From Candidatus Acidiferrales bacterium (GTDB lineage: Bacteria > Acidobacteriota > Terriglobia > Acidiferrales > UBA7541): DNA of 64,000 bases. The notes beneath the pieces were generated by a model. The model worked only from the letters and a program-made list of their open reading frames with translations. It was not told the origin of the DNA and searched no databases. Positions within the stretch are counted from its first letter, which is position 1, and each line of letters starts with the position of its first letter. The stretch covers positions 633 to 64,632 of the forward strand of contig JBEKBY010000011.1 of the NCBI GenBank assembly GCA_050015155.1, in the 5' to 3' direction. This document shows, piece by piece, positions 1 through 64,000 of this stretch. Both the position numbers and the translations under genes were made by a program.

Positions 1-108
1 CCGGCGCTTGGGATCTGGGCGGACATGGTAGATAGCCGCCGGTGGGATGCAACATCGATGCGGCAGCGTGTCGCAGAGTTTATTGAGACTCAGGTCCGCC
101 GTAGATAG
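1..108 (+). CDS. C-terminal end of an unidentified protein (partial, enters from window start)
   Basis: Open frame from nt 1 (..PALGIWADMVDSRRWDATSMRQRVAEFIETQVRRR*) ending at TAG 106-108. No motif recognised. Confidence 0.25.
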   Translation, partial: PALGIWADMVDSRRWDATSMRQRVAEFIETQVRRR

Positions 109-186
109 GCCGTGCCAGTGAAATCATCTTGTAGTCAACCCGCACTCTTGTCGGCGCTCAGAGTGTCGTTGCTTCCAGGGTTTGTA

Positions 187-1146
187 CTACTCACTGCGAT
201 ACCGATCGAAAAAATCGAAAACAGCAGGAAGCGTTAAGGTCACCATGCCACCGTGGTCGGCGTCGACTTCGATGTATTCCAGATCGAAACCCTGGGCTAT
301 CATCCAATCCCGCATCAAATGGCTGCCCTTCACTGACGGCAACGCCTTCGTCCCCTCGGACATCATGACCGGCATGGTCCGGATGCGATCCCAGGGATAG
401 TTCGCCTCATCAACAAACGGACCGGACATGGGCGCGATGGCTCGCCATAACTGGGAATATTTTGCCCCGAGATACCAGGTCCCTCCGCCGCCCATCGAGT
501 GACCCATCAAGAAAATGGACGTCTGGTCTATCGGATATTCATTGAGGACCATCTCGAGGACATTCAGGACGTCCTTTTCGCTAAATTCCAGCGCCCGCTT
601 CTGTTCCGGCGTCACATCGGCTCTTTGTTTTGCAGCGGCTTCGGGTTGGCCGAAGACCGCAGGAAGTCTGAGCGGAGTTCCATAGGCACCTAAGGGGCTA
701 TAGCCCAGAGGTGACACCAAAACATAACCGTGCTGCTCGGCCAGGCGAAGAAGCTGCTTACCGTTGCCATCCAAATACCGGTTCTCGTCTGAACCACCTC
801 CGTGAAGCATCACGATGAGAGGCAATTTCGATTGACCGTCCCACGAGGTTGGGACGTAAAGGCGATACGGCATGTCCGTTCCGGCAGCGGAGAATCTATA
901 GGTGCGATGTTGGTCACCTTTGGCCCGCCACTGAGGATTGCCGGGTGCCGCTAGGCTCTTCGCCAGCGATTGCGATTCGCGGATTTGCTGGTCTGCATCG
1001 AGAGCCGAACCGAACGCGATAGGCTGTGCCGAACACGGGTTCGACTGAGGGACGCAAGGCAGTACCGTCGGCGGCGGATTCTGTCGTGCAGTTACCGCAC
1101 TGGCCAAAAGAGCTACGGCCAACGGGATGCGAATCGTTACCTTCAT
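187..1146 (-). CDS. secreted alpha/beta hydrolase (carboxylesterase / PHB-depolymerase-like esterase)
   Basis: N-terminal signal peptide MKVTIRIPLAVALLASAVTA. LIVMLHGGG oxyanion-type motif and GHSMGG nucleophile elbow (G-x-S-x-G). Confidence 0.8.
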   Translation of the reverse strand: MKVTIRIPLAVALLASAVTARQNPPPTVLPCVPQSNPCSAQPIAFGSALDADQQIRESQSLAKSLAAPGNPQWRAKGDQHRTYRFSAAGTDMPYRLYVPTSWDGQSKLPLIVMLHGGGSDENRYLDGNGKQLLRLAEQHGYVLVSPLGYSPLGAYGTPLRLPAVFGQPEAAAKQRADVTPEQKRALEFSEKDVLNVLEMVLNEYPIDQTSIFLMGHSMGGGGTWYLGAKYSQLWRAIAPMSGPFVDEANYPWDRIRTMPVMMSEGTKALPSVKGSHLMRDWMIAQGFDLEYIEVDADHGGMVTLTLPAVFDFFDRYRSE

Positions 1147-1180
1147 CGTCCGCTCTGTCGCCCTGGGCCTTGCGCGTTCC

Positions 1181-2164
1181 TCAGTCGATCTTCTTCTTTC
1201 GAATCACCCACCGAGGATTGACGCACAGCCCGCAAGTCGCTCCCTTAAACATCAGGCTGGCGCGCTGATCGCCTCTCAGCTGCCAGTCTAGCCAAGCAAC
1301 GGCAACGCCGCTGAACTCGCCCCCGTCTGGTTGACGATACGTGCCACCATGAGTGACTCCTCTTTCGTAGCCTCGAAATATCGGAACGGACGCAATGCGC
1401 TCGAAATCGTCGTCAGCGTTTGCAAAGGCGATGTCTTGAGCATCGCCGCTGATGTATGCCACCGGCGTATGGAGCGACTTTAGGTCATCCTTGCTCATGG
1501 ACTTTCCCCCGGCCATTTCGGTCGGCTTGGGGAAAAGACCGCTATTCCAAATCATGGCGGTCGTTATGCGAGGATCCGCCGCTACCTCGATCGCCTGTAC
1601 ACCGCCGCAAGACTGGCCCATTACGGCGATTTTCTTGCTGTCCAGCCGCTGATAGTACTTGCTGCCGGCACGTTGATTTTCGGCGATAGCCCAATTGATG
1701 GCTTCAATCAATTGGACAGAATGGGTCGCCGACGGAGGCAGATTGGGTGGAGGTTGGGTAGGATCAGACCCTTGAGGCCTCGGCGGCACGGCTGGGCCCT
1801 GTGGGAATCCTGCGGCGTTCAACTGCACTATTGGACCGAGGGCGATAACAAGATATCCGTATGAAGAAATCTCTGTAAGAAACGGTGCGAAGAAATTCCC
1901 GGCATTCGCACACGCACCGTTACCCCAGACGACGATCGGCAAAGAAGTGCCGTTCAACGCTGATAGATCATCCGGCCGATATATTGTGTGCCCGGGGAGA
2001 CCTGGATCCATTTCCATGATGGTCTTGTAAGGCCCCGAGCCAACCATCGGCCCAGCCCCAGGAGACCTGCCGTCGGGTTCCTGGGCGGCTGATACCGTCT
2101 GAACCATCCAGAAGCCGAACAGGCAAAGGAGGCCAACCACCGTACGCGAGGAAATAGTTTTCAT
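1181..2164 (-). CDS. secreted alpha/beta hydrolase (serine esterase, family uncertain)
   Basis: Signal peptide ..LLCLFGFWMVQTVSAAQ. G-x-S-x-G elbow in VMGQSCGG. Pro-rich insert. Sits between two other esterase genes on the same strand. Confidence 0.75.
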   Translation of the reverse strand: MKTISSRTVVGLLCLFGFWMVQTVSAAQEPDGRSPGAGPMVGSGPYKTIMEMDPGLPGHTIYRPDDLSALNGTSLPIVVWGNGACANAGNFFAPFLTEISSYGYLVIALGPIVQLNAAGFPQGPAVPPRPQGSDPTQPPPNLPPSATHSVQLIEAINWAIAENQRAGSKYYQRLDSKKIAVMGQSCGGVQAIEVAADPRITTAMIWNSGLFPKPTEMAGGKSMSKDDLKSLHTPVAYISGDAQDIAFANADDDFERIASVPIFRGYERGVTHGGTYRQPDGGEFSGVAVAWLDWQLRGDQRASLMFKGATCGLCVNPRWVIRKKKID

Positions 2165-2232
2165 TCTTCAATACCTCTCGACTGAGTTACCGGCATTCAC
2201 GAATCGAAGATCTCGATCGCAAATAGCTGACG

Positions 2233-3936
2233 CTACGCCGGGAAGAGAATGTTTTCGATCACCTCGCGGGACTGGCGCGCGGGGTCCTTCACCACTTCGC
2301 TCGTCGAGTTGATCATCATCACGTTGCGATCCGCGGCTGAGTACGCCGGCCAGCGCGGGAAGCCCTTGGAATTCGGACTCCCTGTTGCGGCAAATGCAGC
2401 CCACGCGCCGCTGACTCGTTGGGCGAGCGGGAAAATATCGGGTGCACTGCCCGTGAGCTTTTGCACGAGCGGGTCGCTCACGTTATCGAAGACGAACGGC
2501 ATCTCGATCGTGTGCGGCGAGCGGAGCTTGCCCTTCAGGATTGGCGTCTCCCAGGTGAATTCGTAGACGAACGTGGGAGCTTTACCGAGGGCGGCGCGAC
2601 GCTCGGCGATTTTGGCGGTGAACGCTACCGTGGGATAGGCGCTTGCGATCAGGAAGTAGAGGCCCGTGGAATTTTCGTTTGGGTAGTCGCTGCGGAACGC
2701 CTGGATTGCCGCCTCCGCGTGGTCGCCAAGGAGGGATTGGATGCGTTGGTGCAAGCCTGCCTCGTCGAGTGTGAACGCGGCGGAATCACCGGCAGCGAAA
2801 AGCGTCAGTTCGGTGCGATTGAAACCGATGAGAACCGGCACGTCGGCGGAGACTTCTGGTGCGACCGGATCGAAGGGATTCTGCAGGAGCGAGACTCCGT
2901 CAACGACAGGCGAGAAACCCGCGATCATCCCGGGAATGAAGCCGCCAAGTTTGCGGTTGACGGCACCCTGCGCGGCCATAAGCCGCTCGAGCGGCAGCGA
3001 CTGAATGTCCATGATGCTATCAGGCTTGATGCCGAGCTCGGCTAGGACCATGTCGCCAACTTTAGTCGCGTAGTCGAGTGAATTCATCTTGACGCCTGGG
3101 CCGCTTTCGATGACGGCTCGATTGAAAAGTCCTTTCGCCGGAGGCATAGCGAGAAGCGTGGACACTTTTTGCCCGCCGCCCGATTCTCCGAAGATGAGGA
3201 CCCTGCTTGGATCGCCGCCGAAATTGGCAATGTTGTCACGCACCCAGGCCAGCGCGGCCACGATATCGAGCATGCCGACGTTGCCGGAGGCCTTGAACAA
3301 ATCGCTAGCGTGACCGAGGCAGGTATAGCCGAGCAGGCCGAGGCGGTGATTGATTGTGACGACCACGACATCGCCACGACGCGCGAGATTCGCCCCGTCA
3401 TACAGAGGAGCGGAGCCGGAGCCAGAGGTGAATGCGCCTCCGTGGCACCAGACCATCACGGGACGCTTGTGGTTGTCCTTCACGCTCGGCGTCCAAACGT
3501 TGAGAACGAGACAATCCTCGCCTTCGAGGATTCCCGTGGGATTCGACGTGGAAGCCATGAAATCCGCGCCAGCGAGAATGCCGGGTGCGCCCGGGATTGT
3601 CTGGGGAGCGGAGTGGCCGTACTCGAGAGCGTCGCGAACGCCGGCCCACGGTTCGGGCTTGACGGGCGGCATGAAGCGATTTTTCCCTGCGGTTGATGTG
3701 CCGTAGGGAACGCCCTTGAAAACGCTGACGCTTTTGTTCGTAGCACCGCGGATTTTTCCCGTGGCCGTCTCAACAACCGGCTGCGAATCGGTGGGCGACG
3801 CGCCTGCAGCGAGAGCGGCGTTCAGAGTCGAGCCTGCGAAAAGCTTGTGCATGATCGCGGCACCTCCCCCCAGAAGCGACGCTTTCATTAAGGAGCGGCG
3901 CTCAACGCCGATTCCCGAGCGTTGGCTCTTTGTCAT
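2233..3936 (-). CDS. carboxylesterase type B (para-nitrobenzyl esterase-like), Tat-exported
   Basis: 567 aa. Twin-arginine leader (VERRSLMKASLLGGGAA). Type-B carboxylesterase motifs EDCLVLNVWTP, VWCHGGAF and FGESGGG. Confidence 0.9.
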   Translation of the reverse strand: MTKSQRSGIGVERRSLMKASLLGGGAAIMHKLFAGSTLNAALAAGASPTDSQPVVETATGKIRGATNKSVSVFKGVPYGTSTAGKNRFMPPVKPEPWAGVRDALEYGHSAPQTIPGAPGILAGADFMASTSNPTGILEGEDCLVLNVWTPSVKDNHKRPVMVWCHGGAFTSGSGSAPLYDGANLARRGDVVVVTINHRLGLLGYTCLGHASDLFKASGNVGMLDIVAALAWVRDNIANFGGDPSRVLIFGESGGGQKVSTLLAMPPAKGLFNRAVIESGPGVKMNSLDYATKVGDMVLAELGIKPDSIMDIQSLPLERLMAAQGAVNRKLGGFIPGMIAGFSPVVDGVSLLQNPFDPVAPEVSADVPVLIGFNRTELTLFAAGDSAAFTLDEAGLHQRIQSLLGDHAEAAIQAFRSDYPNENSTGLYFLIASAYPTVAFTAKIAERRAALGKAPTFVYEFTWETPILKGKLRSPHTIEMPFVFDNVSDPLVQKLTGSAPDIFPLAQRVSGAWAAFAATGSPNSKGFPRWPAYSAADRNVMMINSTSEVVKDPARQSREVIENILFPA

Positions 3937-4009
3937 CTGGCCCTCCCATTACGTTGGGGCCGATTCTAACTGAGTTTCAGTAGAACGTGTCGATAATGCA
4001 CGCGGGCAC

Positions 4010-4564
4010 ATGCGCGTCTTCCACTTCCTTGTGCGTGGCTTCGTCGCTGACATGGTACGCTCCTCCCTTTCAGCTCGCACTCCCGTATACGATCCTCACG
4101 AACTCCCTGAGCTGGAGATTGCCAAATATGCGAGCAGCGAAGATCTAACGAGCCAATTCCGCGATTTTCAGAAGCGCGCGATCGTGTTTCACTCAAATCC
4201 ATCACCCAAAGATGTAGAAATTGCGGGGCACATGCGCCTTAATCTCGCGGTCCAGTCAGATGCTCCGGATTTCGACCTCTGGGCTCAGGTCTTAATGGTT
4301 CTGTCTGACGGATCAACGATTCAGCTTGGCGAAGACATAAGGCGTGCCTGCTTTCGAAACAGCTTCTTCAAAGAAGAGCTTTTGAGGCCGGGGCAGACTC
4401 ATATGGGTCTGGCTCTGGTGAGAGCCAAGCCCGAAACCGTGATTGCTTGGCACCGACGAGGGTTTCGGTTATATCAGAGCTGGAAGAAGCGCTACAGTCG
4501 TGAACCGTCAAGGATTTGGACGAATGGAACAGCCGGCCAGTGTCACGATGCTTTGCGGCGCTGA
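4010..4564 (+). pseudogene. remnant: C-terminal domain of a CocE/NonD-family hydrolase fused in frame to a transposase/integrase-like N-terminal motif
   Basis: About 4180-4395 reads like a PepX_C/CocE-NonD C-terminal domain (FHSNPSPKDVEIAGHMRLNLAVQSDAPDFDLWAQVLMVLSDGS..RRACFRNS..LLPGQ). It switches abruptly to KPETVIAWHRRGFRLYQSWKKR, a motif typical of rve-type transposase N-termini. No catalytic hydrolase domain is present. Confidence 0.5.
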
Positions 4565-4626
4565 GCAACGGCCGAACGCTCTTCCCAGGGATGGGAACTT
4601 GTTACAGCCGAATCCGTTTCGACAGC

Positions 4627-6414
4627 TCACCTCCCGCTTCGGCAAACGAAATTCGCTGCGTCTTCGATGCTGCCGCTCCCTTGGTAGTGCGCCGTTTGCG
4701 GGTAAGGGCATAAGGGCCGGGTGCGTCCAGGCCATGGGCTATTGGGGCCAGCTTTCGCAAGAATGTGATCCGGGGCCGTTCCCTTCTCCACCCAATTGAC
4801 CAACGCCCCGAATGCATCGAATTGATCAGTGGCAGGGCCACCTCCGCAGTGCGCCATGCCCGGAACCGGAAAGACGCGAACAAAGTCCGCGGAGGACTCA
4901 CCGTTGAGCTTCTCAACTTCGCGGTACCAGGCGAGTGTATCGTTCAGCGAGAACACCGGATCGGAGGCTCCCTGGTACACGATCATTCTTCCGCCATGCG
5001 CGCGAAATCCCTCCAAATGTGGTGAGCGGGCCGAGATGTCATCCCAAGCGGAACGTTCAAAGGGAGCTTCGGTCGCGTAGATTTTCGGCGCGTCGTGATC
5101 GAAATCGAAACCAAGCGCGTAATCGAGAGCGGATTTCGGATCCGCGTTCAAAGCTGTGGGCGGTGTGGTGAAAATCGCCGCGAGCGCGGGCCCGCCCATC
5201 GCAACATTAATGCCCGGAAAACCGCCCGTTGCAGGACCGATCTTCCAGATGCGCCAACCGTCGCTGCCCATGCCCGCATCAATCGGCCAATCGGAATAGA
5301 GTGATTTGCCGCTGCTGTTCTTCGGACCTTCGTGCACGCGCCCCAACTCGTCTATCTGCGCACCACTCAAGCACGAATCGCTCTTCGAAACGGAACAGTT
5401 TCTTTGAATCAATTCCTTCGCCACCCGTCGCCACGTACAAGACTCGAATGCCGCCGTGATGCCGTCCCGCACTCCATCGTCTGCATCGCACGCCGCCAGG
5501 ATCGCCTCGCGCACAGTCCGGAATTGTGCTTCCGTGAAGCTGGTTGGCAGAAGCTTCGGATCGAAGCTCTTTGCGCCTGCGGCCGCCACCAAACTGCCAA
5601 ACGCCTGCGTGTCCCAAGCTTCAGCAACAGCAGCCCGAGGCAACGAAAATCCCGGCGCGCCCGCAACGATCCCATCGAACTCATTGGGAAATCGCTGGGC
5701 AAGAACCATGCCTTCTTCCCCACCTTTGGAGCATCCGACGAAGTAAGATCGTTCAGCAGGACGACCGTAGTACGCGCGGATGATGGCCTTTGCCGCCTCT
5801 GCGACGGGTTTCAGAGAAGCTCCACCATAGTCTGCCCGTGCCTGGGGATCAAAGCCGAACGCAACAGGTCCGCCTCGTGTGGGAACGCTGTTCGTGGCAT
5901 TGTCGTGGCCCGAATCTTCCGATACGACTGCGTAGCCTTGAGCAACAGCAGGTGGCATGCCTGGAGCCGTCGAACCGATCGCGCTGCCCAACTCCCCCTC
6001 GGTGCCGCCTCCGCCCTCGAAGAAAAATTTTCCATTCCAATTAAGAGGCAACCGCATGTGGAAACGAATCGCGTAACGCTGCCCGTCTACTCCCACGCGC
6101 TCCTGCATGACTCCGGAGAGCTCGCAGTGGGCCGGAAGCGTTACCGGCAGCGCCATTGGAATTGCTACCTGCGAGCCGCCTGCGCGCCATGCGGACTGCT
6201 CGATACGTATCGTCGGATCGGGCCATTGGTGCTTCGTTTTTGCAAGCTGAGTGCAACGCTCCGAAACATTCGTCTCTGCGGCCGACCCAGGCGGTATGCC
6301 GTTCTGAGCGGCGTGCGCTTGCGTAGCGAGTGTGAGGAACAGAATCACTGTCCCCAGCGCCTCCCGAAAACAAACCAATCTGCGAGTGGGGACCGGGCGA
6401 GCCAATTTCTTCAA
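4627..6414 (-). CDS. tannase/feruloyl esterase family alpha/beta hydrolase, secreted
   Basis: 595 aa with signal peptide. GCSKGG nucleophile motif (GCSxGG) and overall length and cysteine pattern typical of the tannase/feruloyl esterase family. Confidence 0.9.
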   Translation of the reverse strand: MKKLARPVPTRRLVCFREALGTVILFLTLATQAHAAQNGIPPGSAAETNVSERCTQLAKTKHQWPDPTIRIEQSAWRAGGSQVAIPMALPVTLPAHCELSGVMQERVGVDGQRYAIRFHMRLPLNWNGKFFFEGGGGTEGELGSAIGSTAPGMPPAVAQGYAVVSEDSGHDNATNSVPTRGGPVAFGFDPQARADYGGASLKPVAEAAKAIIRAYYGRPAERSYFVGCSKGGEEGMVLAQRFPNEFDGIVAGAPGFSLPRAAVAEAWDTQAFGSLVAAAGAKSFDPKLLPTSFTEAQFRTVREAILAACDADDGVRDGITAAFESCTWRRVAKELIQRNCSVSKSDSCLSGAQIDELGRVHEGPKNSSGKSLYSDWPIDAGMGSDGWRIWKIGPATGGFPGINVAMGGPALAAIFTTPPTALNADPKSALDYALGFDFDHDAPKIYATEAPFERSAWDDISARSPHLEGFRAHGGRMIVYQGASDPVFSLNDTLAWYREVEKLNGESSADFVRVFPVPGMAHCGGGPATDQFDAFGALVNWVEKGTAPDHILAKAGPNSPWPGRTRPLCPYPQTAHYQGSGSIEDAANFVCRSGR

Positions 6415-7224
6415 TCTCCGTGATGGATTCGCCTTCCGTCAAGAAGGGAATTAGTAACAGTTCTTTCCGCTGCTCCAGATTCCCTTTGTTTATGGGCCGA
6501 TTTGAAGACTTGGTAGCGATGCCGGGACTGTCGTTCAGGGTCTTCAAAAGAGCTGCAAAAACCTAGGAATTCGTTCGTTTCCAATCTGATGGCAGCTTCG
6601 AGAGCTTAATGGGATTAAGCAGCTTTTAGCGGCTATAAGCCCGAAATTCTGCCATGTTTAGTAACGGTAGTAACAAAAATTCAGAACGAACTCAAGCCGT
6701 AAAGAACCTTGACCGCTGATGCCCTGAGATGGTTGCGGGAGCTTGTGATGCGCCGAAGACGCTCGCGCTAATCGATCGCCTCAGGGGATTCGATCCGGGT
6801 TCGAATCGAGGAAATACGAGTCGGACACGAGGGGACTCCATGACCGACTCTCTGCTTAGAAGATATCCCAAGAAACGTTAGACCGCGAACCGACGGTTCA
6901 GTCGCACTAGAGGACATCGATGCCGATTGCACTCAGCGCTGGGCTACTGCTCGCCGGCGGACTTCGAAGCGGAAACTCACGCCGAACGAGCGACGGCCCA
7001 TGCAGCGGCGGCGACGTTCATCGACGGATAGCGTGACACAAACTATTGTCTCAAGCAGGGGTTCACCCCGCTCGAGCCCGTTGGACCCGACTGTGCACCA
7101 ACTGTGCACGAACGGGTTGTTTGGAGCCTGTTGGGGTTAGCTTTTGAGCGAAAGCAGATTCCCCGATTTGTTGTAAACGCTAGCAATTAAAGTGAACCGG
7201 TTGTTTGTTAGAAGCGACTCGCGC

Positions 7225-7272
7225 GCTTTGCAAGCAGGGGGTCGCCGGTTCGATCCCGGCCACGTCCACCAA
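7225..7272 (+). repeat. 48-bp direct repeat copy 1 = 3' half of tRNA-Ala(UGC) (anticodon loop to CCA), no 5' half present
   Basis: gc|TTTGCAA|GCAGG|GGGTC|GCCGG|TTCGATC|CCGGC|CACGTCC|A|CCA|a folds as anticodon loop (UGC), variable loop, T-arm, acceptor 3' strand with U70 (Ala identity G3:U70) and CCA. Upstream sequence cannot form a D-arm or the acceptor 5' strand. Confidence 0.8.
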
Positions 7273-8394
7273 ACCTCTTCACAGTATGAGACTTAGGAAA
7301 TTCTCTTTCGGTGCGCATGCCCGAAAGTGTACGAACTGTGCAAGAAAGGACTGAAACGAACCACTGTGCACAATCGCAAGGGCTATGAACCGCATCGGTG
7401 CGACCCAACATAGCTGCGCAATGCAGCAGTTCAGCAAGGTCGTCGCGATCCGATTGCGGTTTCAGTTTTTTCAATACTTCCACATTTCCCGTGTACGACG
7501 CCTCCCGCAGCCCAGTGGTGCGTAAGCCACTGAAATCTAGGAACGGATGTCGACGATCAGAGACGCAAAAGGGGGGACGTCACTGCTGGTAGCACTCCGG
7601 ATCGTCTTCTTCGCCGATCTTTGGCCCGGCTGCTCTCGGATTTGCGCCAGCCCACAGCATCAGACTGATCCATTTCAAGTTTCCTTCATGGCAGAAGTAC
7701 CGAAGGGCGCGATCTGCGTGGCCTTGCAACTTGTCCGCAAGCTCAGGATGTTTCTGCTTACATTCGATGAAGGGACGAAGCGCCGTGCGGACTTTGGCGC
7801 CAAAAGCTTCGGCAAACGGGGAACCTGTTATGAAATCGGCGCCGTGGTCCAGGAAGAATCGGATCAATTTTGGCTCCCAACTCAGCAAGACATCAGAAAA
7901 AGGAACCGCGGCAAGTTCGGCGCCGCTCTCCAGAAGAAGCTGTACAAATTCGAGATGCCGTTTCGAAACGGCGCTGCCAGGGCTTCGTTCTTTGCTTCTT
8001 GGCCGACATCACTGTGCGCAAGCAATTCCACCAAACTGTGGAATCCTTGGTCTAATGCAATTTGGAGAGGGGTTCTCTTGAATTCGGCTGGGACTCGCAG
8101 AGATTTAGGGGAACTAATCCATCGTTCGATCTCGTATAGCTTGCCCTTTTGACACAGGTTTATAAGCAGCTTGGCTTCCTCGGGCGTTAGTGCCTGCGCT
8201 ACCGACCCGGCAGAGATGGACGGAATTTCATCTACTGGCGCATTGGAAACGAAACTCTCCGTCGGGTTCGTCATTTTTGCTCGGATTGTAATGATCCGGC
8301 ACGAATCGCTCAACCGAAATGTGCGGAGCAGCTTTGGAGCAACAAGAAGGGTCTCGTTCTCGTGGAATCGTGGTGTTAAGCGCAGCCTGAACAA
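7273..8394 (-). pseudogene. ankyrin-repeat protein pseudogene (frameshift, in-frame stop, 3' end cut by the tRNA-derived repeat)
   Basis: Ankyrin-like repeats (RTPLQIALDQGFHSLVELLAH; AVSKRHLEFVQLLLESGAEL; KLIRFFLDHGADF; GNLKWISLMLWAGANP; YTGNVEVLKKL). Frame change near 7975. In-frame TGA at 7580-7582. The reading frame then runs into repeat copy 1. Likely start is ATG at 8274. Confidence 0.6.
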
Positions 8395-8419
8395 CGACTT
8401 AGATTTGAGTTCTTCCCCA

Positions 8420-8467
8420 GCTTTGCAAGCAGGGGGTCGCCGGTTCGATCCCGGCCACGTCCACCAA
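8420..8467 (+). repeat. 48-bp direct repeat copy 2 = 3' half of tRNA-Ala(UGC)
   Basis: 48/48 identical to 7225-7272. The upstream 5 nt (CCAGC) pair 4/5 with the anticodon stem, but no D-arm or acceptor 5' strand is present. Confidence 0.8.
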
Positions 8468-8851
8468 CCTTCTCTTTTGCTCTTATTGAGTTAGCTGCCT
8501 TGGTGCAACTGCACTCGATTCTCCGGTGAACGACTTCATGGCAAAATCCCCACTTGCTCAAAATCCACGGTCCAGCGATACCACTTCCACATACTCATCG
8601 TCTAGAAGAACCTTCTTTACCTCAGGCGTTTCGTCAATCCAAGTTCTGCGGCTCGCAAAAGTCAAACCGTGGCAGTTGTATTTCCTGGTCGGCGACACAG
8701 GCCGGTGAACCGCATGTGGGTACTGTCGTATGTGAGCAGCCACCTGTAGCGTCGCCCCATAGTGCATGGGCACCCAGGATATTAGATTCCTGATTTGGTT
8801 CTGCCGCCTTGAATCGAGCCTCAATTCGGCAGTTTGTAGAACGAGATGCAC
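8468..8851 (-). pseudogene. hypothetical protein remnant (Cys/His motif, possibly papain-fold amidase-like), frameshifted and 3'-truncated by repeat copy 2
   Basis: ORF 8558-8851 (..YNCHGLTFASRRTWIDE..LLDDEYVEV..) stops. It continues in another frame (..ILSKWGFCHEVVH..) that reads directly into the tRNA-derived repeat. Lower GC than the surroundings. Confidence 0.4.
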
Positions 8852-9279
8852 GCCAGATGACCTTTCCTATTATCACCAGTGATAATTACTTCTGGCGACA
8901 GAGCACATCATATTCAATCGGATACTTCAAATCAACGCAATCGTAATGTGCAAAGACCGTGCAATCGACACTTAAAGTGACACGGATACTATGAGATGGA
9001 ACTGAGAAACGGTACTGACAACCTACGTTCACCAAATCGCTTGGGAGCGGGTCCAGCCGTCGGTTGGACGGCGCGACGCGGCGAAAAATACTCCGGCCCG
9101 GACAACTCACGTCCCACTTTCGTATAACCGTATCATACAGACCAGCAGATTACTTCCGGGTACGCCGTGATCCGGGCACAATCGCCAAAGTGCGGGCAAT
9201 GGCTACGTCGCCGGCTTACGGCGTAGCTGGCTAGGTATTGGGATGCGTTAATGTTTCTAGGGGCTATAATCCAGCCCCA

Positions 9280-12003
9280 ATGACGCTGACCTCTGGCAGT
9301 CGCGTCGGCCCCTACGAAATTCTCTCCGCCATCGGTGCGGGCGGGATGGGCGAGGTTTATCGCGCCCGTGACACGCGACTGGACCGCACGGTCGCAGTTA
9401 AGGTTATCCCCGACACCTTCGCGCGCGACGCGGAGCGCTTGGCGCGGTTCGAGCGCGAAGCAAAACTTCTCGCCTCGCTGAATCATCCCAACGTCGCCGC
9501 AATCTACGGCCTCGAGGATTCTGGAAACACCAGAGCGCTGGTGATGGAGTTGGTCGAAGGGCCAACGCTGGCCGATCGCATCAAGTCCGGCCCGCTGCCG
9601 ATCGATGAAACGATTCTGATCGCCAAGCAAATCGCCGAAGGCCTTGAGTACGCTCATGAGCACGGCGTCGTGCATCGCGATCTCAAGCCAGCGAATATCA
9701 AAGTTTCGCGCGATGACTCGGTGAAGGTGCTCGACTTTGGCTTGGCGAAAGCGGTGGCAGGCGAGGTCGTCGAAACCGATATTGGAACGTCGCCCACGCT
9801 GACCCGAATGGCTACGCAGGCGGGCTTCATTCTCGGCACGGCGGCGTACATGTCGCCGGAGCAGGCGAAGGGCAAATCCGTAGACCGCCGCGCGGACATC
9901 TGGGCGTTCGGCTGCGTGCTGTATGAAATGCTGACGGCAAAAATGCCGTTCCAGGGCGAGACAGTCACCGACACTTTGGCGGCCGTGGTCCGCGCCGAAC
10001 CGGACTGGTCGCAGCTTCCCGCGGCGACGCCGACGCACGTTCGCGTTCTCTTGCAACGCTGCTTGCAGAAAGACCCGAAGCAGCGATTGCGCGACATCGG
10101 AGACGCGCGCATTTCGCTCGAAGAAGTTCTTGCCGGCGCGCCGGAGGCATCGTCAGTTGGGGTTACACCAGTCTCCTCGCCGCTCTGGCGTCGCGTCTTG
10201 CCGTGGGCGCTATTCAGCGCGACAGCGCTGGCGCTCGCGGTGGTCGGATGGGTATACCATCGCAGCGCAAGCACCCCCGGTCCCGCGGCGGAAGCAACTC
10301 GCTTCGAAATCCCTGTGCCGGAGAAGACGACCCTGCCACCCAATGGCGTGTTCTCGTTGTCCCCTGACGGCCGCCAGTTGGCATTTTTTGCAGCCGGTTC
10401 CGACGACGTCTATCGCCTGTGGGTCCGCTCGCTGGGTTCGCTCGAGGCGCGCCCGCTGCCTGGCTCGGAATCTCCCCAATTCCCTCTATTTTTCTGGTCG
10501 CCCGATAGCCGGTACATAGCGTTCGACGCCGGCGGAAAACTCAAGAAAGTCGATATCTCGGGCGGCCCGCCGCAAACCATCTGCGATTTACGTGCGTTGG
10601 TAGTGGGCGGTTCTTGGAACAGCGATGGCGTAATCATCCTCGGGCAAGCGCCCGGAGGCCTGATGCGGGTGTCCGCCGGCGGCGGGTCCGCGTCACCGCT
10701 CACCACTCTCGATTCATCCCGCAGCGAAATCCAACATGTCCTTCCGTCGTTCCTTCCCGACGGACGGCACTTCATCTACCAGCGTACTTCGAGCAAGCCT
10801 GAGAACAGCGGCGTCTACATTGGCTCGCTCGACGCCAAGCCCGAGGAACAAGATTCGAAACGGCTCTTGGCGACTACCTTTGGGACGGCGTTCGTGCCGT
10901 CTTCCGGCCCTGGCATGGGAAAATTGCTCTTTATACGCGACGGGACGCTCATGACGCAGCCGCTCGACATCCACCGGATGGAACTGGCGGGCGAGCCGGT
11001 TACGGTGGCTGAGCAGGTTGGATCCTTCCTCGACTTCGGCTTCTTCTCAGCTTCGACCAACGGCGTTCTGGCTTACAGGACAGGTAGCAGTGGTGCAACC
11101 TCTCAGGTCACTTGGTTTGACCGGCAAGGGAAGACCCTCGGTACGATCGGGGAACCGAATTACACTACCGCGCTGTCCCTTTCTCCGGATGGAACGCAAG
11201 CCGCCGTCAGTCGACGCGATTCCATAGGGTCGAATGAGACTCTCTGGCTGCTCGATCTCTCGCGGGGCACGAGCACGCGGTTCACGTTTGGTCCATTCTT
11301 TGACATTGATCCCATTTGGTCTCCGGACGGCAAGCGAATCGTCTTCGATTCCAGCCGCAGCGGCGCATACGATCTTTATCAGAAGCTGGCGAGCGGCGTG
11401 AAAGACGAGGAGCTTCTGCTGAAGTCGGGCGAGAACAAGCGGCCCACGAGCTCGTCGCGCGACGAACGATTCTTGCTCTATACGGCGTCGGACACGAAAA
11501 CAACGAAGGAAGACTTATGGGTGCTTCCGCTCGAGGGTGATAAGAAACCATTCCTCTTGCTGGGCACGGAGTTCAACAACGGCGATGGTGCTTTCTCGCC
11601 CGACGGACGTTGGGTCGCCTACGTCTCTGATGAATCGGGCCGCAATGAGATTTACGTTCGGACATTCTCGCCGGGCTCCTCCGGGGCTGCTGCGGACGCC
11701 GGAGGCAAGTGGCTGATTTCCGCCAATGGAGGTAGCCAACCTCGGTGGCGCCGGGACGGCAAAGAGTTGTACTACCTCGCTCCCGACGGGAAGCTGATGG
11801 CTGTCGAGATTGCAACGAACCCAGTGTTCCGGGCAGGAGTCCCCAAACTTCTTTTCCAGACGCCGCCCCATGCCGAGATTATTAGGGGATACCAGTGGGA
11901 TGTAACGCCGGATGGCACGCGTCTTCTCTACTTGGCTCCGACGAAACAAGGCGCCGCCCCTTTCACCGTGGTGTTGAACTGGCAGGCGGGGTTGAAGAAA
12001 TGA
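9280..12003 (+). CDS. Ser/Thr protein kinase with one TM helix and C-terminal TolB-like (PD40/WD40-like) beta-propeller
   Basis: Hanks kinase motifs GAGGMGEVY, VAVK, HRDLKPANI, DFGLAK and SPEQ. TM segment VLPWALFSATALALAVVGWVY. Repeated SPDG/WSPDG..IAF/VF motifs. Start set at MTLTSGSRVGPYEI (ATG 9280), not the upstream GTG-type start in the ORF track. Confidence 0.9.
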   Translation: MTLTSGSRVGPYEILSAIGAGGMGEVYRARDTRLDRTVAVKVIPDTFARDAERLARFEREAKLLASLNHPNVAAIYGLEDSGNTRALVMELVEGPTLADRIKSGPLPIDETILIAKQIAEGLEYAHEHGVVHRDLKPANIKVSRDDSVKVLDFGLAKAVAGEVVETDIGTSPTLTRMATQAGFILGTAAYMSPEQAKGKSVDRRADIWAFGCVLYEMLTAKMPFQGETVTDTLAAVVRAEPDWSQLPAATPTHVRVLLQRCLQKDPKQRLRDIGDARISLEEVLAGAPEASSVGVTPVSSPLWRRVLPWALFSATALALAVVGWVYHRSASTPGPAAEATRFEIPVPEKTTLPPNGVFSLSPDGRQLAFFAAGSDDVYRLWVRSLGSLEARPLPGSESPQFPLFFWSPDSRYIAFDAGGKLKKVDISGGPPQTICDLRALVVGGSWNSDGVIILGQAPGGLMRVSAGGGSASPLTTLDSSRSEIQHVLPSFLPDGRHFIYQRTSSKPENSGVYIGSLDAKPEEQDSKRLLATTFGTAFVPSSGPGMGKLLFIRDGTLMTQPLDIHRMELAGEPVTVAEQVGSFLDFGFFSASTNGVLAYRTGSSGATSQVTWFDRQGKTLGTIGEPNYTTALSLSPDGTQAAVSRRDSIGSNETLWLLDLSRGTSTRFTFGPFFDIDPIWSPDGKRIVFDSSRSGAYDLYQKLASGVKDEELLLKSGENKRPTSSSRDERFLLYTASDTKTTKEDLWVLPLEGDKKPFLLLGTEFNNGDGAFSPDGRWVAYVSDESGRNEIYVRTFSPGSSGAAADAGGKWLISANGGSQPRWRRDGKELYYLAPDGKLMAVEIATNPVFRAGVPKLLFQTPPHAEIIRGYQWDVTPDGTRLLYLAPTKQGAAPFTVVLNWQAGLKK

Positions 12004-14798
12004 CGCTGAGCGCGGGCACCAAACTCGGTTCCTACGAAATCACAGGCGCCATTGGTGCGGGCGGTATGGGTGAAGTGTACCGCGCGCGGGATGCCAAGCT
12101 CGGGCGCTATGTGGCGCTGAAAGTCCTGCCCGAAGCGTTCGCGCGTGACGCCGAACGCATGGCGCGTTTCCAGCGGGAAGCGAAAGTTCTCGCGTCATTG
12201 AATCACCCCAACATTGCTTCCATCTACGGACTCGAAGACTCCGGTGCCACTCATGCGCTGGTGATGGAGTTGGTCGAAGGACCGACGCTCGCGGATCGCA
12301 TCAACTCCGGCCCAATTCCAATTAGCGAAGCATTGCCGATCGCCAAGCAGATGTGCGACGCGCTCGAATACGCGCACGAGCGCGGGATCGTGCACCGCGA
12401 CCTGAAGCCGGCAAACGTGAAAGTGACGAGCGACGATGCGGTCAAGATTCTCGACTTCGGCCTGGCGAAAGCCCTTCAAGGTGACTCAACGCCCGCCGAG
12501 AGCGTGCATGTCAGTGATCTTTTGCATCGCATGGAGAACCTTCTCGAAGGTGACAGCCAAGCGACGGACATAGCGAACTCGCCGACAGTGAGCGAGATCA
12601 TGACACGGCCTGGAATATTGCTGGGGACGGCAGCGTACATGTCACCGGAGCAGGCTAAGGGCAAGGCGGTGGATCGGCGCGCAGACATCTGGTCGTTCGG
12701 CTGCGTGCTGTACGAGATGCTGACGGGGAAGATGGCGTTTCACGGCGAGTCGGTAACGGACACGCTGGCGGCCGTCATCAAGGAGGAGCCAGATTGGTCG
12801 CAGCTTCCCACGGCCGCACCGATCCGAGTTCGGGTGCTCTTGCAGCGTTGCTTGCAGAAAGACCCGAAGCAGCGGTTGCGCGATATCGGCGACGCGCGCA
12901 TCTCAGTCGATGAAGTTCTTTCCGGTGCGCCGGACCCAACGTCGGCTGGCTCGGCTGCGCGTGTCAGAACGCGAGCACGATCTTGGATTGTTGGCGGTCT
13001 CACGGCGCTCATGAGCGTGCTTGCGCTTTGTTTCGCCTTCCTCTATTTCCACAAGAAGCCCCCTGCAACGACGGCAGTGCGTTTTGATTTTTCTCTACCC
13101 GAGGAACTGACTGGCACGGGAATTTCCGTGATTTCACCTGACGGCAGCAAGCTCGTGTTTATCGCAACGGGAACAGACGGCGTAACCCGCTTATGGATGC
13201 GTTCGCTCGACGCGCTGCAGATACAGGCTCTCGAGGGCACGGAAGGAATCTACGGGTATCCCTTCTGGTCGCCTGACAATCGATTTATCGTTTTTTTTGC
13301 GCAGGGCAAGGTGAAGAAAACGGCCGCTTCCGGCGGCCCTCCGATCACGCTTTGTGACGCTTCCGTCGTGTGGGGCGGAGCGTGGAAAGGCGAGACGATT
13401 ATTTTCGGAACGAATGAAGGCACGATGCAAATGAATGCGTCTGGCGGCTCACCGGGGCTCATTACCGACGGTGGTTTTTCCGTCACTCCTTCTTTCCTGC
13501 CGGACGGGCGGCATTTCGTTTATTTGCGGAACGTAGTCGAGCACGGAAGGCGAACCTTTGGCATCTATCTTGGCTCCGTAGATACAAAACCCGGCGACCA
13601 GCCTTCGAGGCCGCTTCTACCCGACTTTACATTCGTGGCTTTTGCACCCTCTTTTTCGGATCCACGGCTCGGATATTTGCTGTTTGTGCGGGGAACGACC
13701 GCGGTGGGAACAGTCGGCACATTGATGGCGCAACCTTTCGATACCAGCCGGCTCGAATTGGCCGGTGACGCCATTCCGCTTGCTGAGCGCGTTTCGAATA
13801 CGAGCCTTTCAGCGTCGGGTACAGGTGTTCTCGTCTATGTAGCCGGTGAGCAACAAATACCCGACAGCGTCGTCAAAGGCAACATACGAGGTAAACTCAC
13901 CTGGTTTGACCGCCAGGGAAAAATACTCAGAACGGCCGGCGATCCTACCTTGTACCGCACGCTTTCGCTTTCGCCCGACGGAAAGCGGGTTGCCCTCGAA
14001 GCTCCGAGTCCCCAAGACTTCGATGTCACGAACATTTGGCTGTACGAATTTGGCCGCGGGATAAGAACAAGATTCACGTTCGATTCGGGCTGGGATACAA
14101 GTCCGATCTGGTCACCGGATGGCAGCCAAATCGCATTTGCCTCGAGTAGAAACGGGAATGGGTTATTCGACCTGTACTTAAAACCATCGAATTTGGCCGA
14201 CGACGATCAATTACTCTTCAAATCCAGTGAAAGCAAAATCGTAAGCAGTTGGTCCCGCGACGGCCGCTTGTTGTTTTACGGGGAAGCCGGAAAGACAAGT
14301 CATTTGTGGTTATTGCCGCTTAGCGGTGGCACGGAACGAAAGCCTGTCGAGATCGAACAGACACGATTTAACGAAGCAATGGGACGCTTTTCTCCTGACG
14401 GCCGTTGGATCGTCTACTCGTCGGACGAATCCGGTAAAGACGAAATTTACGTACGGCCGTTTGAGGTTACATCAGTCGCGGGATCATCAGCAGACGGTAA
14501 GCCGGTCGCCGGTAAATGGATGGTGTCCAAAGATGGCGGAACTAGCCCTCTATGGCGCGGCGATGGCAGAGAGATTTTTTTCCTGTCTCCTGACGGAATG
14601 GCGACCGCTGTGGACATCAGCACGAGTGGAGGCTTTCAGGCGGGAACCCCGAAACCGCTCTTCAAAGTTCCGACCGGAGTGCTCTTCTGGGATGTCTCAG
14701 CGGACGGCAAGCGCTTCCTGATGCCTGCGCCCTCCACGAGCAACGTCCAACGCCCCTTCACACTGGTGCTGAACTGGCAGGCGGGGTTGAGCAAATGA
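12000..14798 (+). CDS. Ser/Thr protein kinase with TM helix and TolB-like beta-propeller (tandem paralog)
   Basis: Same architecture and colinear similarity to the 9280-12003 product, including the identical C-terminal LNWQAGL motif. ATG 12000 overlaps the upstream TGA (ATGA). Confidence 0.9.
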   Translation: MTLSAGTKLGSYEITGAIGAGGMGEVYRARDAKLGRYVALKVLPEAFARDAERMARFQREAKVLASLNHPNIASIYGLEDSGATHALVMELVEGPTLADRINSGPIPISEALPIAKQMCDALEYAHERGIVHRDLKPANVKVTSDDAVKILDFGLAKALQGDSTPAESVHVSDLLHRMENLLEGDSQATDIANSPTVSEIMTRPGILLGTAAYMSPEQAKGKAVDRRADIWSFGCVLYEMLTGKMAFHGESVTDTLAAVIKEEPDWSQLPTAAPIRVRVLLQRCLQKDPKQRLRDIGDARISVDEVLSGAPDPTSAGSAARVRTRARSWIVGGLTALMSVLALCFAFLYFHKKPPATTAVRFDFSLPEELTGTGISVISPDGSKLVFIATGTDGVTRLWMRSLDALQIQALEGTEGIYGYPFWSPDNRFIVFFAQGKVKKTAASGGPPITLCDASVVWGGAWKGETIIFGTNEGTMQMNASGGSPGLITDGGFSVTPSFLPDGRHFVYLRNVVEHGRRTFGIYLGSVDTKPGDQPSRPLLPDFTFVAFAPSFSDPRLGYLLFVRGTTAVGTVGTLMAQPFDTSRLELAGDAIPLAERVSNTSLSASGTGVLVYVAGEQQIPDSVVKGNIRGKLTWFDRQGKILRTAGDPTLYRTLSLSPDGKRVALEAPSPQDFDVTNIWLYEFGRGIRTRFTFDSGWDTSPIWSPDGSQIAFASSRNGNGLFDLYLKPSNLADDDQLLFKSSESKIVSSWSRDGRLLFYGEAGKTSHLWLLPLSGGTERKPVEIEQTRFNEAMGRFSPDGRWIVYSSDESGKDEIYVRPFEVTSVAGSSADGKPVAGKWMVSKDGGTSPLWRGDGREIFFLSPDGMATAVDISTSGGFQAGTPKPLFKVPTGVLFWDVSADGKRFLMPAPSTSNVQRPFTLVLNWQAGLSK

Positions 14799-14851
14799 CG
14801 ATTGCGGCGGGGACGAGGCTCGGGGCGTACGAGATTGTTGCGCTGATCGGC
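14795..14851 (+). pseudogene. 19-codon N-terminal stub of a third tandem kinase paralog
   Basis: ATGA overlap with the preceding stop. MTIAAGTRLGAYEIVALIG matches the N-termini of the two upstream kinases. Homology ends just before the GxGxxG loop. Confidence 0.6.
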
Positions 14852-14868
14852 TTTATGTCCCGATGCAC

Positions 14869-15186
14869 TCAGCGGTTTGACCCCGTTCGGCTCCCGTACA
14901 CGGTCACCGTCCCGTCAACAACGTTCGCCACGTAGCGGCCTTCGCTCAGGAATTGCATCACCTTTTTGCCGGAGCGGGCCATCTGTGCCCAACGGGATTT
15001 CGTCTCCGGGTTCTGCTCAAGCCCCCGACTCTGGTTTCCGTCGAACACGAAATCCACCTGCCGCAAGCGGCGCTTTGGAGTCCGCCGAACAATGTAACGC
15101 TCCGTGCCAAGCTCGACCACGTCAGCGTTCTCGACGAGGGCTTGCCGCCAGACCTCCACTAGCGTTTGCTCGAAGGAAGGGTTCAT
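14869..15186 (-). CDS. conserved hypothetical protein (105 aa)
   Basis: Clean ORF with coding-like composition (MNPSFEQTLVEVWRQALVENADVVELGTERY..KSRWAQMARSGKKVMQFL..). No known domain recognised. Confidence 0.65.
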   Translation of the reverse strand: MNPSFEQTLVEVWRQALVENADVVELGTERYIVRRTPKRRLRQVDFVFDGNQSRGLEQNPETKSRWAQMARSGKKVMQFLSEGRYVANVVDGTVTVYGSRTGSNR

Positions 15187-15290
15187 TGCGCGTTCTGATT
15201 CGAGAGCGAATTATACTCTGGGCATCAGGGGGAGGCGCCTCGGAGGGACAAACTGGAAGGGCTTTCGGAGGCGGCATTTCTAAGAATGTT

Positions 15291-15322
15291 GGGGGCCAGG
15301 TTGGCGCTTTAGGCTGGCCCCC
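15291..15322 (-). terminator. possible stem-loop terminator downstream of 15348-15800
   Basis: 9-bp GC-rich stem GGGGGCCAG/CTGGCCCCC with a 14-nt loop, 26 nt after the stop. Only a weak U-tract on the minus strand. Confidence 0.3.
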
Positions 15323-15347
15323 AAATCGTACAAGTCATAATGCGCCC

Positions 15348-15800
15348 TTACTTCTTGGCAACCTCAACCGGAATGGCTTCTGCGTTGCGTGCTTCTTCTT
15401 CGGCAGCTCTTCCGCTCTCCGCGAACGGATGCGCCTTTTGGAAGACCTCGCCGAGGCCCCCCAGCCGCACGGAGTACACTGCGCGCTGGTTTCCGCGGAC
15501 GGTGATGAGCACTTGGCTGTCGTCATTGTCCGTGTTATCGCCGGGCCGCGCAGACTCGCGAGCGACGATCTTGCCGGTGGATGCATCGCGAATGATGATG
15601 GTTCGGGTCGGCTGATCGAGCGCGAGCGAGTACGCCCCGGGGCCCAGCACGGCTTTGCCCCAGTGCACCTCGTGCGTCAGTGTGAACTTGCCTTCGAAGA
15701 GCGAATCGGCATGAGCCGCCGTCGCGAGGAAGCAAGCTGCCAGCAGGACACCCAGGAACAGTTTCAAACTGGCCGAATAACCCGCATGGTTCGTTTTCAT
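15348..15800 (-). CDS. secreted hypothetical protein (150 aa)
   Basis: ATG 15800 is preceded by AAGGAG. Signal peptide SLKLFLGVLLAACFLATAAHA. No domain recognised. Confidence 0.7.
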   Translation of the reverse strand: MKTNHAGYSASLKLFLGVLLAACFLATAAHADSLFEGKFTLTHEVHWGKAVLGPGAYSLALDQPTRTIIIRDASTGKIVARESARPGDNTDNDDSQVLITVRGNQRAVYSVRLGGLGEVFQKAHPFAESGRAAEEEARNAEAIPVEVAKK

Positions 15801-16048
15801 CTTAGTTCTCCTTATTGTGTTTTGGCCGAGTGCGTCTCCGCTGACATCTTGGAGTCCGCATCGTGCCTTCACCCTATAAAGCGAGAACTCGCGGCAAATC
15901 GGCACACCGGAATCGAGGGTTTTTTGGGCGCGGCGCGCCCGGGCCTAGGCCACTTCGCTTCCCATCGCCGGGCAAATTGACTTTGTCTGTCTGGGGCGTT
16001 ACCTTTCTGGTTAACGAATAGTAACTCGTTCGCGGCTGGAGAAGTAAC

Positions 16049-16627
16049 GTGTGCCCGGCTTCGTCCACGCGGATCAATCGGCTGCTTGCCGATTGGGGCC
16101 AAGGCAACGAGCAAGCACGGGAAGCGCTCATACCCGTGGTTTACGATGAGTTGCGCCGGGTAGCGCGCCGCCATCTCTGGCGCGAGCGTCCCGACCACAC
16201 TCTTCAGAGCGCGGCGTTGGTCAACGAAGCGTATCTGCGCCTGGTTCGCCAGGAAGCGCCGCAATGGCAAAACCGCGCTCACTTTTTTGGCGTGGCGGCA
16301 CAACTGATGCGGCACATTCTGGTGGATCACGCGCGCAATCGTCTTGCTGCGAAGCGCGGCGCCGGAACGCCGCGGCTCGCGCTCGATCCGGAGCTTGCCC
16401 CGGCACAGAAGCCGGCAATTGATCTAGTGGCGCTCGATGATGCCCTCGGCAAACTCGCCTCTTTAGACCCGCAGCAGGGCCGTCTCATCGAGCTGAGATT
16501 CTTTGGAGGACTTTCCATCGAGGAGACCGCTGTCGTCTTGGGCATTTCACCGGCCACCGTAAAGCGGGAATGGGCAACGGCCCGCGCGTGGCTGCGTCGT
16601 GAAATGAAGAAGGACGCAGGGACGTGA
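16049..16627 (+). CDS. ECF-type RNA polymerase sigma factor (kinase-associated ECF family, TIGR02999/ECF43-like)
   Basis: N-terminal ..LLADWGQGNEQAREALIPVVYDELRRVARRHL.. and LVNEAYLRLV (region 2). C-terminal HTH EETAVVLGISPATVKREW (region 4). GTGA overlap with the downstream kinase. Confidence 0.9.
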   Translation: MCPASSTRINRLLADWGQGNEQAREALIPVVYDELRRVARRHLWRERPDHTLQSAALVNEAYLRLVRQEAPQWQNRAHFFGVAAQLMRHILVDHARNRLAAKRGAGTPRLALDPELAPAQKPAIDLVALDDALGKLASLDPQQGRLIELRFFGGLSIEETAVVLGISPATVKREWATARAWLRREMKKDAGT

Positions 16628-19398
16628 CGCCGGAGCGCTGGCAGGAAGTCAAGAAGGTGCTCGCGGGCGCCCTCGAACGGACGCCGGAAGAGAGACGCGC
16701 CTATCTCGACCAAACCTGCGCTGAACCAGATATGCGCCGTGAAGTCGAATCCCTCATCGCCGCTCACGAACAAGGGGACGGAAGTTTCATGGGGCAGCCC
16801 GCCGTCCAATCGAAAGAGCTGGCGATCGGCTCCCGGCTCGGACCCTATGAAATCCTCGCGCTCATCGGTGCAGGCGGCATGGGAGTCGTCTATCGCGCGC
16901 GCGATGAACGGCTGGAACGTGACGTGGCGCTGAAAGTTCTTCCCGCAGGCCTGCTGGCAGATGAGACCGTGCGACGCCGCTTCCGTAAAGAAGCGCTGGC
17001 GCTAGCAAAGCTCAGCCATCCGAACATTGCTGTGATCCATGACTTCGGTGAAGACGGCGGCGTGAACTATCTTGTCATGGAATACGTGCTCGGCCAGTCC
17101 CTCGCTGAAAAGCTGAAATCGGGCACGCTGCCAGAAATAGAACTCATTTCGCTGGGTGACCAGATTGCAGCGGCGTTAGAAGAAGCACACGAACATGGGA
17201 TCGTACACAGAGACCTGAAACCGGCGAACATCATGGTCACGCCGAAGGGTCAAGCGAAGGTCTTGGATTTCGGCTTGGCAAAACTGCTAGCGCCGGCGGA
17301 AGCCGGAGACGTAACGCAATCTCTCGCCGAAGGAGAAGTCGCTGGGACACTGCCCTACATGGCACCGGAGCAGTTGCTGGGCGAGCCGGCCGATGCGCGA
17401 ACCGACCTTTGGGCTCTTGGCGTAGTGTTGTACGAGGCGGCCACGGGGCAAAGGCCTTTCTCCGAGAAGCTAAGTTCGCGCCTCATTGATGCCATTCTCC
17501 ATCAGCCGCCCGTGGCCCCGCGCATCCTGAATCCTCGCCTTTCACAGGAGACGGAATCCATCCTGGACAAAGCGCTATCAAAAGATCGAAGCCTTCGCTA
17601 TCAAACTTCTTCCGAGATGCGCGCCGATATTAACTCCGTGCAGTACGGACTGGCACCCCAGCATTTGACTACAATTGCGCTCGCCAAAGGGCGTCGCGCG
17701 CGCGGATTCACCGCCGCCCTTTTGGCCGCGGTTCTTCTTGGCGGCGGTGTGGCGGCTGTCCCTTCGGTGCGCGCGCGGATACATGGTTGGCTTGGCGCCA
17801 GAGTTATCCCGCAGGAAAGGCAACTGGCCGTGCTGCCGTTTGAAGTGACGGGTGGCGACCCTAGCGCCAAGGCCTTCGGCGACGGTCTGACTGAGACTCT
17901 GACGGCGAAACTCGCCCAGCTCACAACGAGTCAGCCGTTGGTGGTAATTTCCGCGTCGGCAGTGCAGGCCAGACGAGTCGTGACGGCGGACCAAGCGCGC
18001 CAAGAGTTTGGTGTGAATTTGGCTTTGGAAGGAAACCTGGTCCGATCCGGAGACCGAATACGCGTCAACTGTAACTTGGTGGATACTCGCACTCACCGAC
18101 AACTCAGGGCAGATAGCATCACAGTAGTCACATCCGATCCGTTTGAGGTCCAAGATGAAGTGGTGAATGGAGCCTTACGGATGCTGGACTTGGAGGTACC
18201 GCCTCGACTCGAGCCCGGGGAGACTCACGTTACTTCAGTCCCTGGCGCCTATGACCTTTACTTGCAAGCGCGGGGTTACCTGCAAGACTACGACAAGGTA
18301 GAAAACCTCGATAGTGCCATCACGGTCTTCAACCAGGCGCTCGACCTCGATCCCAATTTTGCCCTAGCCTACGCCGGGTTGGGCGAGGCGTACTGGCAGA
18401 AATACGCGGCGAGCAAGGATGCGCGCTGGGTCGCGTCTGCTCGCGAGGCCTGCGGACGAGCGCTGAGGTCCGACGCAAAACTCGCCGCTGCACATGTCTG
18501 CCTAGGACGAATCGAGAGCGGTACCGGCGAGCGCGAGAAGGCGGCGGTAGAGTTCGAGCACGCAGTCGAAATCGAGCCGACCAGCGACGATGCTTATCGC
18601 GGACTGGCGGATGCGTACGAAGATCTTGGCAAGCCTGCGGAGGCGGAAAAAACCTACCGCCGAGCTATCGAATTGCGACCCCGTTATTGGGTGCTCTATA
18701 GCGCCCTCGGAAAGTTTTACGATCGCCAAGCTCGCTACGCGGAAGCCGCCTCGATGTTTTCTCAGGTGATCGCACTTGCTCCTGATAGTATCCGCGGCTA
18801 CTACGATCTGGGCGCCATGTACATTTATCAGGGCCGCTACGCCGAAGCGATCGGTATGTTCCAACGATCGATCGCAATCCGACCAACGGCCGGCGCTTAC
18901 AGCAACTTGGGCAGCGCATACTTCTATCTCCGACGATATTACGAAGCCGACAGCGCCTACGGAGAGGCACTGAAGCTCAGCCAGAATAACTATGACTTTT
19001 GGTGGAACGTTGGCGAGGGCTACTACTGGACGCCGGGAAAGCGCGTGGAGTCCGCCCCGTATTATAGGCAGGCGATTTCACTGGCTAAGGAAGCGCTGCA
19101 GGTGAATCGGCGCGACGCCTACGCCCTCGGGGTTTTGGCATACTGCCATGCGATGTTAGGGGAGCGGAAGCCAGCGCTCGACTACCTGCGAGAAGGACTC
19201 AAGCTGGCCCCAGAAGATTCCGAGATACGCTTTAAGGCGGCACTTGTTTACACCCAATTCGGCGAGGTCACGCAGGCGCTGGACTGGCTGAACAAGGCAC
19301 TTGTCGCAGGATTCTCAGCAACCGTTGTGCGCGATACACCGAATTTCGACGCTTTGCGGTCCGACCCTCGTTTCAAAGCGTTGATTGACGCCAAGTAA
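16624..19398 (+). CDS. Ser/Thr protein kinase with N-terminal sigma-associated region, TM helix and C-terminal TPR repeats
   Basis: N-terminus ERWQEVKKVLAGALERTPEERRAYLDQTC..EVESLIAAHEQ. Kinase motifs GAGGMGVVY, HRDLKPANI, DFGLAK and APEQ. TM FTAALLAAVLLGGGVAAV. Multiple TPR-like repeats (AYAGLGEAYWQ.., AYRGLADAYEDLGKPAEAEKTYRRAIEL..). Confidence 0.9.
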   Translation: MTPERWQEVKKVLAGALERTPEERRAYLDQTCAEPDMRREVESLIAAHEQGDGSFMGQPAVQSKELAIGSRLGPYEILALIGAGGMGVVYRARDERLERDVALKVLPAGLLADETVRRRFRKEALALAKLSHPNIAVIHDFGEDGGVNYLVMEYVLGQSLAEKLKSGTLPEIELISLGDQIAAALEEAHEHGIVHRDLKPANIMVTPKGQAKVLDFGLAKLLAPAEAGDVTQSLAEGEVAGTLPYMAPEQLLGEPADARTDLWALGVVLYEAATGQRPFSEKLSSRLIDAILHQPPVAPRILNPRLSQETESILDKALSKDRSLRYQTSSEMRADINSVQYGLAPQHLTTIALAKGRRARGFTAALLAAVLLGGGVAAVPSVRARIHGWLGARVIPQERQLAVLPFEVTGGDPSAKAFGDGLTETLTAKLAQLTTSQPLVVISASAVQARRVVTADQARQEFGVNLALEGNLVRSGDRIRVNCNLVDTRTHRQLRADSITVVTSDPFEVQDEVVNGALRMLDLEVPPRLEPGETHVTSVPGAYDLYLQARGYLQDYDKVENLDSAITVFNQALDLDPNFALAYAGLGEAYWQKYAASKDARWVASAREACGRALRSDAKLAAAHVCLGRIESGTGEREKAAVEFEHAVEIEPTSDDAYRGLADAYEDLGKPAEAEKTYRRAIELRPRYWVLYSALGKFYDRQARYAEAASMFSQVIALAPDSIRGYYDLGAMYIYQGRYAEAIGMFQRSIAIRPTAGAYSNLGSAYFYLRRYYEADSAYGEALKLSQNNYDFWWNVGEGYYWTPGKRVESAPYYRQAISLAKEALQVNRRDAYALGVLAYCHAMLGERKPALDYLREGLKLAPEDSEIRFKAALVYTQFGEVTQALDWLNKALVAGFSATVVRDTPNFDALRSDPRFKALIDAK

Positions 19399-19420
19399 AT
19401 TCTCGCGGAAAGGAGAAACA

Positions 19421-19759
19421 ATGGCCAACACAGCAGCAGGTCCAGCTAAAAGCCACCCCAGGACTCACGTAGTAAAGCTCACGGTCGATGCCCGTGGAAA
19501 TATCGACAGCGTCGAGCCTGAGGAGGTCAGCATCTCAAAATGTAAGCAGGAGGAGGTGATGTGGGAAATCAACAGAGATGAATACTTCACCGTCGACTTT
19601 GGAGACAAGTCGCCGTTCTACGAGTCGCAGTTCAGTAAAGATGACCCCGTTTCCGGCCTTGTGCAGCGTCGCGTCCTCTGCGATCCGGGAAAGAAATACA
19701 AATACACGGTCCGAACGAAGCACGACCAAAAGGATCCGGCGATTATCGTGGATCAATAA
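19421..19759 (+). CDS. small hypothetical protein (112 aa)
   Basis: ATG 19421 preceded by AGGAGA. Sequence MANTAAGPAKSHPRTHVVKLTVDARGN..VMWEINRDEYFTVDFGDKSPF..KYKYTVRT..DPAIIVDQ. Sits directly downstream of the TPR kinase. Confidence 0.65.
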   Translation: MANTAAGPAKSHPRTHVVKLTVDARGNIDSVEPEEVSISKCKQEEVMWEINRDEYFTVDFGDKSPFYESQFSKDDPVSGLVQRRVLCDPGKKYKYTVRTKHDQKDPAIIVDQ

Positions 19760-19846
19760 GAGAGATCAACCCTACTTGGTGCCGGGCAAGGTTCCGAATT
19801 GCGCCACATACCCCGAGTCGCCGTGGCCAACGACGCACTCGGGTTT

Positions 19847-20071
19847 CTTGCTCACGGCAGGAAGTCAAGAAAGTGCTCGCGGGCGCCCTCGAACGGACGC
19901 CAGAGGAGAGGCGCGTTTATCTCGACCAAGTCTGCAGTGAACCGGCGCTGCGCAGCGAGGTGGAATCCCTCATCGCCGCGCACGAACAAGGGGACAACAC
20001 TTTCATGGGCGGTCCGGTGGTGAGCCGCGACGAGGCGCTAAAGAGCGGCACCAAGTTAGGGCCGTACGAAA
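19847..20071 (+). pseudogene. 225-bp fragment of a second sigma-associated kinase gene (N-terminal region only)
   Basis: ..QEVKKVLAGALERTPEERRVYLDQVCSEPALRSEVESLIAAHEQGDNTFMG..GTKLGPYEILA parallels residues 7-84 of the 16624 kinase. The first ~46 nt are nearly identical at DNA level. It lacks a start codon, a sigma gene and the kinase domain. Confidence 0.65.
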
Positions 20072-20097
20072 TCCTCGCGCGCCTCGCGGTTACCCGG

Positions 20098-20500
20098 TCA
20101 ACGCCCCTTGGAACTTTTCTTTCTTCGCTCCGCCCATCGCTTCTTCATCATGTCCGACAGACGCTGTCTACCTGCCGGGGTGAAGATGGTGGCGCTTCTT
20201 TTTGGTGCGAGTGGCTCGATGCGGAACAGCACTCCTTCTTGCGGAGGCTTTTGATGACTGGCCTTCCAGTGCTGCTATCGCTTGGCTGAGCCGGTCTCTT
20301 TCCCGCTTCAGTTCCGCTACGATTCTTCCCGTATCCAAGATGCCCTCCTCTCGTTTGCTGCCTCGTTTGCAGAGTGTGAGTCCGTCTCCGATACCTGAAA
20401 CGAACAGGCTGGACGTCATCTCACGAGCGGTCTGGTTTTGCGATTGCGGGCTTCTGTTTGTGCTGTCCCAATTTGGGCAATAATATACTTCGCTAACCAA
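20098..20500 (-). pseudogene. small coiled-coil/basic protein, apparently frameshifted
   Basis: Frame 1 gives ..GRIVAELKRERDRLSQAIAALEGQSSKASARRS.. and stops at 20168. A second frame continues APKRSATIFTPAGRQRLSDMMKKRWAERRKKSSKGR* to 20098, a C-terminus typical of this kind of small protein. Confidence 0.35.
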
Positions 20501-20531
20501 GCTGGTAGGATTGTTTACGCCGTGAGGGCAG

Positions 20532-20849
20532 TTAGACAGATACCTTTGCTACAGGGTCTCCGAGATGGAAAACCAGCTTTGCAGGTTTCTCCTGCTCGAT
20601 TAGTTCGTACTTACCCTTGCTTTCGGGTACGGGTTTGAATTTTCCGCTGCGGCTTATCGCGGTGAATATAACACTCGACGCGTTCTTAGGATTTGTGAAC
20701 AGGCCAGCCTTAGTCATCAAGCGTCTTGCGGCCTTGACCACGAGAATATTGTTGTTGGCTTTTGCAATGGAGATAAGAGCCTCCAGATGAGTCTTGTCAG
20801 AAAGGTCGATGTTAGCCATACCCGGAGTAGGTAGGCCCATCAGCTTCAA
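20532..20849 (-). CDS. hypothetical protein (about 105 aa, start uncertain)
   Basis: AT-richer ORF. The upstream in-frame sequence (..FFNKLLAEVEKEFEAVSTTL..) also looks coding, but the only ATGs (20915 area) are out of frame across a T5 run. The start could be TTG, or there may be a frameshift. Confidence 0.4.
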   Translation of the reverse strand: MKLMGLPTPGMANIDLSDKTHLEALISIAKANNNILVVKAARRLMTKAGLFTNPKNASSVIFTAISRSGKFKPVPESKGKYELIEQEKPAKLVFHLGDPVAKVSV

Positions 20850-21031
20850 GGTAGTTGAAACTGCCTCAAATTCCTTCTCAACCTCAGCTAACAGCTTGTT
20901 GAAAAACGTCCTTCGTTCATCATTCCGAGCACAGCGAGGAATCTCCTTTCAACGAAAGCCCAACAAAAAGAGAAATTCCTCGGGCAACTTTGGCGCTCGG
21001 AATGGCGGGCTTGGGCTTTTTCAACAAGCTG

Positions 21032-22177
21032 CTACCTCTTTCCAGCCGATAGGACGTCGATCAGACGCGAGACGTGCTCCGGCGTGTTGTAGAGATAGGG
21101 CGCGATGCGGATCGCGTTCTCGCGAAGGCTGACGAAGATCTGAGCCGCGCGTAGCTTCTCGAAAATCGCCGTCGTCTCGTCCGCGTTGCGCGCGGAAATG
21201 CAGACGTAAGGTCCACGCCGCTCGAATTCGGGCGGAGACGTAAGAACGAACGATTCCGGCAGCCGTTTGATGATCTCGCCAACGAGCCCGTCGTTGTGCC
21301 GCGCGATCGAATCCACACCGGCGCGCAGAATCAAATCGAGCGACGCATCGAGCGCCGCGAGATTCGTGAAGTTTGCGGTTTCCGGCGAATCCCAGCGGCG
21401 CGCACCGGGAACGGCGCGCGGATTTTCTAGCGTCAGCATCTGAAAATCTCGCGCGCCTTCTAGCGCCATGAAATAGAGCGGGCCAACTTGCAATTGCTCG
21501 CCTGCTTCGGGAGCAGCCCAGAAAAAACCGGTGCCGTAAGGACCGAGCAGCCATTTGTATCCGCTGCACACGGCGAAATCCGCGCTCAGCTCGCGGATCG
21601 CTATGGGCATCGCGCCCGCGCACTGGGCCAGGTCCAGCAGCAAGAAGGCTCCGACTGCATGACATGCCTTCGCGACGCGCGCCACGTCGAGCCGAGCGCC
21701 GTCGTCAAACCGCACGAGGCTCGCCGAGACGATTCGCGTTCGTGGGCCGATGTGCTCGGCGTAATCGTCCGCGGTGATGAAGTGCCCGCGAGGAGAAACA
21801 ACGCGTATCCGCAGTTTTCCCGCGCGTTCATACGTGAGCCAGGTCGAGAGGTGAGTTGGGAACTCGCCGCGGCCGACCAGGACTTCGTCGCCGGGCTTCC
21901 ACTCGATGCCCGCCGCGACGCACGCCATACCGGCGCTGGCGCCGGTGGTGACGGCGATTTCATCCGGCTGGGCGCCGATGAGCTGCGCGGTTTTCGCGCG
22001 AATGCGATCGGGCAGGTCGAAGTGGATGCGGTCGGGTATCTGGTACGGCCGCATCTTCCACTCGAGAGCTTCGTGCGCCGCGCGCACGGCGGCGAGCGGA
22101 AGCGGCCCCTGATACGCCGCGTTCAGGTAGACGACGTCTCCGAAATCGGCGAACTCGCGACGATAGTCGAATTCCAA
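21032..22177 (-). CDS. aminotransferase class V (cysteine desulfurase / selenocysteine lyase-like PLP enzyme)
   Basis: 381 aa with an SGYKWLLGPYGTG PLP-lysine motif. Fold-type I layout. Confidence 0.85.
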   Translation of the reverse strand: MEFDYRREFADFGDVVYLNAAYQGPLPLAAVRAAHEALEWKMRPYQIPDRIHFDLPDRIRAKTAQLIGAQPDEIAVTTGASAGMACVAAGIEWKPGDEVLVGRGEFPTHLSTWLTYERAGKLRIRVVSPRGHFITADDYAEHIGPRTRIVSASLVRFDDGARLDVARVAKACHAVGAFLLLDLAQCAGAMPIAIRELSADFAVCSGYKWLLGPYGTGFFWAAPEAGEQLQVGPLYFMALEGARDFQMLTLENPRAVPGARRWDSPETANFTNLAALDASLDLILRAGVDSIARHNDGLVGEIIKRLPESFVLTSPPEFERRGPYVCISARNADETTAIFEKLRAAQIFVSLRENAIRIAPYLYNTPEHVSRLIDVLSAGKR

Positions 22178-22282
22178 GGTCGCCTCCAGCCTTCACGAAC
22201 ATCTTATTCGTGGAAGAGAGCGGCGGGAAGGCGCGGAAAGTCCCACGCGAAGGACAATTTGGCTCGCCCATCCGAGGAGCAG

Positions 22283-22969
22283 TCAGAAGTGGCCGCGCAG
22301 TTCGCGGAATGCCGCGAGAATCAGCAGCCTGCCCGTACCGCTTTCGAGCTCCGACTTTTCAAGCTCCCAGGTGGCGGAATGAGGAATGAAGACCGCGTTC
22401 AAGCCCGATTGCAGGGCCGGATTGATATCACTGCGCGGGCTATTCCCCACCATCCAGCCGTGGGATTTCACGATCCTGAACTGGTCGATCACGCGCTCGT
22501 ACGTCGCCGACTCCTTTTCGAGCACAATTTCGATGGCATCAAAATACGACTGAAGGCCGGAGCGCTCGACCTTGGCGGCCTGCTCGGCGGGCTCGCCCTT
22601 GGTCAGCAGGATCAAGCGGTGGTGCTTCGCGAGATAGGCCAGCGTCTCGGGAACACCGTCCAGGATGTGCGGCGGCGTGTTCTCGAGCTCGCGAGCCATG
22701 CGCTCGATCTCCTTGACGATCTCGCGGCGCGCCGAATTCCCCGCGAGCTTGAGGTATGTCTCCTCGAGCGAACGCCGGAAGCTGCGTACACCGTAGCCGT
22801 GCTGCCGGATGTTGCGGCGCTCGGTCTCGTTCAGGATGTGGCGGATGTATTCGCGCGTGTAGCCGAGGTGCTCGAGCTGGGTGACGAAATCGTCGATCGT
22901 CTTCTCGAAGAAGATGTTGTTTTCCCAGAGCGTATCATCGGCGTCGATCAGAAGGGTGTGGCGCGCCAT
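22283..22969 (-). CDS. HAD-superfamily hydrolase
   Basis: Motif I LLIDADDTLW (DxDxT), motif II LLTKG, and C-terminal GNSPRSD acidic motif. Confidence 0.85.
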   Translation of the reverse strand: MARHTLLIDADDTLWENNIFFEKTIDDFVTQLEHLGYTREYIRHILNETERRNIRQHGYGVRSFRRSLEETYLKLAGNSARREIVKEIERMARELENTPPHILDGVPETLAYLAKHHRLILLTKGEPAEQAAKVERSGLQSYFDAIEIVLEKESATYERVIDQFRIVKSHGWMVGNSPRSDINPALQSGLNAVFIPHSATWELEKSELESGTGRLLILAAFRELRGHF

Positions 22970-23056
22970 GCGAAGTCTCCATCTACAAATCTTGCTTCAG
23001 CGGAAAAAATAAGAGAAGGGAAATCTGCGGGCCGCGACGCCGCTGGGCAAAACGCG

Positions 23057-23383
23057 TCAGGCCGAGGCGGGAAGGAATTCGTAGCGCTCGATCCGCGCGG
23101 CCACGCCACGGCGGCCATTGTGCGGCTCGACGCGGAGGACGCGCGCGTAGCAGCGGATGTGGACGTCGCCGGCGAGCGTGATCTGCTGCGGCAGCGTGAG
23201 GACAAATTCGATCGCGCTCCCGGTTTCGAGGCTCGCCTCGATCAGGAAGTAAAGGCCGCGGAAGCTGACGTCGCGAGTCTCGCCCGACTTCTCGATCACA
23301 TCACCTGCGGCTGAGAAGCGGACTTTCAGGGGAAGCATCATCGAAAAACGCCGGGCTGCGCGCCGCTCCACACCGTTTTCCAT
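23057..23383 (-). CDS. PilZ domain protein
   Basis: RRAARR (RxxxR) and DVSFRGLYF (D/NxSxxG) c-di-GMP binding motifs. 108 aa. Confidence 0.8.
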   Translation of the reverse strand: MENGVERRAARRFSMMLPLKVRFSAAGDVIEKSGETRDVSFRGLYFLIEASLETGSAIEFVLTLPQQITLAGDVHIRCYARVLRVEPHNGRRGVAARIERYEFLPASA

Positions 23384-23541
23384 GAGCCCTCCTGGGTCTC
23401 CGGGCTTGCGCCAAAGCTACCACCCCCTCCCCACGCCGCGCAATGGGTTTTCACCGATGGGACCTATCCATGTTGCTTTCTGGCACATCGGATCGCGGGA
23501 ACCTTTGACCTCACCACGCGCTGCGGCTAGGATGTAGCGCC

Positions 23542-24243
23542 ATGCAGAATTCCGCGACACCAGTTGAGCTGCGCAAACACCCGCGCGCGCGCCTCGGGCT
23601 TCCCGCGAGGATTCGCTGGCTGGGGCCGCTCGGGATGCGGCTCGAAGTCAGGCACACGATCGATGTATCGCGCGAGGGACTTCTGTTCCGCCGCGACGAA
23701 CCTTGCGAACCGCGAGCGCGCGTGTGGGTCGCATTCCCGTTCGATGCCGCAGCGGCCACTTTCGTTCAGACGGAGACCCCGGCGCGCATCGCGCGCGTCG
23801 AAGCGAGCGCGGACGGAGGTTTCTACGTGGGCCTTCACCTCGAATTGCCGCGGCCATCGCCTCCGCCTGCGGGGCAGGAGCGGCGAAAATCTTCTCGCCT
23901 TCACTTTGCTCTGCCGATCTTCGTACGCCCGTCCGGAACTCCCTGGCCAGAAGAGTCGATGACTCAGGATGTTTCGCCCGACGGTGCGCGATTTGAGACC
24001 CTTCACACCTATACCGCCGGGCAAACCGTCCTTGCGCAGATTCCGTGGGGCGAATGGGCCAAGGCGGGGCAGATTATGGGCCGCGTTCTCCGCGTCGAAG
24101 TCTTCAAGGACGCGCCAGGTGCAGCCCCTATCGCAAACTCGGGAGCCGACGCCAGATTGGTTCTGGCATCCGTCGCCGTGCAGTGGATCAGCTCGGGAAG
24201 AAACCTCGACGCTGAGAGACCTCTGCGTCGGGCGAGTTCGTGA
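23542..24243 (+). CDS. tandem (double) PilZ domain protein
   Basis: Two motif pairs: RKHPR + DVSREG, and RRKSSR + DVSPDG. Confidence 0.8.
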   Translation: MQNSATPVELRKHPRARLGLPARIRWLGPLGMRLEVRHTIDVSREGLLFRRDEPCEPRARVWVAFPFDAAAATFVQTETPARIARVEASADGGFYVGLHLELPRPSPPPAGQERRKSSRLHFALPIFVRPSGTPWPEESMTQDVSPDGARFETLHTYTAGQTVLAQIPWGEWAKAGQIMGRVLRVEVFKDAPGAAPIANSGADARLVLASVAVQWISSGRNLDAERPLRRASS

Positions 24244-24299
24244 AACAAAGCCGTTCGCGATTCCCGGGGCACCCATCGCACTCTCGATTCTGAACCCTC

Positions 24300-24941
24300 A
24301 TGGCGGAAGTCTTCCACCGCAGCTTTTTCCTCGAAGGGCGCGCGGGCCGTCTCGAGGCCACGCTCTGGACCGCGCCGGTTCCCGATCCGGACTTCGTCGC
24401 CGTTGTGTGCCATCCGCATCCGCTCTACGGAGGCACGATGCACAATAAGGTCGTTTATCAAGCCGCGAAAGCGTTGCATCAACGGAGTGCATCTGTGCTG
24501 CGGTTCAATTTCCGCGGCGCGGAGCAGAGCGAGGGCGAGCACGATCGCGGGATCGGCGAACAGGACGACGTCCGCGCGGCGATCGACTACCTTGCGGCGG
24601 AGTTTCCCGCAAAGCCGGTTCTGGTGGCGGGGTTCAGCTTTGGATCATGGGTGGGCTTGCGAGTTGGATGCGAGGACGCGCGCGTCACGAAACTAATCGC
24701 TCTCGGCTTGCCGGACGACGTCGATGCGAGCTACCTGCGGTCATGCGCGAAGCCGAAGCTCTTCATTCAGGGCGGAAACGACCAATTCGGTTCCCGTGCG
24801 AACATCGAGGCGCTCTTCGCGAGCCTGCCGGAGCCGAAGCGGCTCGTCATCGTCGAACACGCCGACCATTTCTTCACCGGGCATCTCGACCAGGTCGGCG
24901 CCGCGATCAACTCGTGGCTCGAAGCGCAGCGTCCGCTCTGA
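24300..24941 (+). CDS. alpha/beta hydrolase (COG2945-like)
   Basis: 213 aa. HPHPLYGGTMHNKV motif and GFSFGSW nucleophile elbow. Confidence 0.8.
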   Translation: MAEVFHRSFFLEGRAGRLEATLWTAPVPDPDFVAVVCHPHPLYGGTMHNKVVYQAAKALHQRSASVLRFNFRGAEQSEGEHDRGIGEQDDVRAAIDYLAAEFPAKPVLVAGFSFGSWVGLRVGCEDARVTKLIALGLPDDVDASYLRSCAKPKLFIQGGNDQFGSRANIEALFASLPEPKRLVIVEHADHFFTGHLDQVGAAINSWLEAQRPL

Positions 24942-24949
24942 ATTGTCGA

Positions 24950-26089
24950 TCACGTTCGGGGCTCGAAGAGTTTCAGGAACTGATCGCGTGGGGTGGGCTC
25001 AACACCGACAACTTCGAGGTTCGCGCGAACGTGCTCGACGCGGCTCATGCCTACGAGCGCCGTGGTGACTCCGGGCACGGACCGCGCAAACTGCAGCGCC
25101 AGAGCGGAGTTGTTCTTCAATCCTAGGGCCGCGCCGATGTAAGGCGGCAAATTCCGCGTGAGCTGGCCTTGCAACAGGGCCGCGCTGGTCACTAGGGTGA
25201 TTCCCAAAGCGCGCGCAGCCTGCACCATCGCCGTCGTCTTCTTTTCGACCACTTGGTTCGGGCGCAGGAGCGCCTCCGGCATCGCCAGGTTCATCGGCAA
25301 CTGCACGACGCGAAAATGGTGGACCTGGCCGCCGGCTTCGCGGGCGATTTCCACCATATCGGCAAGCGAAAGATAGCCCGGCGCCTTGGCATCTTCGCGG
25401 AACGCGTTCCATGTGGCCAAGCCGTACGCGCCAATCTTTTTCGCGGCCACAGCGGACTCGAGAAACACGAATGCTTCGCGCATCCGGTCGTGAAACTGGC
25501 CGGGAGTGATGTCGCTCAACTGAGTTTCGGGATTGTGCAGGTAAAAGACGTCCACGCACTCGACGCCCAGATTCCGCAGGCTGCGGTCGAGCTGGTCGGC
25601 CAGATAGCGCGGCGCCATACAGTGGCAGCCCGCGGCGATTTCCTCCGCGCGAAAGATCCCACGCTCGAGGAACTCGCGCGAAAAGTATTCATTCGCATCG
25701 TCCGGCATTTCGCCGTCCGGAGTCAGGAAACCCGCCTTGGTGCAGAGAACGATCTCGTCGCGCGCGTAGCCTTTTACGGCCAACTCCCGGAGCGCCGCGC
25801 CGATCGAACGCTCGCTGCGTTGCAAGCGGTAGTTGATGGCCGAGTCCACCACGTTGATACCGCCTTCGATAGCGGCTACCGTCGCGCTTGTGTAGCCCTT
25901 GTCGGTTGCTTCATCCGGTTCGCCGAGATACGTTCCGATGCCGATCGAAGAGAAAAGCAGACCTCCGAGCACTTCGCGAAAATGACCCGCAGCCGCGCGC
26001 CCCTGAAATCGCGCCGCATAACGCAGTGTTCCCTGTGCGGTGGCGCGGCCGGGCATGCTCTTATGGTCAACTGCTGCGGAAGATGACAT
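24950..26089 (-). CDS. aldo/keto reductase
   Basis: AKR-type motifs (DSAINYR.., IVLCTKAG, VDVFYLHNP, LVGMSRVEHVRANL). Confidence 0.85.
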   Translation of the reverse strand: MSSSAAVDHKSMPGRATAQGTLRYAARFQGRAAAGHFREVLGGLLFSSIGIGTYLGEPDEATDKGYTSATVAAIEGGINVVDSAINYRLQRSERSIGAALRELAVKGYARDEIVLCTKAGFLTPDGEMPDDANEYFSREFLERGIFRAEEIAAGCHCMAPRYLADQLDRSLRNLGVECVDVFYLHNPETQLSDITPGQFHDRMREAFVFLESAVAAKKIGAYGLATWNAFREDAKAPGYLSLADMVEIAREAGGQVHHFRVVQLPMNLAMPEALLRPNQVVEKKTTAMVQAARALGITLVTSAALLQGQLTRNLPPYIGAALGLKNNSALALQFARSVPGVTTALVGMSRVEHVRANLEVVGVEPTPRDQFLKLFEPRT

Positions 26090-27483
26090 CAGGCTTTACT
26101 CCAGCGTGGAGATTCGGAAGTGCGCGCGGTGATCTGCTCGGCCGGCTCGCCCTCCGCCAGCCCCTGAGCGACGATGAGCTCGCGCGCCTCGAGGTGAATC
26201 TTGGGCAGGTTGCGCGCGAACAGGAGCGCTCCCACGATCGCCCCCGCCCCGCCGATAGCAACAGTCCAGGGCGCTCCGATACGATCCGCCGCGGCGCCCG
26301 CAAGGAGCGCGCCGAGCGGCGCCATGCCCATGAACATCATCGAGTACACCGCCATCGTGCGCCCGCGCAGACGGTCTGGCACCATCGATTGCACGAGCGT
26401 GTTCGTGGCGCCCAGTTGCGTCATCAGCGAGAAACCAACCGGCACGAGCAAAATCACCGACGCAAGATAGTTGCGCGAAAACGAGAAGAAAATCAGAAAT
26501 ATTCCGAATGAACCGCAGGCTGCCCACACCCATTTTCCAAGTCCCTCGACTCGCGTGCGGGAAGCAAGCGTCAGACCTCCGGCCAGCGCACCGATGCCCG
26601 CCGCACTCCCCAGAACACCGAAGGTCGTAGCATCTCCATGCAGGACATTCTTCGCAAACACGGGCATGAGGACCGTGTACGGCATCCCCACGAGGCTCAC
26701 GAGACCGAGGAGCAAAAGGAGCGCGCGGATCGGCGCCGTCCTGCGCACGAAACGAAAGCCTTCGGCGATGTGGTCGAACGCGGATGCGATTGCACGCTGG
26801 GCCTGCCGCGGAGGGATGCGCATCAAGAAAAGCCCTACAATCACGGCGATGTAGCTCACGGCGTTGGCAAAAAAGCACCAGCCCTCGCCGATGCCGGCCA
26901 CAAGAATGCCCGCGATCGCGGGGCCGACGATCCGCGCTCCGTTGAACATCGAGGAATTCAGCGCAATCGCATTCATCAAGTCTTCGCGGCCGACCATCTC
27001 CACAAGAAACGATTGCCGCGCCGGGATGTCGAATGCGTTCACCACGCCCAAGAGCACGGCGAGGACGATGATTTCCCACACGGTCACACGATTCGTGAGC
27101 GTCAGAATCGCAAGGATGAATGCCAGAATCATGGAGGCAGTCTGTGTCGCAATCACGACCTTCCGGCGGTCCCACCGGTCCGCCACCATGCCGGCAAATG
27201 GTGCCATCGGAAACACCGGAATCTGGCCCGCAAACGAGACGGCGCCGAGCAAGAGCGACGAACCGGTCATTTTGTAGACAAGCCAGGACTGCGCGACGTT
27301 CTGCATCCACGTGCCGATGAGCGAGATCAACTGTCCGCCAAAGAAGAGCTGAAAATTCCTATGTTTTAGCGAGCGGATCGTGTCGTGGAAGCGCGAGCGT
27401 TCCGGAAGCCTTTCCGTCACATCAGGTCTGGTTGTATCCGCCTGCGCCATGTTTTCTATATTGTACGACGCAATGCGAGCCAT
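26089..27483 (-). CDS. MFS transporter (EntS/MFS_3-like)
   Basis: About 12 predicted hydrophobic helices. N-terminus ..HRNFQLFFGGQLISLIGTWMQ.. and ..ADRWDRRKV.. are typical of this MFS subfamily. The start was trimmed to avoid overlapping the upstream gene end (27512) and is uncertain (27450-27507). Confidence 0.85.
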   Translation of the reverse strand: MARIASYNIENMAQADTTRPDVTERLPERSRFHDTIRSLKHRNFQLFFGGQLISLIGTWMQNVAQSWLVYKMTGSSLLLGAVSFAGQIPVFPMAPFAGMVADRWDRRKVVIATQTASMILAFILAILTLTNRVTVWEIIVLAVLLGVVNAFDIPARQSFLVEMVGREDLMNAIALNSSMFNGARIVGPAIAGILVAGIGEGWCFFANAVSYIAVIVGLFLMRIPPRQAQRAIASAFDHIAEGFRFVRRTAPIRALLLLLGLVSLVGMPYTVLMPVFAKNVLHGDATTFGVLGSAAGIGALAGGLTLASRTRVEGLGKWVWAACGSFGIFLIFFSFSRNYLASVILLVPVGFSLMTQLGATNTLVQSMVPDRLRGRTMAVYSMMFMGMAPLGALLAGAAADRIGAPWTVAIGGAGAIVGALLFARNLPKIHLEARELIVAQGLAEGEPAEQITARTSESPRWSKA

Positions 27484-27511
27484 GCCGCCTTCGATTGCTC
27501 CTGCCATTACC

Positions 27512-28705
27512 TCAGCGTTTCGGCGGCTCGGCCGGAGATTGGTCCGGAGGCGCGAGCAGCCGCGCGCAGGCGCGCAGGATTCGGCGGTAGGGCCAATCAC
27601 CTTCGCGAAAAAGGATTTCGCCCTCGCGCGGCTTCGAGTAAAACCAGCGCGCCACGAGCAGCAAATGCTCGGCCAGTTCCGGCGTCGCCTCGCGCAAGCC
27701 GTAGTGGGCGCGCGGATTTGCGTCCACCCGTTCCGCAGCGCCCGCCGCCAATTCGTTCGGTTCGTCCAGCTCCTGCCTCAAGATCGCTTCGACCGACCGC
27801 GGCTGGCTCGATATCTCGCCAAAGCGCAGGAAGATCGGTTCGGCCAGCAGGCCGGCGCGCACTGGAAACACCATAACGGTCTTTTCCTCGGCCGCGCGTT
27901 CGAGAATCACGACGTCGAGGTCCTGTATCCGCCTTGCGAGCTCGGGCAGCCCGTGCAGCGCCGCGGAAGCCTTCTCGAGGCGCTTGTGCAGCGAGGCGGC
28001 ACGCTCGAAGTCGAGCGCTTCGCTCGCGGCTTCCCGCTCCTGCTGCAACTCTGTGGTGAGGGCCTCGCCGGTCGTCGCGAGGGTATCCAGCACGCGGCCC
28101 ACTTCGACATCGTACTCATCCTTGGTGCAGCCGGCGAAACATGGCGCGAGACACATTTTCATCTCGGAATAGATGCAGCCGGGAAAACTCGGGTCCCGGC
28201 GGATTTTGATCTGGCACCGCCGGATCTTGAACAGATCGAGAAAGCCTTCGGCGAACGCCTCCGCCGCCCGGCGCGATGGGAACGGCCCGAAATAGAAGCC
28301 TCCGTCCGCGCGAATCCGCCGCGTCACGTAGCAGCGCGGATACTCGTTGCGGAGATTCACTTTGAGGACGGCGGGAGGGCGCAGGCGCAGCAGGTCGCGA
28401 TAGCGAGCCGGAAAATTCTTCTTGGCTTGCTGATAAAGCGCGAGCGTCTGCTCGAATTTCGAGCCGGTGATGCGATAACGAATCCCCGCCGCGACCCCGC
28501 GTAAATTCAGGCGCTTCGAACCCGCATCGGGCGGGCGCAGCAGCCGCTCGGTTGCGCGGCGAAGATCGGCAGTCCGGACGAGGTGCGGCTGCGCGTCGGC
28601 GTCGCTCATTTCGACGAGCAGCACGCCGACGCGCGCAGGTATCGCGGCGAAAAACTCCTCTTCGCGCGCTGCATCGAATGCCTGCCCGCAGTCCAGTTCC
28701 AGCAT
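27512..28705 (-). CDS. UvrC-homology protein lacking the C-terminal nuclease/HhH half (Cho-like length, degenerate GIY-YIG)
   Basis: GPFPSRRAAEAFAEGFLDLFKIRRC, CIYSEMKMCLAPCFAGCTKDEY and a UVR motif (ALDFERAASLHKRLEKA) match the N-terminal half of UvrC. Only 397 aa. Confidence 0.7.
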   Translation of the reverse strand: MLELDCGQAFDAAREEEFFAAIPARVGVLLVEMSDADAQPHLVRTADLRRATERLLRPPDAGSKRLNLRGVAAGIRYRITGSKFEQTLALYQQAKKNFPARYRDLLRLRPPAVLKVNLRNEYPRCYVTRRIRADGGFYFGPFPSRRAAEAFAEGFLDLFKIRRCQIKIRRDPSFPGCIYSEMKMCLAPCFAGCTKDEYDVEVGRVLDTLATTGEALTTELQQEREAASEALDFERAASLHKRLEKASAALHGLPELARRIQDLDVVILERAAEEKTVMVFPVRAGLLAEPIFLRFGEISSQPRSVEAILRQELDEPNELAAGAAERVDANPRAHYGLREATPELAEHLLLVARWFYSKPREGEILFREGDWPYRRILRACARLLAPPDQSPAEPPKR

Positions 28706-28799
28706 GCAGACAAGGATAACGCAGATGGAAATTAGAAAGTGAAAATGGGAAACGAGCCCGGCGATTCTCTATTTTCCCTTTTCTATCTTCTATTTTCCG

Positions 28800-29945
28800 T
28801 CAGTAGCTCTTGAGGACCCAGGAAGCGATGACGAGGCGCTGGATTTCGCTCGTGCCTTCGTAGATTTCGGTGATGCGCGCGTCGCGATAAGCCCGCTCGA
28901 CGGGATACTCGCGGCTGTAACCATTGCCGCCGTGAATCTGGATGGCCTTGTGCGTGACGCGTGTGGCCATCTCGCTGGCAAAAAGTTTCGCGATGGCGGC
29001 TTCCATCGAAAAACGCGCGCCCGAATCCTGCTTCCACGCCGCCCGACGTGCGAGCAGTCGCGCCGCATCGATTTCCGTGGCCATGTCCGCGAGCATGAAC
29101 TGGATCGCCTGAAACTCGGCGATCGAATGGCCGAAAGCCTGCCGCTCGCGCGCGTAGGCGAGCGCGGCTTCGAACGCGCCCTGGGCGATTCCCGTGGCCT
29201 GCGAGGCGATGCCGATGCGTCCGCCATCCAGGGTTGTGAGCGCGATCTTGTAGCCGTCGCCTTCGTTTCCAACCCGATTGGCGACGGGCACTTCGCAATC
29301 GGTGAACGAAAGCTCCGTGCAAGCGGTGGCGTGTATGCCGAGCTTCTTCTCTTCCTTGCCGACGGCGAACCCCGGCGTCCCCTTCTCGATCACGAGCGCG
29401 GTGATTCCCTTCTCGCCCTTTTCTGGCTGGGTATTCACGTAAATGATTCCCGCGTCGGCCGCTCCACCGTTCGTAATCCACGCCTTTGTGCCGTTGACGA
29501 CGTAGCGGTCGCCCTTTCGCACGGCCTTTGTCGCCAGCGCCGCCGCGTTCGATCCCGCCTGCGGCTCCGTCAGCGCGTAGCAGCCGATTTTTTCGCCGCG
29601 AGCGAAAGGCACGAGGAATCTGCGCTTTTGCTCTTCCGTCCCGAAATGCTCGAGCGTGCCGCAGTAAAGCGAGTTCTGCACCGAGAGAATCACGCTCGTG
29701 GATGCGCAGACGCGCGCGATTTCCTCCATCACGATCGCGTAGCAGATGTGGTCCGTTCCCGCACCGCCGTACTCCTCTGCGACGGCGATCCCCGTGAGGC
29801 CCAGCTCGGCGGCTTTGCGCAGAGTCTCGCGCGGAAAATGGCCGGTCTCATCGAGTTCCGCCGCGAGCGGCTTCACTTCCGCCTCGGCAAACTCCCGCAC
29901 GCTCCGCTGGAGCAGCGCCTGTTCTTCGGTCAGCTCGAGGTTCAC
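28800..29945 (-). CDS. acyl-CoA dehydrogenase (short/medium-chain type)
   Basis: 381 aa. CYALTEPQAGSNAA, WITNGG, QIHGGNGYSREYPVERAYRDARITEIYEGTSEIQ. Confidence 0.9.
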   Translation of the reverse strand: MNLELTEEQALLQRSVREFAEAEVKPLAAELDETGHFPRETLRKAAELGLTGIAVAEEYGGAGTDHICYAIVMEEIARVCASTSVILSVQNSLYCGTLEHFGTEEQKRRFLVPFARGEKIGCYALTEPQAGSNAAALATKAVRKGDRYVVNGTKAWITNGGAADAGIIYVNTQPEKGEKGITALVIEKGTPGFAVGKEEKKLGIHATACTELSFTDCEVPVANRVGNEGDGYKIALTTLDGGRIGIASQATGIAQGAFEAALAYARERQAFGHSIAEFQAIQFMLADMATEIDAARLLARRAAWKQDSGARFSMEAAIAKLFASEMATRVTHKAIQIHGGNGYSREYPVERAYRDARITEIYEGTSEIQRLVIASWVLKSY

Positions 29946-30104
29946 GCGATTTCTCTGTATGCGCAGCGCGCGACCAACATCTCACGCTCCGCGCCATTGT
30001 ACTGCGAAACGTGTGGCCTCACGCGGTCGTCACTGCGACCCGATTCGTACTCACGCATCCAATTGCTGTAGCCAATTACCGAGCCCTCAAAAGGAGAACA
30101 AAAG

Positions 30105-30581
30105 ATGGAACCGCGTTTGAACCCCTATGAAGTGGCCCCCAAGAGCTTCCAAGCTATCTCCGCACTTCAGGCGTACGTCGATTCCTGCGGCCTCGAGCGC
30201 CCCCTGCTGGAACTGGTCAAGATGCGCGCTTCGCAGATCAACGGCTGTGCGTACTGTCTTGACATGCACTCGAAGGATGCCCGCGCCCTGGGAGAAACCG
30301 AGCAGCGCCTCTACGTGCTGAACGCCTGGCGCGAGAGCCCTTTTTACACCGAGCGCGAGCGCGCGGCCCTCGAATGGACTGAAGCGGTAACGCTGATCGC
30401 CGAAAACCACGTGCCGGATGACGTCTACGAGCGAGTGAAGCGGCAATTCCGTGACGACGAACTCGCCAACCTGACCCTGGCAATTGCCACGATCAATAGC
30501 TGGAACCGGCTAAGCATCTCGTTCCGGGTCGTACCCGGAGCCTATAAGTCCAATTGGGGATCGCTCAAGGCCAAGGCCTGA
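30105..30581 (+). CDS. carboxymuconolactone decarboxylase family protein (AhpD-like, CxxC)
   Basis: ASQINGCAYCLDMH motif. Good SD (AAAGGAGAA) upstream of ATG 30105. Confidence 0.85.
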   Translation: MEPRLNPYEVAPKSFQAISALQAYVDSCGLERPLLELVKMRASQINGCAYCLDMHSKDARALGETEQRLYVLNAWRESPFYTERERAALEWTEAVTLIAENHVPDDVYERVKRQFRDDELANLTLAIATINSWNRLSISFRVVPGAYKSNWGSLKAKA

Positions 30582-30747
30582 GCTTTTTGGAGCGTCTGCC
30601 ATGCGGCGGACCGGCGGGCGGTCCCAGCCCCGCGCCAAGCGGGTCCGTTTGCGGCAAGCGGCGAAAATCCTCTATACTTTCAATGCGATCATGCCAACCC
30701 GGCGAGCGGCACCGAAAAGGCCTTCCCGGAAGCCTCAACGCAAAAAA

Positions 30748-31227
30748 ATGACCGACCTTGCCGAAAAAATTAAGAAGAAGCTCAAGGACGAGATCGCAGC
30801 CCTCGAACACGAGCTTCACACGGAACTACCCAAGGAAATAAAGGTCGCGCGGGCCCACGGCGATCTTTCCGAAAATGCCGAGTACAAGTATGCGAAGGAG
30901 CGGCAGGGGTACGTGGCGGCCCGGCTTGGCCAGCTTCACAAGCGCATGGCGGACATCTCCATGCTGAACCTGAACAATCTGCCCAAGGACAAGGCTGCCT
31001 ACGGCTCGCGCATCGTCGTTTTAGACGTTGTGAAGTCCACCGAAATCGAGTACAAACTGGTGACGGTCGAGGAAGCAGACGCCGCGAACGGCCTGATTTC
31101 CACGAGTTCGCCCATAGGCCGCGCTCTCCTCGGAAAGAAAGTCGGCGATGAAGTCAAAGTCACGACGCCGGCGGGCGTAAAGGAATACGAGGTTGTGCGA
31201 TTGACCACGATTTACGAGGAAGAGTAG
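30748..31227 (+). CDS. greA: transcription elongation factor GreA
   Basis: HGDLSENAEYKYAKERQ coiled-coil tip motif. C-terminal ISTSSPIGRALLGKKVGDEVKV. 159 codons from ATG 30748; longer upstream starts are possible. Confidence 0.9.
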   Translation: MTDLAEKIKKKLKDEIAALEHELHTELPKEIKVARAHGDLSENAEYKYAKERQGYVAARLGQLHKRMADISMLNLNNLPKDKAAYGSRIVVLDVVKSTEIEYKLVTVEEADAANGLISTSSPIGRALLGKKVGDEVKVTTPAGVKEYEVVRLTTIYEEE

Positions 31228-31245
31228 CGGGGTGACACTCGCTCC

Positions 31246-31962
31246 ATGCTGACGCCGAACATCGGCCAGTATCTTTCCTGGCCTATCGACCGTCTCGCAG
31301 ACCTCCTGGCACCTACAGGTATCCCTCCCAACGTCATCACCTGGGCTGCTCTCGTTGCCAATCTTTGGGCCGGAATTCTGTTTGCGGCGGGGCGCTTCGC
31401 CGCGGCGGGCGGGATGATCATACTGGCGGGTGTGTGCGACCTGCTCGACGGACCCGTGGCCCGGCGGCAGAACCGCGTTTCGCTCTTCGGCGGCTTTCTA
31501 GATTCGATTCTCGACCGTTACGCCGATCTGCTTCTCTTCCTCGGCCTGTTGGTCTACTACGCGCTCGTCAACCGATTCCTCTACGCCGTGCTCGCGGGCG
31601 CGGCCATGGCCGGCGCCGTGATGGTCAGCTACGCCAAAGCGCGGGCCGAATCGCTGGTTCCGACGTCGGAAATCGGGTTCTGGGAGCGGCCGGAGCGGCT
31701 AGTCCTGATGATTCTGGGCGCTCTCTCGAACCGCATGGAAGTTGCGCTCTGGATTCTCGCGATCGGCCCCAACATCACCGTGGTGCACCGCATCCTGCAC
31801 ACCTGGAAGCAGACCAAGGCGCCCAGCCTCGAAGCTCCCGGCTCGCATCGTGCGGGCCCCGGAGAGACGCGCGCGCAAAATCCCATTGAGTCCGCGATCT
31901 CCCGCAAGAGCGACGCAGTCGCCCGAGCATTCACTCGCTCCGCCGGCCGCGGCCGCGGCTAG
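31246..31962 (+). CDS. CDP-alcohol phosphatidyltransferase family protein
   Basis: D-x2-DG-x2-AR-x8-G-x3-D-x3-D motif in CDLLDGPVARRQNRVSLFGGFLDSILDRYAD. Multiple TM helices. Confidence 0.85.
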   Translation: MLTPNIGQYLSWPIDRLADLLAPTGIPPNVITWAALVANLWAGILFAAGRFAAAGGMIILAGVCDLLDGPVARRQNRVSLFGGFLDSILDRYADLLLFLGLLVYYALVNRFLYAVLAGAAMAGAVMVSYAKARAESLVPTSEIGFWERPERLVLMILGALSNRMEVALWILAIGPNITVVHRILHTWKQTKAPSLEAPGSHRAGPGETRAQNPIESAISRKSDAVARAFTRSAGRGRG

Positions 31963-32076
31963 CCGCCCGGCCCCGGTTCGTCACTGCCCCTTCCGTTCGC
32001 GTCTCTGTTGCGAGCCGTTCACATAGATGCGCTAGAATGCTCTGTCAACATCGAACCATACCTATGGAGGCACAAC

Positions 32077-32586
32077 ATGGCGCTACGCGATGCACTGCTC
32101 CCTGAATGGGAGCACGAAATGAGCACCACCCGAAAAACTCTCGAACGCGTTCCGGAAGACAAAGTCGACTGGAAGCCGCACAACACGTCCATGCCCATGG
32201 GGCGTCTCGCGGGCCACATTGCAGAGATGGCCGGTTTCGCGGCTATGACTTTCCAAGGAGAATCCTTCGACTTCCGCCCTGCGGGCGCTCCGCCTATGGA
32301 ACCCACGGTGATGAAATCGCGCAAGCAGCTGCTCGAACTCTTCGACAAGAACGTCGCCGCGGCCAAGGCGGCCATCGCGAAGGCAAGCGATGAGGATTTA
32401 TACAAGACCTGGACGCTGCTGAGCGGCGGGAAAACCTTCTTCGCGATGCCGCGCATACAGGTCCTGCGCGGAATGATTCTCAACCACATAATCCATCATC
32501 GCGGCCAGCTCTCCGTCTACCTTCGGATGAATCAGGTGCCGGTGCCTTCGATCTACGGCCCCTCCGGCGACGAAGGCAGCATGTAG
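32077..32586 (+). CDS. DinB family protein
   Basis: GGAGG SD before ATG 32077. Four-helix DinB-like pattern with conserved His (GHIAEM.., LNHIIHHRGQL). Confidence 0.8.
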   Translation: MALRDALLPEWEHEMSTTRKTLERVPEDKVDWKPHNTSMPMGRLAGHIAEMAGFAAMTFQGESFDFRPAGAPPMEPTVMKSRKQLLELFDKNVAAAKAAIAKASDEDLYKTWTLLSGGKTFFAMPRIQVLRGMILNHIIHHRGQLSVYLRMNQVPVPSIYGPSGDEGSM

Positions 32587-32605
32587 CGCCGAACAGCTTG
32601 ATCTG

Positions 32606-33796
32606 TTAGTGGTGGCCGGCTGAGGGGATAACGGTCTCGCCTGTCTGCGGCTGTATCTTCGGCTTGCGCGCCATGGCCTTCTCGGAAATGCGTGCGTTCC
32701 GCTCGCCCTTCTTCCGGGCGTTCGCCAGTTCGCGCTCCTTGAATTCCGGCAAGACTTCCTGAGCGAAGAGGCTCAGCGAGGAACACTGCTGGTCGAGCGA
32801 GAGGCGGCCGACCTGCCGCACGGCCACCACTTGGTCAATTCCAGCATCCTCGAATTCGCGCAATCCTTCGCGAAGCACCGCAGGGGTTCCGATGCACGAT
32901 TTCGCGGTGAATTCGGACCCCGCGGCGTCTTTGGGATTCGTCTTGTAATCGTGCCAGATCTCGGACTTGCCCGGGCAGTGTTCGCCGAAGAAGCTGTAGT
33001 GTCCGAGGGCGTAAACGAAGAATCCGTAATTCTCGGCCGCGACTTCGTCCACTCGTTTCTGGTCTTCGTCGCACAGAAAGGGCGCTGCGACCGCGAAGTT
33101 TGGGTTGACGGCGTAGCCCAGCGGCTCGCACTCATTTTCCATCGTCCTGTAATAGTCCTCCACCCACTGGCGCGCTTCTGCGGCGGTGAGGAAACTGAAC
33201 GTCAGCGCACCCACGCCCAGCCTCGCCGCATCGAGAATCGACTCGCGCCGAGAACACGCCATCCAAAGTGGCGGGTGCGGCTTCTGCAGGGGTTTCGGCA
33301 CGAGGTTGCGAGCAGGCACTTTCACGTACCGGCCCTCGAATCCCGTAAACGGCTCTTCTACCAGCATCCGCACCGCGACCCGCATTCCTTCGAGTTGCAT
33401 GGCCTTCTTTTCTTCCTGCGGGACGAAGAATCCTCCGAGTTCCGTCGAGGTCGCTCCCGATCCCATGCCGAATTCGCACCGGCCATTGCTGATCAGATCG
33501 AGAACGGCGATGCGCTCCGCGACGCGTGCCGGATGGTTGATGCCGGGTGGCGTTTGGATGATTCCGTGCGCGAGCCGCACGTTCCTGGTGCGCTGGCTGC
33601 AGGCGGCCAAGAACATCTCGGGAGCCGCTGAGTGCGAGTACTCCTCGAGAAAGTGGTGCTCGGTGCCCCACACGTAGTCGAGTCCGGACTGATCCGCAAG
33701 TTCCGCCAGTTCGAGTGCGTTGTTCAGCAGCGTGCGTTCGGACTCATTCGTCCAGGGCTTTGGAAGCTGCATCAGGTGTATGCCGCCAAACTTCAT
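32606..33796 (-). CDS. LLM-class (luciferase-like) flavin-dependent oxidoreductase
   Basis: 396 aa. ..GLDYVWGTEHHFLEEYSHS.. and ..ISNGRCEFGMGSG.. are typical of luciferase-like monooxygenases. Confidence 0.85.
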   Translation of the reverse strand: MKFGGIHLMQLPKPWTNESERTLLNNALELAELADQSGLDYVWGTEHHFLEEYSHSAAPEMFLAACSQRTRNVRLAHGIIQTPPGINHPARVAERIAVLDLISNGRCEFGMGSGATSTELGGFFVPQEEKKAMQLEGMRVAVRMLVEEPFTGFEGRYVKVPARNLVPKPLQKPHPPLWMACSRRESILDAARLGVGALTFSFLTAAEARQWVEDYYRTMENECEPLGYAVNPNFAVAAPFLCDEDQKRVDEVAAENYGFFVYALGHYSFFGEHCPGKSEIWHDYKTNPKDAAGSEFTAKSCIGTPAVLREGLREFEDAGIDQVVAVRQVGRLSLDQQCSSLSLFAQEVLPEFKERELANARKKGERNARISEKAMARKPKIQPQTGETVIPSAGHH

Positions 33797-33938
33797 GGGT
33801 ATGCCTTTCGATTGCCGGGCGCCGCGTATTCTACGCCAACGCCAGAGCCGCGCAACACCGCGCCAGGCGGTTTTGCAACAGCCCAGAGTTCACGAGCCTC
33901 GGAGGCGAGGGTGGGCCGCGCACCGGTTTGGTGACGCG

Positions 33939-35741
33939 TCAGGCTTTCGAGGTTTCGGGCGCTTCGATGGCGGCGTTTCCCCCTGCGATGCGGCCCTGCA
34001 CGGTGCATCGCGCCAAGCCGTGCAGGCTGAATCCGCCGGCGCTCTCGCCTCCGCAGTAGAGCCCTGGAACGACATTGCCGGAAAAGTCCACCACCTGGCA
34101 TTTCGCGTTGATGCGGAGTCCCGCACGCGTATCGTGGACAACGGGCGTGGCCCAAGCGGCGTAGAACGGCGGCGTCTCGATTTTGTGTTTTGGTGCGGGC
34201 TTCCCGAAGTCCGCATCCTTCCCGTCGTCCACAAAAGAGTTGTAGCGGGTGACGGTACTTTCGAGGGTAGCGCCGGGCATAGGCCTGCGCTGATGCTTGT
34301 TCACAATCGCGGCCGCCAATGCGGCGAGCGTGTTTGCCGAGAAGAAGTATCCTTCGGCGATATCCACGTAGGGAGGCTCAACCGTCCACTGCTCGCGTTT
34401 CACGGCGTCGGCATCAAAGATGGCCCAGATGGGTCCGCCACCGTTGACCGCGTCTCCGGTACCGGCAAGCGCGGCGTCGAGGAAATTGGCCGGATGGTAC
34501 TTGATGTTCGCGGCGTTTAAGTAACTTCCCTGCGTGTAGGGCTGAAGCGAATTGTAATTGTTGGCTGTGTACTGGCCTTGCGTCTCGTCGTAGAAGCGCA
34601 AGCCCGCCTGGTTCACCAGGATTACGTTCTGACAATCCTGCACGCGAAGACCTCGCGCGCGGGCGAGGTGGAATATGGGACTCCCAGGCTGCCACTCCAG
34701 ATTGGCGTAACCATACTGGCAGCCGATCCGGGCTGCCTTGGCGAGGCGCAGGCCAAACTCTCCCACCTGATTGTACGCGCCCCAGAGCGACGCCCCGATG
34801 GCGATGGCAGCCAACTCGCCGCTGGCGTCCTGGGAAGAATAAGGCTCGCCGGCGACACCATTGTATTCCTCGGTCAGGCGCGGGTCGAAAATCCTTCGGA
34901 AGTTCACGTTGCTGCTGGAGCCGCCGGTGGCGAGGATCACGCCTTTGCGCGCGCGGATGTTCAGGGTCTTACTTTCATGGGTGGCCTTGATTCCCAAAAC
35001 CCTTCCTGATGAAGGCTCCTGCCGAATGAGGCTCGACATCCGGTGCTTCAAAAGAATTTGCACGCCGGCCTTCCGGGCCGCGGCTTCGAGCGGCCGGATG
35101 AGCCCTATGCCGGAGGAGCCAGTGGCCGCAACCGCGGAGTCGACAGGTTTGCCGGTGTGCATCTGCGGCCACGCCATGGGCGCAGCATGATTCTCGCGCG
35201 GAGCGGAGTTCCCAATCGCGCTGCCGCCTGTCGCGTCGGGCGCCTTTTCCACAAAGATGACGCCGTGGGCGACGAGCCATTCGTAGGTTTGCGCGCTATT
35301 GTCGGCAAAAGCGCGAATGACTTCCTTGTCGTTGTAGCGGTAGTCGGGGAAGCCGTTGGGTTCGACAACGGACCAATCGGTGAGATCGCGAAATACCGTG
35401 TCCGGCGAATCCTCGATGCCGTACTTCTTCTGCCGGCTCGTGCCGCCGCCGAGCGCGACGTTGCCGCCGCTCAGGATGGCATGGCCGCCAACGTCAAAGT
35501 TGGCGTCGATCAGGATCACGGACGCGCCGCGCTCGGTGGCTTCAATGGCTGCAGGGAGCCCCGACGCGCCGGCGCCGACCACCACGACGTCCGCCTCTTT
35601 GTCCCAATGTGGCTGCTGCGCTTGCGCGTCAGCTTCCTTGGCTCCAAGGCCCGTTAGGGCTGCCGCGCCGACGCCAGTGGCCGTCGCCTTGACAAAATTT
35701 CGCCGCGACAAGTTTTTCTTATCTTCTGGATCCCGTTTCAT
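33939..35741 (-). CDS. Tat-exported FAD-dependent oxidoreductase (FAD_binding_2 / fumarate reductase flavoprotein-like)
   Basis: Tat leader SRRNFVKATATGVGAAALTGLGAKEADA. Dinucleotide fold VVVVGAGASGLPAAIEA. C-terminal GLYCGGESAGG. Confidence 0.85.
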   Translation of the reverse strand: MKRDPEDKKNLSRRNFVKATATGVGAAALTGLGAKEADAQAQQPHWDKEADVVVVGAGASGLPAAIEATERGASVILIDANFDVGGHAILSGGNVALGGGTSRQKKYGIEDSPDTVFRDLTDWSVVEPNGFPDYRYNDKEVIRAFADNSAQTYEWLVAHGVIFVEKAPDATGGSAIGNSAPRENHAAPMAWPQMHTGKPVDSAVAATGSSGIGLIRPLEAAARKAGVQILLKHRMSSLIRQEPSSGRVLGIKATHESKTLNIRARKGVILATGGSSSNVNFRRIFDPRLTEEYNGVAGEPYSSQDASGELAAIAIGASLWGAYNQVGEFGLRLAKAARIGCQYGYANLEWQPGSPIFHLARARGLRVQDCQNVILVNQAGLRFYDETQGQYTANNYNSLQPYTQGSYLNAANIKYHPANFLDAALAGTGDAVNGGGPIWAIFDADAVKREQWTVEPPYVDIAEGYFFSANTLAALAAAIVNKHQRRPMPGATLESTVTRYNSFVDDGKDADFGKPAPKHKIETPPFYAAWATPVVHDTRAGLRINAKCQVVDFSGNVVPGLYCGGESAGGFSLHGLARCTVQGRIAGGNAAIEAPETSKA

Positions 35742-35809
35742 GCCGGCACCCCCGGACTGCAGTTTAGGCTTTGCCCTTTGAGGCAAACCTTAGCAAGGAT
35801 TTGGATTTC

Positions 35810-36007
35810 ACAGGCGGCCAGGAAGATTTCCGGAGGCGACGAGTGCGAGTACTCCTCGAGGAAGTGATGCTCGGTGGCCCAAAGGTAGTCGTAGCCGCAC
35901 TGGTCGATCACTTCCGCTTGCTCGGGCAGATTCCTGAGCAGCGTGTACTCGGAATCCTTCGCCCAGGACCGGGGAAGCCAGTGCAGAAATGGGCTGCCGA
36001 TTTTCAT
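35810..36007 (-). pseudogene. 66-codon N-terminal fragment of a second LLM-class oxidoreductase gene
   Basis: MKIGSPFLHWLPRSWAKDSEYTLLRNL..GYDYLWATEHHFLEEYSHSSPPEIFLAAC parallels residues 1-66 of the 32606-33796 product. Similarity stops at 35810. Confidence 0.7.
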
Positions 36008-36422
36008 GGGGCGCGCCTTTCCGGTTCGCGCGTAGCGTATTCTACGCCAACCCCAAACCCCCGCAAGCGCGCCCTCATCCCCACAAACAATGCGCCGTCA
36101 TTAGAATCGCGAGTAACCTCCTCAAAACAAACGATCGGTGCTCTTTCTAATCGCAAAAAATCAGGGGTGGCGCAATTTCGCCCGAGAGTTGAACCCCAAC
36201 AGAGCCGTGTGCTAGCATCCCCGCTTTCGGCACCGGGGCCTTGGGTTCCCGGAGCAAAGCTCCGCAGGGTTCATCGCGCGTATCCGCCGGGGGGCGGGAT
36301 CGTGATGCTGGTCCCATTTCAAAGGACGAGTTCTGCAGCCCGCACTGTCCCTACACGAAATGCCTATTCAAACCGGGCCAGCGGCCTGAACGCGCCTTCC
36401 CGCGAGTTGCAGTCGGATCGAT

Positions 36423-36450
36423 TTTCGAGTTTCGTTTTTCGAGTTTCGTT
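36423..36450. repeat. perfect 14-bp tandem duplication TTTCGAGTTTCGTT x2
   Basis: Read directly, 19 nt upstream of the EF-G start codon. Confidence 0.6.
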
Positions 36451-36468
36451 CCTGAGGCGAGGTGACAA

Positions 36469-38598
36469 ATGAAATCCTACACGACCGATTGGATCCGCAA
36501 CGTGGGCATTGTAGGCCACGGCGACACGGGGAAGACCCAGCTCGTGTCGTCGTTGCTCTTCACGGCGGGGATGACGCCTCGGCTCGGTAAGGTAACCGAC
36601 GGCTCGACCACGACCGACTGGGACGAAGAAGAAATCGCGCGGAAAATATCGATCAACACGGGGCTCGCTTACGCCGAATGGCAGGCGCCGGGCCAGCCGG
36701 AAAAAACAAAGATCAATCTTCTCGACACGCCCGGCTATTCGACGTTCATCAATGAAACGAAGTCCTCCCTGATCGCCGCCGACGCGTCGCTGATCCTGGT
36801 GGACGCCGCCGCAGGCGTGCAGGTCGTCACCGAGAAGGTCTGGGACTACGCGACGGAACACGATCAGCCGCGCGCCTTCGTGCTGAACTGGATGGATCGC
36901 GAGCTTGCGAGCTTCGAGCGTGCGCTCGGATCGCTTGAGCAGGTGTTCGGCCGCGGCGTGGTGCCGATTCAACTGCCGATCGGCTCCGAGAAGAATTTCC
37001 GCGGAGTCGTCGATCTCGTGGCCATGAAGGCGCTCATCTACACGGTCGATGGCGACGGCAAGGCCAAAATCGAAGAGATTCCGGCGGACCTCGCCGAGGA
37101 AGCGAAGGCCGCGCACGAAAGGCTGGTCGAGCTGGTCGCCGAAGGCGACGACGAACTGATGCAGGAGTTCTTCGACAAAGGGACGCTCCCGGTCGAGGAT
37201 CTGAAAAAGGGCCTGCACGAGGAAGTGCGTGACAAGAAGATCTTACCCGTGCTGCTCAGCTCCGCGCTGCACAATGTCGGCAGCGACGCGATCCTGAATT
37301 TCCTGGTCGACATTTTCCCTTCTCCTGCCTTCCGCGGAAAAGCATCCGGCCATAAGACGCCGGATCACAAGGGCGAACCCGTCGAGCGGAAAATCGCCTC
37401 CTCGGAGCCGCTGTCGCTCTTCGTCTTCAAGACCGTTGCCGACCCGTTCGCGGGCCGCATCACGTATTTCAAGGTCATGTCCGGCGTGCTGAAAAACGAC
37501 GCCACGGTCCAGAACTTCAACCGCAACTCGCAGGAGCGGTTCCAGCACGTGCAGGTGATGCAGGGGAAAACGGCGACGGCCGTGGCCGAGCTTTACGCAG
37601 GCGATATCGGTGCGATCGCAAAGCTAAAGGACACCGTCACGGGCGAGACGCTCGGCGATAAAAATGCCCCGATCTTCTATCCCCCGGCGCGCATTCCCGA
37701 GCCCTCGATCACGTTCGCGATCGAGCCGAAAACGCGCGCAGATGAAGACCGCATCGGCACGGCCATCCACAGGATTCTCGAAGAGGACCTTGCCCTGCGG
37801 TTCGGGCGCGACCCCCAGACCAAAGAGTTTCTCCTTTCGGGCGCCGGGCAGCAGCACATCGAGGTCGTCGTCGCCAAGCTGCGCAAGCGGTATCACGTCG
37901 AGATGACGCTCAAGCCCCCGAAAGTCCCCTACCGCGAGACCATCCGCGGCAAGGCCGATGCCGAGGGCAAACACAAGAAGCAGACCGGCGGCCACGGGCA
38001 GTTCGGCCTTTGCCGGATTAAGATGGAGCCGTTGCCGCGCGGCAAGGGAGTCGAATTCGTGGACGACGTTTTCGGCGGCGCGATTCCCAAGAACTGGATC
38101 CCGTCGGTTGAAAAAGGCGTGCGCGACGCGGCCGAGCGCGGCTATCTCGCGGGCTTTCCGGTGGTCGACTTCCGCGTGAGCCTTTACGACGGCAAATACC
38201 ATGACGTGGACTCGAGCGACATGGCGTTCAAGATTGCAGGCTCGCTGGCATTCAAGGAAGCCATGAAGCAGGCGCGGCCCGCGCTGCTTGAGCCGATCAT
38301 GCAGGTCGAGGTCTACGCGCCCGATCAATACTCGGGCGACCTGATGGGCCATCTGAGTGGGCGGCGGGGAAAAATCAGCGGAAGCGAAACGCGCGCCGGA
38401 AGCGTGGTCGTCAAGGCGCTCGTGCCGCTATCGGAAATGCTGAGCTATGCGAACGAACTGATCTCCATGACGCAGGGACGCGGCAGCTATTCGATGGAGT
38501 TTTCGCACTACGACTTCGTCCCGGCGGAAATCGCGGAAAAAGTGATCGCGGCCCACAAGCCGCACCACGCAGAAGAGGAAGAGACCGCCTCGGCTTAG
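36469..38598 (+). CDS. elongation factor G paralog (EF-G2-like)
   Basis: 709 aa. GTPase motifs GHGDTGKTQ (G1), DTPGY (G3) and NWMD (G4, normally NKMD). Domains II-V are recognisable. Not in an rpsL-rpsG-fusA-tuf context. Confidence 0.9.
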   Translation: MKSYTTDWIRNVGIVGHGDTGKTQLVSSLLFTAGMTPRLGKVTDGSTTTDWDEEEIARKISINTGLAYAEWQAPGQPEKTKINLLDTPGYSTFINETKSSLIAADASLILVDAAAGVQVVTEKVWDYATEHDQPRAFVLNWMDRELASFERALGSLEQVFGRGVVPIQLPIGSEKNFRGVVDLVAMKALIYTVDGDGKAKIEEIPADLAEEAKAAHERLVELVAEGDDELMQEFFDKGTLPVEDLKKGLHEEVRDKKILPVLLSSALHNVGSDAILNFLVDIFPSPAFRGKASGHKTPDHKGEPVERKIASSEPLSLFVFKTVADPFAGRITYFKVMSGVLKNDATVQNFNRNSQERFQHVQVMQGKTATAVAELYAGDIGAIAKLKDTVTGETLGDKNAPIFYPPARIPEPSITFAIEPKTRADEDRIGTAIHRILEEDLALRFGRDPQTKEFLLSGAGQQHIEVVVAKLRKRYHVEMTLKPPKVPYRETIRGKADAEGKHKKQTGGHGQFGLCRIKMEPLPRGKGVEFVDDVFGGAIPKNWIPSVEKGVRDAAERGYLAGFPVVDFRVSLYDGKYHDVDSSDMAFKIAGSLAFKEAMKQARPALLEPIMQVEVYAPDQYSGDLMGHLSGRRGKISGSETRAGSVVVKALVPLSEMLSYANELISMTQGRGSYSMEFSHYDFVPAEIAEKVIAAHKPHHAEEEETASA

Positions 38599-38646
38599 CG
38601 ACAACGGGACGTGCGTTCTCTTTTTGGAACCGAGGATTCGGACTGG

Positions 38647-38883
38647 CTAGTTGCCTTGCTTGGGCGCATTCGTCGACGCCGCGCCATTCTTGGCAAGTGG
38701 GGCGAATGCCTTCGCGTTCGCCGGCTTCACCCGCGCGTTTTGCTGGCCCTGACCATGTGGTGTCATCAGGCCGGCCCGGCAGCCAAATCCGTAGCATGGG
38801 CCGGTGTTCTGTAAGTACGCGCACCCCGCCAGCCAAAACGTCGAGGCCAGCAAACCCGCCGCAAGACCGATCCTTCTTCTCAT
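38647..38883 (-). CDS. small lipoprotein (78 aa)
   Basis: MRRRIGLAAGLLASTFWLAGC lipobox. Short Gly/Cys-containing mature part. Confidence 0.6.
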   Translation of the reverse strand: MRRRIGLAAGLLASTFWLAGCAYLQNTGPCYGFGCRAGLMTPHGQGQQNARVKPANAKAFAPLAKNGAASTNAPKQGN

Positions 38884-39003
38884 CGGCTGCCCCTTTCGCA
38901 TCCGCACTCGAAAAGCAACTGGCTGAAGCGATTGAACGAATGGTGCCATACGGCCGCGCCCGCGGATAGGGAACGTAAGGCGAAAGATTCTAAAACTGCA
39001 CCC

Positions 39004-39582
39004 TCACGAAAACCGGGGAAGGAAAAATCCAGTGCGGCGGCGATGCTCTTCGAATGCGGCGCCGAACTGACTCGCGAGCAGCGCCTCTTCCCTCTTGGAC
39101 TTCCACGTGAACCCAAGCAGAATGATCGCGAACGCAACGAGCGCCCGGTATCGCCCGATTGCGAGGGCGGTGCCCGCGATCGCGAGCAGCATTCCCGTAT
39201 AGATCGGGTGGCGAATGCGCGCGTACGGCCCCGTGCGGATCAATTCGTGGCCGGCGCGGAGGGCAACGGAGCCGCTCCAATACCGCCCGATGTGATAGCG
39301 CGCCCAGATGGCGAAGGCCACGCCGGCCCAGGCGAGCGCGGCACCGACGACGAAAACCCAGGGCCGCCAGGGAATGAATCGGCGATTCAAGACGCCTAAG
39401 CGCGGATCGTTGTCATACAGAAGAAAGAAGGCCGCGAGCATCGCTACGATTCGAACGAGCTGCTCGCCGCTTGGCTCTCGCCGCTCCATCTTGTTGACGC
39501 GCAAGCTCGCAAGAAACCAATACGCGATGAAAATCAGCCACGGCGCCTCGATCGCCAGACTCCAATCAAACCTGCCGGTCAT
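39004..39582 (-). CDS. isoprenylcysteine carboxyl methyltransferase (ICMT/PEMT) family membrane protein
   Basis: LIRTGPYARIRHPIYTGMLL motif. Multiple TM helices. Confidence 0.8.
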   Translation of the reverse strand: MTGRFDWSLAIEAPWLIFIAYWFLASLRVNKMERREPSGEQLVRIVAMLAAFFLLYDNDPRLGVLNRRFIPWRPWVFVVGAALAWAGVAFAIWARYHIGRYWSGSVALRAGHELIRTGPYARIRHPIYTGMLLAIAGTALAIGRYRALVAFAIILLGFTWKSKREEALLASQFGAAFEEHRRRTGFFLPRFS

Positions 39583-39678
39583 CGCCTCATCCCTCCTTTC
39601 TCAGCGAATCGCCGCGCTCACTATAATCCAAATTGGCGCTTGCGAGGGCGCGGCGAAATGCGTCAAGCTGCTGCGACC

Positions 39679-40860
39679 ATGAAGAAATCCTCGAAGGCAA
39701 AGCGCCTGGGCGACGCGACGCTCGCGGTCCACGCGGGCGAGGAAAAATTCCGGATCGGTGCGCCGGTGGGTGTGTCCGTTTCGCGCACGGCGAATTTTAC
39801 GTTTGCCAGCACGGAAGAGATGAAACGTTGGGCCGAAGGAAAGAGTTCGGCTTATATCTATTCGCGCTACGGAAATCCCACGCTGGCGATCGCCGAGAAG
39901 AAAATCGCTGCGCTGGAAGGGGCGGAGGACGCAGTCGTCGCAGCGTCCGGCTCGGCTGCGATTTCGGCCGCGCTCCTCTCGGTCTTGCGCGCCGGCGACG
40001 AAGTCATTGCCACGCGGCAGCTCTATGGCGGCAGCTACCGTCTGATGCGCGACGTTTTCCCGAAGTACGCGATCACGGTCCGCCACGTCGAGGCGGACCT
40101 CGCCGGGATCGAGAAACTCGTCAGCCCACGAACCAAGGCGCTTTACGTCGAGACGCCGACGAACCCCACCCTGCGGCTCGTGGACCTCCACAAGGCGGTT
40201 GCGTTCGCTCGGGAATGGGGATTGATTTCGCTGACCGACAGCACGTTTGCGACTCCGGTCCTGCAAAAGCCCCTCGGGATAGGCTTCAACCTCGTGGTGC
40301 ACAGTGCCTCGAAATACTTGGCCGGGCATTCCGACGTGATCGCCGGGGTCGCCGCCGGGAGCGCATCGCTGATCCAGAAGGTGCGCGCGAATGTCATCCA
40401 GCTCGGAGGCTCGATGGACCCGGAGGCGGCGTTCCTGCTGATCCGGGGAATGAAAACACTCGAAGTCCGCATCGAGCGCCAGTGCAAGACGGCGATGGTT
40501 GTGGCGAAATACCTCGCGAAGCATCCCAAGGTCGCCCGTGTTCATTACCCGGGCTTGCCGAGTCATCCCGATCACCGCCTCGCGAAACGCCAGATGCGCG
40601 GATTTGGAGCGATGATGGCCTTCGATCTCAAGGGAGGCCTGCCGTCCGCGCGACGGTTCTGCGACCGCGTGCGCGTGTTTCTCCTCGCCGCGAGTCTGGG
40701 AGGCGTCGAATCACTCGTTGTCTTGCCGATCTACACGTCCCACTACAATATGTCGCTGCCGGAACTCCGGGCGGCTGGCGTCGAACCCGGGACCGTGCGC
40801 GTCTCGGTCGGCCTGGAGGACCCCGAGGATCTCATAGAGGATCTTCGCCAGGCTCTCTAG
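39679..40860 (+). CDS. Cys/Met-metabolism PLP-dependent enzyme (cystathionine gamma-synthase/beta-lyase or methionine gamma-lyase family)
   Basis: YSRYGNPT, VVHSASKYLAGHSDVIAG (PLP lysine), ESLGGVESL. Confidence 0.9.
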   Translation: MKKSSKAKRLGDATLAVHAGEEKFRIGAPVGVSVSRTANFTFASTEEMKRWAEGKSSAYIYSRYGNPTLAIAEKKIAALEGAEDAVVAASGSAAISAALLSVLRAGDEVIATRQLYGGSYRLMRDVFPKYAITVRHVEADLAGIEKLVSPRTKALYVETPTNPTLRLVDLHKAVAFAREWGLISLTDSTFATPVLQKPLGIGFNLVVHSASKYLAGHSDVIAGVAAGSASLIQKVRANVIQLGGSMDPEAAFLLIRGMKTLEVRIERQCKTAMVVAKYLAKHPKVARVHYPGLPSHPDHRLAKRQMRGFGAMMAFDLKGGLPSARRFCDRVRVFLLAASLGGVESLVVLPIYTSHYNMSLPELRAAGVEPGTVRVSVGLEDPEDLIEDLRQAL

Positions 40861-40900
40861 CTGGCCGCGCCACACGGACCGGGCCCTTCTCGGCAGTGGA

Positions 40901-41595
40901 TCAGTTTGCGGCCGACTGTAACCGACGATACTGAGCCCCGAGGTAGGTGTGGCTGCGCATGAGGGCATTGGCGGCCATTCGCAGTGCGGTGGCGGCGCGG
41001 TTGATCACACGCCGCGTGCCTTTGCCCAAAACTTTGTCTCCGTTGCCGCCAGTACGTTCGAAGCACTCGAACCTCTTGCCGACGGTTGGAACGAGTTACT
41101 TAGCAACCCGTAGGTGTACAATTTCAGCAACCACTGACTCTCCTGCACGTCGCTTTTGCGCCCCGGCAGGTTCTTGGTGTGCCGCGCACTGACCAGATAA
41201 ACCTCGAAAACACGTTCATCCAGAATGTCGTACAACGGAATCCAATACACGCCAGTCGACTGCATGGCCACTGTCCTAACTCCACAGTTCTGTAACCAGT
41301 CCGCCAGACGATGGAGGTCTGCGGTAAAACATTCAAACCGCCGCACTGGTTCTGGATCTCGGTCCGGCCGTACCGCGGCGTAATGCGCGCCATTGCCCAC
41401 ATCGATCCCCGCTGCGTGCGGATGGACCACCTCCAGACCTGGGTCCTCCGATTGCAATCGCCGCGCCCACTCCTTCCTTTCCTTCCTGTTCCGCCACAAC
41501 TTCTTGCCTGCCGTCATCCCTTTTCTCCTGTTTGGAAAATGGGACCCGGTTCGGCCCGGTGACGAAAGGTTGAGGAATCTCTCCAACGGGGTCAA
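40901..41595 (-). mobile_element. IS110-family transposase remnant (N-terminal DEDD domain plus extreme C-terminus; middle deleted)
   Basis: AAGIDVGNGAHYAAV..VAMQSTGVYWIPLYDIL..VSARHTKNLPGRKSDVQESQWLLKLYTYGLL is the IS110 N-terminal domain. A different frame at 40901-41035 encodes DKVLGKGTRRVINRAATALRMAANALMRSHTYLGAQYRRL, the IS110 C-terminal end. About 150 aa in between are missing. Confidence 0.75.
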
Positions 41596-41901
41596 AGAGT
41601 CGTCATATCGACGGCCCTTGCCACCATGCCAGCGATCGCCAGTACCGGAGCCATGCTTTTTATCCGGGCACGAAGCACCAGTGGGGAGTCGGCCATAGCT
41701 TGCCGAACCGAATCTCGATCAGATTTACAGAAGCTGAGAGCTCTAGACAAGTTTCTGGCACCAGTGACTGTGCCGTCGGCACTGTCAACTGCTTTTATAG
41801 AACTTACCAGGCAGTTGAAACTCCCCAACGTGTTGTATTCTGCCACTTGAATAATTGCGGAAGCGAAACGAGGAGAACTCGAAAACTCGAGGGCAACGCA
41901 A

Positions 41902-43149
41902 ATGGCAACAATGTCGCAGACCGGCCGGTTGTTGGCGAGATCAGCGCGCCTCGCGGTTCTGTTCGCAATCGTGTGCGCGACGAGGACTGCCGTGCGGCCG
42001 CAGTCGACTGCGATAACGATAACCTTGGCGGGACAATCGATGATCCGGTCGGATATCCGGGCAACCGCCCCGGCGGCGGTCCCGGTGATCCAGGGGCTGC
42101 TGAAGGGCGATGTGGTGTTCACCAACCTGGAATGCGCGGTCGCCGAAAAGGGCGAGACGGTCCAGGAGGGCAGGGGATTTCTCACTCCGCCGGAAGCGCT
42201 CGATGCCCTGACGACTGTCGGTTTTAACTTGTTGTCCTTGGCCGGCAATCACGCATTCGATCTGAAAGTGACGGGCATTAAGAACACGATCCGGGAGGCC
42301 GATGGCCGGAAGATCGTTCATGCCGGAACTGGAAACAACGTGGCCGAAGCTGTAGCGCCAGGTTATCTGCACACGCCGAAGGGCACGATTGCCCTAATAG
42401 CGAGCGCGTCAGGCCTGATTGCGCCCGGAGCAAGCGCCACGGCAGACCGGCCGGGAGTGAATGAGCTTCGCGTCGAAGCCGGCGACAAAGAAAATGAGGC
42501 GACAGACGATCTGCCCGGCGCGCCTGCGAACACGCCCAATCAGGAGGATTCGCAACGCATCCTTCAAAGCATTCGTGACGCCCGCCAGCACGCGGACCTC
42601 GTGATCGTGTACCAACATAACCACGTCTTTGGAAATCACTCGTTTTCGACAATCTTCACGGAAGGGATGCAGGAGCGGCTCGCCCCGAACGATTGGCTCA
42701 AGAAGTGGACGCATGCGGAGGTGGATGCGGGTGCGGACATCATAGTGATGCATGGCGCGCCTCTGCTGCATGGCGTGGAGATTTATCACGGCCGACCCAT
42801 CTTCTACGACCTGGGCAACTTCATTTACAACGTGCCGCCGGTGCTGACGTACATCGACGAACCGATGAATTGGGAGAGCGTGGTCGCGTACGTCCAATTT
42901 CGGGGGAAGAACCTGCAATCGATTTCGTTCCGGCCGATTGCCTTGAACAACGTAGGAGAGGGCCAGCCCGATATTCACAGCGAGTACACCAACAACCAAT
43001 TCCTCGACACGCGCGGCTTGCCCTCGCCGGTGACGGGCGCGAGAGCGGGTTATATCCTCCAGCGCCTGGCCGACGCGTCAAAGCCCTTTGGCACGACGTT
43101 TGAAGTAAAGGGCGACACGGCCGAAATCAAGCTGAAAGCCGGAAATTGA
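41902..43149 (+). CDS. CapA family (PGA_cap metallophosphatase-like) protein, secreted
   Basis: Signal peptide. ITLAGQSMIRSD, FTNLECAV and LSLAGNHAFD motifs. Confidence 0.85.
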   Translation: MATMSQTGRLLARSARLAVLFAIVCATRTAVRPQSTAITITLAGQSMIRSDIRATAPAAVPVIQGLLKGDVVFTNLECAVAEKGETVQEGRGFLTPPEALDALTTVGFNLLSLAGNHAFDLKVTGIKNTIREADGRKIVHAGTGNNVAEAVAPGYLHTPKGTIALIASASGLIAPGASATADRPGVNELRVEAGDKENEATDDLPGAPANTPNQEDSQRILQSIRDARQHADLVIVYQHNHVFGNHSFSTIFTEGMQERLAPNDWLKKWTHAEVDAGADIIVMHGAPLLHGVEIYHGRPIFYDLGNFIYNVPPVLTYIDEPMNWESVVAYVQFRGKNLQSISFRPIALNNVGEGQPDIHSEYTNNQFLDTRGLPSPVTGARAGYILQRLADASKPFGTTFEVKGDTAEIKLKAGN

Positions 43150-43574
43150 CGTGAAGAACAAAGCCTAGAAATCCGCTCTTCTTATCCCGAAGGGATGAAT
43201 TTCCTAGTTGGCCAACCGAGCTGTCCCGCGTGCGAACCGAATTCCGGCTCCGTCCTCCCGAGCCTATCAACTACAGCCTACTCGAGTCGAGGGGGCCGAC
43301 ACCGACATTGTTATGCAATCAAGTGCCCTGACTTCAAACTGACTCATTGCCCCCTTCCCGAATTGCTGGAAATTGCTCGTCAGAGAGTGGTATAAGCCAT
43401 TCCCAGCCTTGGGCCTACTTGGTGAAAAGGGGCTGTCCGCACAGCGGAAAGACCAGTAGTACTCGGTGTCCTGATTCCGTCAATGGGTGGTACGGTCCCA
43501 CCATTGACCTGGGCTGGGAGTAACCCTTAGAATTTTCGTTGTGTTCGCGGGGAAACGGGACCTAAGACACTCAT

Positions 43575-45464
43575 ATGAAGTGCGCCCTGACAATCGGCGT
43601 CATGTTGGCCGCCGGTACTCTGCTCTTGGCCGGCTGCGAAGAAACCGCGACGAAGGAGATCCACGTCCAGCCCCCGGCGGCAGCCCCCGCACCGGCGCCG
43701 AATTATGCCCGCCAGCCGCTTCCGTTGGCCGAGCGGCCCGCGAATTCCACCTGGCTGATACCCGCACCTGAGCCGTCGATCGACGTCCTCGTAGAAAAGG
43801 TGCAGGCAAGCTTCAACGCCGGGCAGCAAGAATACAAGGCGGGCAGCCTGGACAAGGCTCAGGCGGAATTTGACCGCGCCGCCGACCTGATTCTGAAGAG
43901 CGGCTTTCCGCCGGATTCCGATCTGAGACTGGCGAAACTGTTCGACCAGCTCGGCGACGTGGTCAGCCCTGATCAACTGGCCGCGATGGAAGACGCTCAA
44001 AGCGAGGACTCGGAAGCTCCCGCCGAGCCTGCCCCGATCGAGGAAATCGCCGACATGACGTTGCCGGCGGGCGACCCCCGTCTGGCCCTCAAAGCTGAGA
44101 AGGAATTGATCGGCGTCCACCACGACCTGCCGCTGACGGTGAACGATTCAGTCCTTCAGTATTTGAGCTTCTTCACCACGACGCGCGGCCGGGCGATCGT
44201 CGGTCACGGACTCGAGCGCGCCGGGCGTTACAGCGACATGATCCGCCGCGTACTCAAGGAGGAAGGCGTCCCGCAGGACCTGATCTACCTCGCACAGGCG
44301 GAAAGCGCCTTTCAGCCGCAGGCGGTCTCCCGGGCGGGGGCGCGTGGAATCTGGCAGTTCATGCCCTTCCGCGGCGAGGAATACGATCTCGAGCGAAGCT
44401 ACTGGATCGACGATCGCAGCGATCCCGAGAAAGCCACGCGGGCGGCGGCGCGCCATTTCCGCGACCTTTACTCCATGTTCGGCGACTGGTACCTGGTGAT
44501 GGCCGCTTATAATTCGGGGCCGCTCACCGTCGCCCGGGCGATCCAGCGCACTGGCTATGCGGATTTCTGGGAATTGCAAAAGCGCAACGCGCTGCCGAAG
44601 CAGACACAGAACTACGTTCCCATCATCCTGGCGATGGCGCTCGTTGCCAAGGACCCACCGCTTTACGGAGTTCAGGTCAGTCCCGAAAAGCCCGCGCAAG
44701 TCGAGGCCATTCATCTGGAGCACTCCATCGATCTGCATCTCGTGGCCGATGCGGCCGCGACGGATTTCGACAGCTTGCGGCTGCTCAATCCCGAACTTCT
44801 CCGCGGCGTCACTCCGAGCCAGTCCGGATTTGAATTGAAAGTGCCCGTGGGCGCCACGAAGACGTTTGAAGAAAACATCGCGCAGGTTCCGCAGGACAAG
44901 TGGACGAGCTGGCGCCTGCACGAGGTGGAAGATGGCGAGACGCTGCCCGATATCGCCCGTCGCTACCGCGTGACCGTCCCGGCGATCGAAGCCGCGAATC
45001 ACCTGGAAGCGCACGCGAGCCTGCCCGCAGGTTTCCTCTTGAACGTGCCCACCGCGCCGCCCACGGTGCGCTGGGTTCGGTACCGCGTGCAGCGCGGCGA
45101 CACGCTCCCGGGTATCGCGGAACGTTTTGACGTGACCGTGGCGCAGCTAAAGAGTTGGAATCACATCAAAGGGAGCCGCGTGGCGCGCGGAGCACAGTTG
45201 CGGATCTATGCCGGTGGCCAGACAGAGTCCGCACCACCTGCCAAAGCGAAGGCATCAGCGCAGAAAGCAAGCGCGGCAGTCCAGGATGTGTCCGTACGCG
45301 CTGAGGAAAGACCGGCAGCGCTGGAACATCGCGTGAAGCCCGGCGAAACGCTCTATTCGATCGCGCACGCCTATCAGACCACGGTTTCCTCCCTGCGCGA
45401 GTCAAATCCCTTCCTTGCGGACCGGACGCTCCAGGCCGGCGACGTGCTCACGATTCAACGGTGA
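43575..45464 (+). CDS. lytic transglycosylase (MltD-like) lipoprotein with three LysM domains
   Basis: Lipobox LLLAGC. SLT motif AESAFQPQAVSRAGARGIWQFM. Three LysM repeats (..DGETLPDIARRY.., ..RGDTLPGIAERF.., ..PGETLYSIAHAY..). Confidence 0.9.
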   Translation: MKCALTIGVMLAAGTLLLAGCEETATKEIHVQPPAAAPAPAPNYARQPLPLAERPANSTWLIPAPEPSIDVLVEKVQASFNAGQQEYKAGSLDKAQAEFDRAADLILKSGFPPDSDLRLAKLFDQLGDVVSPDQLAAMEDAQSEDSEAPAEPAPIEEIADMTLPAGDPRLALKAEKELIGVHHDLPLTVNDSVLQYLSFFTTTRGRAIVGHGLERAGRYSDMIRRVLKEEGVPQDLIYLAQAESAFQPQAVSRAGARGIWQFMPFRGEEYDLERSYWIDDRSDPEKATRAAARHFRDLYSMFGDWYLVMAAYNSGPLTVARAIQRTGYADFWELQKRNALPKQTQNYVPIILAMALVAKDPPLYGVQVSPEKPAQVEAIHLEHSIDLHLVADAAATDFDSLRLLNPELLRGVTPSQSGFELKVPVGATKTFEENIAQVPQDKWTSWRLHEVEDGETLPDIARRYRVTVPAIEAANHLEAHASLPAGFLLNVPTAPPTVRWVRYRVQRGDTLPGIAERFDVTVAQLKSWNHIKGSRVARGAQLRIYAGGQTESAPPAKAKASAQKASAAVQDVSVRAEERPAALEHRVKPGETLYSIAHAYQTTVSSLRESNPFLADRTLQAGDVLTIQR

Positions 45465-45595
45465 TCTGACCCGCCAAGTGCGCTAACTCCTTTCCTTGCT
45501 GTCATCTGCGACGCAATTGGCCTCCTGCCCGCCGCTTCCTTCACTTTGCCCCCGAGCGACACCGTATCCAAATTTGCTTTTCGGCCCATTGCGCC

Positions 45596-45624
45596 TTGAC
45601 AGAGAGCCGAGACTCCGTTTATAA
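45596..45624 (+). promoter_or_regulatory. sigma70-like promoter candidate for 45679 gene
   Basis: TTGACA-17 nt-TTATAA, about 55 nt upstream of the start codon. Confidence 0.35.
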
Positions 45625-45678
45625 GCGGCCGAGTGGTGGATGCCCGTCCGATGAGCCGGAGGCCCTACGGAGGATCGA

Positions 45679-45987
45679 ATGTTTTACGCCAAAATGCACG
45701 ATGAGGACGACGACGAATTGCCTAGCTTCGACGACGAGGAAGGGCAAGAGCAGCCGACAGAGATCATAGAAGAAGTGGAAGAGATTATCGTCGAAGAAGA
45801 GCCCGAGGAAGAAACGGAAGGAGCCGCGGAACCCGCTCCCCGCAAGAGCGCGCCGGGCCGGAAAGCGAAAAAGGCCAAGAAGGCCCGGCCGAAGAAGAAA
45901 GCGAAGAGCAAGCCGAAGGCGAAAAGAAAAGCCAAGCCGAAGAAAAAGGCGCTCTCGAAGAAGGCGCGCCGGCGCAAGAAGCGCTGA
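45679..45987 (+). CDS. bipolar low-complexity protein: acidic N-half, Lys/Ala/Pro-rich histone-H1-like basic C-half
   Basis: SD GGAGGA 6 nt before the ATG. The first ~50 aa are D/E-rich (DEDDDELPSFDDEEGQE..EEVEEIIVEEEPEEE). The last ~50 aa read KAKKAKKARPKKKAKSKPKAKRKAKPKKKALSKKARRRKKR. Confidence 0.6.
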   Translation: MFYAKMHDEDDDELPSFDDEEGQEQPTEIIEEVEEIIVEEEPEEETEGAAEPAPRKSAPGRKAKKAKKARPKKKAKSKPKAKRKAKPKKKALSKKARRRKKR

Positions 45988-46467
45988 GCGCTCTCGCGCT
46001 CGCTTCTCCGGGGGATCGTATTCGCGGGGCTGCGTGCTGTTGCCGCACGCGCGGTCCCGCGATTATTTTTTGGCCGCTCATCCCGGACGTTCGAAACCTT
46101 GGTCTGCGTTTCGAAGACCTGGCTCCGCAGGCACGTGGCCAGGACGGTATTCAGGGCCGTCACGGAAGTCGAGCCTGCGCCCGAGAACCGCCGCCACCAG
46201 TTCATTGCGCGGCTGCTTCAGGCTCAGGACATCTCCATCGTGCCGCTCAATCGCGTCGAGAAGTTCGCGGAAGAACTGCGATCGAGGCTCCAGTAGATCG
46301 TGCGGTCAGCGACTCCCGAATCGATGCAAAGATTCGCGCAGGAAAAAGGAGGGAAGCGGGCCACGCAGGGCGACCTCGCTTCCCGGGGTGTGTCCTAGAA
46401 GTGTTTGATTGATTGGACGCGGGAACGCCGGAGAAGGTTTCCCGCGCAATCCATCACAAAAGGGCGA

Positions 46468-46977
46468 TCAATAAAAGAGGTACTTGCGCCACTTTTCGTC
46501 GCGGTGCCCGATCAAGCGCATCAACTGCCGCGAGGTGTGCAGTGTGAACGGCCGCGGCCGGCGCTGGAGCTTCAGTCCGGCTTCCTCGGGCGTGCGGTCG
46601 CCTTTCCGGTTGTTGCAGGTGTAGCAGCAGGCGACCAGATTCTCCCAAGACGACCGCCCGCCGCGCGACCGCGGCATGACGTGGTCGAGCGTCAGCTCCG
46701 CAGCCGGGAACGCGCTGCCGCAGAACTGGCAGGTGTTCCGGTCGCGCAGCAGGATATTCTTCCGGGAAAGCGCGCGGCTCTGCTGTGGGATGTGCCGGTA
46801 GCTCACCAGCCGGATGACCGATGGCACCCGGATGACCTTCGATGTGGAGTGAACCTCGGCATGGTTCGTCTCCTCCGCCTGCGCCACTCCCTTCAGCATC
46901 AGCACCAGGGCGCGGCGCACCGCCGTCACGTTGATCGGCTCGAAGGTGGCGTTCAAGACGAGCACCGGCGCCTGCAT
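46468..46977 (-). CDS. HNH endonuclease (McrA-like, COG1403)
   Basis: [37 protein letters not shown]. Start set at [14 protein letters not shown] (ATG 46977); a longer upstream start (47094) is possible. Confidence 0.8.
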
Positions 46978-47136
46978 CACCGAAGACCTCTTTGGCGCTG
47001 GAGCCGGAAGCGGGTGAGCGACCTCGCGCGCCACTCCGCCGGCCAGTCCGATGCTGGGCCGAGGGCGCAACCCCATCTTGTGCCGGTTATCCATCGCGTC
47101 TTCGCTCCCGTGTTGCCGGGCAAATCTCTTTGCGTG

Positions 47137-47834
47137 TTACGGATGCTCGTCCGGCCCGCCGGGTTTGCTCCCGGCTCCGAACGCCTTCACGCCGGGCCCC
47201 GGCGCAACCGACCAGGAACGAACCCGCCCCGCAGTCAGCCCGACTACAACCGCGGCCCCCCCACTCTTGAGGGCCCGGGCGCACGCATCCAGCGTCGCCC
47301 CGGTCGTTAATACATCATCTACCAGCAGGATGCGTAGGTTGTCAACTTGCGGGTCTTCGCGCGTGGCGTAGGCGCCACGGACCGACTTCCAGTGTTCGCT
47401 GCGAGAAAGCACCAGTTGGGGCGGGCGCGGCCTCGTGCGGACCAGAAGATGCGGATCGAGCCGGAGGTTCAGCCGCTTCGCAAGCGGCCGCGCAATCAGC
47501 TTCGGCTTGATTGTAACCCCTCTCGAATGGCCTCGGAGAGGGTGTCGTCGTAGACTACGAAGCTCCGCACCCTGTCGAAGGCGTAGAAGTTCACGCGGCA
47601 GAGCCGGCAGCGCGGCTGGATCGCCTGCCCCGCCACGGCCGAGGCGAACGGCCGGCCGTGGCAAAGGCACATCGGCTCTGCGATTCGTTCGAACGCGGTG
47701 AGGCAAGTCTCGCAGATGGGGATGCGGCTCGCCCTCGTGAGGGTCCGCCCGCAGATGCGGCACGGGCCGGGAAACAGCACCGATCCCGGTGCGTCGAGCG
47801 CGCCTTTCAAGATCACGGATGCGTTGTTAACCAA
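47137..47834 (-). CDS. ComF family protein (phosphoribosyltransferase domain), apparent frameshift near 47515-47530
   Basis: The N-terminal Cys-rich part (CRICG..CETC..CLCHG..CRLC) is in one frame and stops at 47496. The PRTase part (ILLVDDVLTTGATL) is in another frame. Start is probably TTG 47834 or GTG 47816. Confidence 0.6.
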
Positions 47835-47902
47835 GAGGGTACGGTGAGACGCTACTCCAAACCCGGCGGCGAGAAAAGAGGCGAAATCGTTTCGGGGAGG
47901 GC

Positions 47903-48256
47903 CTAGAGCAGGCCCTTTTCTTTCTTTTCCTGGCAGGTGATGCAGTAGCGGGTCCAAGGCACGGCTTCGAGGCGCTTCTGCTGAAGCTCCTCGTGGCAGG
48001 AAACGCATTCGCCGAACGTGCCGTCCTTGATGCGCTCCAGTGCCTCGTCGACGAGTTGTAACAGAGACCGGTAGTTATGCGTCTCGCCGAACAGGAACTC
48101 CTTCGTGTAGGAGTTGGCGGCCTTGTCCGCGAGATCCACGGTCGGATCCTCGTCGGCCTCGCGGCCTTCCTGCTGTGTACGCGCGATGGCGCGCAGCAGT
48201 TCCTCGCGGCGCGCGACCAGTTTCTTTTTGTAATATTCCAGACGCTTCTTATCCAT
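47903..48256 (-). CDS. DksA/TraR family C4-type zinc-finger protein
   Basis: C-terminal CVSCHEELQQKRLEAVPWTRYCITCQ. 117 aa. Confidence 0.85.
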   Translation of the reverse strand: MDKKRLEYYKKKLVARREELLRAIARTQQEGREADEDPTVDLADKAANSYTKEFLFGETHNYRSLLQLVDEALERIKDGTFGECVSCHEELQQKRLEAVPWTRYCITCQEKKEKGLL

Positions 48257-48416
48257 CGGTCGAGTCCCAAGGTGAGGAGCAACGCCTCACTCAAATCCAA
48301 CGATTCTACCGGCAAGGTTACTCACTGTCAAACAAGCGCCGGCACAATGTGTTGCCGCACCGGCGCAGTTGTGAATAGATGCGGGCTCGACGCAAAAGGA
48401 TTCGCGCGCTCCGAGG

Positions 48417-49379
48417 TCAGATTTCTTTCGGTTTGGCGGGAAACATGTAGTGCAGGCCGACGGCGGAAAGAGCCAGCACGACGAATACGAAGGCGCTTCC
48501 CTCGGGTCCCACCGTTCCACCCGTGAGCCAGACCGGTCCGTGGAAGGAAGAATTCAACAGATGCCCCTGCGCCGCGACGCCGCTGTCGGGAACTCCGTAG
48601 AAGTACGTCTCTCCCCAATCCCACGCCGTGTGCATCCCGATGGCGAACCAGATGCTTCCCGTCCGGCGCAGCGAGAACGCCGCCAGCAAACCGAACGCTC
48701 CGGCACTCAGAGCGCCGAATCTCGCCTCGCCGGGGTTTCCCAGATGGAGACAGCCAAACACGATGGAAAGTACAATTGCCGCCGGCCAGAATCCGATGCC
48801 GGACGCAAGAGTCCCCTGCAAATACCCCCGAAACGAAAACTCTTCGAAGAACGCGACCAGAATGAAACCCAGGAGGTAGAGCAGCCCGTAGTGCACCGCT
48901 CCCACCCTGCCGAGCGCCAGCCCTTCGATCGAAATGCCATGCAGCGCAGCAATCAACCCCAATGCGACGCTCATCATCACGAACCCGTACGGCATGGCCT
49001 GCCAGAAACGCTTCCCGAAGGTTTCTCTGCCCGGCAGACCGTAATCTGCGAGCGATCGCTTCTCGATCGCCGTCATGATGAGCGCGGCGAGCAGCAATGC
49101 GAGGGCCGCCGCGCCCTCACCGAAGAGAAGGGCGCCCGGCGTCATCACCCCCCTTGGTTGAGCGTGCAGCCAGGCCCGAATCAGAGGGATGCTGCGCAGG
49201 CCCGCCTGTAGCGCGGTCATGATGGCCAAGAATAGGAAGATCGCGATCAGCATCCGCCAGCCCGCGCGGATTCCATGGGGACCCAGAAAAATCTGATGCA
49301 TGGCCCGCTGAAATGGGGGCAGCTCACCGCCGGGCTCAGGCGCGGGCGCTTCGAACTGGGCTGGATCCGTGGTCATCAT
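48417..49379 (-). CDS. CPBP family intramembrane glutamic endopeptidase (CAAX protease-like)
   Basis: EEFSFRGYL and FGCLH motifs. Multiple TM helices. Start set at MMTTDPAQ (49379). Confidence 0.8.
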   Translation of the reverse strand: MMTTDPAQFEAPAPEPGGELPPFQRAMHQIFLGPHGIRAGWRMLIAIFLFLAIMTALQAGLRSIPLIRAWLHAQPRGVMTPGALLFGEGAAALALLLAALIMTAIEKRSLADYGLPGRETFGKRFWQAMPYGFVMMSVALGLIAALHGISIEGLALGRVGAVHYGLLYLLGFILVAFFEEFSFRGYLQGTLASGIGFWPAAIVLSIVFGCLHLGNPGEARFGALSAGAFGLLAAFSLRRTGSIWFAIGMHTAWDWGETYFYGVPDSGVAAQGHLLNSSFHGPVWLTGGTVGPEGSAFVFVVLALSAVGLHYMFPAKPKEI

Positions 49380-49663
49380 GTCCCCGTTTCTCGGCCTGGT
49401 CCTGTGAAAATGCCCGCCGCGGTTCGCCAATATACGCCGGGCCGATGGATGCGGGAAGCCCTTTCGAACGCACCACTTCATAGACGCATGGCGCATCGCT
49501 TGGATAGTTGGGTCCAATCGCAAGATCGCGCCATCGCTCGGTTGCGACCGTGGATGCCCGCTGTTAGAATCGAAGGTCTGCGCTGGAAAGAAGCTCCATC
49601 GCGATCGTCCTTTCATGCCCATATCGGCTGAGACCGAAATGAAGACACCAACGGAGAACCGGC

Positions 49664-51061
49664 GTGGCCAAATATGATCTCGTAGTCATCGGCAGCGGCC
49701 CGGGCGGATACGTCGCCGCGATTCGCGCCGGCCAGTGGGGGCTGAAAACCGCCGTCGTCGAGAAAGACCCGTTTCTCGGAGGCACTTGCCTGCACGTCGG
49801 CTGCATTCCCACGAAAGTCTTCCTGCACCACGCGGACATCTACGACTACTTCCAGCGCGCCGAGGAATTCGGATTCGAAGTGAAAGACGTGAAGGTCAAC
49901 TGGCCCGCCATGCTCGCGCGCAAGGACAAGATCGTCAAGAAGCACGCGGGCGGAATCGCGAGCCTCTTCAAGAAAAACAAAGTCGAGTCGATCACCGGCT
50001 GGGGGCGCATCGCCGGCCCCGGCCGTGTCTCCGTGGAAAAGGACGGCGGGACGACCGAGCTGGAAACCACCTACACGACTCTCGCCACCGGCTCCGCGGC
50101 GCACTCGCTTCCCGGCGTTGAAATCGACGGCCAAGTCATCCTGACGAATCCCGGAATCCTCCAGCTGCCGGTAATTCCCAAGTCGCTCGTGGTCGTCGGC
50201 GCGGGTGCCGTGGGCGTTGAGTTCGCTTCGATTTTCCGGACGTTCGGCACGGAAGTCACGATTCTCGAAGCGCTTCCGCGCGTCGTGCCTCTCGAAGACG
50301 AAGACATCTCTCCGGAACTCGAGAAGGCGTTCAAGAAGAAGGGCATCCGCATCGAGACCAGCGCAAAAGTGGATTCCGTAAAAAAAACCACCAGTGGCGC
50401 GACTGTTTCGTTCAAAGACAAGTCCGGAATGGCGCAATCGATCACCGCCGAAAAAGTCCTCATCGCCGTCGGCCGGCGCCCGCTCACGGAAAACATCGGC
50501 CTGGAAAAGACTAAGGCCAAGCTCGAGCGCGGCTTCATCCATACGAACGCTTTCATGGAAACGGACGAGCCTCGCCTCTACGCCATCGGCGACATCGTCG
50601 CCGGACTTCCGCAACTCGCGCACGCCGCGTCGATGGAAGGCATCATCGCCGTCGGCCGCATGGCCGGCAAGGATGTGCAGCCGTTCGACCGCAAGCGCTG
50701 CCCGGCCGCCACCTACTGCGAGCCTCAGATCGGGTCCATCGGCCTCACGGAAAGGCAGGCCCGCGAGGCCGGCTTCGAGATCAAGACCGGAAAGTTCCCG
50801 TTCGTCGGCAACAGCAAGGCGACCATCCTCGGCCAGCACGAAGGCTTTATCAAAGTGGTGGCGGAGGCGAAGTACGGCGAGATTCTCGGCGTCCACGCGA
50901 TCGGGCCGCTCGCGACCGAGATCATCGCCGAGCCGGTCACCGCGCTCGGGTTCGAAGCGACGCTCGACGACATGGCCGCGACCATCCACGCGCACCCGAC
51001 CGTTTGGGAAGCCATGGGCGACGCATTCAATTCCGTGCGCGGCCTCGCGATCAACTTTTAG
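49664..51061 (+). CDS. lpdA: dihydrolipoyl dehydrogenase (E3)
   Basis: GSGPGGY, redox-active GGTCLHVGCIPTK, and C-terminal HAHPT interface motif. Confidence 0.95.
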   Translation: MAKYDLVVIGSGPGGYVAAIRAGQWGLKTAVVEKDPFLGGTCLHVGCIPTKVFLHHADIYDYFQRAEEFGFEVKDVKVNWPAMLARKDKIVKKHAGGIASLFKKNKVESITGWGRIAGPGRVSVEKDGGTTELETTYTTLATGSAAHSLPGVEIDGQVILTNPGILQLPVIPKSLVVVGAGAVGVEFASIFRTFGTEVTILEALPRVVPLEDEDISPELEKAFKKKGIRIETSAKVDSVKKTTSGATVSFKDKSGMAQSITAEKVLIAVGRRPLTENIGLEKTKAKLERGFIHTNAFMETDEPRLYAIGDIVAGLPQLAHAASMEGIIAVGRMAGKDVQPFDRKRCPAATYCEPQIGSIGLTERQAREAGFEIKTGKFPFVGNSKATILGQHEGFIKVVAEAKYGEILGVHAIGPLATEIIAEPVTALGFEATLDDMAATIHAHPTVWEAMGDAFNSVRGLAINF

Positions 51062-51076
51062 CCTTTTCAAAGTCGT

Positions 51077-51823
51077 ATGAAAGAGCCACGAAAACTCGGC
51101 TGGTTTGTAGACGCGGGACTAATCCCTTATGGCCCGGCGTGCAAATTGCAGCGGCAACTCGTCGAGGCGCGCAAGTCGGGCGCGATTCCCGACGTGCTGC
51201 TCCTTTGCGAGCATCCTCATGTGATCACGCTCGGCCGCAACGGCAGCCGCGAACATCTCCGCTCAGGGGATCGCTTGCTGGCGCAGATGAACGTGGAATT
51301 CCACCCGACCGACCGCGGCGGCGACATCACTTACCACGGGCCCGGCCAGATCGTGGGCTACCCGATCCTCGATTTGAACGAGCACCGCCGCGACGTTCGC
51401 TGGTACGTGGCGCAACTCGAAGAAGTGATGATTCGCGCGTCGGCCGATTTCGGGATTGCGGCAAAGCGTGTCGAAGGCAGGCACGGCGTCTGGATCGACA
51501 TCCAGTCAGGCCAGGAGAAGCTTGGCGCGCTCGGCGTGCACCTGAGCCGCTGGGTGACCTCGCATGGCTTTGCCTACAACGTCTCGACTGATCTGCGCTA
51601 TTTCGACCTGATCGTGCCCTGCGGCATCGCCGGCACGCGCGCCACGTCCCTCGAGCGCATCCTGAATCGTTCGATGGATTCCCGCGAGGTGCGCGGCCGC
51701 CTAGCATCGCATTTCGCGGAGGTCTTCGAGCTCCTCCTGGTGCACGTCACGCGCGAGGATTTGGCCAGGATTCTCGGCTCGCGGCGGGAAACGACCGCTG
51801 GCGCGCTCACCGCAATGGTGTAA
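51077..51823 (+). CDS. lipB: lipoyl(octanoyl) transferase
   Basis: EHPHVITLGRNG, RGGDITYHGPGQIVGYPIL, PCGI. Confidence 0.9.
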   Translation: MKEPRKLGWFVDAGLIPYGPACKLQRQLVEARKSGAIPDVLLLCEHPHVITLGRNGSREHLRSGDRLLAQMNVEFHPTDRGGDITYHGPGQIVGYPILDLNEHRRDVRWYVAQLEEVMIRASADFGIAAKRVEGRHGVWIDIQSGQEKLGALGVHLSRWVTSHGFAYNVSTDLRYFDLIVPCGIAGTRATSLERILNRSMDSREVRGRLASHFAEVFELLLVHVTREDLARILGSRRETTAGALTAMV

Positions 51824-51909
51824 CTTGTAGGGGCGGGTTCGAGACGCGCCCCTGCCGCGAGAACGCAATTTCGATCCAGCAGGCAATTGGGAATTCGGCA
51901 GCGAAAGGA

Positions 51910-53247
51910 ATGATGAGTACGAACCTGACGCCCTCGCAGCACCTCGAGCTGTACTACTTCATGCAGCTCAACCGGCAGCTTGAAGAGCGCCTCGTGCGAC
52001 TCTTCCGGCAGAACAAAATCGTCGGTGGCGTCTACTCGAGTCTCGGGCAGGAGGCCGTTTCGATTGGCACGTCCTATGCGCTCGAGCCGCGGGACTGGCT
52101 CGCCCCGATGATCCGCAATATCGGCACGCTGCTCGTCAAGGGATTCAAGCCCCGCGACATCTTCACGCAGCACATGGCGAAATACACGTCCCCGACGCAC
52201 GGCAAAGACGGCACCAGCCATTTCGGCGATCTGAAGACGCGCCACGTGGTCTCTCCGATTTCGATGCTCGGCGACCTGATTCCCGTGATGACCGGCGTCG
52301 CCATAGCCGGGCGCTACCTCGGCCAGAACATCGTCGCGATGACCTGGATCGGCGACGGCGGCAGCTCGACGGGCGCGTTTCACGAGGGCCTCAACTTCGC
52401 CGCCGCGCATCGCGCTCCCTTCATTCTGGTGCTGGAAAACAACCAGTGGGCCTATTCCACGCCCGTTTCCCGCCAGGTGCCGCTCAAGAATCTCGCCGAC
52501 CGCGCCCTTGCCTACGGAATTCAAAGCCGGATCGTGGACGGCAACGACGTGATCGCCGTGTACGAAACCTCGAAGGCCGCTGTCGACGAGTGCCGCGCTG
52601 GCCGCGGCCCCATTCTGATCGAAGCGAAAACCATGCGCATGAAGGGCCACGCGCAGCACGACCCCGCCGAGTACGTCCCCAAGGAGATGTTCGAATACTG
52701 GAAGGCGCAGGATCCCGTCGCTCGCTACGAGAAATATCTCACCGGGCACAAACTCTGGGACGCCGGGAAGAAATCCGAAATCGATGCGCGCATCGAGCGC
52801 GAACTGGATGAGGACCAGAAGTTCGCGGAAGAATCTCCAATGCCTCCGGCCGAGACTGTCGAGCAAGGCGTCTATTGCGAGGGCTGCCACACGATCGAAG
52901 CCGATTGGCGCCGGCCCAAGAAGGAAGTCATGCCTCCGGCCGCGAGCGTGGAGGCGGTGTGGAAAGTGGCGGATTTTGGCAGTTTTGGCACCGATAAGCC
53001 TGCTAAGAGCGCAAATTCGGGCAGCGACAACGGGCCGCAGCCCTCCTTGAAGGAACCGGCCAAGACCGAGGCGGAACCGGAAGTCCCGCTGCGTGTGCCC
53101 TTTGGCCGGGGCCCCAAGGACAGGGCTTTTGTGCGCGAATCGCAGGAAAAAGCTCCTGCCGCAGATCGCCGCGGCAAGCCCTTCCATAAAGGTCATCGGG
53201 GCAAGCCTTTCGGGAAAGAGCCCCATGGCAAGCGAGGGAGGCGCTAG
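51910..53247 (+). CDS. 2-oxoacid dehydrogenase E1 component alpha subunit (TPP-dependent) with ~120-aa basic C-terminal extension
   Basis: TPP motif IGDGGSSTGAFHEGLNFAA..LENNQWA. Canonical domain ends near residue 322, followed by a low-complexity tail. Confidence 0.9.
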   Translation: MMSTNLTPSQHLELYYFMQLNRQLEERLVRLFRQNKIVGGVYSSLGQEAVSIGTSYALEPRDWLAPMIRNIGTLLVKGFKPRDIFTQHMAKYTSPTHGKDGTSHFGDLKTRHVVSPISMLGDLIPVMTGVAIAGRYLGQNIVAMTWIGDGGSSTGAFHEGLNFAAAHRAPFILVLENNQWAYSTPVSRQVPLKNLADRALAYGIQSRIVDGNDVIAVYETSKAAVDECRAGRGPILIEAKTMRMKGHAQHDPAEYVPKEMFEYWKAQDPVARYEKYLTGHKLWDAGKKSEIDARIERELDEDQKFAEESPMPPAETVEQGVYCEGCHTIEADWRRPKKEVMPPAASVEAVWKVADFGSFGTDKPAKSANSGSDNGPQPSLKEPAKTEAEPEVPLRVPFGRGPKDRAFVRESQEKAPAADRRGKPFHKGHRGKPFGKEPHGKRGRR

Positions 53248-53249
53248 CG

Positions 53250-54224
53250 ATGCCCCAAATCACGATGCTAGAAGCTGTCCGCGAAGCGCTCTTCGAGGAA
53301 ATGGAGCGCGACCCGGCCGTGGTAGCGCTCGGGGAGGACATCGGCGTATACGGCGGCGCATTCAAAGCGACCGAGGGCCTGCTCGCGAAGTTCGGCCCTG
53401 AACGGGTGATGGATACGCCGATTAGCGAAACCGCCATCGTCGGCGCGGCCTGCGGCATGAGCTACCTGGGACTGCGCCCCGTGGCCGAGATGCAATTCAT
53501 CGATTTCATCGCCTGCTGCTTCAATCAGGTCACGAATTTCGCCGCCAAATCCCACTACCGCTGGGGCGCTCCGGTGCCGATGGTTTTGCGCGGACCTTCC
53601 GGGGGCGGCGTTCACGGTGGGCCGTTCCACTCGGCCAATCCGGAGATGTATTTCGTCCACACGCCCGGCCTCAAAGTTGTGTATCCGTCGACGGCATACG
53701 ACGCCAAGGGTCTGCTGAAGTCCGCCATTCGCGACAACAATCCCGTGCTCTTCTTCGAGCACAAGTTCCTCTACCGGCGGATCAAGGAAGAGGTTCCTTC
53801 GGGTGATTACACGGTGCCGCTCGGCAAGGCCGTCGTGCGCCGCAAGGGCCGCGACGTGACGATCGTCAGCTACGCCGCCGCGGCGCACACGTCGCTCGAA
53901 GCGGCCGCGGCGCTTGCCAAGGAAGGCATCGAAGCCGAGGTGATCGACCTGCGCACGCTGCAGCCGCTCGACCGCGAGACAATCCTCGCCTCGGTCAAAA
54001 AGACGAACAAGCTGCTGATCGTGCATGAGGACACGCGCACGGGCGGCATCGCCGGAGAGATTGCCGCGATCGTCTGCGAGGGCGCATTCGACGATCTCGA
54101 CGGCCCAATCGCGCGCGTCACCGGACTCGATACGCCCGTTCCCTACGCGCCGTCGCTCGAAGCCGCATTCCTGCCGAGCGTGGAAAGAGTTGCCGCAGCC
54201 GCACGTGAATTGGCAAAATATTGA
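53250..54224 (+). CDS. 2-oxoacid dehydrogenase E1 component beta subunit
   Basis: VMDTPISETAIVG, FIDFI, transketolase C-terminal domain. Confidence 0.95.
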   Translation: MPQITMLEAVREALFEEMERDPAVVALGEDIGVYGGAFKATEGLLAKFGPERVMDTPISETAIVGAACGMSYLGLRPVAEMQFIDFIACCFNQVTNFAAKSHYRWGAPVPMVLRGPSGGGVHGGPFHSANPEMYFVHTPGLKVVYPSTAYDAKGLLKSAIRDNNPVLFFEHKFLYRRIKEEVPSGDYTVPLGKAVVRRKGRDVTIVSYAAAAHTSLEAAAALAKEGIEAEVIDLRTLQPLDRETILASVKKTNKLLIVHEDTRTGGIAGEIAAIVCEGAFDDLDGPIARVTGLDTPVPYAPSLEAAFLPSVERVAAAARELAKY

Positions 54225-54281
54225 TGTCAAGTCAAAGCGGTCTAAACTATTAATGTAAGGCGAAAGCAGGCGAAGCCGACC

Positions 54282-54533
54282 ATGGGAAAAACGAAGGGCC
54301 TCAACAAAGCGGAGTTTGAAGTCGGCACGGAGGTTCGCATCGCGGACCGCGCCTTCCTGGCAGAGTTCCTCGAGGCCGGCCAGTATCACAACGAGCTCGA
54401 GCCGGAGCAACTCGAATACGCGGGCCGCACGGGAAAGGTAAGCAATGTCAGTTTTTTTCACGGCGGCGATGAAATTTATACGCTGGAGGGAATTCCGGGG
54501 GTCTGGCACGAAGAGTGTCTGAGCCCCGTCTGA
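54282..54533 (+). CDS. small hypothetical protein (83 aa) embedded in the dehydrogenase operon
   Basis: Clean ORF between E1beta and E2 (MGKTKGLNKAEFEVGTEVRIADRAFL..GDEIYTLEGIPGVWHEECLSPV). No domain recognised. Confidence 0.55.
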   Translation: MGKTKGLNKAEFEVGTEVRIADRAFLAEFLEAGQYHNELEPEQLEYAGRTGKVSNVSFFHGGDEIYTLEGIPGVWHEECLSPV

Positions 54534-54557
54534 AGTACCTAGTCTGAGGAGAAAACC

Positions 54558-55907
54558 ATGGCTGTGGACGTCATCATGCCCCAGATGGGCGAAAGCATTT
54601 TTGAAGGCACGATCACGAAATGGCTGAAAAAGCCGGGCGACAAAATCGAGCGCGACGAGCCGCTCTTCGAGATCTCAACCGATAAAGTGGACGCGGAGAT
54701 TCCTTCGCCCTCTGCCGGCGTACTGAAAGAGATCAAGGTCAACGAGGGCCAGACGGTGCCGATCCAAACGGTCGTGGCCGTCATTGATGCCGCCGGTGCG
54801 GCCGCCGCGGCACCGGCACCGCCAAAGGCAGCGGCACCGGAGCCCGCTCCCGCACCGGCCCCAGCCAAAGCAGAGGCGCCCAAGCCCGCGGCCACCCCGC
54901 CTCCAGCTCCGGCACCGAAAGCCATTCCGAGCCCGGCGGCCGCCGCTGCGCCGGCGCCCCCGCAGAGACCGGCAGCGAACGGTGACAAAATTCGCAGCTC
55001 CCCGCTCGTCCGCCGGATCGCTCGCGAGCACAGCATCGACCTGGCGCAAGTCCCCGGCACTGGAGCGGGAGGCCGCATCAGCAAACGGGACATCCTCGCC
55101 GCCGTTGAAAGCGGCACGGCGCCGGCAGCCGCTCCGCGCGCAACCGTTCGCCCACCGAGTGCGGCGCCGTCCGCAGCGCTTGAGGCAGGCGTGCTGCGCG
55201 AGAAGATGTATTTCGGCCACTACGAAGTCCAGCCGATGTCCTCGATGCGCCAGAAAATCGCCGAACACATGGTTCTCTCAAAGCGCGTCTCGCCGCACGT
55301 CTATTCGATCGAAGAGGCGAACGTCAGCGGCATCGTCGATTTGCGCGCGAAGATGAAGGAACAGTTCGAGAAAGAAGGGGGCACGAAGCTCAGCTACATG
55401 CCGTTCTTCATCCGCGCCGCGGTGGAGGCGCTGCGCGCGTTCCCGACCGTGAACGCATCGATCGACGGAACGAACATCATTCTGCACAAGGAGTGCAACA
55501 TCGGCGTCGCGGTGGCGCTCGACTGGGGCCTGATCGTCCCGGTGATCAAGAATGCAGAGGAAAAAAACTTCCTCGGGCTCGCGCGCACCGTGAACGACCT
55601 GGCCGAGCGCGCCCGGTCCAAGAAACTCAAGCCCGACGAAGTAAGCGAAAGCACGTTCTCGATCACCAATCCTGGCATTTTCGGCGGGCTGATGGGTCTG
55701 CCCGTGATCAACCAGCCCAACGTCGCGATTCTCGGCCTCGGCACGATTGAGAAGCGCCCCGTGGTAATCGACGACGCCATCGGCATCCGCTCCATGGTCT
55801 ACCTCACGCTTTCCTACGATCATCGCGTCGTCGATGGGGCCGTCGCCCACCAGTTCATGGGCCACATCAAAAAGACGCTCGAGAACTGGACGGAGAGCAT
55901 TCTCTAG
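54558..55907 (+). CDS. dihydrolipoamide acyltransferase (E2) with lipoyl, PSBD and catalytic domains
   Basis: Lipoyl-lysine motif EISTDKVDAEIPS. Ala/Pro linkers. SPLVRRIAREHSIDL (PSBD). Catalytic DHRVVDG. Confidence 0.95.
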   Translation: MAVDVIMPQMGESIFEGTITKWLKKPGDKIERDEPLFEISTDKVDAEIPSPSAGVLKEIKVNEGQTVPIQTVVAVIDAAGAAAAAPAPPKAAAPEPAPAPAPAKAEAPKPAATPPPAPAPKAIPSPAAAAAPAPPQRPAANGDKIRSSPLVRRIAREHSIDLAQVPGTGAGGRISKRDILAAVESGTAPAAAPRATVRPPSAAPSAALEAGVLREKMYFGHYEVQPMSSMRQKIAEHMVLSKRVSPHVYSIEEANVSGIVDLRAKMKEQFEKEGGTKLSYMPFFIRAAVEALRAFPTVNASIDGTNIILHKECNIGVAVALDWGLIVPVIKNAEEKNFLGLARTVNDLAERARSKKLKPDEVSESTFSITNPGIFGGLMGLPVINQPNVAILGLGTIEKRPVVIDDAIGIRSMVYLTLSYDHRVVDGAVAHQFMGHIKKTLENWTESIL

Positions 55908-55950
55908 AGCAGTCCACAACACGACCGAGGACCCAGCCGCTCGACCGATC

Positions 55951-57111
55951 ATGTCCTCATCGCACGAACACAAAAGCTGGGGCACGCCGCCCTGGCACAT
56001 CGATTTCACTCCGGCCGAGCGGCCGCTTCCCCGGGCTGCCGACTTCGCCGTCATCGGCGCCGGATTTACGGGTTTGGCCGCGGCCGCATGGCTTCGCCTA
56101 CTCGCTCCTGAAAAATCTGTCGTCGCGCTCGATAGCGGGCGCATCGGCGCAGGCGCCAGCGGGCGGACCGGCGGGATGGTGCTTGCCGAGACCGCCGCGG
56201 GCGATCTTCCCGGTCTTGGCGACGTTCTCGGCGGCCTCCAGGACATCCTCAAGAAGCTCGATGTCGATTGCGATCTTTCGCTCCCCGGCGCGTGGGAGAT
56301 CGCGCGCAGCGATCGAGCCGAGAAATCAGACAACGCGCACGCCTTGCGCGGGCGGTCGCCGATCGAATGGCAGGATTCGGGAAAGCTGCACGTTGTAGGC
56401 GTGGTTCCGGGCGGTACGCTCAATCCGGGGAAGCAGGTGAGCGGGCTCGCTCGGGCAGCCGTGCGCTGCGGCGCAATCATTGCGGAGCACTGCGCAGTAC
56501 AGCGGATTCGATGGAGCAATCCACCGCAGATTGAATTCGCGCGTGGGCATCTGGAAGCGGGAAAAATTCTTTTCGCAACGAATGCACTTTCCCTGAACCT
56601 TTCCGGCCTGCGCGGGCCCGCACAACCGAAAATTACGCTCGCCGCACGCACTGCGCCCATACAGCCGAAGCAAATTGAAGCGATCGGCCTCGCCGCGCGC
56701 AAGCCGTTCTACACCGTCGATTTCCCGTACTTGTGGGGACGGCTTTGTGCGGATAACTCGATCGTCTGGGGGGCGGGACTCGTGGATGCGCCAGAGTCAG
56801 GCGATCTCGAGGAAGTCGATGTCGGCAGCGGCCACGCCGCCCGGATGTTTGCGTCCTTCGAAAAGCGTGTTCACGGTCTGCATCCAGCGCTCGCCGGTGC
56901 CAGATTCACGCATCGTTGGGGCGGCCCGATCGCTTTCCGTAAGGATTTTCAACCGGTCTTTTCCCGACACCCGAGGAGCCGCAACGCCACCGTTCTGGGG
57001 ATCTTTGCGGGCCACGGAGTGGCATTGTCGGTCTACCTGGGCGTATGGGCCGCGGAAGCGATGCTCGGTCGCCGGAATCTGCCGGAATGGGGCAGGGTCG
57101 GTTCGAAGTGA
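55951..57111 (+). CDS. FAD-dependent oxidoreductase (DAO family)
   Basis: Dinucleotide fold FAVIGAGFTGLAAAAWL. Start set at MSSSHEH (ATG 55951) to avoid overlap with E2. Confidence 0.8.
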   Translation: MSSSHEHKSWGTPPWHIDFTPAERPLPRAADFAVIGAGFTGLAAAAWLRLLAPEKSVVALDSGRIGAGASGRTGGMVLAETAAGDLPGLGDVLGGLQDILKKLDVDCDLSLPGAWEIARSDRAEKSDNAHALRGRSPIEWQDSGKLHVVGVVPGGTLNPGKQVSGLARAAVRCGAIIAEHCAVQRIRWSNPPQIEFARGHLEAGKILFATNALSLNLSGLRGPAQPKITLAARTAPIQPKQIEAIGLAARKPFYTVDFPYLWGRLCADNSIVWGAGLVDAPESGDLEEVDVGSGHAARMFASFEKRVHGLHPALAGARFTHRWGGPIAFRKDFQPVFSRHPRSRNATVLGIFAGHGVALSVYLGVWAAEAMLGRRNLPEWGRVGSK

Positions 57112-57214
57112 GATTTCGTCCGCAAAGGCTCCGGGATGCCTTGGAGATGCGCGCCGGGCGGCCACAGTGTACAATTCCATCTGAGTTGGGAACCAAAAAG
57201 GAATCCTGAAATTT

Positions 57215-57640
57215 ATGGCGAAAAAGAAAGCAACTCGCAAGAAAAGAGCAGCCGGCAAGAAGAAAGCCACGCTTCGAAGTAAACCCGCGCGCGGAAAAAA
57301 GGCGCGCCGCGCGAAGAAGCCAGTGTGGAGGAGCAGGACGACCAGGCGCGAGATATCATCCGGAAGCGAAAGATCGTCTCTTGGCTCCGGCACCTTTGAG
57401 ATCGAAGCGCGTCCCGTGCGGAGGGGCCTCGGCCAGAACGCCGCCGGACAATCGGGCGATTTGCAGGGATTGTCGCGGACGGAAGATGTCGATTCGGAAA
57501 GCGTCGAGGAACTGATCGAAGAAGGACAGTCGTTCGAGGCTGACGTGGTCAGCGGCGTGGAAAACGCACCCGATGCGGACCAGGGCGAAGTCCGCACTCA
57601 CGGACGGCCGGAAGACGAGCTTCCCCCCGAAGATCGGTAG
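57215..57640 (+). CDS. bipolar low-complexity protein: Lys/Arg-rich N-terminus, acidic C-half
   Basis: MAKKKATRKKRAAGKKKATLRSKPARGKKARRAKK.. followed by ..DVDSESVEELIEEGQSFEADVVSGVENAPDADQGE..EDELPPEDR. Confidence 0.55.
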   Translation: MAKKKATRKKRAAGKKKATLRSKPARGKKARRAKKPVWRSRTTRREISSGSERSSLGSGTFEIEARPVRRGLGQNAAGQSGDLQGLSRTEDVDSESVEELIEEGQSFEADVVSGVENAPDADQGEVRTHGRPEDELPPEDR

Positions 57641-57746
57641 GTTTCAACGCGACCGCGCATCTTGGGCCCGAATCCCCTATATTGAACCGCCGAGACTCTC
57701 GTGGTTTTCTTTGAGGCGGCGGAAAGACATTTCAAGAGAGAAGATT

Positions 57747-57821
57747 TGGTAGCGCTAACGGGAATCGAACCCGTATTTCGGCCTTGAAAGGGCCGCGTGC
57801 TAACCGTTGCACCATAGCGCC
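57747..57821 (-). tRNA. tRNA-Glu (UUC)
   Basis: 75-nt cloverleaf folded by hand. Acceptor GGCGCUA/UAGCGCU (G1:U72 wobble). D stem GUGC/GCAC. Anticodon stem CGGCC/GGCCG with loop CUUUCAA. T arm ACGGG-UUCGAUU-CCCGU. Encoded ACCA. Confidence 0.9.
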
Positions 57822-57850
57822 GCAGTGCAGTCTCAACCGGAAGAGATTTG

Positions 57851-57879
57851 ATTATCGGGGAAAGCCGCTGGATTGACAA
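57851..57879 (-). promoter_or_regulatory. sigma70-like promoter candidate for tRNA-Glu
   Basis: Minus strand reads TTGTCA-17 nt-GATAAT, ending about 30 nt upstream of the tRNA 5' end. Confidence 0.4.
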
Positions 57880-58207
57880 GCACGACGGGCCTCCGCAGTG
57901 AATCCACCGCTTAAGTCGTCTCCGCCTGATTTCAAAGAGGTTTTACGTTTCACTCCCTTACGAATGTTCCCGCGGAAAACATCTTGATTTTCAATTGGAC
58001 CGATTCGTATTTTGAGTTTGCGGTTTTCGGACCGAATCTGCAAACTAATGGAGAGTTTTTAGTGTAGTTGCTTCGTCTCGCTTTTCCACGTGGAGACGGG
58101 ATTTTCCACCGTTTTCGTCCGACGGTGGCGGTTTGTGGGCTCAGTTTGGGTCTCGGCGGAGATTCATTCGGTACCCCATGGCCGCAATGTTTCCGGTCGA
58201 AAAGGAG

Positions 58208-59047
58208 ATGATGATGTCGGCCCTTAATGAAGGTGTCTTTCAGCAAAGCAGTTCAGATTCCAGCCGCAAGTCTCGGCATAATCATAATACTGTTGCGTCG
58301 TTCCCCAGCTCGGCGCCCCGCGATCAGAACGTGTTTGCCAGTGCAATCCTTGAGGAAGACCCACGTGCGCGCGGGAAACGCGCGGCGCAAACCAGCCTTG
58401 CGCTCGCCGTTCAGGTAGCAATCGTGGCCGCGCTGCTGTTGGTGCCTCTCATTTTCACGGAGGGGATCGACCTCTACAAATTCAACACCACTCTCCTGGT
58501 CGCGCCGCCTCCGCCGGCCGCTCCACCACCGCCGATGCACGCGCAAACGGCCGTGCCCAAGCAGTCTTTCATTAAGGCGCAACTCACCGCGCCCACGGTC
58601 ATCCCGAAGAAAATCGCGGAAACCGTGCCGGATGCCGGCTCGATGGCGCCGGCGATCGGGGGCGTGCAAGGAGGCGTACCCGGCGGCGTGGGCGACGTCC
58701 TTGGCGGCGCGGTCACCGGTCCTCCACCGCCGCCGGTCGTTGCGGAAAGGCCCAAGGGCCCGATCCGTATTTTCAGCGGCATGAAGGAACCTCGGCTGCT
58801 CTACGAGCCCCCGGTCGTCTATTCCCCGGTTGCGAGGCAGGCACACATCTTCGGCACTGTCGTACTCGAGGCAATCATAGACGAGCACGGCAACGTTACG
58901 CAGGTGCAGGTGATCAGCGGCCCCCCACTTCTCCTTGCTTCGGCCATAAAGGCCGTGGAGGGAAGAAAATATGAACCGACGATCCTGGACGGCCAGCCGG
59001 TTGCCATTCGGCTAAGCGTAAAGGTCGATTTCCGCATGAGTTCCTGA
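58208..59047 (+). CDS. tonB: energy transducer TonB
   Basis: TM anchor LALAVQVAIVAALLLVPLIF. Pro-rich spacer APPPPAAPPPP. C-terminal TonB_C (GTVVLEAIIDEHGNVTQVQVISG..). AAGGAG SD; start at 58208-58214. Confidence 0.85.
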   Translation: MMMSALNEGVFQQSSSDSSRKSRHNHNTVASFPSSAPRDQNVFASAILEEDPRARGKRAAQTSLALAVQVAIVAALLLVPLIFTEGIDLYKFNTTLLVAPPPPAAPPPPMHAQTAVPKQSFIKAQLTAPTVIPKKIAETVPDAGSMAPAIGGVQGGVPGGVGDVLGGAVTGPPPPPVVAERPKGPIRIFSGMKEPRLLYEPPVVYSPVARQAHIFGTVVLEAIIDEHGNVTQVQVISGPPLLLASAIKAVEGRKYEPTILDGQPVAIRLSVKVDFRMSS

Positions 59048-59224
59048 ACCGGACCGTCTTCTCACTCCGTGGGGAGGATTCGGGAAGCTGTGCCCCGTTC
59101 TCCCCTCTGTCTCCATCGCACGGAATCAATTCCAATTAGGGAGCACGAACGGGCTTTCGAAGTGAATCCGCCGGTCTGAACCTGTCCGTTCGGGCAGCCT
59201 AACCGATACAGTGCACTGGCCTTG

Positions 59225-59243
59225 CTATTACAGAACTATTACA
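59225..59243 (+). promoter_or_regulatory. direct repeat CTATTACA-N3-CTATTACA (11-bp phasing) upstream of the desaturase gene
   Basis: Perfect 8-mer repeated one helical turn apart, 62-80 nt upstream of ATG 59305. The geometry is typical of OmpR/PhoB-type response-regulator sites. Confidence 0.3.
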
Positions 59244-59304
59244 AAGCGTTTCGGGGAATGCTGCTAGTCTGGGATCGTCTCAGGAAACGAGAGAACAGGG
59301 CCAC

Positions 59305-60228
59305 ATGACATTGAGCGATCTTGGAAAAGAGTCTGCGAACGACAGCGGGATTAACTGGGTTACAGCCACTTTCATGGTCTTGTTTCACGTCGGCGCAGTG
59401 GCGGCCCTGTTCTTCTTCACCTGGAAGGCATTTTTCGTTGCGCTGTTCCTGTACTGGGTGGCGGGCAGCCTGGGAATCGGAATGGGGTACCACCGGCTGC
59501 TGACTCACCGGGGGTACAAGGCTCCCAAATGGGTCGAGTATTTCCTGACGGTCTGTGCCACGCTCGCTCTCGAAGGCGGGCCGATCTTCTGGGTGGCAAC
59601 GCACCGCATTCACCACCAGCATTCCGACAAGGAAGGCGACCCGCACTCGCCGGTCGACGGCACATGGTGGGCGCACATGGGTTGGATACTCATGGGCAAA
59701 TCGATGCACCACGACACGCAGACGCTGGCGCGCTACGTTCCCGACCTGGCCAAGGATAAGTTTGACGTCTGGATCACCAAATACCACTATGTCCCGATGA
59801 TCGTACTCGGGCTTTTGCTGCTGACCATCGGAGGAGTGCCCTTCCTCATGTGGGGCATCTTCTTCCGCACCGTCTTCGGTCTCCATTCGACGTGGCTCGT
59901 CAATTCGGCCACGCACATGGTCGGTTCGCGGCGCTTTGAGACCCGCGATCTTTCGACGAACAGTTGGTGGGTCGCTCTCTTGTCGTTCGGCGAAGGCTGG
60001 CACAACAACCACCATGCGCACCCGGTTTCGGCGCGTCACGGCCTCGCGTGGTACGAGATCGACCTCAATTGGTACGGCATCTGGACTCTCAAGAAGCTGG
60101 GGCTCGCGCGCAAGGTCTACACCATCAAGCTGCCCGCTAAACCGCACGGGAACGAGATCGCTCCCGATGCGGATGTAGCGGTCGCTGCTGTTTCCGCAGA
60201 GCCGCAGAGCGATTTAGTCTCCGCCTAG
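59305..60228 (+). CDS. acyl-CoA/acyl-lipid delta-9-type fatty acid desaturase
   Basis: Three His boxes: [30 protein letters not shown] helices. Confidence 0.9.
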
Positions 60229-60315
60229 CTGACTCCCTTCCCGGCCAGCCTCCGAGGCGGGAACATCTCCGCAGCCATCCGCTCGCCTGCCGCTGTACAA
60301 TCTCCGTGAGCCGCC

Positions 60316-61227
60316 ATGCAAATCACAGGCCGCCGAAAGAAGATGGCTTTCTTCCTGATCCTGGGCATCTGCCTGGTTGCGGCAGCCGTGTTTCTCACCG
60401 GCAGTTGGATCATTCTCAATTGGCGCGAACGCGTCCTGCTTTTTTTCGGCGTCGTATTCTTCTTTGCGATCATTGTGGGCCTGATTCTCAATACCGTGTT
60501 CCTGGTTCGGGAAATCCGGCGAAACGAACAGCACGACAGCTTCATCAACGCCGTCACCCACGAACTGAAGACGCCGATCGCCTCGATCCGCCTCTATCTC
60601 GAAACGCTTCAGCGGCGCGAAGTGGATCAGACTCAGCGCCAGCAGTTCTACAGGCTGATGCTCGACGATACGCACCGATTGCTCGGAACCGTGGAGCAGG
60701 TGTTGAAGGCCGGCGAGGTCGGCTACAAGCACGCCGCACACCCTTCCGCTGAAATCGACTTCGCCGGCCTCGTCCGCGAGTGCATGGACCTGGCCCGCGT
60801 GCGGCATCATTTGCAGCCAGACGCATTGCACTGGCAGGAGCCGGTCGGCGTCAACGGCGCCGGGATCAAGGTGCACGGCGACCCCAACGACCTCCACACC
60901 GCCGTCTCGAACATTCTCGACAACGCCATCAAGTATTCGGGCGACAACGTGGACGTAGCGGTCTCGATCGACGCGCCGGACGAGAAACGCATCGCGCTGC
61001 ACGTTCGCGACCGCGGCATCGGAATTCCGGAAGGTGAACTTAAGCGAATCTTCAAGCGCTTTTATCGCGTGCCTCGCCGGTCTGCGACGCCGGTGAAAGG
61101 CACGGGCCTGGGCCTGTTCATCGTCCGCTCGATCGCACGCTCGCACGGGGGGCGCGTGTTCGCCGAAAGCGGGGGCGAGGCGCACGGCACGACCGTCACT
61201 CTCGAGTTGCCGAGGAGCGAGCCTTGA
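60316..61227 (+). CDS. sensor histidine kinase (HisKA/HATPase_c) with two TM helices and no extracytoplasmic or HAMP/PAS domain
   Basis: H-box FINAVTHELKTPIASI begins about 10 aa after TM2. N, G1 and G2 boxes present (NILDNAIKYS, DRGIGIP, GTGLGL). Confidence 0.9.
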   Translation: MQITGRRKKMAFFLILGICLVAAAVFLTGSWIILNWRERVLLFFGVVFFFAIIVGLILNTVFLVREIRRNEQHDSFINAVTHELKTPIASIRLYLETLQRREVDQTQRQQFYRLMLDDTHRLLGTVEQVLKAGEVGYKHAAHPSAEIDFAGLVRECMDLARVRHHLQPDALHWQEPVGVNGAGIKVHGDPNDLHTAVSNILDNAIKYSGDNVDVAVSIDAPDEKRIALHVRDRGIGIPEGELKRIFKRFYRVPRRSATPVKGTGLGLFIVRSIARSHGGRVFAESGGEAHGTTVTLELPRSEP

Positions 61228-61976
61228 GCCACATTCTGATTGTCGAGGACGAAGCTCATTTGGCCGATGGTCTGCGGTTCAATCTCGAGGCGGAAGGACA
61301 TTCCGTGCAGGTGGTGGACGACGGCGAGACGGCCATCGAACGGCTTCTCGCCAAGCGCGAAAAGTTTGACGCCGTCGTGCTGGACGTGATGCTCCCCGGG
61401 ATGGATGGCTTTGCGGTCGTCTCTGCGCTCCGCAAGGCCAGAAATTATGTGCCGGTTCTTATCTTGACGGCTCGAGGGCGTCCCGAAGACGTGCTTCAGG
61501 GGTTCGCGGCTGGCACCGATGATTACCTTGCCAAGCCTTTTGAGCTGCCTATCTTTCTGGCGCGGCTTCAAGGGCTGTTGCGGCGAAGCGGGTGGCTTGC
61601 CGGCTCCGATCGCGTCGCAAGTCGGGCGAGCCAGGCCGGCGGGGCCAATGCGGGTTCCGCCTCAACGCTCGATGAGGCGGTGTTCTCATTCAACGGGCGG
61701 ACGATCGATTTCGGCGCCCTGGAACTGCGCACCCGAGGTAACACCATCCAACTGACGCTGATGGAGGCAAAACTGCTGCGCCACCTGATCCGCAACAATG
61801 GCCGGACCGTCTCGCGCAAATCCATCCTCGAAGATGTGTGGGGCCTTCGCGAAGACACCGATACGCGCGCGATCGACAACTTCATCGTGCGGTTGCGCCG
61901 TTACCTCGAAAAGGACCCATCGAAGCCGGACCATCTCCTCACGGTCCGAGGAGTGGGATACCGGTTCGTAGCCTAG
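61224..61976 (+). CDS. OmpR/PhoB-family response regulator
   Basis: Receiver ILIVEDE..VVLDVMLPGMDG..LTAR..KPF. Winged-helix C-terminus LT..E..LL..L..N.GRTVSR..I...VWG..RAIDNFIVRLRRYLE..LLTVRGVGYRF. TTGA overlap with the kinase gene. Confidence 0.9.
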   Translation: MSHILIVEDEAHLADGLRFNLEAEGHSVQVVDDGETAIERLLAKREKFDAVVLDVMLPGMDGFAVVSALRKARNYVPVLILTARGRPEDVLQGFAAGTDDYLAKPFELPIFLARLQGLLRRSGWLAGSDRVASRASQAGGANAGSASTLDEAVFSFNGRTIDFGALELRTRGNTIQLTLMEAKLLRHLIRNNGRTVSRKSILEDVWGLREDTDTRAIDNFIVRLRRYLEKDPSKPDHLLTVRGVGYRFVA

Positions 61977-62035
61977 TGAACAATGGCAATCAATCGCAGG
62001 CCCGTACGGGCTCGCCGAATTGCGAGGATATCAGG

Positions 62036-62179
62036 TTAGAACCAATTGCTGCGATAGGCCACCCACCAACTCGCGAAAGCAATCGGAATGGTGGCTGCCA
62101 GCGCCCACCAGAGTGGCAAGGCCAAATCGGCCGCCACACCTAAGATTGTGAAACTGGCCCAGAAGACCTTCTTCTCCAT
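62036..62179 (-). CDS. possible 47-aa Trp-rich membrane peptide
   Basis: Hand-translated: MEKKVFWASFTILGVAADLALPLWWALAATIPIAFASWWVAYRSNWF*. Two hydrophobic segments. Below the 60-aa ORF-track cutoff. Confidence 0.3.
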   Translation of the reverse strand: MEKKVFWASFTILGVAADLALPLWWALAATIPIAFASWWVAYRSNWF

Positions 62180-62452
62180 GTAGGCATTGTAGAACCTTGA
62201 GTCCCTCGCGTGGGGTAAACATGGATTTGCTCGGCGAAAGAGCCATGTAGAATTTGCGATATGGCCCAGTGAACTGCGGCCGCGGCGCCAACGCCAGATA
62301 TGAACTCACATCTCATTGATGTGAAATTCACACGCTCGATGATAGAATCCCGGCCCTTGATAGCGGCTTAAAACGGGCAAGCAACGTCACTGGCTTGGCA
62401 ACAAACCGAGCGAGCGGCGCAAATCTCACAAAATAGACCGGAGGAAGGAACA

Positions 62453-62653
62453 ATGTCTGAGCAACTACCAGAACAACAAAAGACGCTGTTGGTGATTCGC
62501 TCCCCGTTGTCCGAGGACGGCTTCGTTTCCATCTACTTTTCAAGCCGGGACGGAAGGGTGATGAATGAAGAGGAGTGGTGGAACCTGAGGCAACTGATCG
62601 AGCTGACGAACAAAGTGTGCGTCAAGCAACAAGCTCGAGGCCAGGCAGCCTAG
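62453..62653 (+). CDS. small hypothetical protein (66 aa)
   Basis: GGAGGAAGG SD before the ATG. MSEQLPEQQKTLLVIRSPLSEDGFVSIYFSSRDGRVMNEEEWWNLRQLIELTNK.. Confidence 0.5.
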   Translation: MSEQLPEQQKTLLVIRSPLSEDGFVSIYFSSRDGRVMNEEEWWNLRQLIELTNKVCVKQQARGQAA

Positions 62654-62681
62654 CGAACCCATGCGGCGCTAGCCAATCACC

Positions 62682-62758
62682 CAGAAATTCATGGTAGGCC
62701 CGTGCGGGCTCGAACCGCAGACCTCCACCGTGTCAAGGTGGCGCTCTAGCCAACTGAG
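62682..62758 (-). tRNA. tRNA-Val (GAC)
   Basis: 77-nt cloverleaf. Acceptor AGGCCCG/CGGGCCU. D arm GCUC-AGUUGGCUA-GAGC. Anticodon stem CCACC/GGUGG with loop UUGACAC. T arm UGCGG-UUCGAGC-CCGCA. Encoded ACCA. Confidence 0.9.
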
Positions 62759-62875
62759 CTACGGGCCTACTGACTGAAAGTTATATTAACACACCGCGGT
62801 TTGCGTGCCATCCAGAGCGATCTGGCTCTGGAGCCGACGGCACTGCTCACTTCCCGTTTCGCCAGTGAGAAATGC

Positions 62876-62903
62876 TTGACACGTGTGTCCTGTGCTGTAT
62901 GAT
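62876..62903 (+). promoter_or_regulatory. sigma70-like promoter candidate for argR
   Basis: TTGACA-16 nt-TATGAT, about 37 nt upstream of ATG 62940. Overlapped and followed by AT-rich partial palindromes (TGTATGATTATGCA, TGCATATTCAAGCA) that could be ARG boxes. Confidence 0.4.
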
Positions 62904-62939
62904 TATGCAGCGGGATGCATATTCAAGCATCCAAAGAAC

Positions 62940-63392
62940 ATGGGCGTACAAAAGCGATTCCGCCAGGGACAGATTTTGAAGCTCCTCACGGGACAGCCGG
63001 TGGCGAGCCAGGATGAGTTGCGCCGCCAGCTCGGCCACTTGGGCGTACGCGTGACGCAAGCGACGCTGTCGCGCGATCTCCGCGAACTCCGCCTCGTAAA
63101 GACGTCCGCGGGCTACCGGCCGCTTGCGGCCGCAGCGGCCCAGGAGACGTCTCCCCGCCCGGCACTGGCTCGCGCCCTCAAGGAATTCCTGCTCGATATC
63201 CGAGCGGCGCAGAACATGCTCGTGCTGAAGACGCCTCCCAGCGGCGCGCAGCCTCTCGCCGCAGCCGTAGACGCCGAACACTGGAAAGAAGTCGCCGGCA
63301 CGCTCGCGGGCGACGACACCGTTCTCGTCATCTGCTCTTCGCGTAGCGCGTGCAACACCGTTCATAAACGCGTGGAGGAAATGCTCCGATGA
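62940..63392 (+). CDS. argR: arginine repressor ArgR
   Basis: N-terminal winged helix RQGQILKLL..VASQDEL..L...G..VTQATLSRDLREL. C-terminal oligomerisation/Arg-binding GTLAGDDTVLVI. Confidence 0.85.
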   Translation: MGVQKRFRQGQILKLLTGQPVASQDELRRQLGHLGVRVTQATLSRDLRELRLVKTSAGYRPLAAAAAQETSPRPALARALKEFLLDIRAAQNMLVLKTPPSGAQPLAAAVDAEHWKEVAGTLAGDDTVLVICSSRSACNTVHKRVEEMLR

Positions 63393-64000
63393 ACGACCCG
63401 ACACGGGTCGCCGTCGTCGGGGCAACGGGCTACGCAGGATTCGAGCTGGCCCGGCTTCTGCTGCGGCACCCACATATCGATAAACTGACCTTCTTTCTCC
63501 GCGAGAATTACGCGAACGTACGCTGCCTCACGGAGCTTTTCCCTCAGCTCCGGGGCTGGGGGGAGGCCCCTTGCCGGCCGCTTTCTGTCGAAGCCGTGGG
63601 GACAAGCGGCGCGGACATCGTGTTCCTCTCGACGCCGCACGAGGCTTCGCTCGAGCTCGTCCCCGAGTTGCTCGCAGCGAACCCGGCGCTGCGCATCGTG
63701 GACCTGAGCGGCGCGTTCCGTTTCCGCCAGCCGGAGACATTCGCGAAGTGGTACAAGCTGCCTGCGCCGGATGCAAAGATTCTGGCGGAGGCGGTTTACG
63801 GCCTGCCGGAGCTGTATGCGGATGCGCTCCCGAAAGCGCGGCTCATCGGGAATCCGGGATGCTATCCGACTTCCGTGATCCTCGGACTGAAGCCTCTCGT
63901 CGATGCCGGCTGGATCGACAAGGCGCGCGGGATCGTATGTGATTGCAAGTCCGGCGTGACGGGGGCCGGCAAAGAGCCCAAGCGCGAGACGCATTTCGTC
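63389..64000 (+). CDS. argC: N-acetyl-gamma-glutamyl-phosphate reductase (partial, runs off window end)
   Basis: Hand-translated open frame. MNDPTRVAVVGATGYAGFELARLL.. and active-site GNPGCYPTS. ATGA overlap with the argR stop. Absent from the ORF track because there is no stop in the window. Confidence 0.9.
   Translation, partial: MNDPTRVAVVGATGYAGFELARLLLRHPHIDKLTFFLRENYANVRCLTELFPQLRGWGEAPCRPLSVEAVGTSGADIVFLSTPHEASLELVPELLAANPALRIVDLSGAFRFRQPETFAKWYKLPAPDAKILAEAVYGLPELYADALPKARLIGNPGCYPTSVILGLKPLVDAGWIDKARGIVCDCKSGVTGAGKEPKRETHFV

Follow-up and report, generated by a model that had tools for sequence, protein, structure and literature searches.

Two identical 48-bp direct repeats in the window (by which we mean the whole 64,000-nt stretch of DNA analysed) very probably represent two attachment-site cores, remnants of integrative elements that targeted a tRNA-Ala(UGC) gene; these elements appear to have been stacked one on another and to have decayed, with the loss of the tRNA itself. 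Copy 1 (positions 7225–7272, plus strand) and copy 2 (positions 8420–8467, plus strand) were identical at 48 of 48 positions, and their starts were separated by 1195 nt. With up to three mismatches allowed, they were the only matches to the 48-mer in the 64-kb window (0 matches in 100 shuffles), and the count remained at two for the 74 kb obtained by extending the window 10 kb to the left. Beyond the core, the likeness between the two copies extended weakly, up to 54 nt. The 48-mer is composed of 2 nt of the anticodon stem, the loop TTTGCAA, GCAGG, GGGTC, the T arm, CACGTCC, A, CCA and an extra A; without this last A, it corresponds to positions 30–76 of the tRNA-Ala(UGC) encoded in Acidobacteriota MAGs (Terriglobia/“Acidiferrales”). 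Forty-seven of its nucleotides were identical to positions 30–76 of the tRNA-Ala(tgc) called by ARAGORN in related genomes (positions 3298–3373 of locus L149, for example). The first-pass annotation of this DNA had described both the direct repeats and this parsing into tRNA parts; alignment, with the repeats against each other and with intact tRNA-Ala(tgc) genes, bore out the two descriptions. Metagenome contigs from several independent assemblies and samples were 99.97–100% identical over the region and carried both copies, which shows that the repeat is no assembly artefact. JGI samples 3300039242, 3300043776 and 3300040946 contain this population. The contigs encoding exactly the proteins of the window shared a single arrangement, and no strain variants with an empty or otherwise filled site were found among them.

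No tRNA was identified at either copy by ARAGORN or by Rfam at the gathering threshold, the only tRNAs found in the window by these methods being a tRNA-Glu (57747–57821, minus strand) and a tRNA-Val (62692–62768, minus strand). The 5′ half of tRNA-Ala, GGGCGTGTAGCTCAGCTGGGAGAGCACCT, was absent from the whole window, with up to three mismatches allowed, and no cloverleaf was formed by either copy together with its own upstream DNA. Neither copy gave the full fold, scoring above the family threshold, of a tRNA or tmRNA gene. The earlier view of both copies as tRNA fragments, with no intact tRNA overlapping either of them, was thus confirmed.

The first 44 nt of the 48-mer were used to scan one representative genome per species, yielding at least 118 matching stretches, nearly all in MAGs labelled Acidobacteriota, Terriglobia or “Candidatus Acidiferrales”. 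Among the matches listed, 83 of 121 sites were intact tRNA-Ala(UGC) genes, in which the matching stretch was preceded by GGGCGTGTAGCTCAGCTGGGAGAGCACCT, and the other 38 were fragments. The intact sites corresponded to a canonical 76-nt tRNA-Ala(UGC) with an encoded CCA, called as such by ARAGORN in L149 and L158, and their acceptor strand was exactly GGGCGTG, the GGGCGUG predicted from the repeats at first reading. In 36 of 39 fragments (the two window copies included), identity to the tRNA ended no more than 2 nt (0–2) from one GC dinucleotide, located two bases before the anticodon loop, whatever the family of the adjoining arm. The largest cluster of ORFs around the sites listed contained 40 ORFs lying beside a tRNA or fragment, 35 of which adjoined intact genes. 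These integrase ORFs were mostly on the minus strand and started 15–95 nt past the end of the tRNA; all six of those tested matched PF00589, including one from the syntenic relative L149. The presence of integrases beside tRNA-Ala and their matches to PF00589 indicate that this tRNA gene is a tyrosine-integrase hot spot in the clade. The repeats had been interpreted as a tyrosine-integrase footprint at a tRNA, and the comparison with more than 100 related genomes supports this interpretation, with integrases beside the intact gene and a common junction in the fragments. Across Terriglobia-like MAGs, this one tRNA-Ala(UGC) gene is a common landing site for at least four families of attP arms. 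As regards a phage origin, no match to the 44-mer was found in IMG/VR. There was one match to the arm motif, in L133, in which the arm adjoins a prophage with a serine recombinase rather than the tRNA core, and a phage origin was rejected.

The DNA upstream from copy 1 contains a conserved module, identified by blastn upstream from fragments in other genomes and interpreted as an attP-type P arm (7085–7224, plus strand; hereafter referred to as family C/D). These 140 nt were 74–90% identical to the upstream flanks of fragments in 17 other genomes, including L080, L098, L040 and L092. The arm begins with tandem ACTGTGCAC repeats, at 7090 and 7101, followed by a near-invariant block of about 55 nt (GGGGTTAGCTTTTGAGCGAAAGCAGATTCCCCGATTTGTTGTAAACG.TAGCA.TTAA) and then by about 30 variable nucleotides. 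The distance from the first repeat to the CCA was 182–184 nt in the 17 genomes. Further upstream, the DNA was unrelated between genomes and encoded assorted metabolic genes, conservation ending at about 190 nt upstream. An nhmmer att profile, which includes the window's own sequence, gave a full-length match to the copy 1 arm. RNAalifold detected no covariation in the 17 module sequences (covariation term +0.75), and the conservation of the arm is best read as that of protein-binding DNA, that is, of putative attP arms. Two other candidates were rejected: a structured or tRNA-like RNA, given the lack of compensatory support in these 17 sequences and the sub-threshold Rfam tmRNA scores, and a group I intron or split tRNA, given the lack of a 5′ half in the window and the point at which conservation ends.

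A tRNA-derived origin unconnected with integration, in which the 48-mer would be a dispersed repeat of the SINE or MITE type or part of a functional tRNA-like or tmRNA-like RNA gene, is highly improbable. Relaxed Rfam searches did give weak tmRNA matches over both copies (20 and 17.7 bits), and the upstream module is strongly conserved. However, these scores do not come near the gathering score of 47 and the matches cover the T arm and acceptor end alone, with the acceptor helix unpaired, and the module lacks covariation. A dispersed repeat unrelated to tRNA-Ala is also difficult to reconcile with the presence of only two copies in 74 kb and with their identity to a real tRNA gene with adjoining integrases.

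On the other side of copy 1, positions 7273–7376 (plus strand) are, from their repeats and homology, probably a P′ arm with an integrase specificity matching that of the P arm. They contain GTGTAC (7327–7332), ACTGTGCA at 7335 and ACTGTGCACAAT at 7363. Of the five ACTGTGCA sites in the 64-kb window, four surround copy 1 (7090, 7101, 7335 and 7363), and repetition and conservation together suggest that these are putative arm-type sites. The segment is homologous to the flank following the intact tRNA-Ala of L121, to the flanks following the fragments of L149, L042 and L120, and to L089. In L010, L021, L106 and L116, the repeats of the copy 1 arms also occur in the interval from the tRNA to the integrase gene, the L021 integrase protein matching PF00589, and the ACTGTGCA motif adjoins one integrase clade in other genomes. 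A short segment following the P′ arm (7521–7587, plus strand) also follows this arm in L121 and L149; no integrase gene was found between the two in the window, L121 or L149.

The sole coding content between the copies is a pair of overlapping minus-strand ORFs (7580–8274), of 130 aa (7882–8274) and 102 aa (7580–7888), regarded here as a cargo remnant. By eye, the pair resembles ankyrin repeats, and it probably represents one gene split by a frameshift; Pfam gave no match to either ORF, and the region was called as two genes in all the metagenome contigs. A homologous piece (81% nucleotide identity) lies beside a diverged fragment in the 95%-identical relative L211, in the opposite orientation. 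The TetR-like ORF following the fragment in L149 was considered as a possible intact form of the pair and rejected, as the two displayed no similarity.

Copy 2 is preceded by an arm of a different family. By blastn, alignment and clustering, positions 8322–8419 (plus strand) were assigned to a second attP family (hereafter referred to as family A), of which they form the P arm, with 80–90% blastn identity to the upstream flanks of fragments in L023, L032, L064, L047, L044, L040 and L029; the carriers of this arm include two diverged sites. Its repeats are GGAGCAGC at 8325 and GGAGCAAC at 8336, in which GGAGCARC is repeated in tandem, followed by AAGCGCAGCCTGAACAACGACTTAGATTTGA. The same three methods assigned the upstream arms of copies 1 and 2 to different families, so that at least two integration events are required, as had been proposed from the existence of two copies. 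Downstream from copy 2, a P′-like flank (8468–8521, plus strand) contains the composite site TTGGTGCAAC-TGCAC (8500–8514), similar to ATTGGAGCAACTGTGCAC of the L064 P′ arm. This flank is common to the L047 fragment (81% identity over 8377–8521) and to the DNA following the intact tRNA in L085, L059 and L057; in L057, the 378-aa ORF adjoining the tRNA reads as a putative tyrosine integrase from its RHxxxxH…Y motifs. Each copy therefore looks as if it were flanked by element arms on both sides, in a P-core-P′ (attP-like) context, in which case the copies would mark where one tandem element meets the next, and would not be plain attR ends. The earlier description of the copies as integration scars holds for displaced and stacked 3′ halves; it is refined by this reading and by the suggestion that the remnant of a third element begins to the right of copy 2.

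Immediately upstream from the copy 1 P arm lies the 3′ remnant of an insertion sequence (6906–7066, plus strand), truncated on its left side, and read as IS3-family from its C-terminal motifs. It consists of about the last 40 codons of the transposase (motif CRLHSALGYCSPADFEAE, stop codon at 7029–7031) and the right end of the IS (7030–7066). A transposase-like ORF of 292 aa from L100 matched the window at 6915–6968 in tblastn searches (78% identity over 18 aa). The IS end, GTGA(T/C)(G)CACA…TGTCTCA…GGGGTTCA, also occurs just upstream from the P arms of L100, L080 and L092; its position relative to the arm is that of the window in L080 and L092, with about 100 nt more between it and the arm in L100. 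The truncation of the IS on the left indicates a loss of DNA at this point. A decayed third scar (7052–7091) was considered and rejected: the 16-mer concerned, CAAGCAGGGGTTCACC (7052–7067), belongs to the IS3 terminal repeat region, as in L100, L080 and L092, and its match to the att profile had an nhmmer E-value of 0.9. Likewise, a remnant of the native DNA upstream from the tRNA (as in L149 and L158) was sought in 6300–7100, with alignment scores no better than those for shuffled sequences.

No integrase homologue was detected in the whole window by tblastn with 21 integrases from related loci, and no integrase remnant was found in 6000–9400 with 115 tRNA-adjacent ORFs, consistent with the earlier remark that no integrase survives between or beside the copies. 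A search for a tyrosine integrase beyond the edge of the window, as the first-pass annotation had advised, was negative for the 10 kb to the left. Neither an integrase nor a 5′ tRNA half nor a further scar was present in the window or in these 10 kb, and profiles of both arm families identified no further att-like sites in the same DNA.

The intact tRNA gene might be expected to the left of copy 1. The contig comprising the window and 10 kb leftwards (L001) contained no tRNA in the added 10 kb, and no tRNA-Ala was found in the extra 3 kb of the 96%-identical contig L136. A metagenome scan for DNA further to the left gave relatives, at 93% identity or less, and not the source contig itself. Syntenic relatives were found through the DUF8021 gene at the far end of L001. 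In L149 and L158 (74–76% protein identity), an intact tRNA-Ala lies about 75 nt after an amidohydrolase gene. The order in L149 is amidohydrolase, intact tRNA-Ala, truncated integrase, 4.9 kb of cargo and fragment, and the flank after the fragment is 87% identical to window positions 7224–7375; L149 provides the canonical version of this structure. In the window genome, the amidohydrolase gene is 13.3 kb to the left of copy 1, and there is no tRNA where L149 and L158 have tRNA-Ala. The beta-lactamase-like gene following the amidohydrolase gene is cut at about 35 codons, and is intact in L135 and L154. After the cut gene comes a 13-kb block containing DUF3237, MFS, CoA-transferase, HGD-D, esterase and tannase genes, and this block leads to the IS remnant and then to copy 1. 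In a 95%-identical relative (L136/L211), the block is conserved only up to window position 4322, beyond which there are other genes and a diverged fragment. Taken together, these differences make the neighbourhood a rearrangement hot spot.

These data also bear on the possibility that the array is complete, with an intact tRNA-Ala and an integrase lying further to the left and the esterase/tannase cluster (187–6414) lying within one large island or stack. We consider this possible, if unlikely. The orientation rule, from which the intact gene had originally been placed to the left, perhaps beyond nt 1, does point in that direction, and the position of tRNA-Ala directly after the amidohydrolase gene in L149 and L158 would correspond to a point far to the left of copy 1 in the window genome. 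The intervening block starts inside a truncated gene and contains genes of accessory type, and the divergence of the close relative at 4322 implies that at least the tannase region is variable. However, no tRNA was found at the L149/L158 position, in the 10 kb to the left of nt 1 or in the additional DNA of L136; the G+C content of the esterase cluster (0.55–0.62) is like that of the rest of the window, only 6250–9250 being lower; and the truncated IS beside the P arm is a sign of DNA loss. The other proposal made at first reading, loss of the tRNA gene, is favoured by this truncated IS beside the copy 1 arm. Two histories fit the data: the 13-kb block may be island DNA of which the tRNA-proximal end has been replaced, or it may be chromosomal, the tRNA and most of the first element having been deleted beside the IS. 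Loss of the tRNA end of the array by deletion is favoured.

We therefore retain, as the best explanation, a decayed stack of elements that has lost its tRNA. The attP of each element would consist of a family-specific P arm, the tRNA core (from 2 nt before the anticodon loop to the CCA) and a P′ arm, with a tyrosine integrase gene coming after the latter. The element would be inserted through strand exchange at the anticodon loop, and its core copy would rebuild the tRNA, the original 3′ half being displaced to the far end; repeated insertion would stack elements, with one displaced 3′ half between neighbours. The window would correspond to the decayed distal part of such a stack, in three parts: the right end of a C/D element (truncated IS3, P arm and copy 1), a 1.15-kb remnant (C/D-type P′ arm, split cargo gene, family-A P arm and copy 2) and the P′-like start of a further element. 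We infer that at least two, and probably three, elements were stacked. Internal deletions would have removed the integrases; the left arm of the 1.15-kb interval is of type C/D and its right arm of type A. The intact tRNA would have disappeared with the proximal end of the array, most likely by deletion, one breakpoint of which, at about 6906, would have truncated the IS. Neither site is able to move by itself, but a matching integrase acting in trans could still recombine the two copies, because both cores and their arms are intact.

Several observations weigh against this explanation. The intact tRNA that it requires was absent from both the window and the 10 kb leftwards. Elsewhere, in genomes sampled as 8-kb tiles, no integrase adjoined most of the family C/D and family A arms, and the DNA upstream from the arms was unrelated cargo in each genome, so that the one link between these arms and a particular integrase is through shared repeat motifs. 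Finally, both cores are still identical, at 48 of 48 positions, to a functional tRNA, without having any obvious function, and such undecayed cores imply either that the events were recent or that the sites are in use.

In an unlikely alternative, the arm-plus-core units are not dead scars, but the recombination sites of integrase-less cassettes moved in trans, by CIME-like accretion or in an integron-like manner. The fixed length of the C/D module (182–184 nt), with 75–90% identity in 17 species-level genomes and unrelated cargo beyond it, speaks for such units, as does the undecayed state of both window cores. Small intervals between a tRNA and a fragment, or after a fragment, with cargo and without an integrase, were also found in L027, L041 and L042, and one contig carried at least four fragments. 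Nevertheless, neither excision nor a circular product was seen, and all assemblies of the population displayed one arrangement. Integrases further away would be missed in loci examined as 8-kb tiles, and the decay of integrases in old arrays, which has been described for other systems (bioRxiv 10.1101/2020.12.28.424599), suffices to account for their absence. The more specific conjecture that the tRNA-Ala(UGC) locus may seed integron-like arrays, with the 140-nt arm and 48-nt core (182–184 nt) as a cassette site, the integrases acting in trans and the window boundaries still competent, is doubtful.

In this uncultured Acidobacterium of soil or peat, the 6.9–8.5 kb region can be seen both as a rearrangement hot spot and as a junction where DNA acquired horizontally is joined, and this status is useful for judging whether neighbouring genes (the tannase, the esterases and the kinase paralogues) are core or accessory. 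The arm sequences and their likely arm-type repeats may help to delimit islands in fragmented MAGs, and the arm-family data may guide searches for integrase/att pairs. Our understanding of how such elements work is unchanged by the finding.

Genomic islands delimited by a regenerated tDNA and a displaced fragment are well established, as are an anticodon-centred class of such islands and tandem arrays (PMC4383910). The window resembles the class “A” islands of Islander/TIGER (Williams 2002; Hudson et al. 2015, PMC4383910) in having a fragment running from the anticodon loop to the 3′ end, in direct orientation. Both 48-mers are of the kind of cognate tRNA fragment found at the distal end of an Islander island, and their block, which starts 2 nt before the loop, places them in the anticodon-centred attP class (PMC4383910). 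Likewise, as for class A islands, PF00589 integrases are present at this tRNA in relatives, and stacking at one tDNA fits this class. Unlike Islander islands, the locus retains just att junctions and about 1 kb of cargo. An intact cognate tDNA, upstream and in the same orientation, was not found in the window, in the 10 kb to the left or at the syntenic position, and no PF00589 integrase was detected inside the island by tblastn of the window. With its two fragments and two arm families but no integrase, the locus falls short of a tandem array as Islander defines it; lacking both an integrase and an intact tDNA, it would be called neither an island nor a tandem by the Islander filters.

The copy 1 site also has the layout of a lambda-type (heterobivalent) attP, with repeated sites on both arms at a fixed distance from the core: ACTGTGCAC direct repeats lie about 125–135 nt upstream and about 60–100 nt downstream from the core, and this distance is fixed across genomes, the second family having repeats of its own. 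In the window, these arm sites are predicted from sequence. Cis-mobilizable elements of the CIME type, described in work on streptococcal ICESt1 and its CIMEs, are bounded by att sites, lack recombination genes and accrete at one att site; tandems of phages and ICEs are also reported. The interval 7273–8419 is likewise enclosed by two att sites and, with a split ORF lacking any Pfam match, contains no recombination or transfer genes; it fits this type by structure only. It differs from CIMEs in having no conjugation or phage genes nearby, in the host phylum and in the target gene, and mobilization by a helper would be putative. In Prochlorococcus islands, tandem elements are separated by partial tRNAs and degenerate remnants are found (bioRxiv 10.1101/2020.12.28.424599). 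The window shares degenerate remnants, extra partial tRNAs and metabolic cargo with these islands, which are built by tycheposons, whereas the integrases in its relatives are ordinary PF00589 proteins adjoining the tRNA. The locus is a relic of a known kind rather than of a new one; its novelty is confined to details, namely the taxon, the target and the arm families represented.

On the upstream side of the first tRNA-Ala(UGC) 3' half (copy 1, window 7225–7272), beyond its P arm, lies the remnant of an insertion sequence. A truncated element of the IS3 family, a name based on the C-terminal motifs of its transposase, occupies window positions 6906–7066, retaining the transposase C-terminus and the right end, and lies directly 5' of the P arm (7085–7224), the upstream flank that copy 1 shares with fragments in other genomes. 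The same IS end was found at an identical position relative to the arm in two of the compared loci (L080 and L092), and also in a third (L100), but about 100 nt farther from the arm. Between copy 1 and copy 2 (8420–8467), the minus strand carries two ORFs overlapping by 7 nt (7580–8274), which look like a single ankyrin-repeat-like gene split by a frameshift; a Pfam search of this ORF pair yielded no match. At locus L211, a piece homologous to the ORF pair adjoins a diverged fragment, in the reverse orientation. Just to the right of copy 2, the gene at 9280–12003 lies close to an ECF sigma factor and to two kinase paralogues, and matches, with 37% identity, a Ser/Thr kinase-PD40 protein carried as cargo between two fragments on contig DATHIB010000195.1 (loci L070 and L081), which contains at least four tRNA-Ala fragments.

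In several contexts unrelated to one another, a gene encoding a DUF8021 protein adjoins a tRNA-Ala gene or fragment: L001 (19217–20960), the contig extending 10 kb to the left of window nt 1, and loci L042, L071 and L211 (7783–10942). The EF-G-like gene of the window (36433–38598) has orthologues with 82% nucleotide identity in two metagenome-assembled genomes, followed on the 3' side by an intact tRNA-Ala(UGC), 115 nt away in L043 and 2.3 kb away in L046; the tRNA is absent downstream of the window gene. At three tRNA-Ala sites (L066, L078 and L035), an integrase ORF encoded on the other strand extends across the 3' half of the tRNA, and at six others (L007, L011, L038, L049, L073 and L106) a second integrase lies 5' of the tRNA, on the plus strand, ending 60–100 nt short of it. 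These integrases may belong to elements using the 5' side of the tRNA gene. In the viral locus IMGVR_UViG_3300050821_018866 (L133, region 1–2300), the C/D arm (121–262) is followed by a prophage end in place of the tRNA-Ala core. This end carries a large serine recombinase (460–2235, minus strand), together with DUF2924, ParB/methylase and terminase genes, and a tRNA 3'-end-like sequence is present on the minus strand at 481–530. A serine-integrase phage seems to be located in or beside a C/D-type att module.

An ORF of 56 codons on L001 (17011–17181), about 5.9 kb to the left of the window, corresponds to the N-terminal end (~35 codons) of a beta-lactamase-like gene that the relatives L135 and L154 carry whole. 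This gene is cut at codon ~7 in L149 and L158 and fused there to the tRNA-Ala upstream region, whereas in L001 the cut falls after ~35 codons, indicating two breakpoints in one gene, in two lineages.
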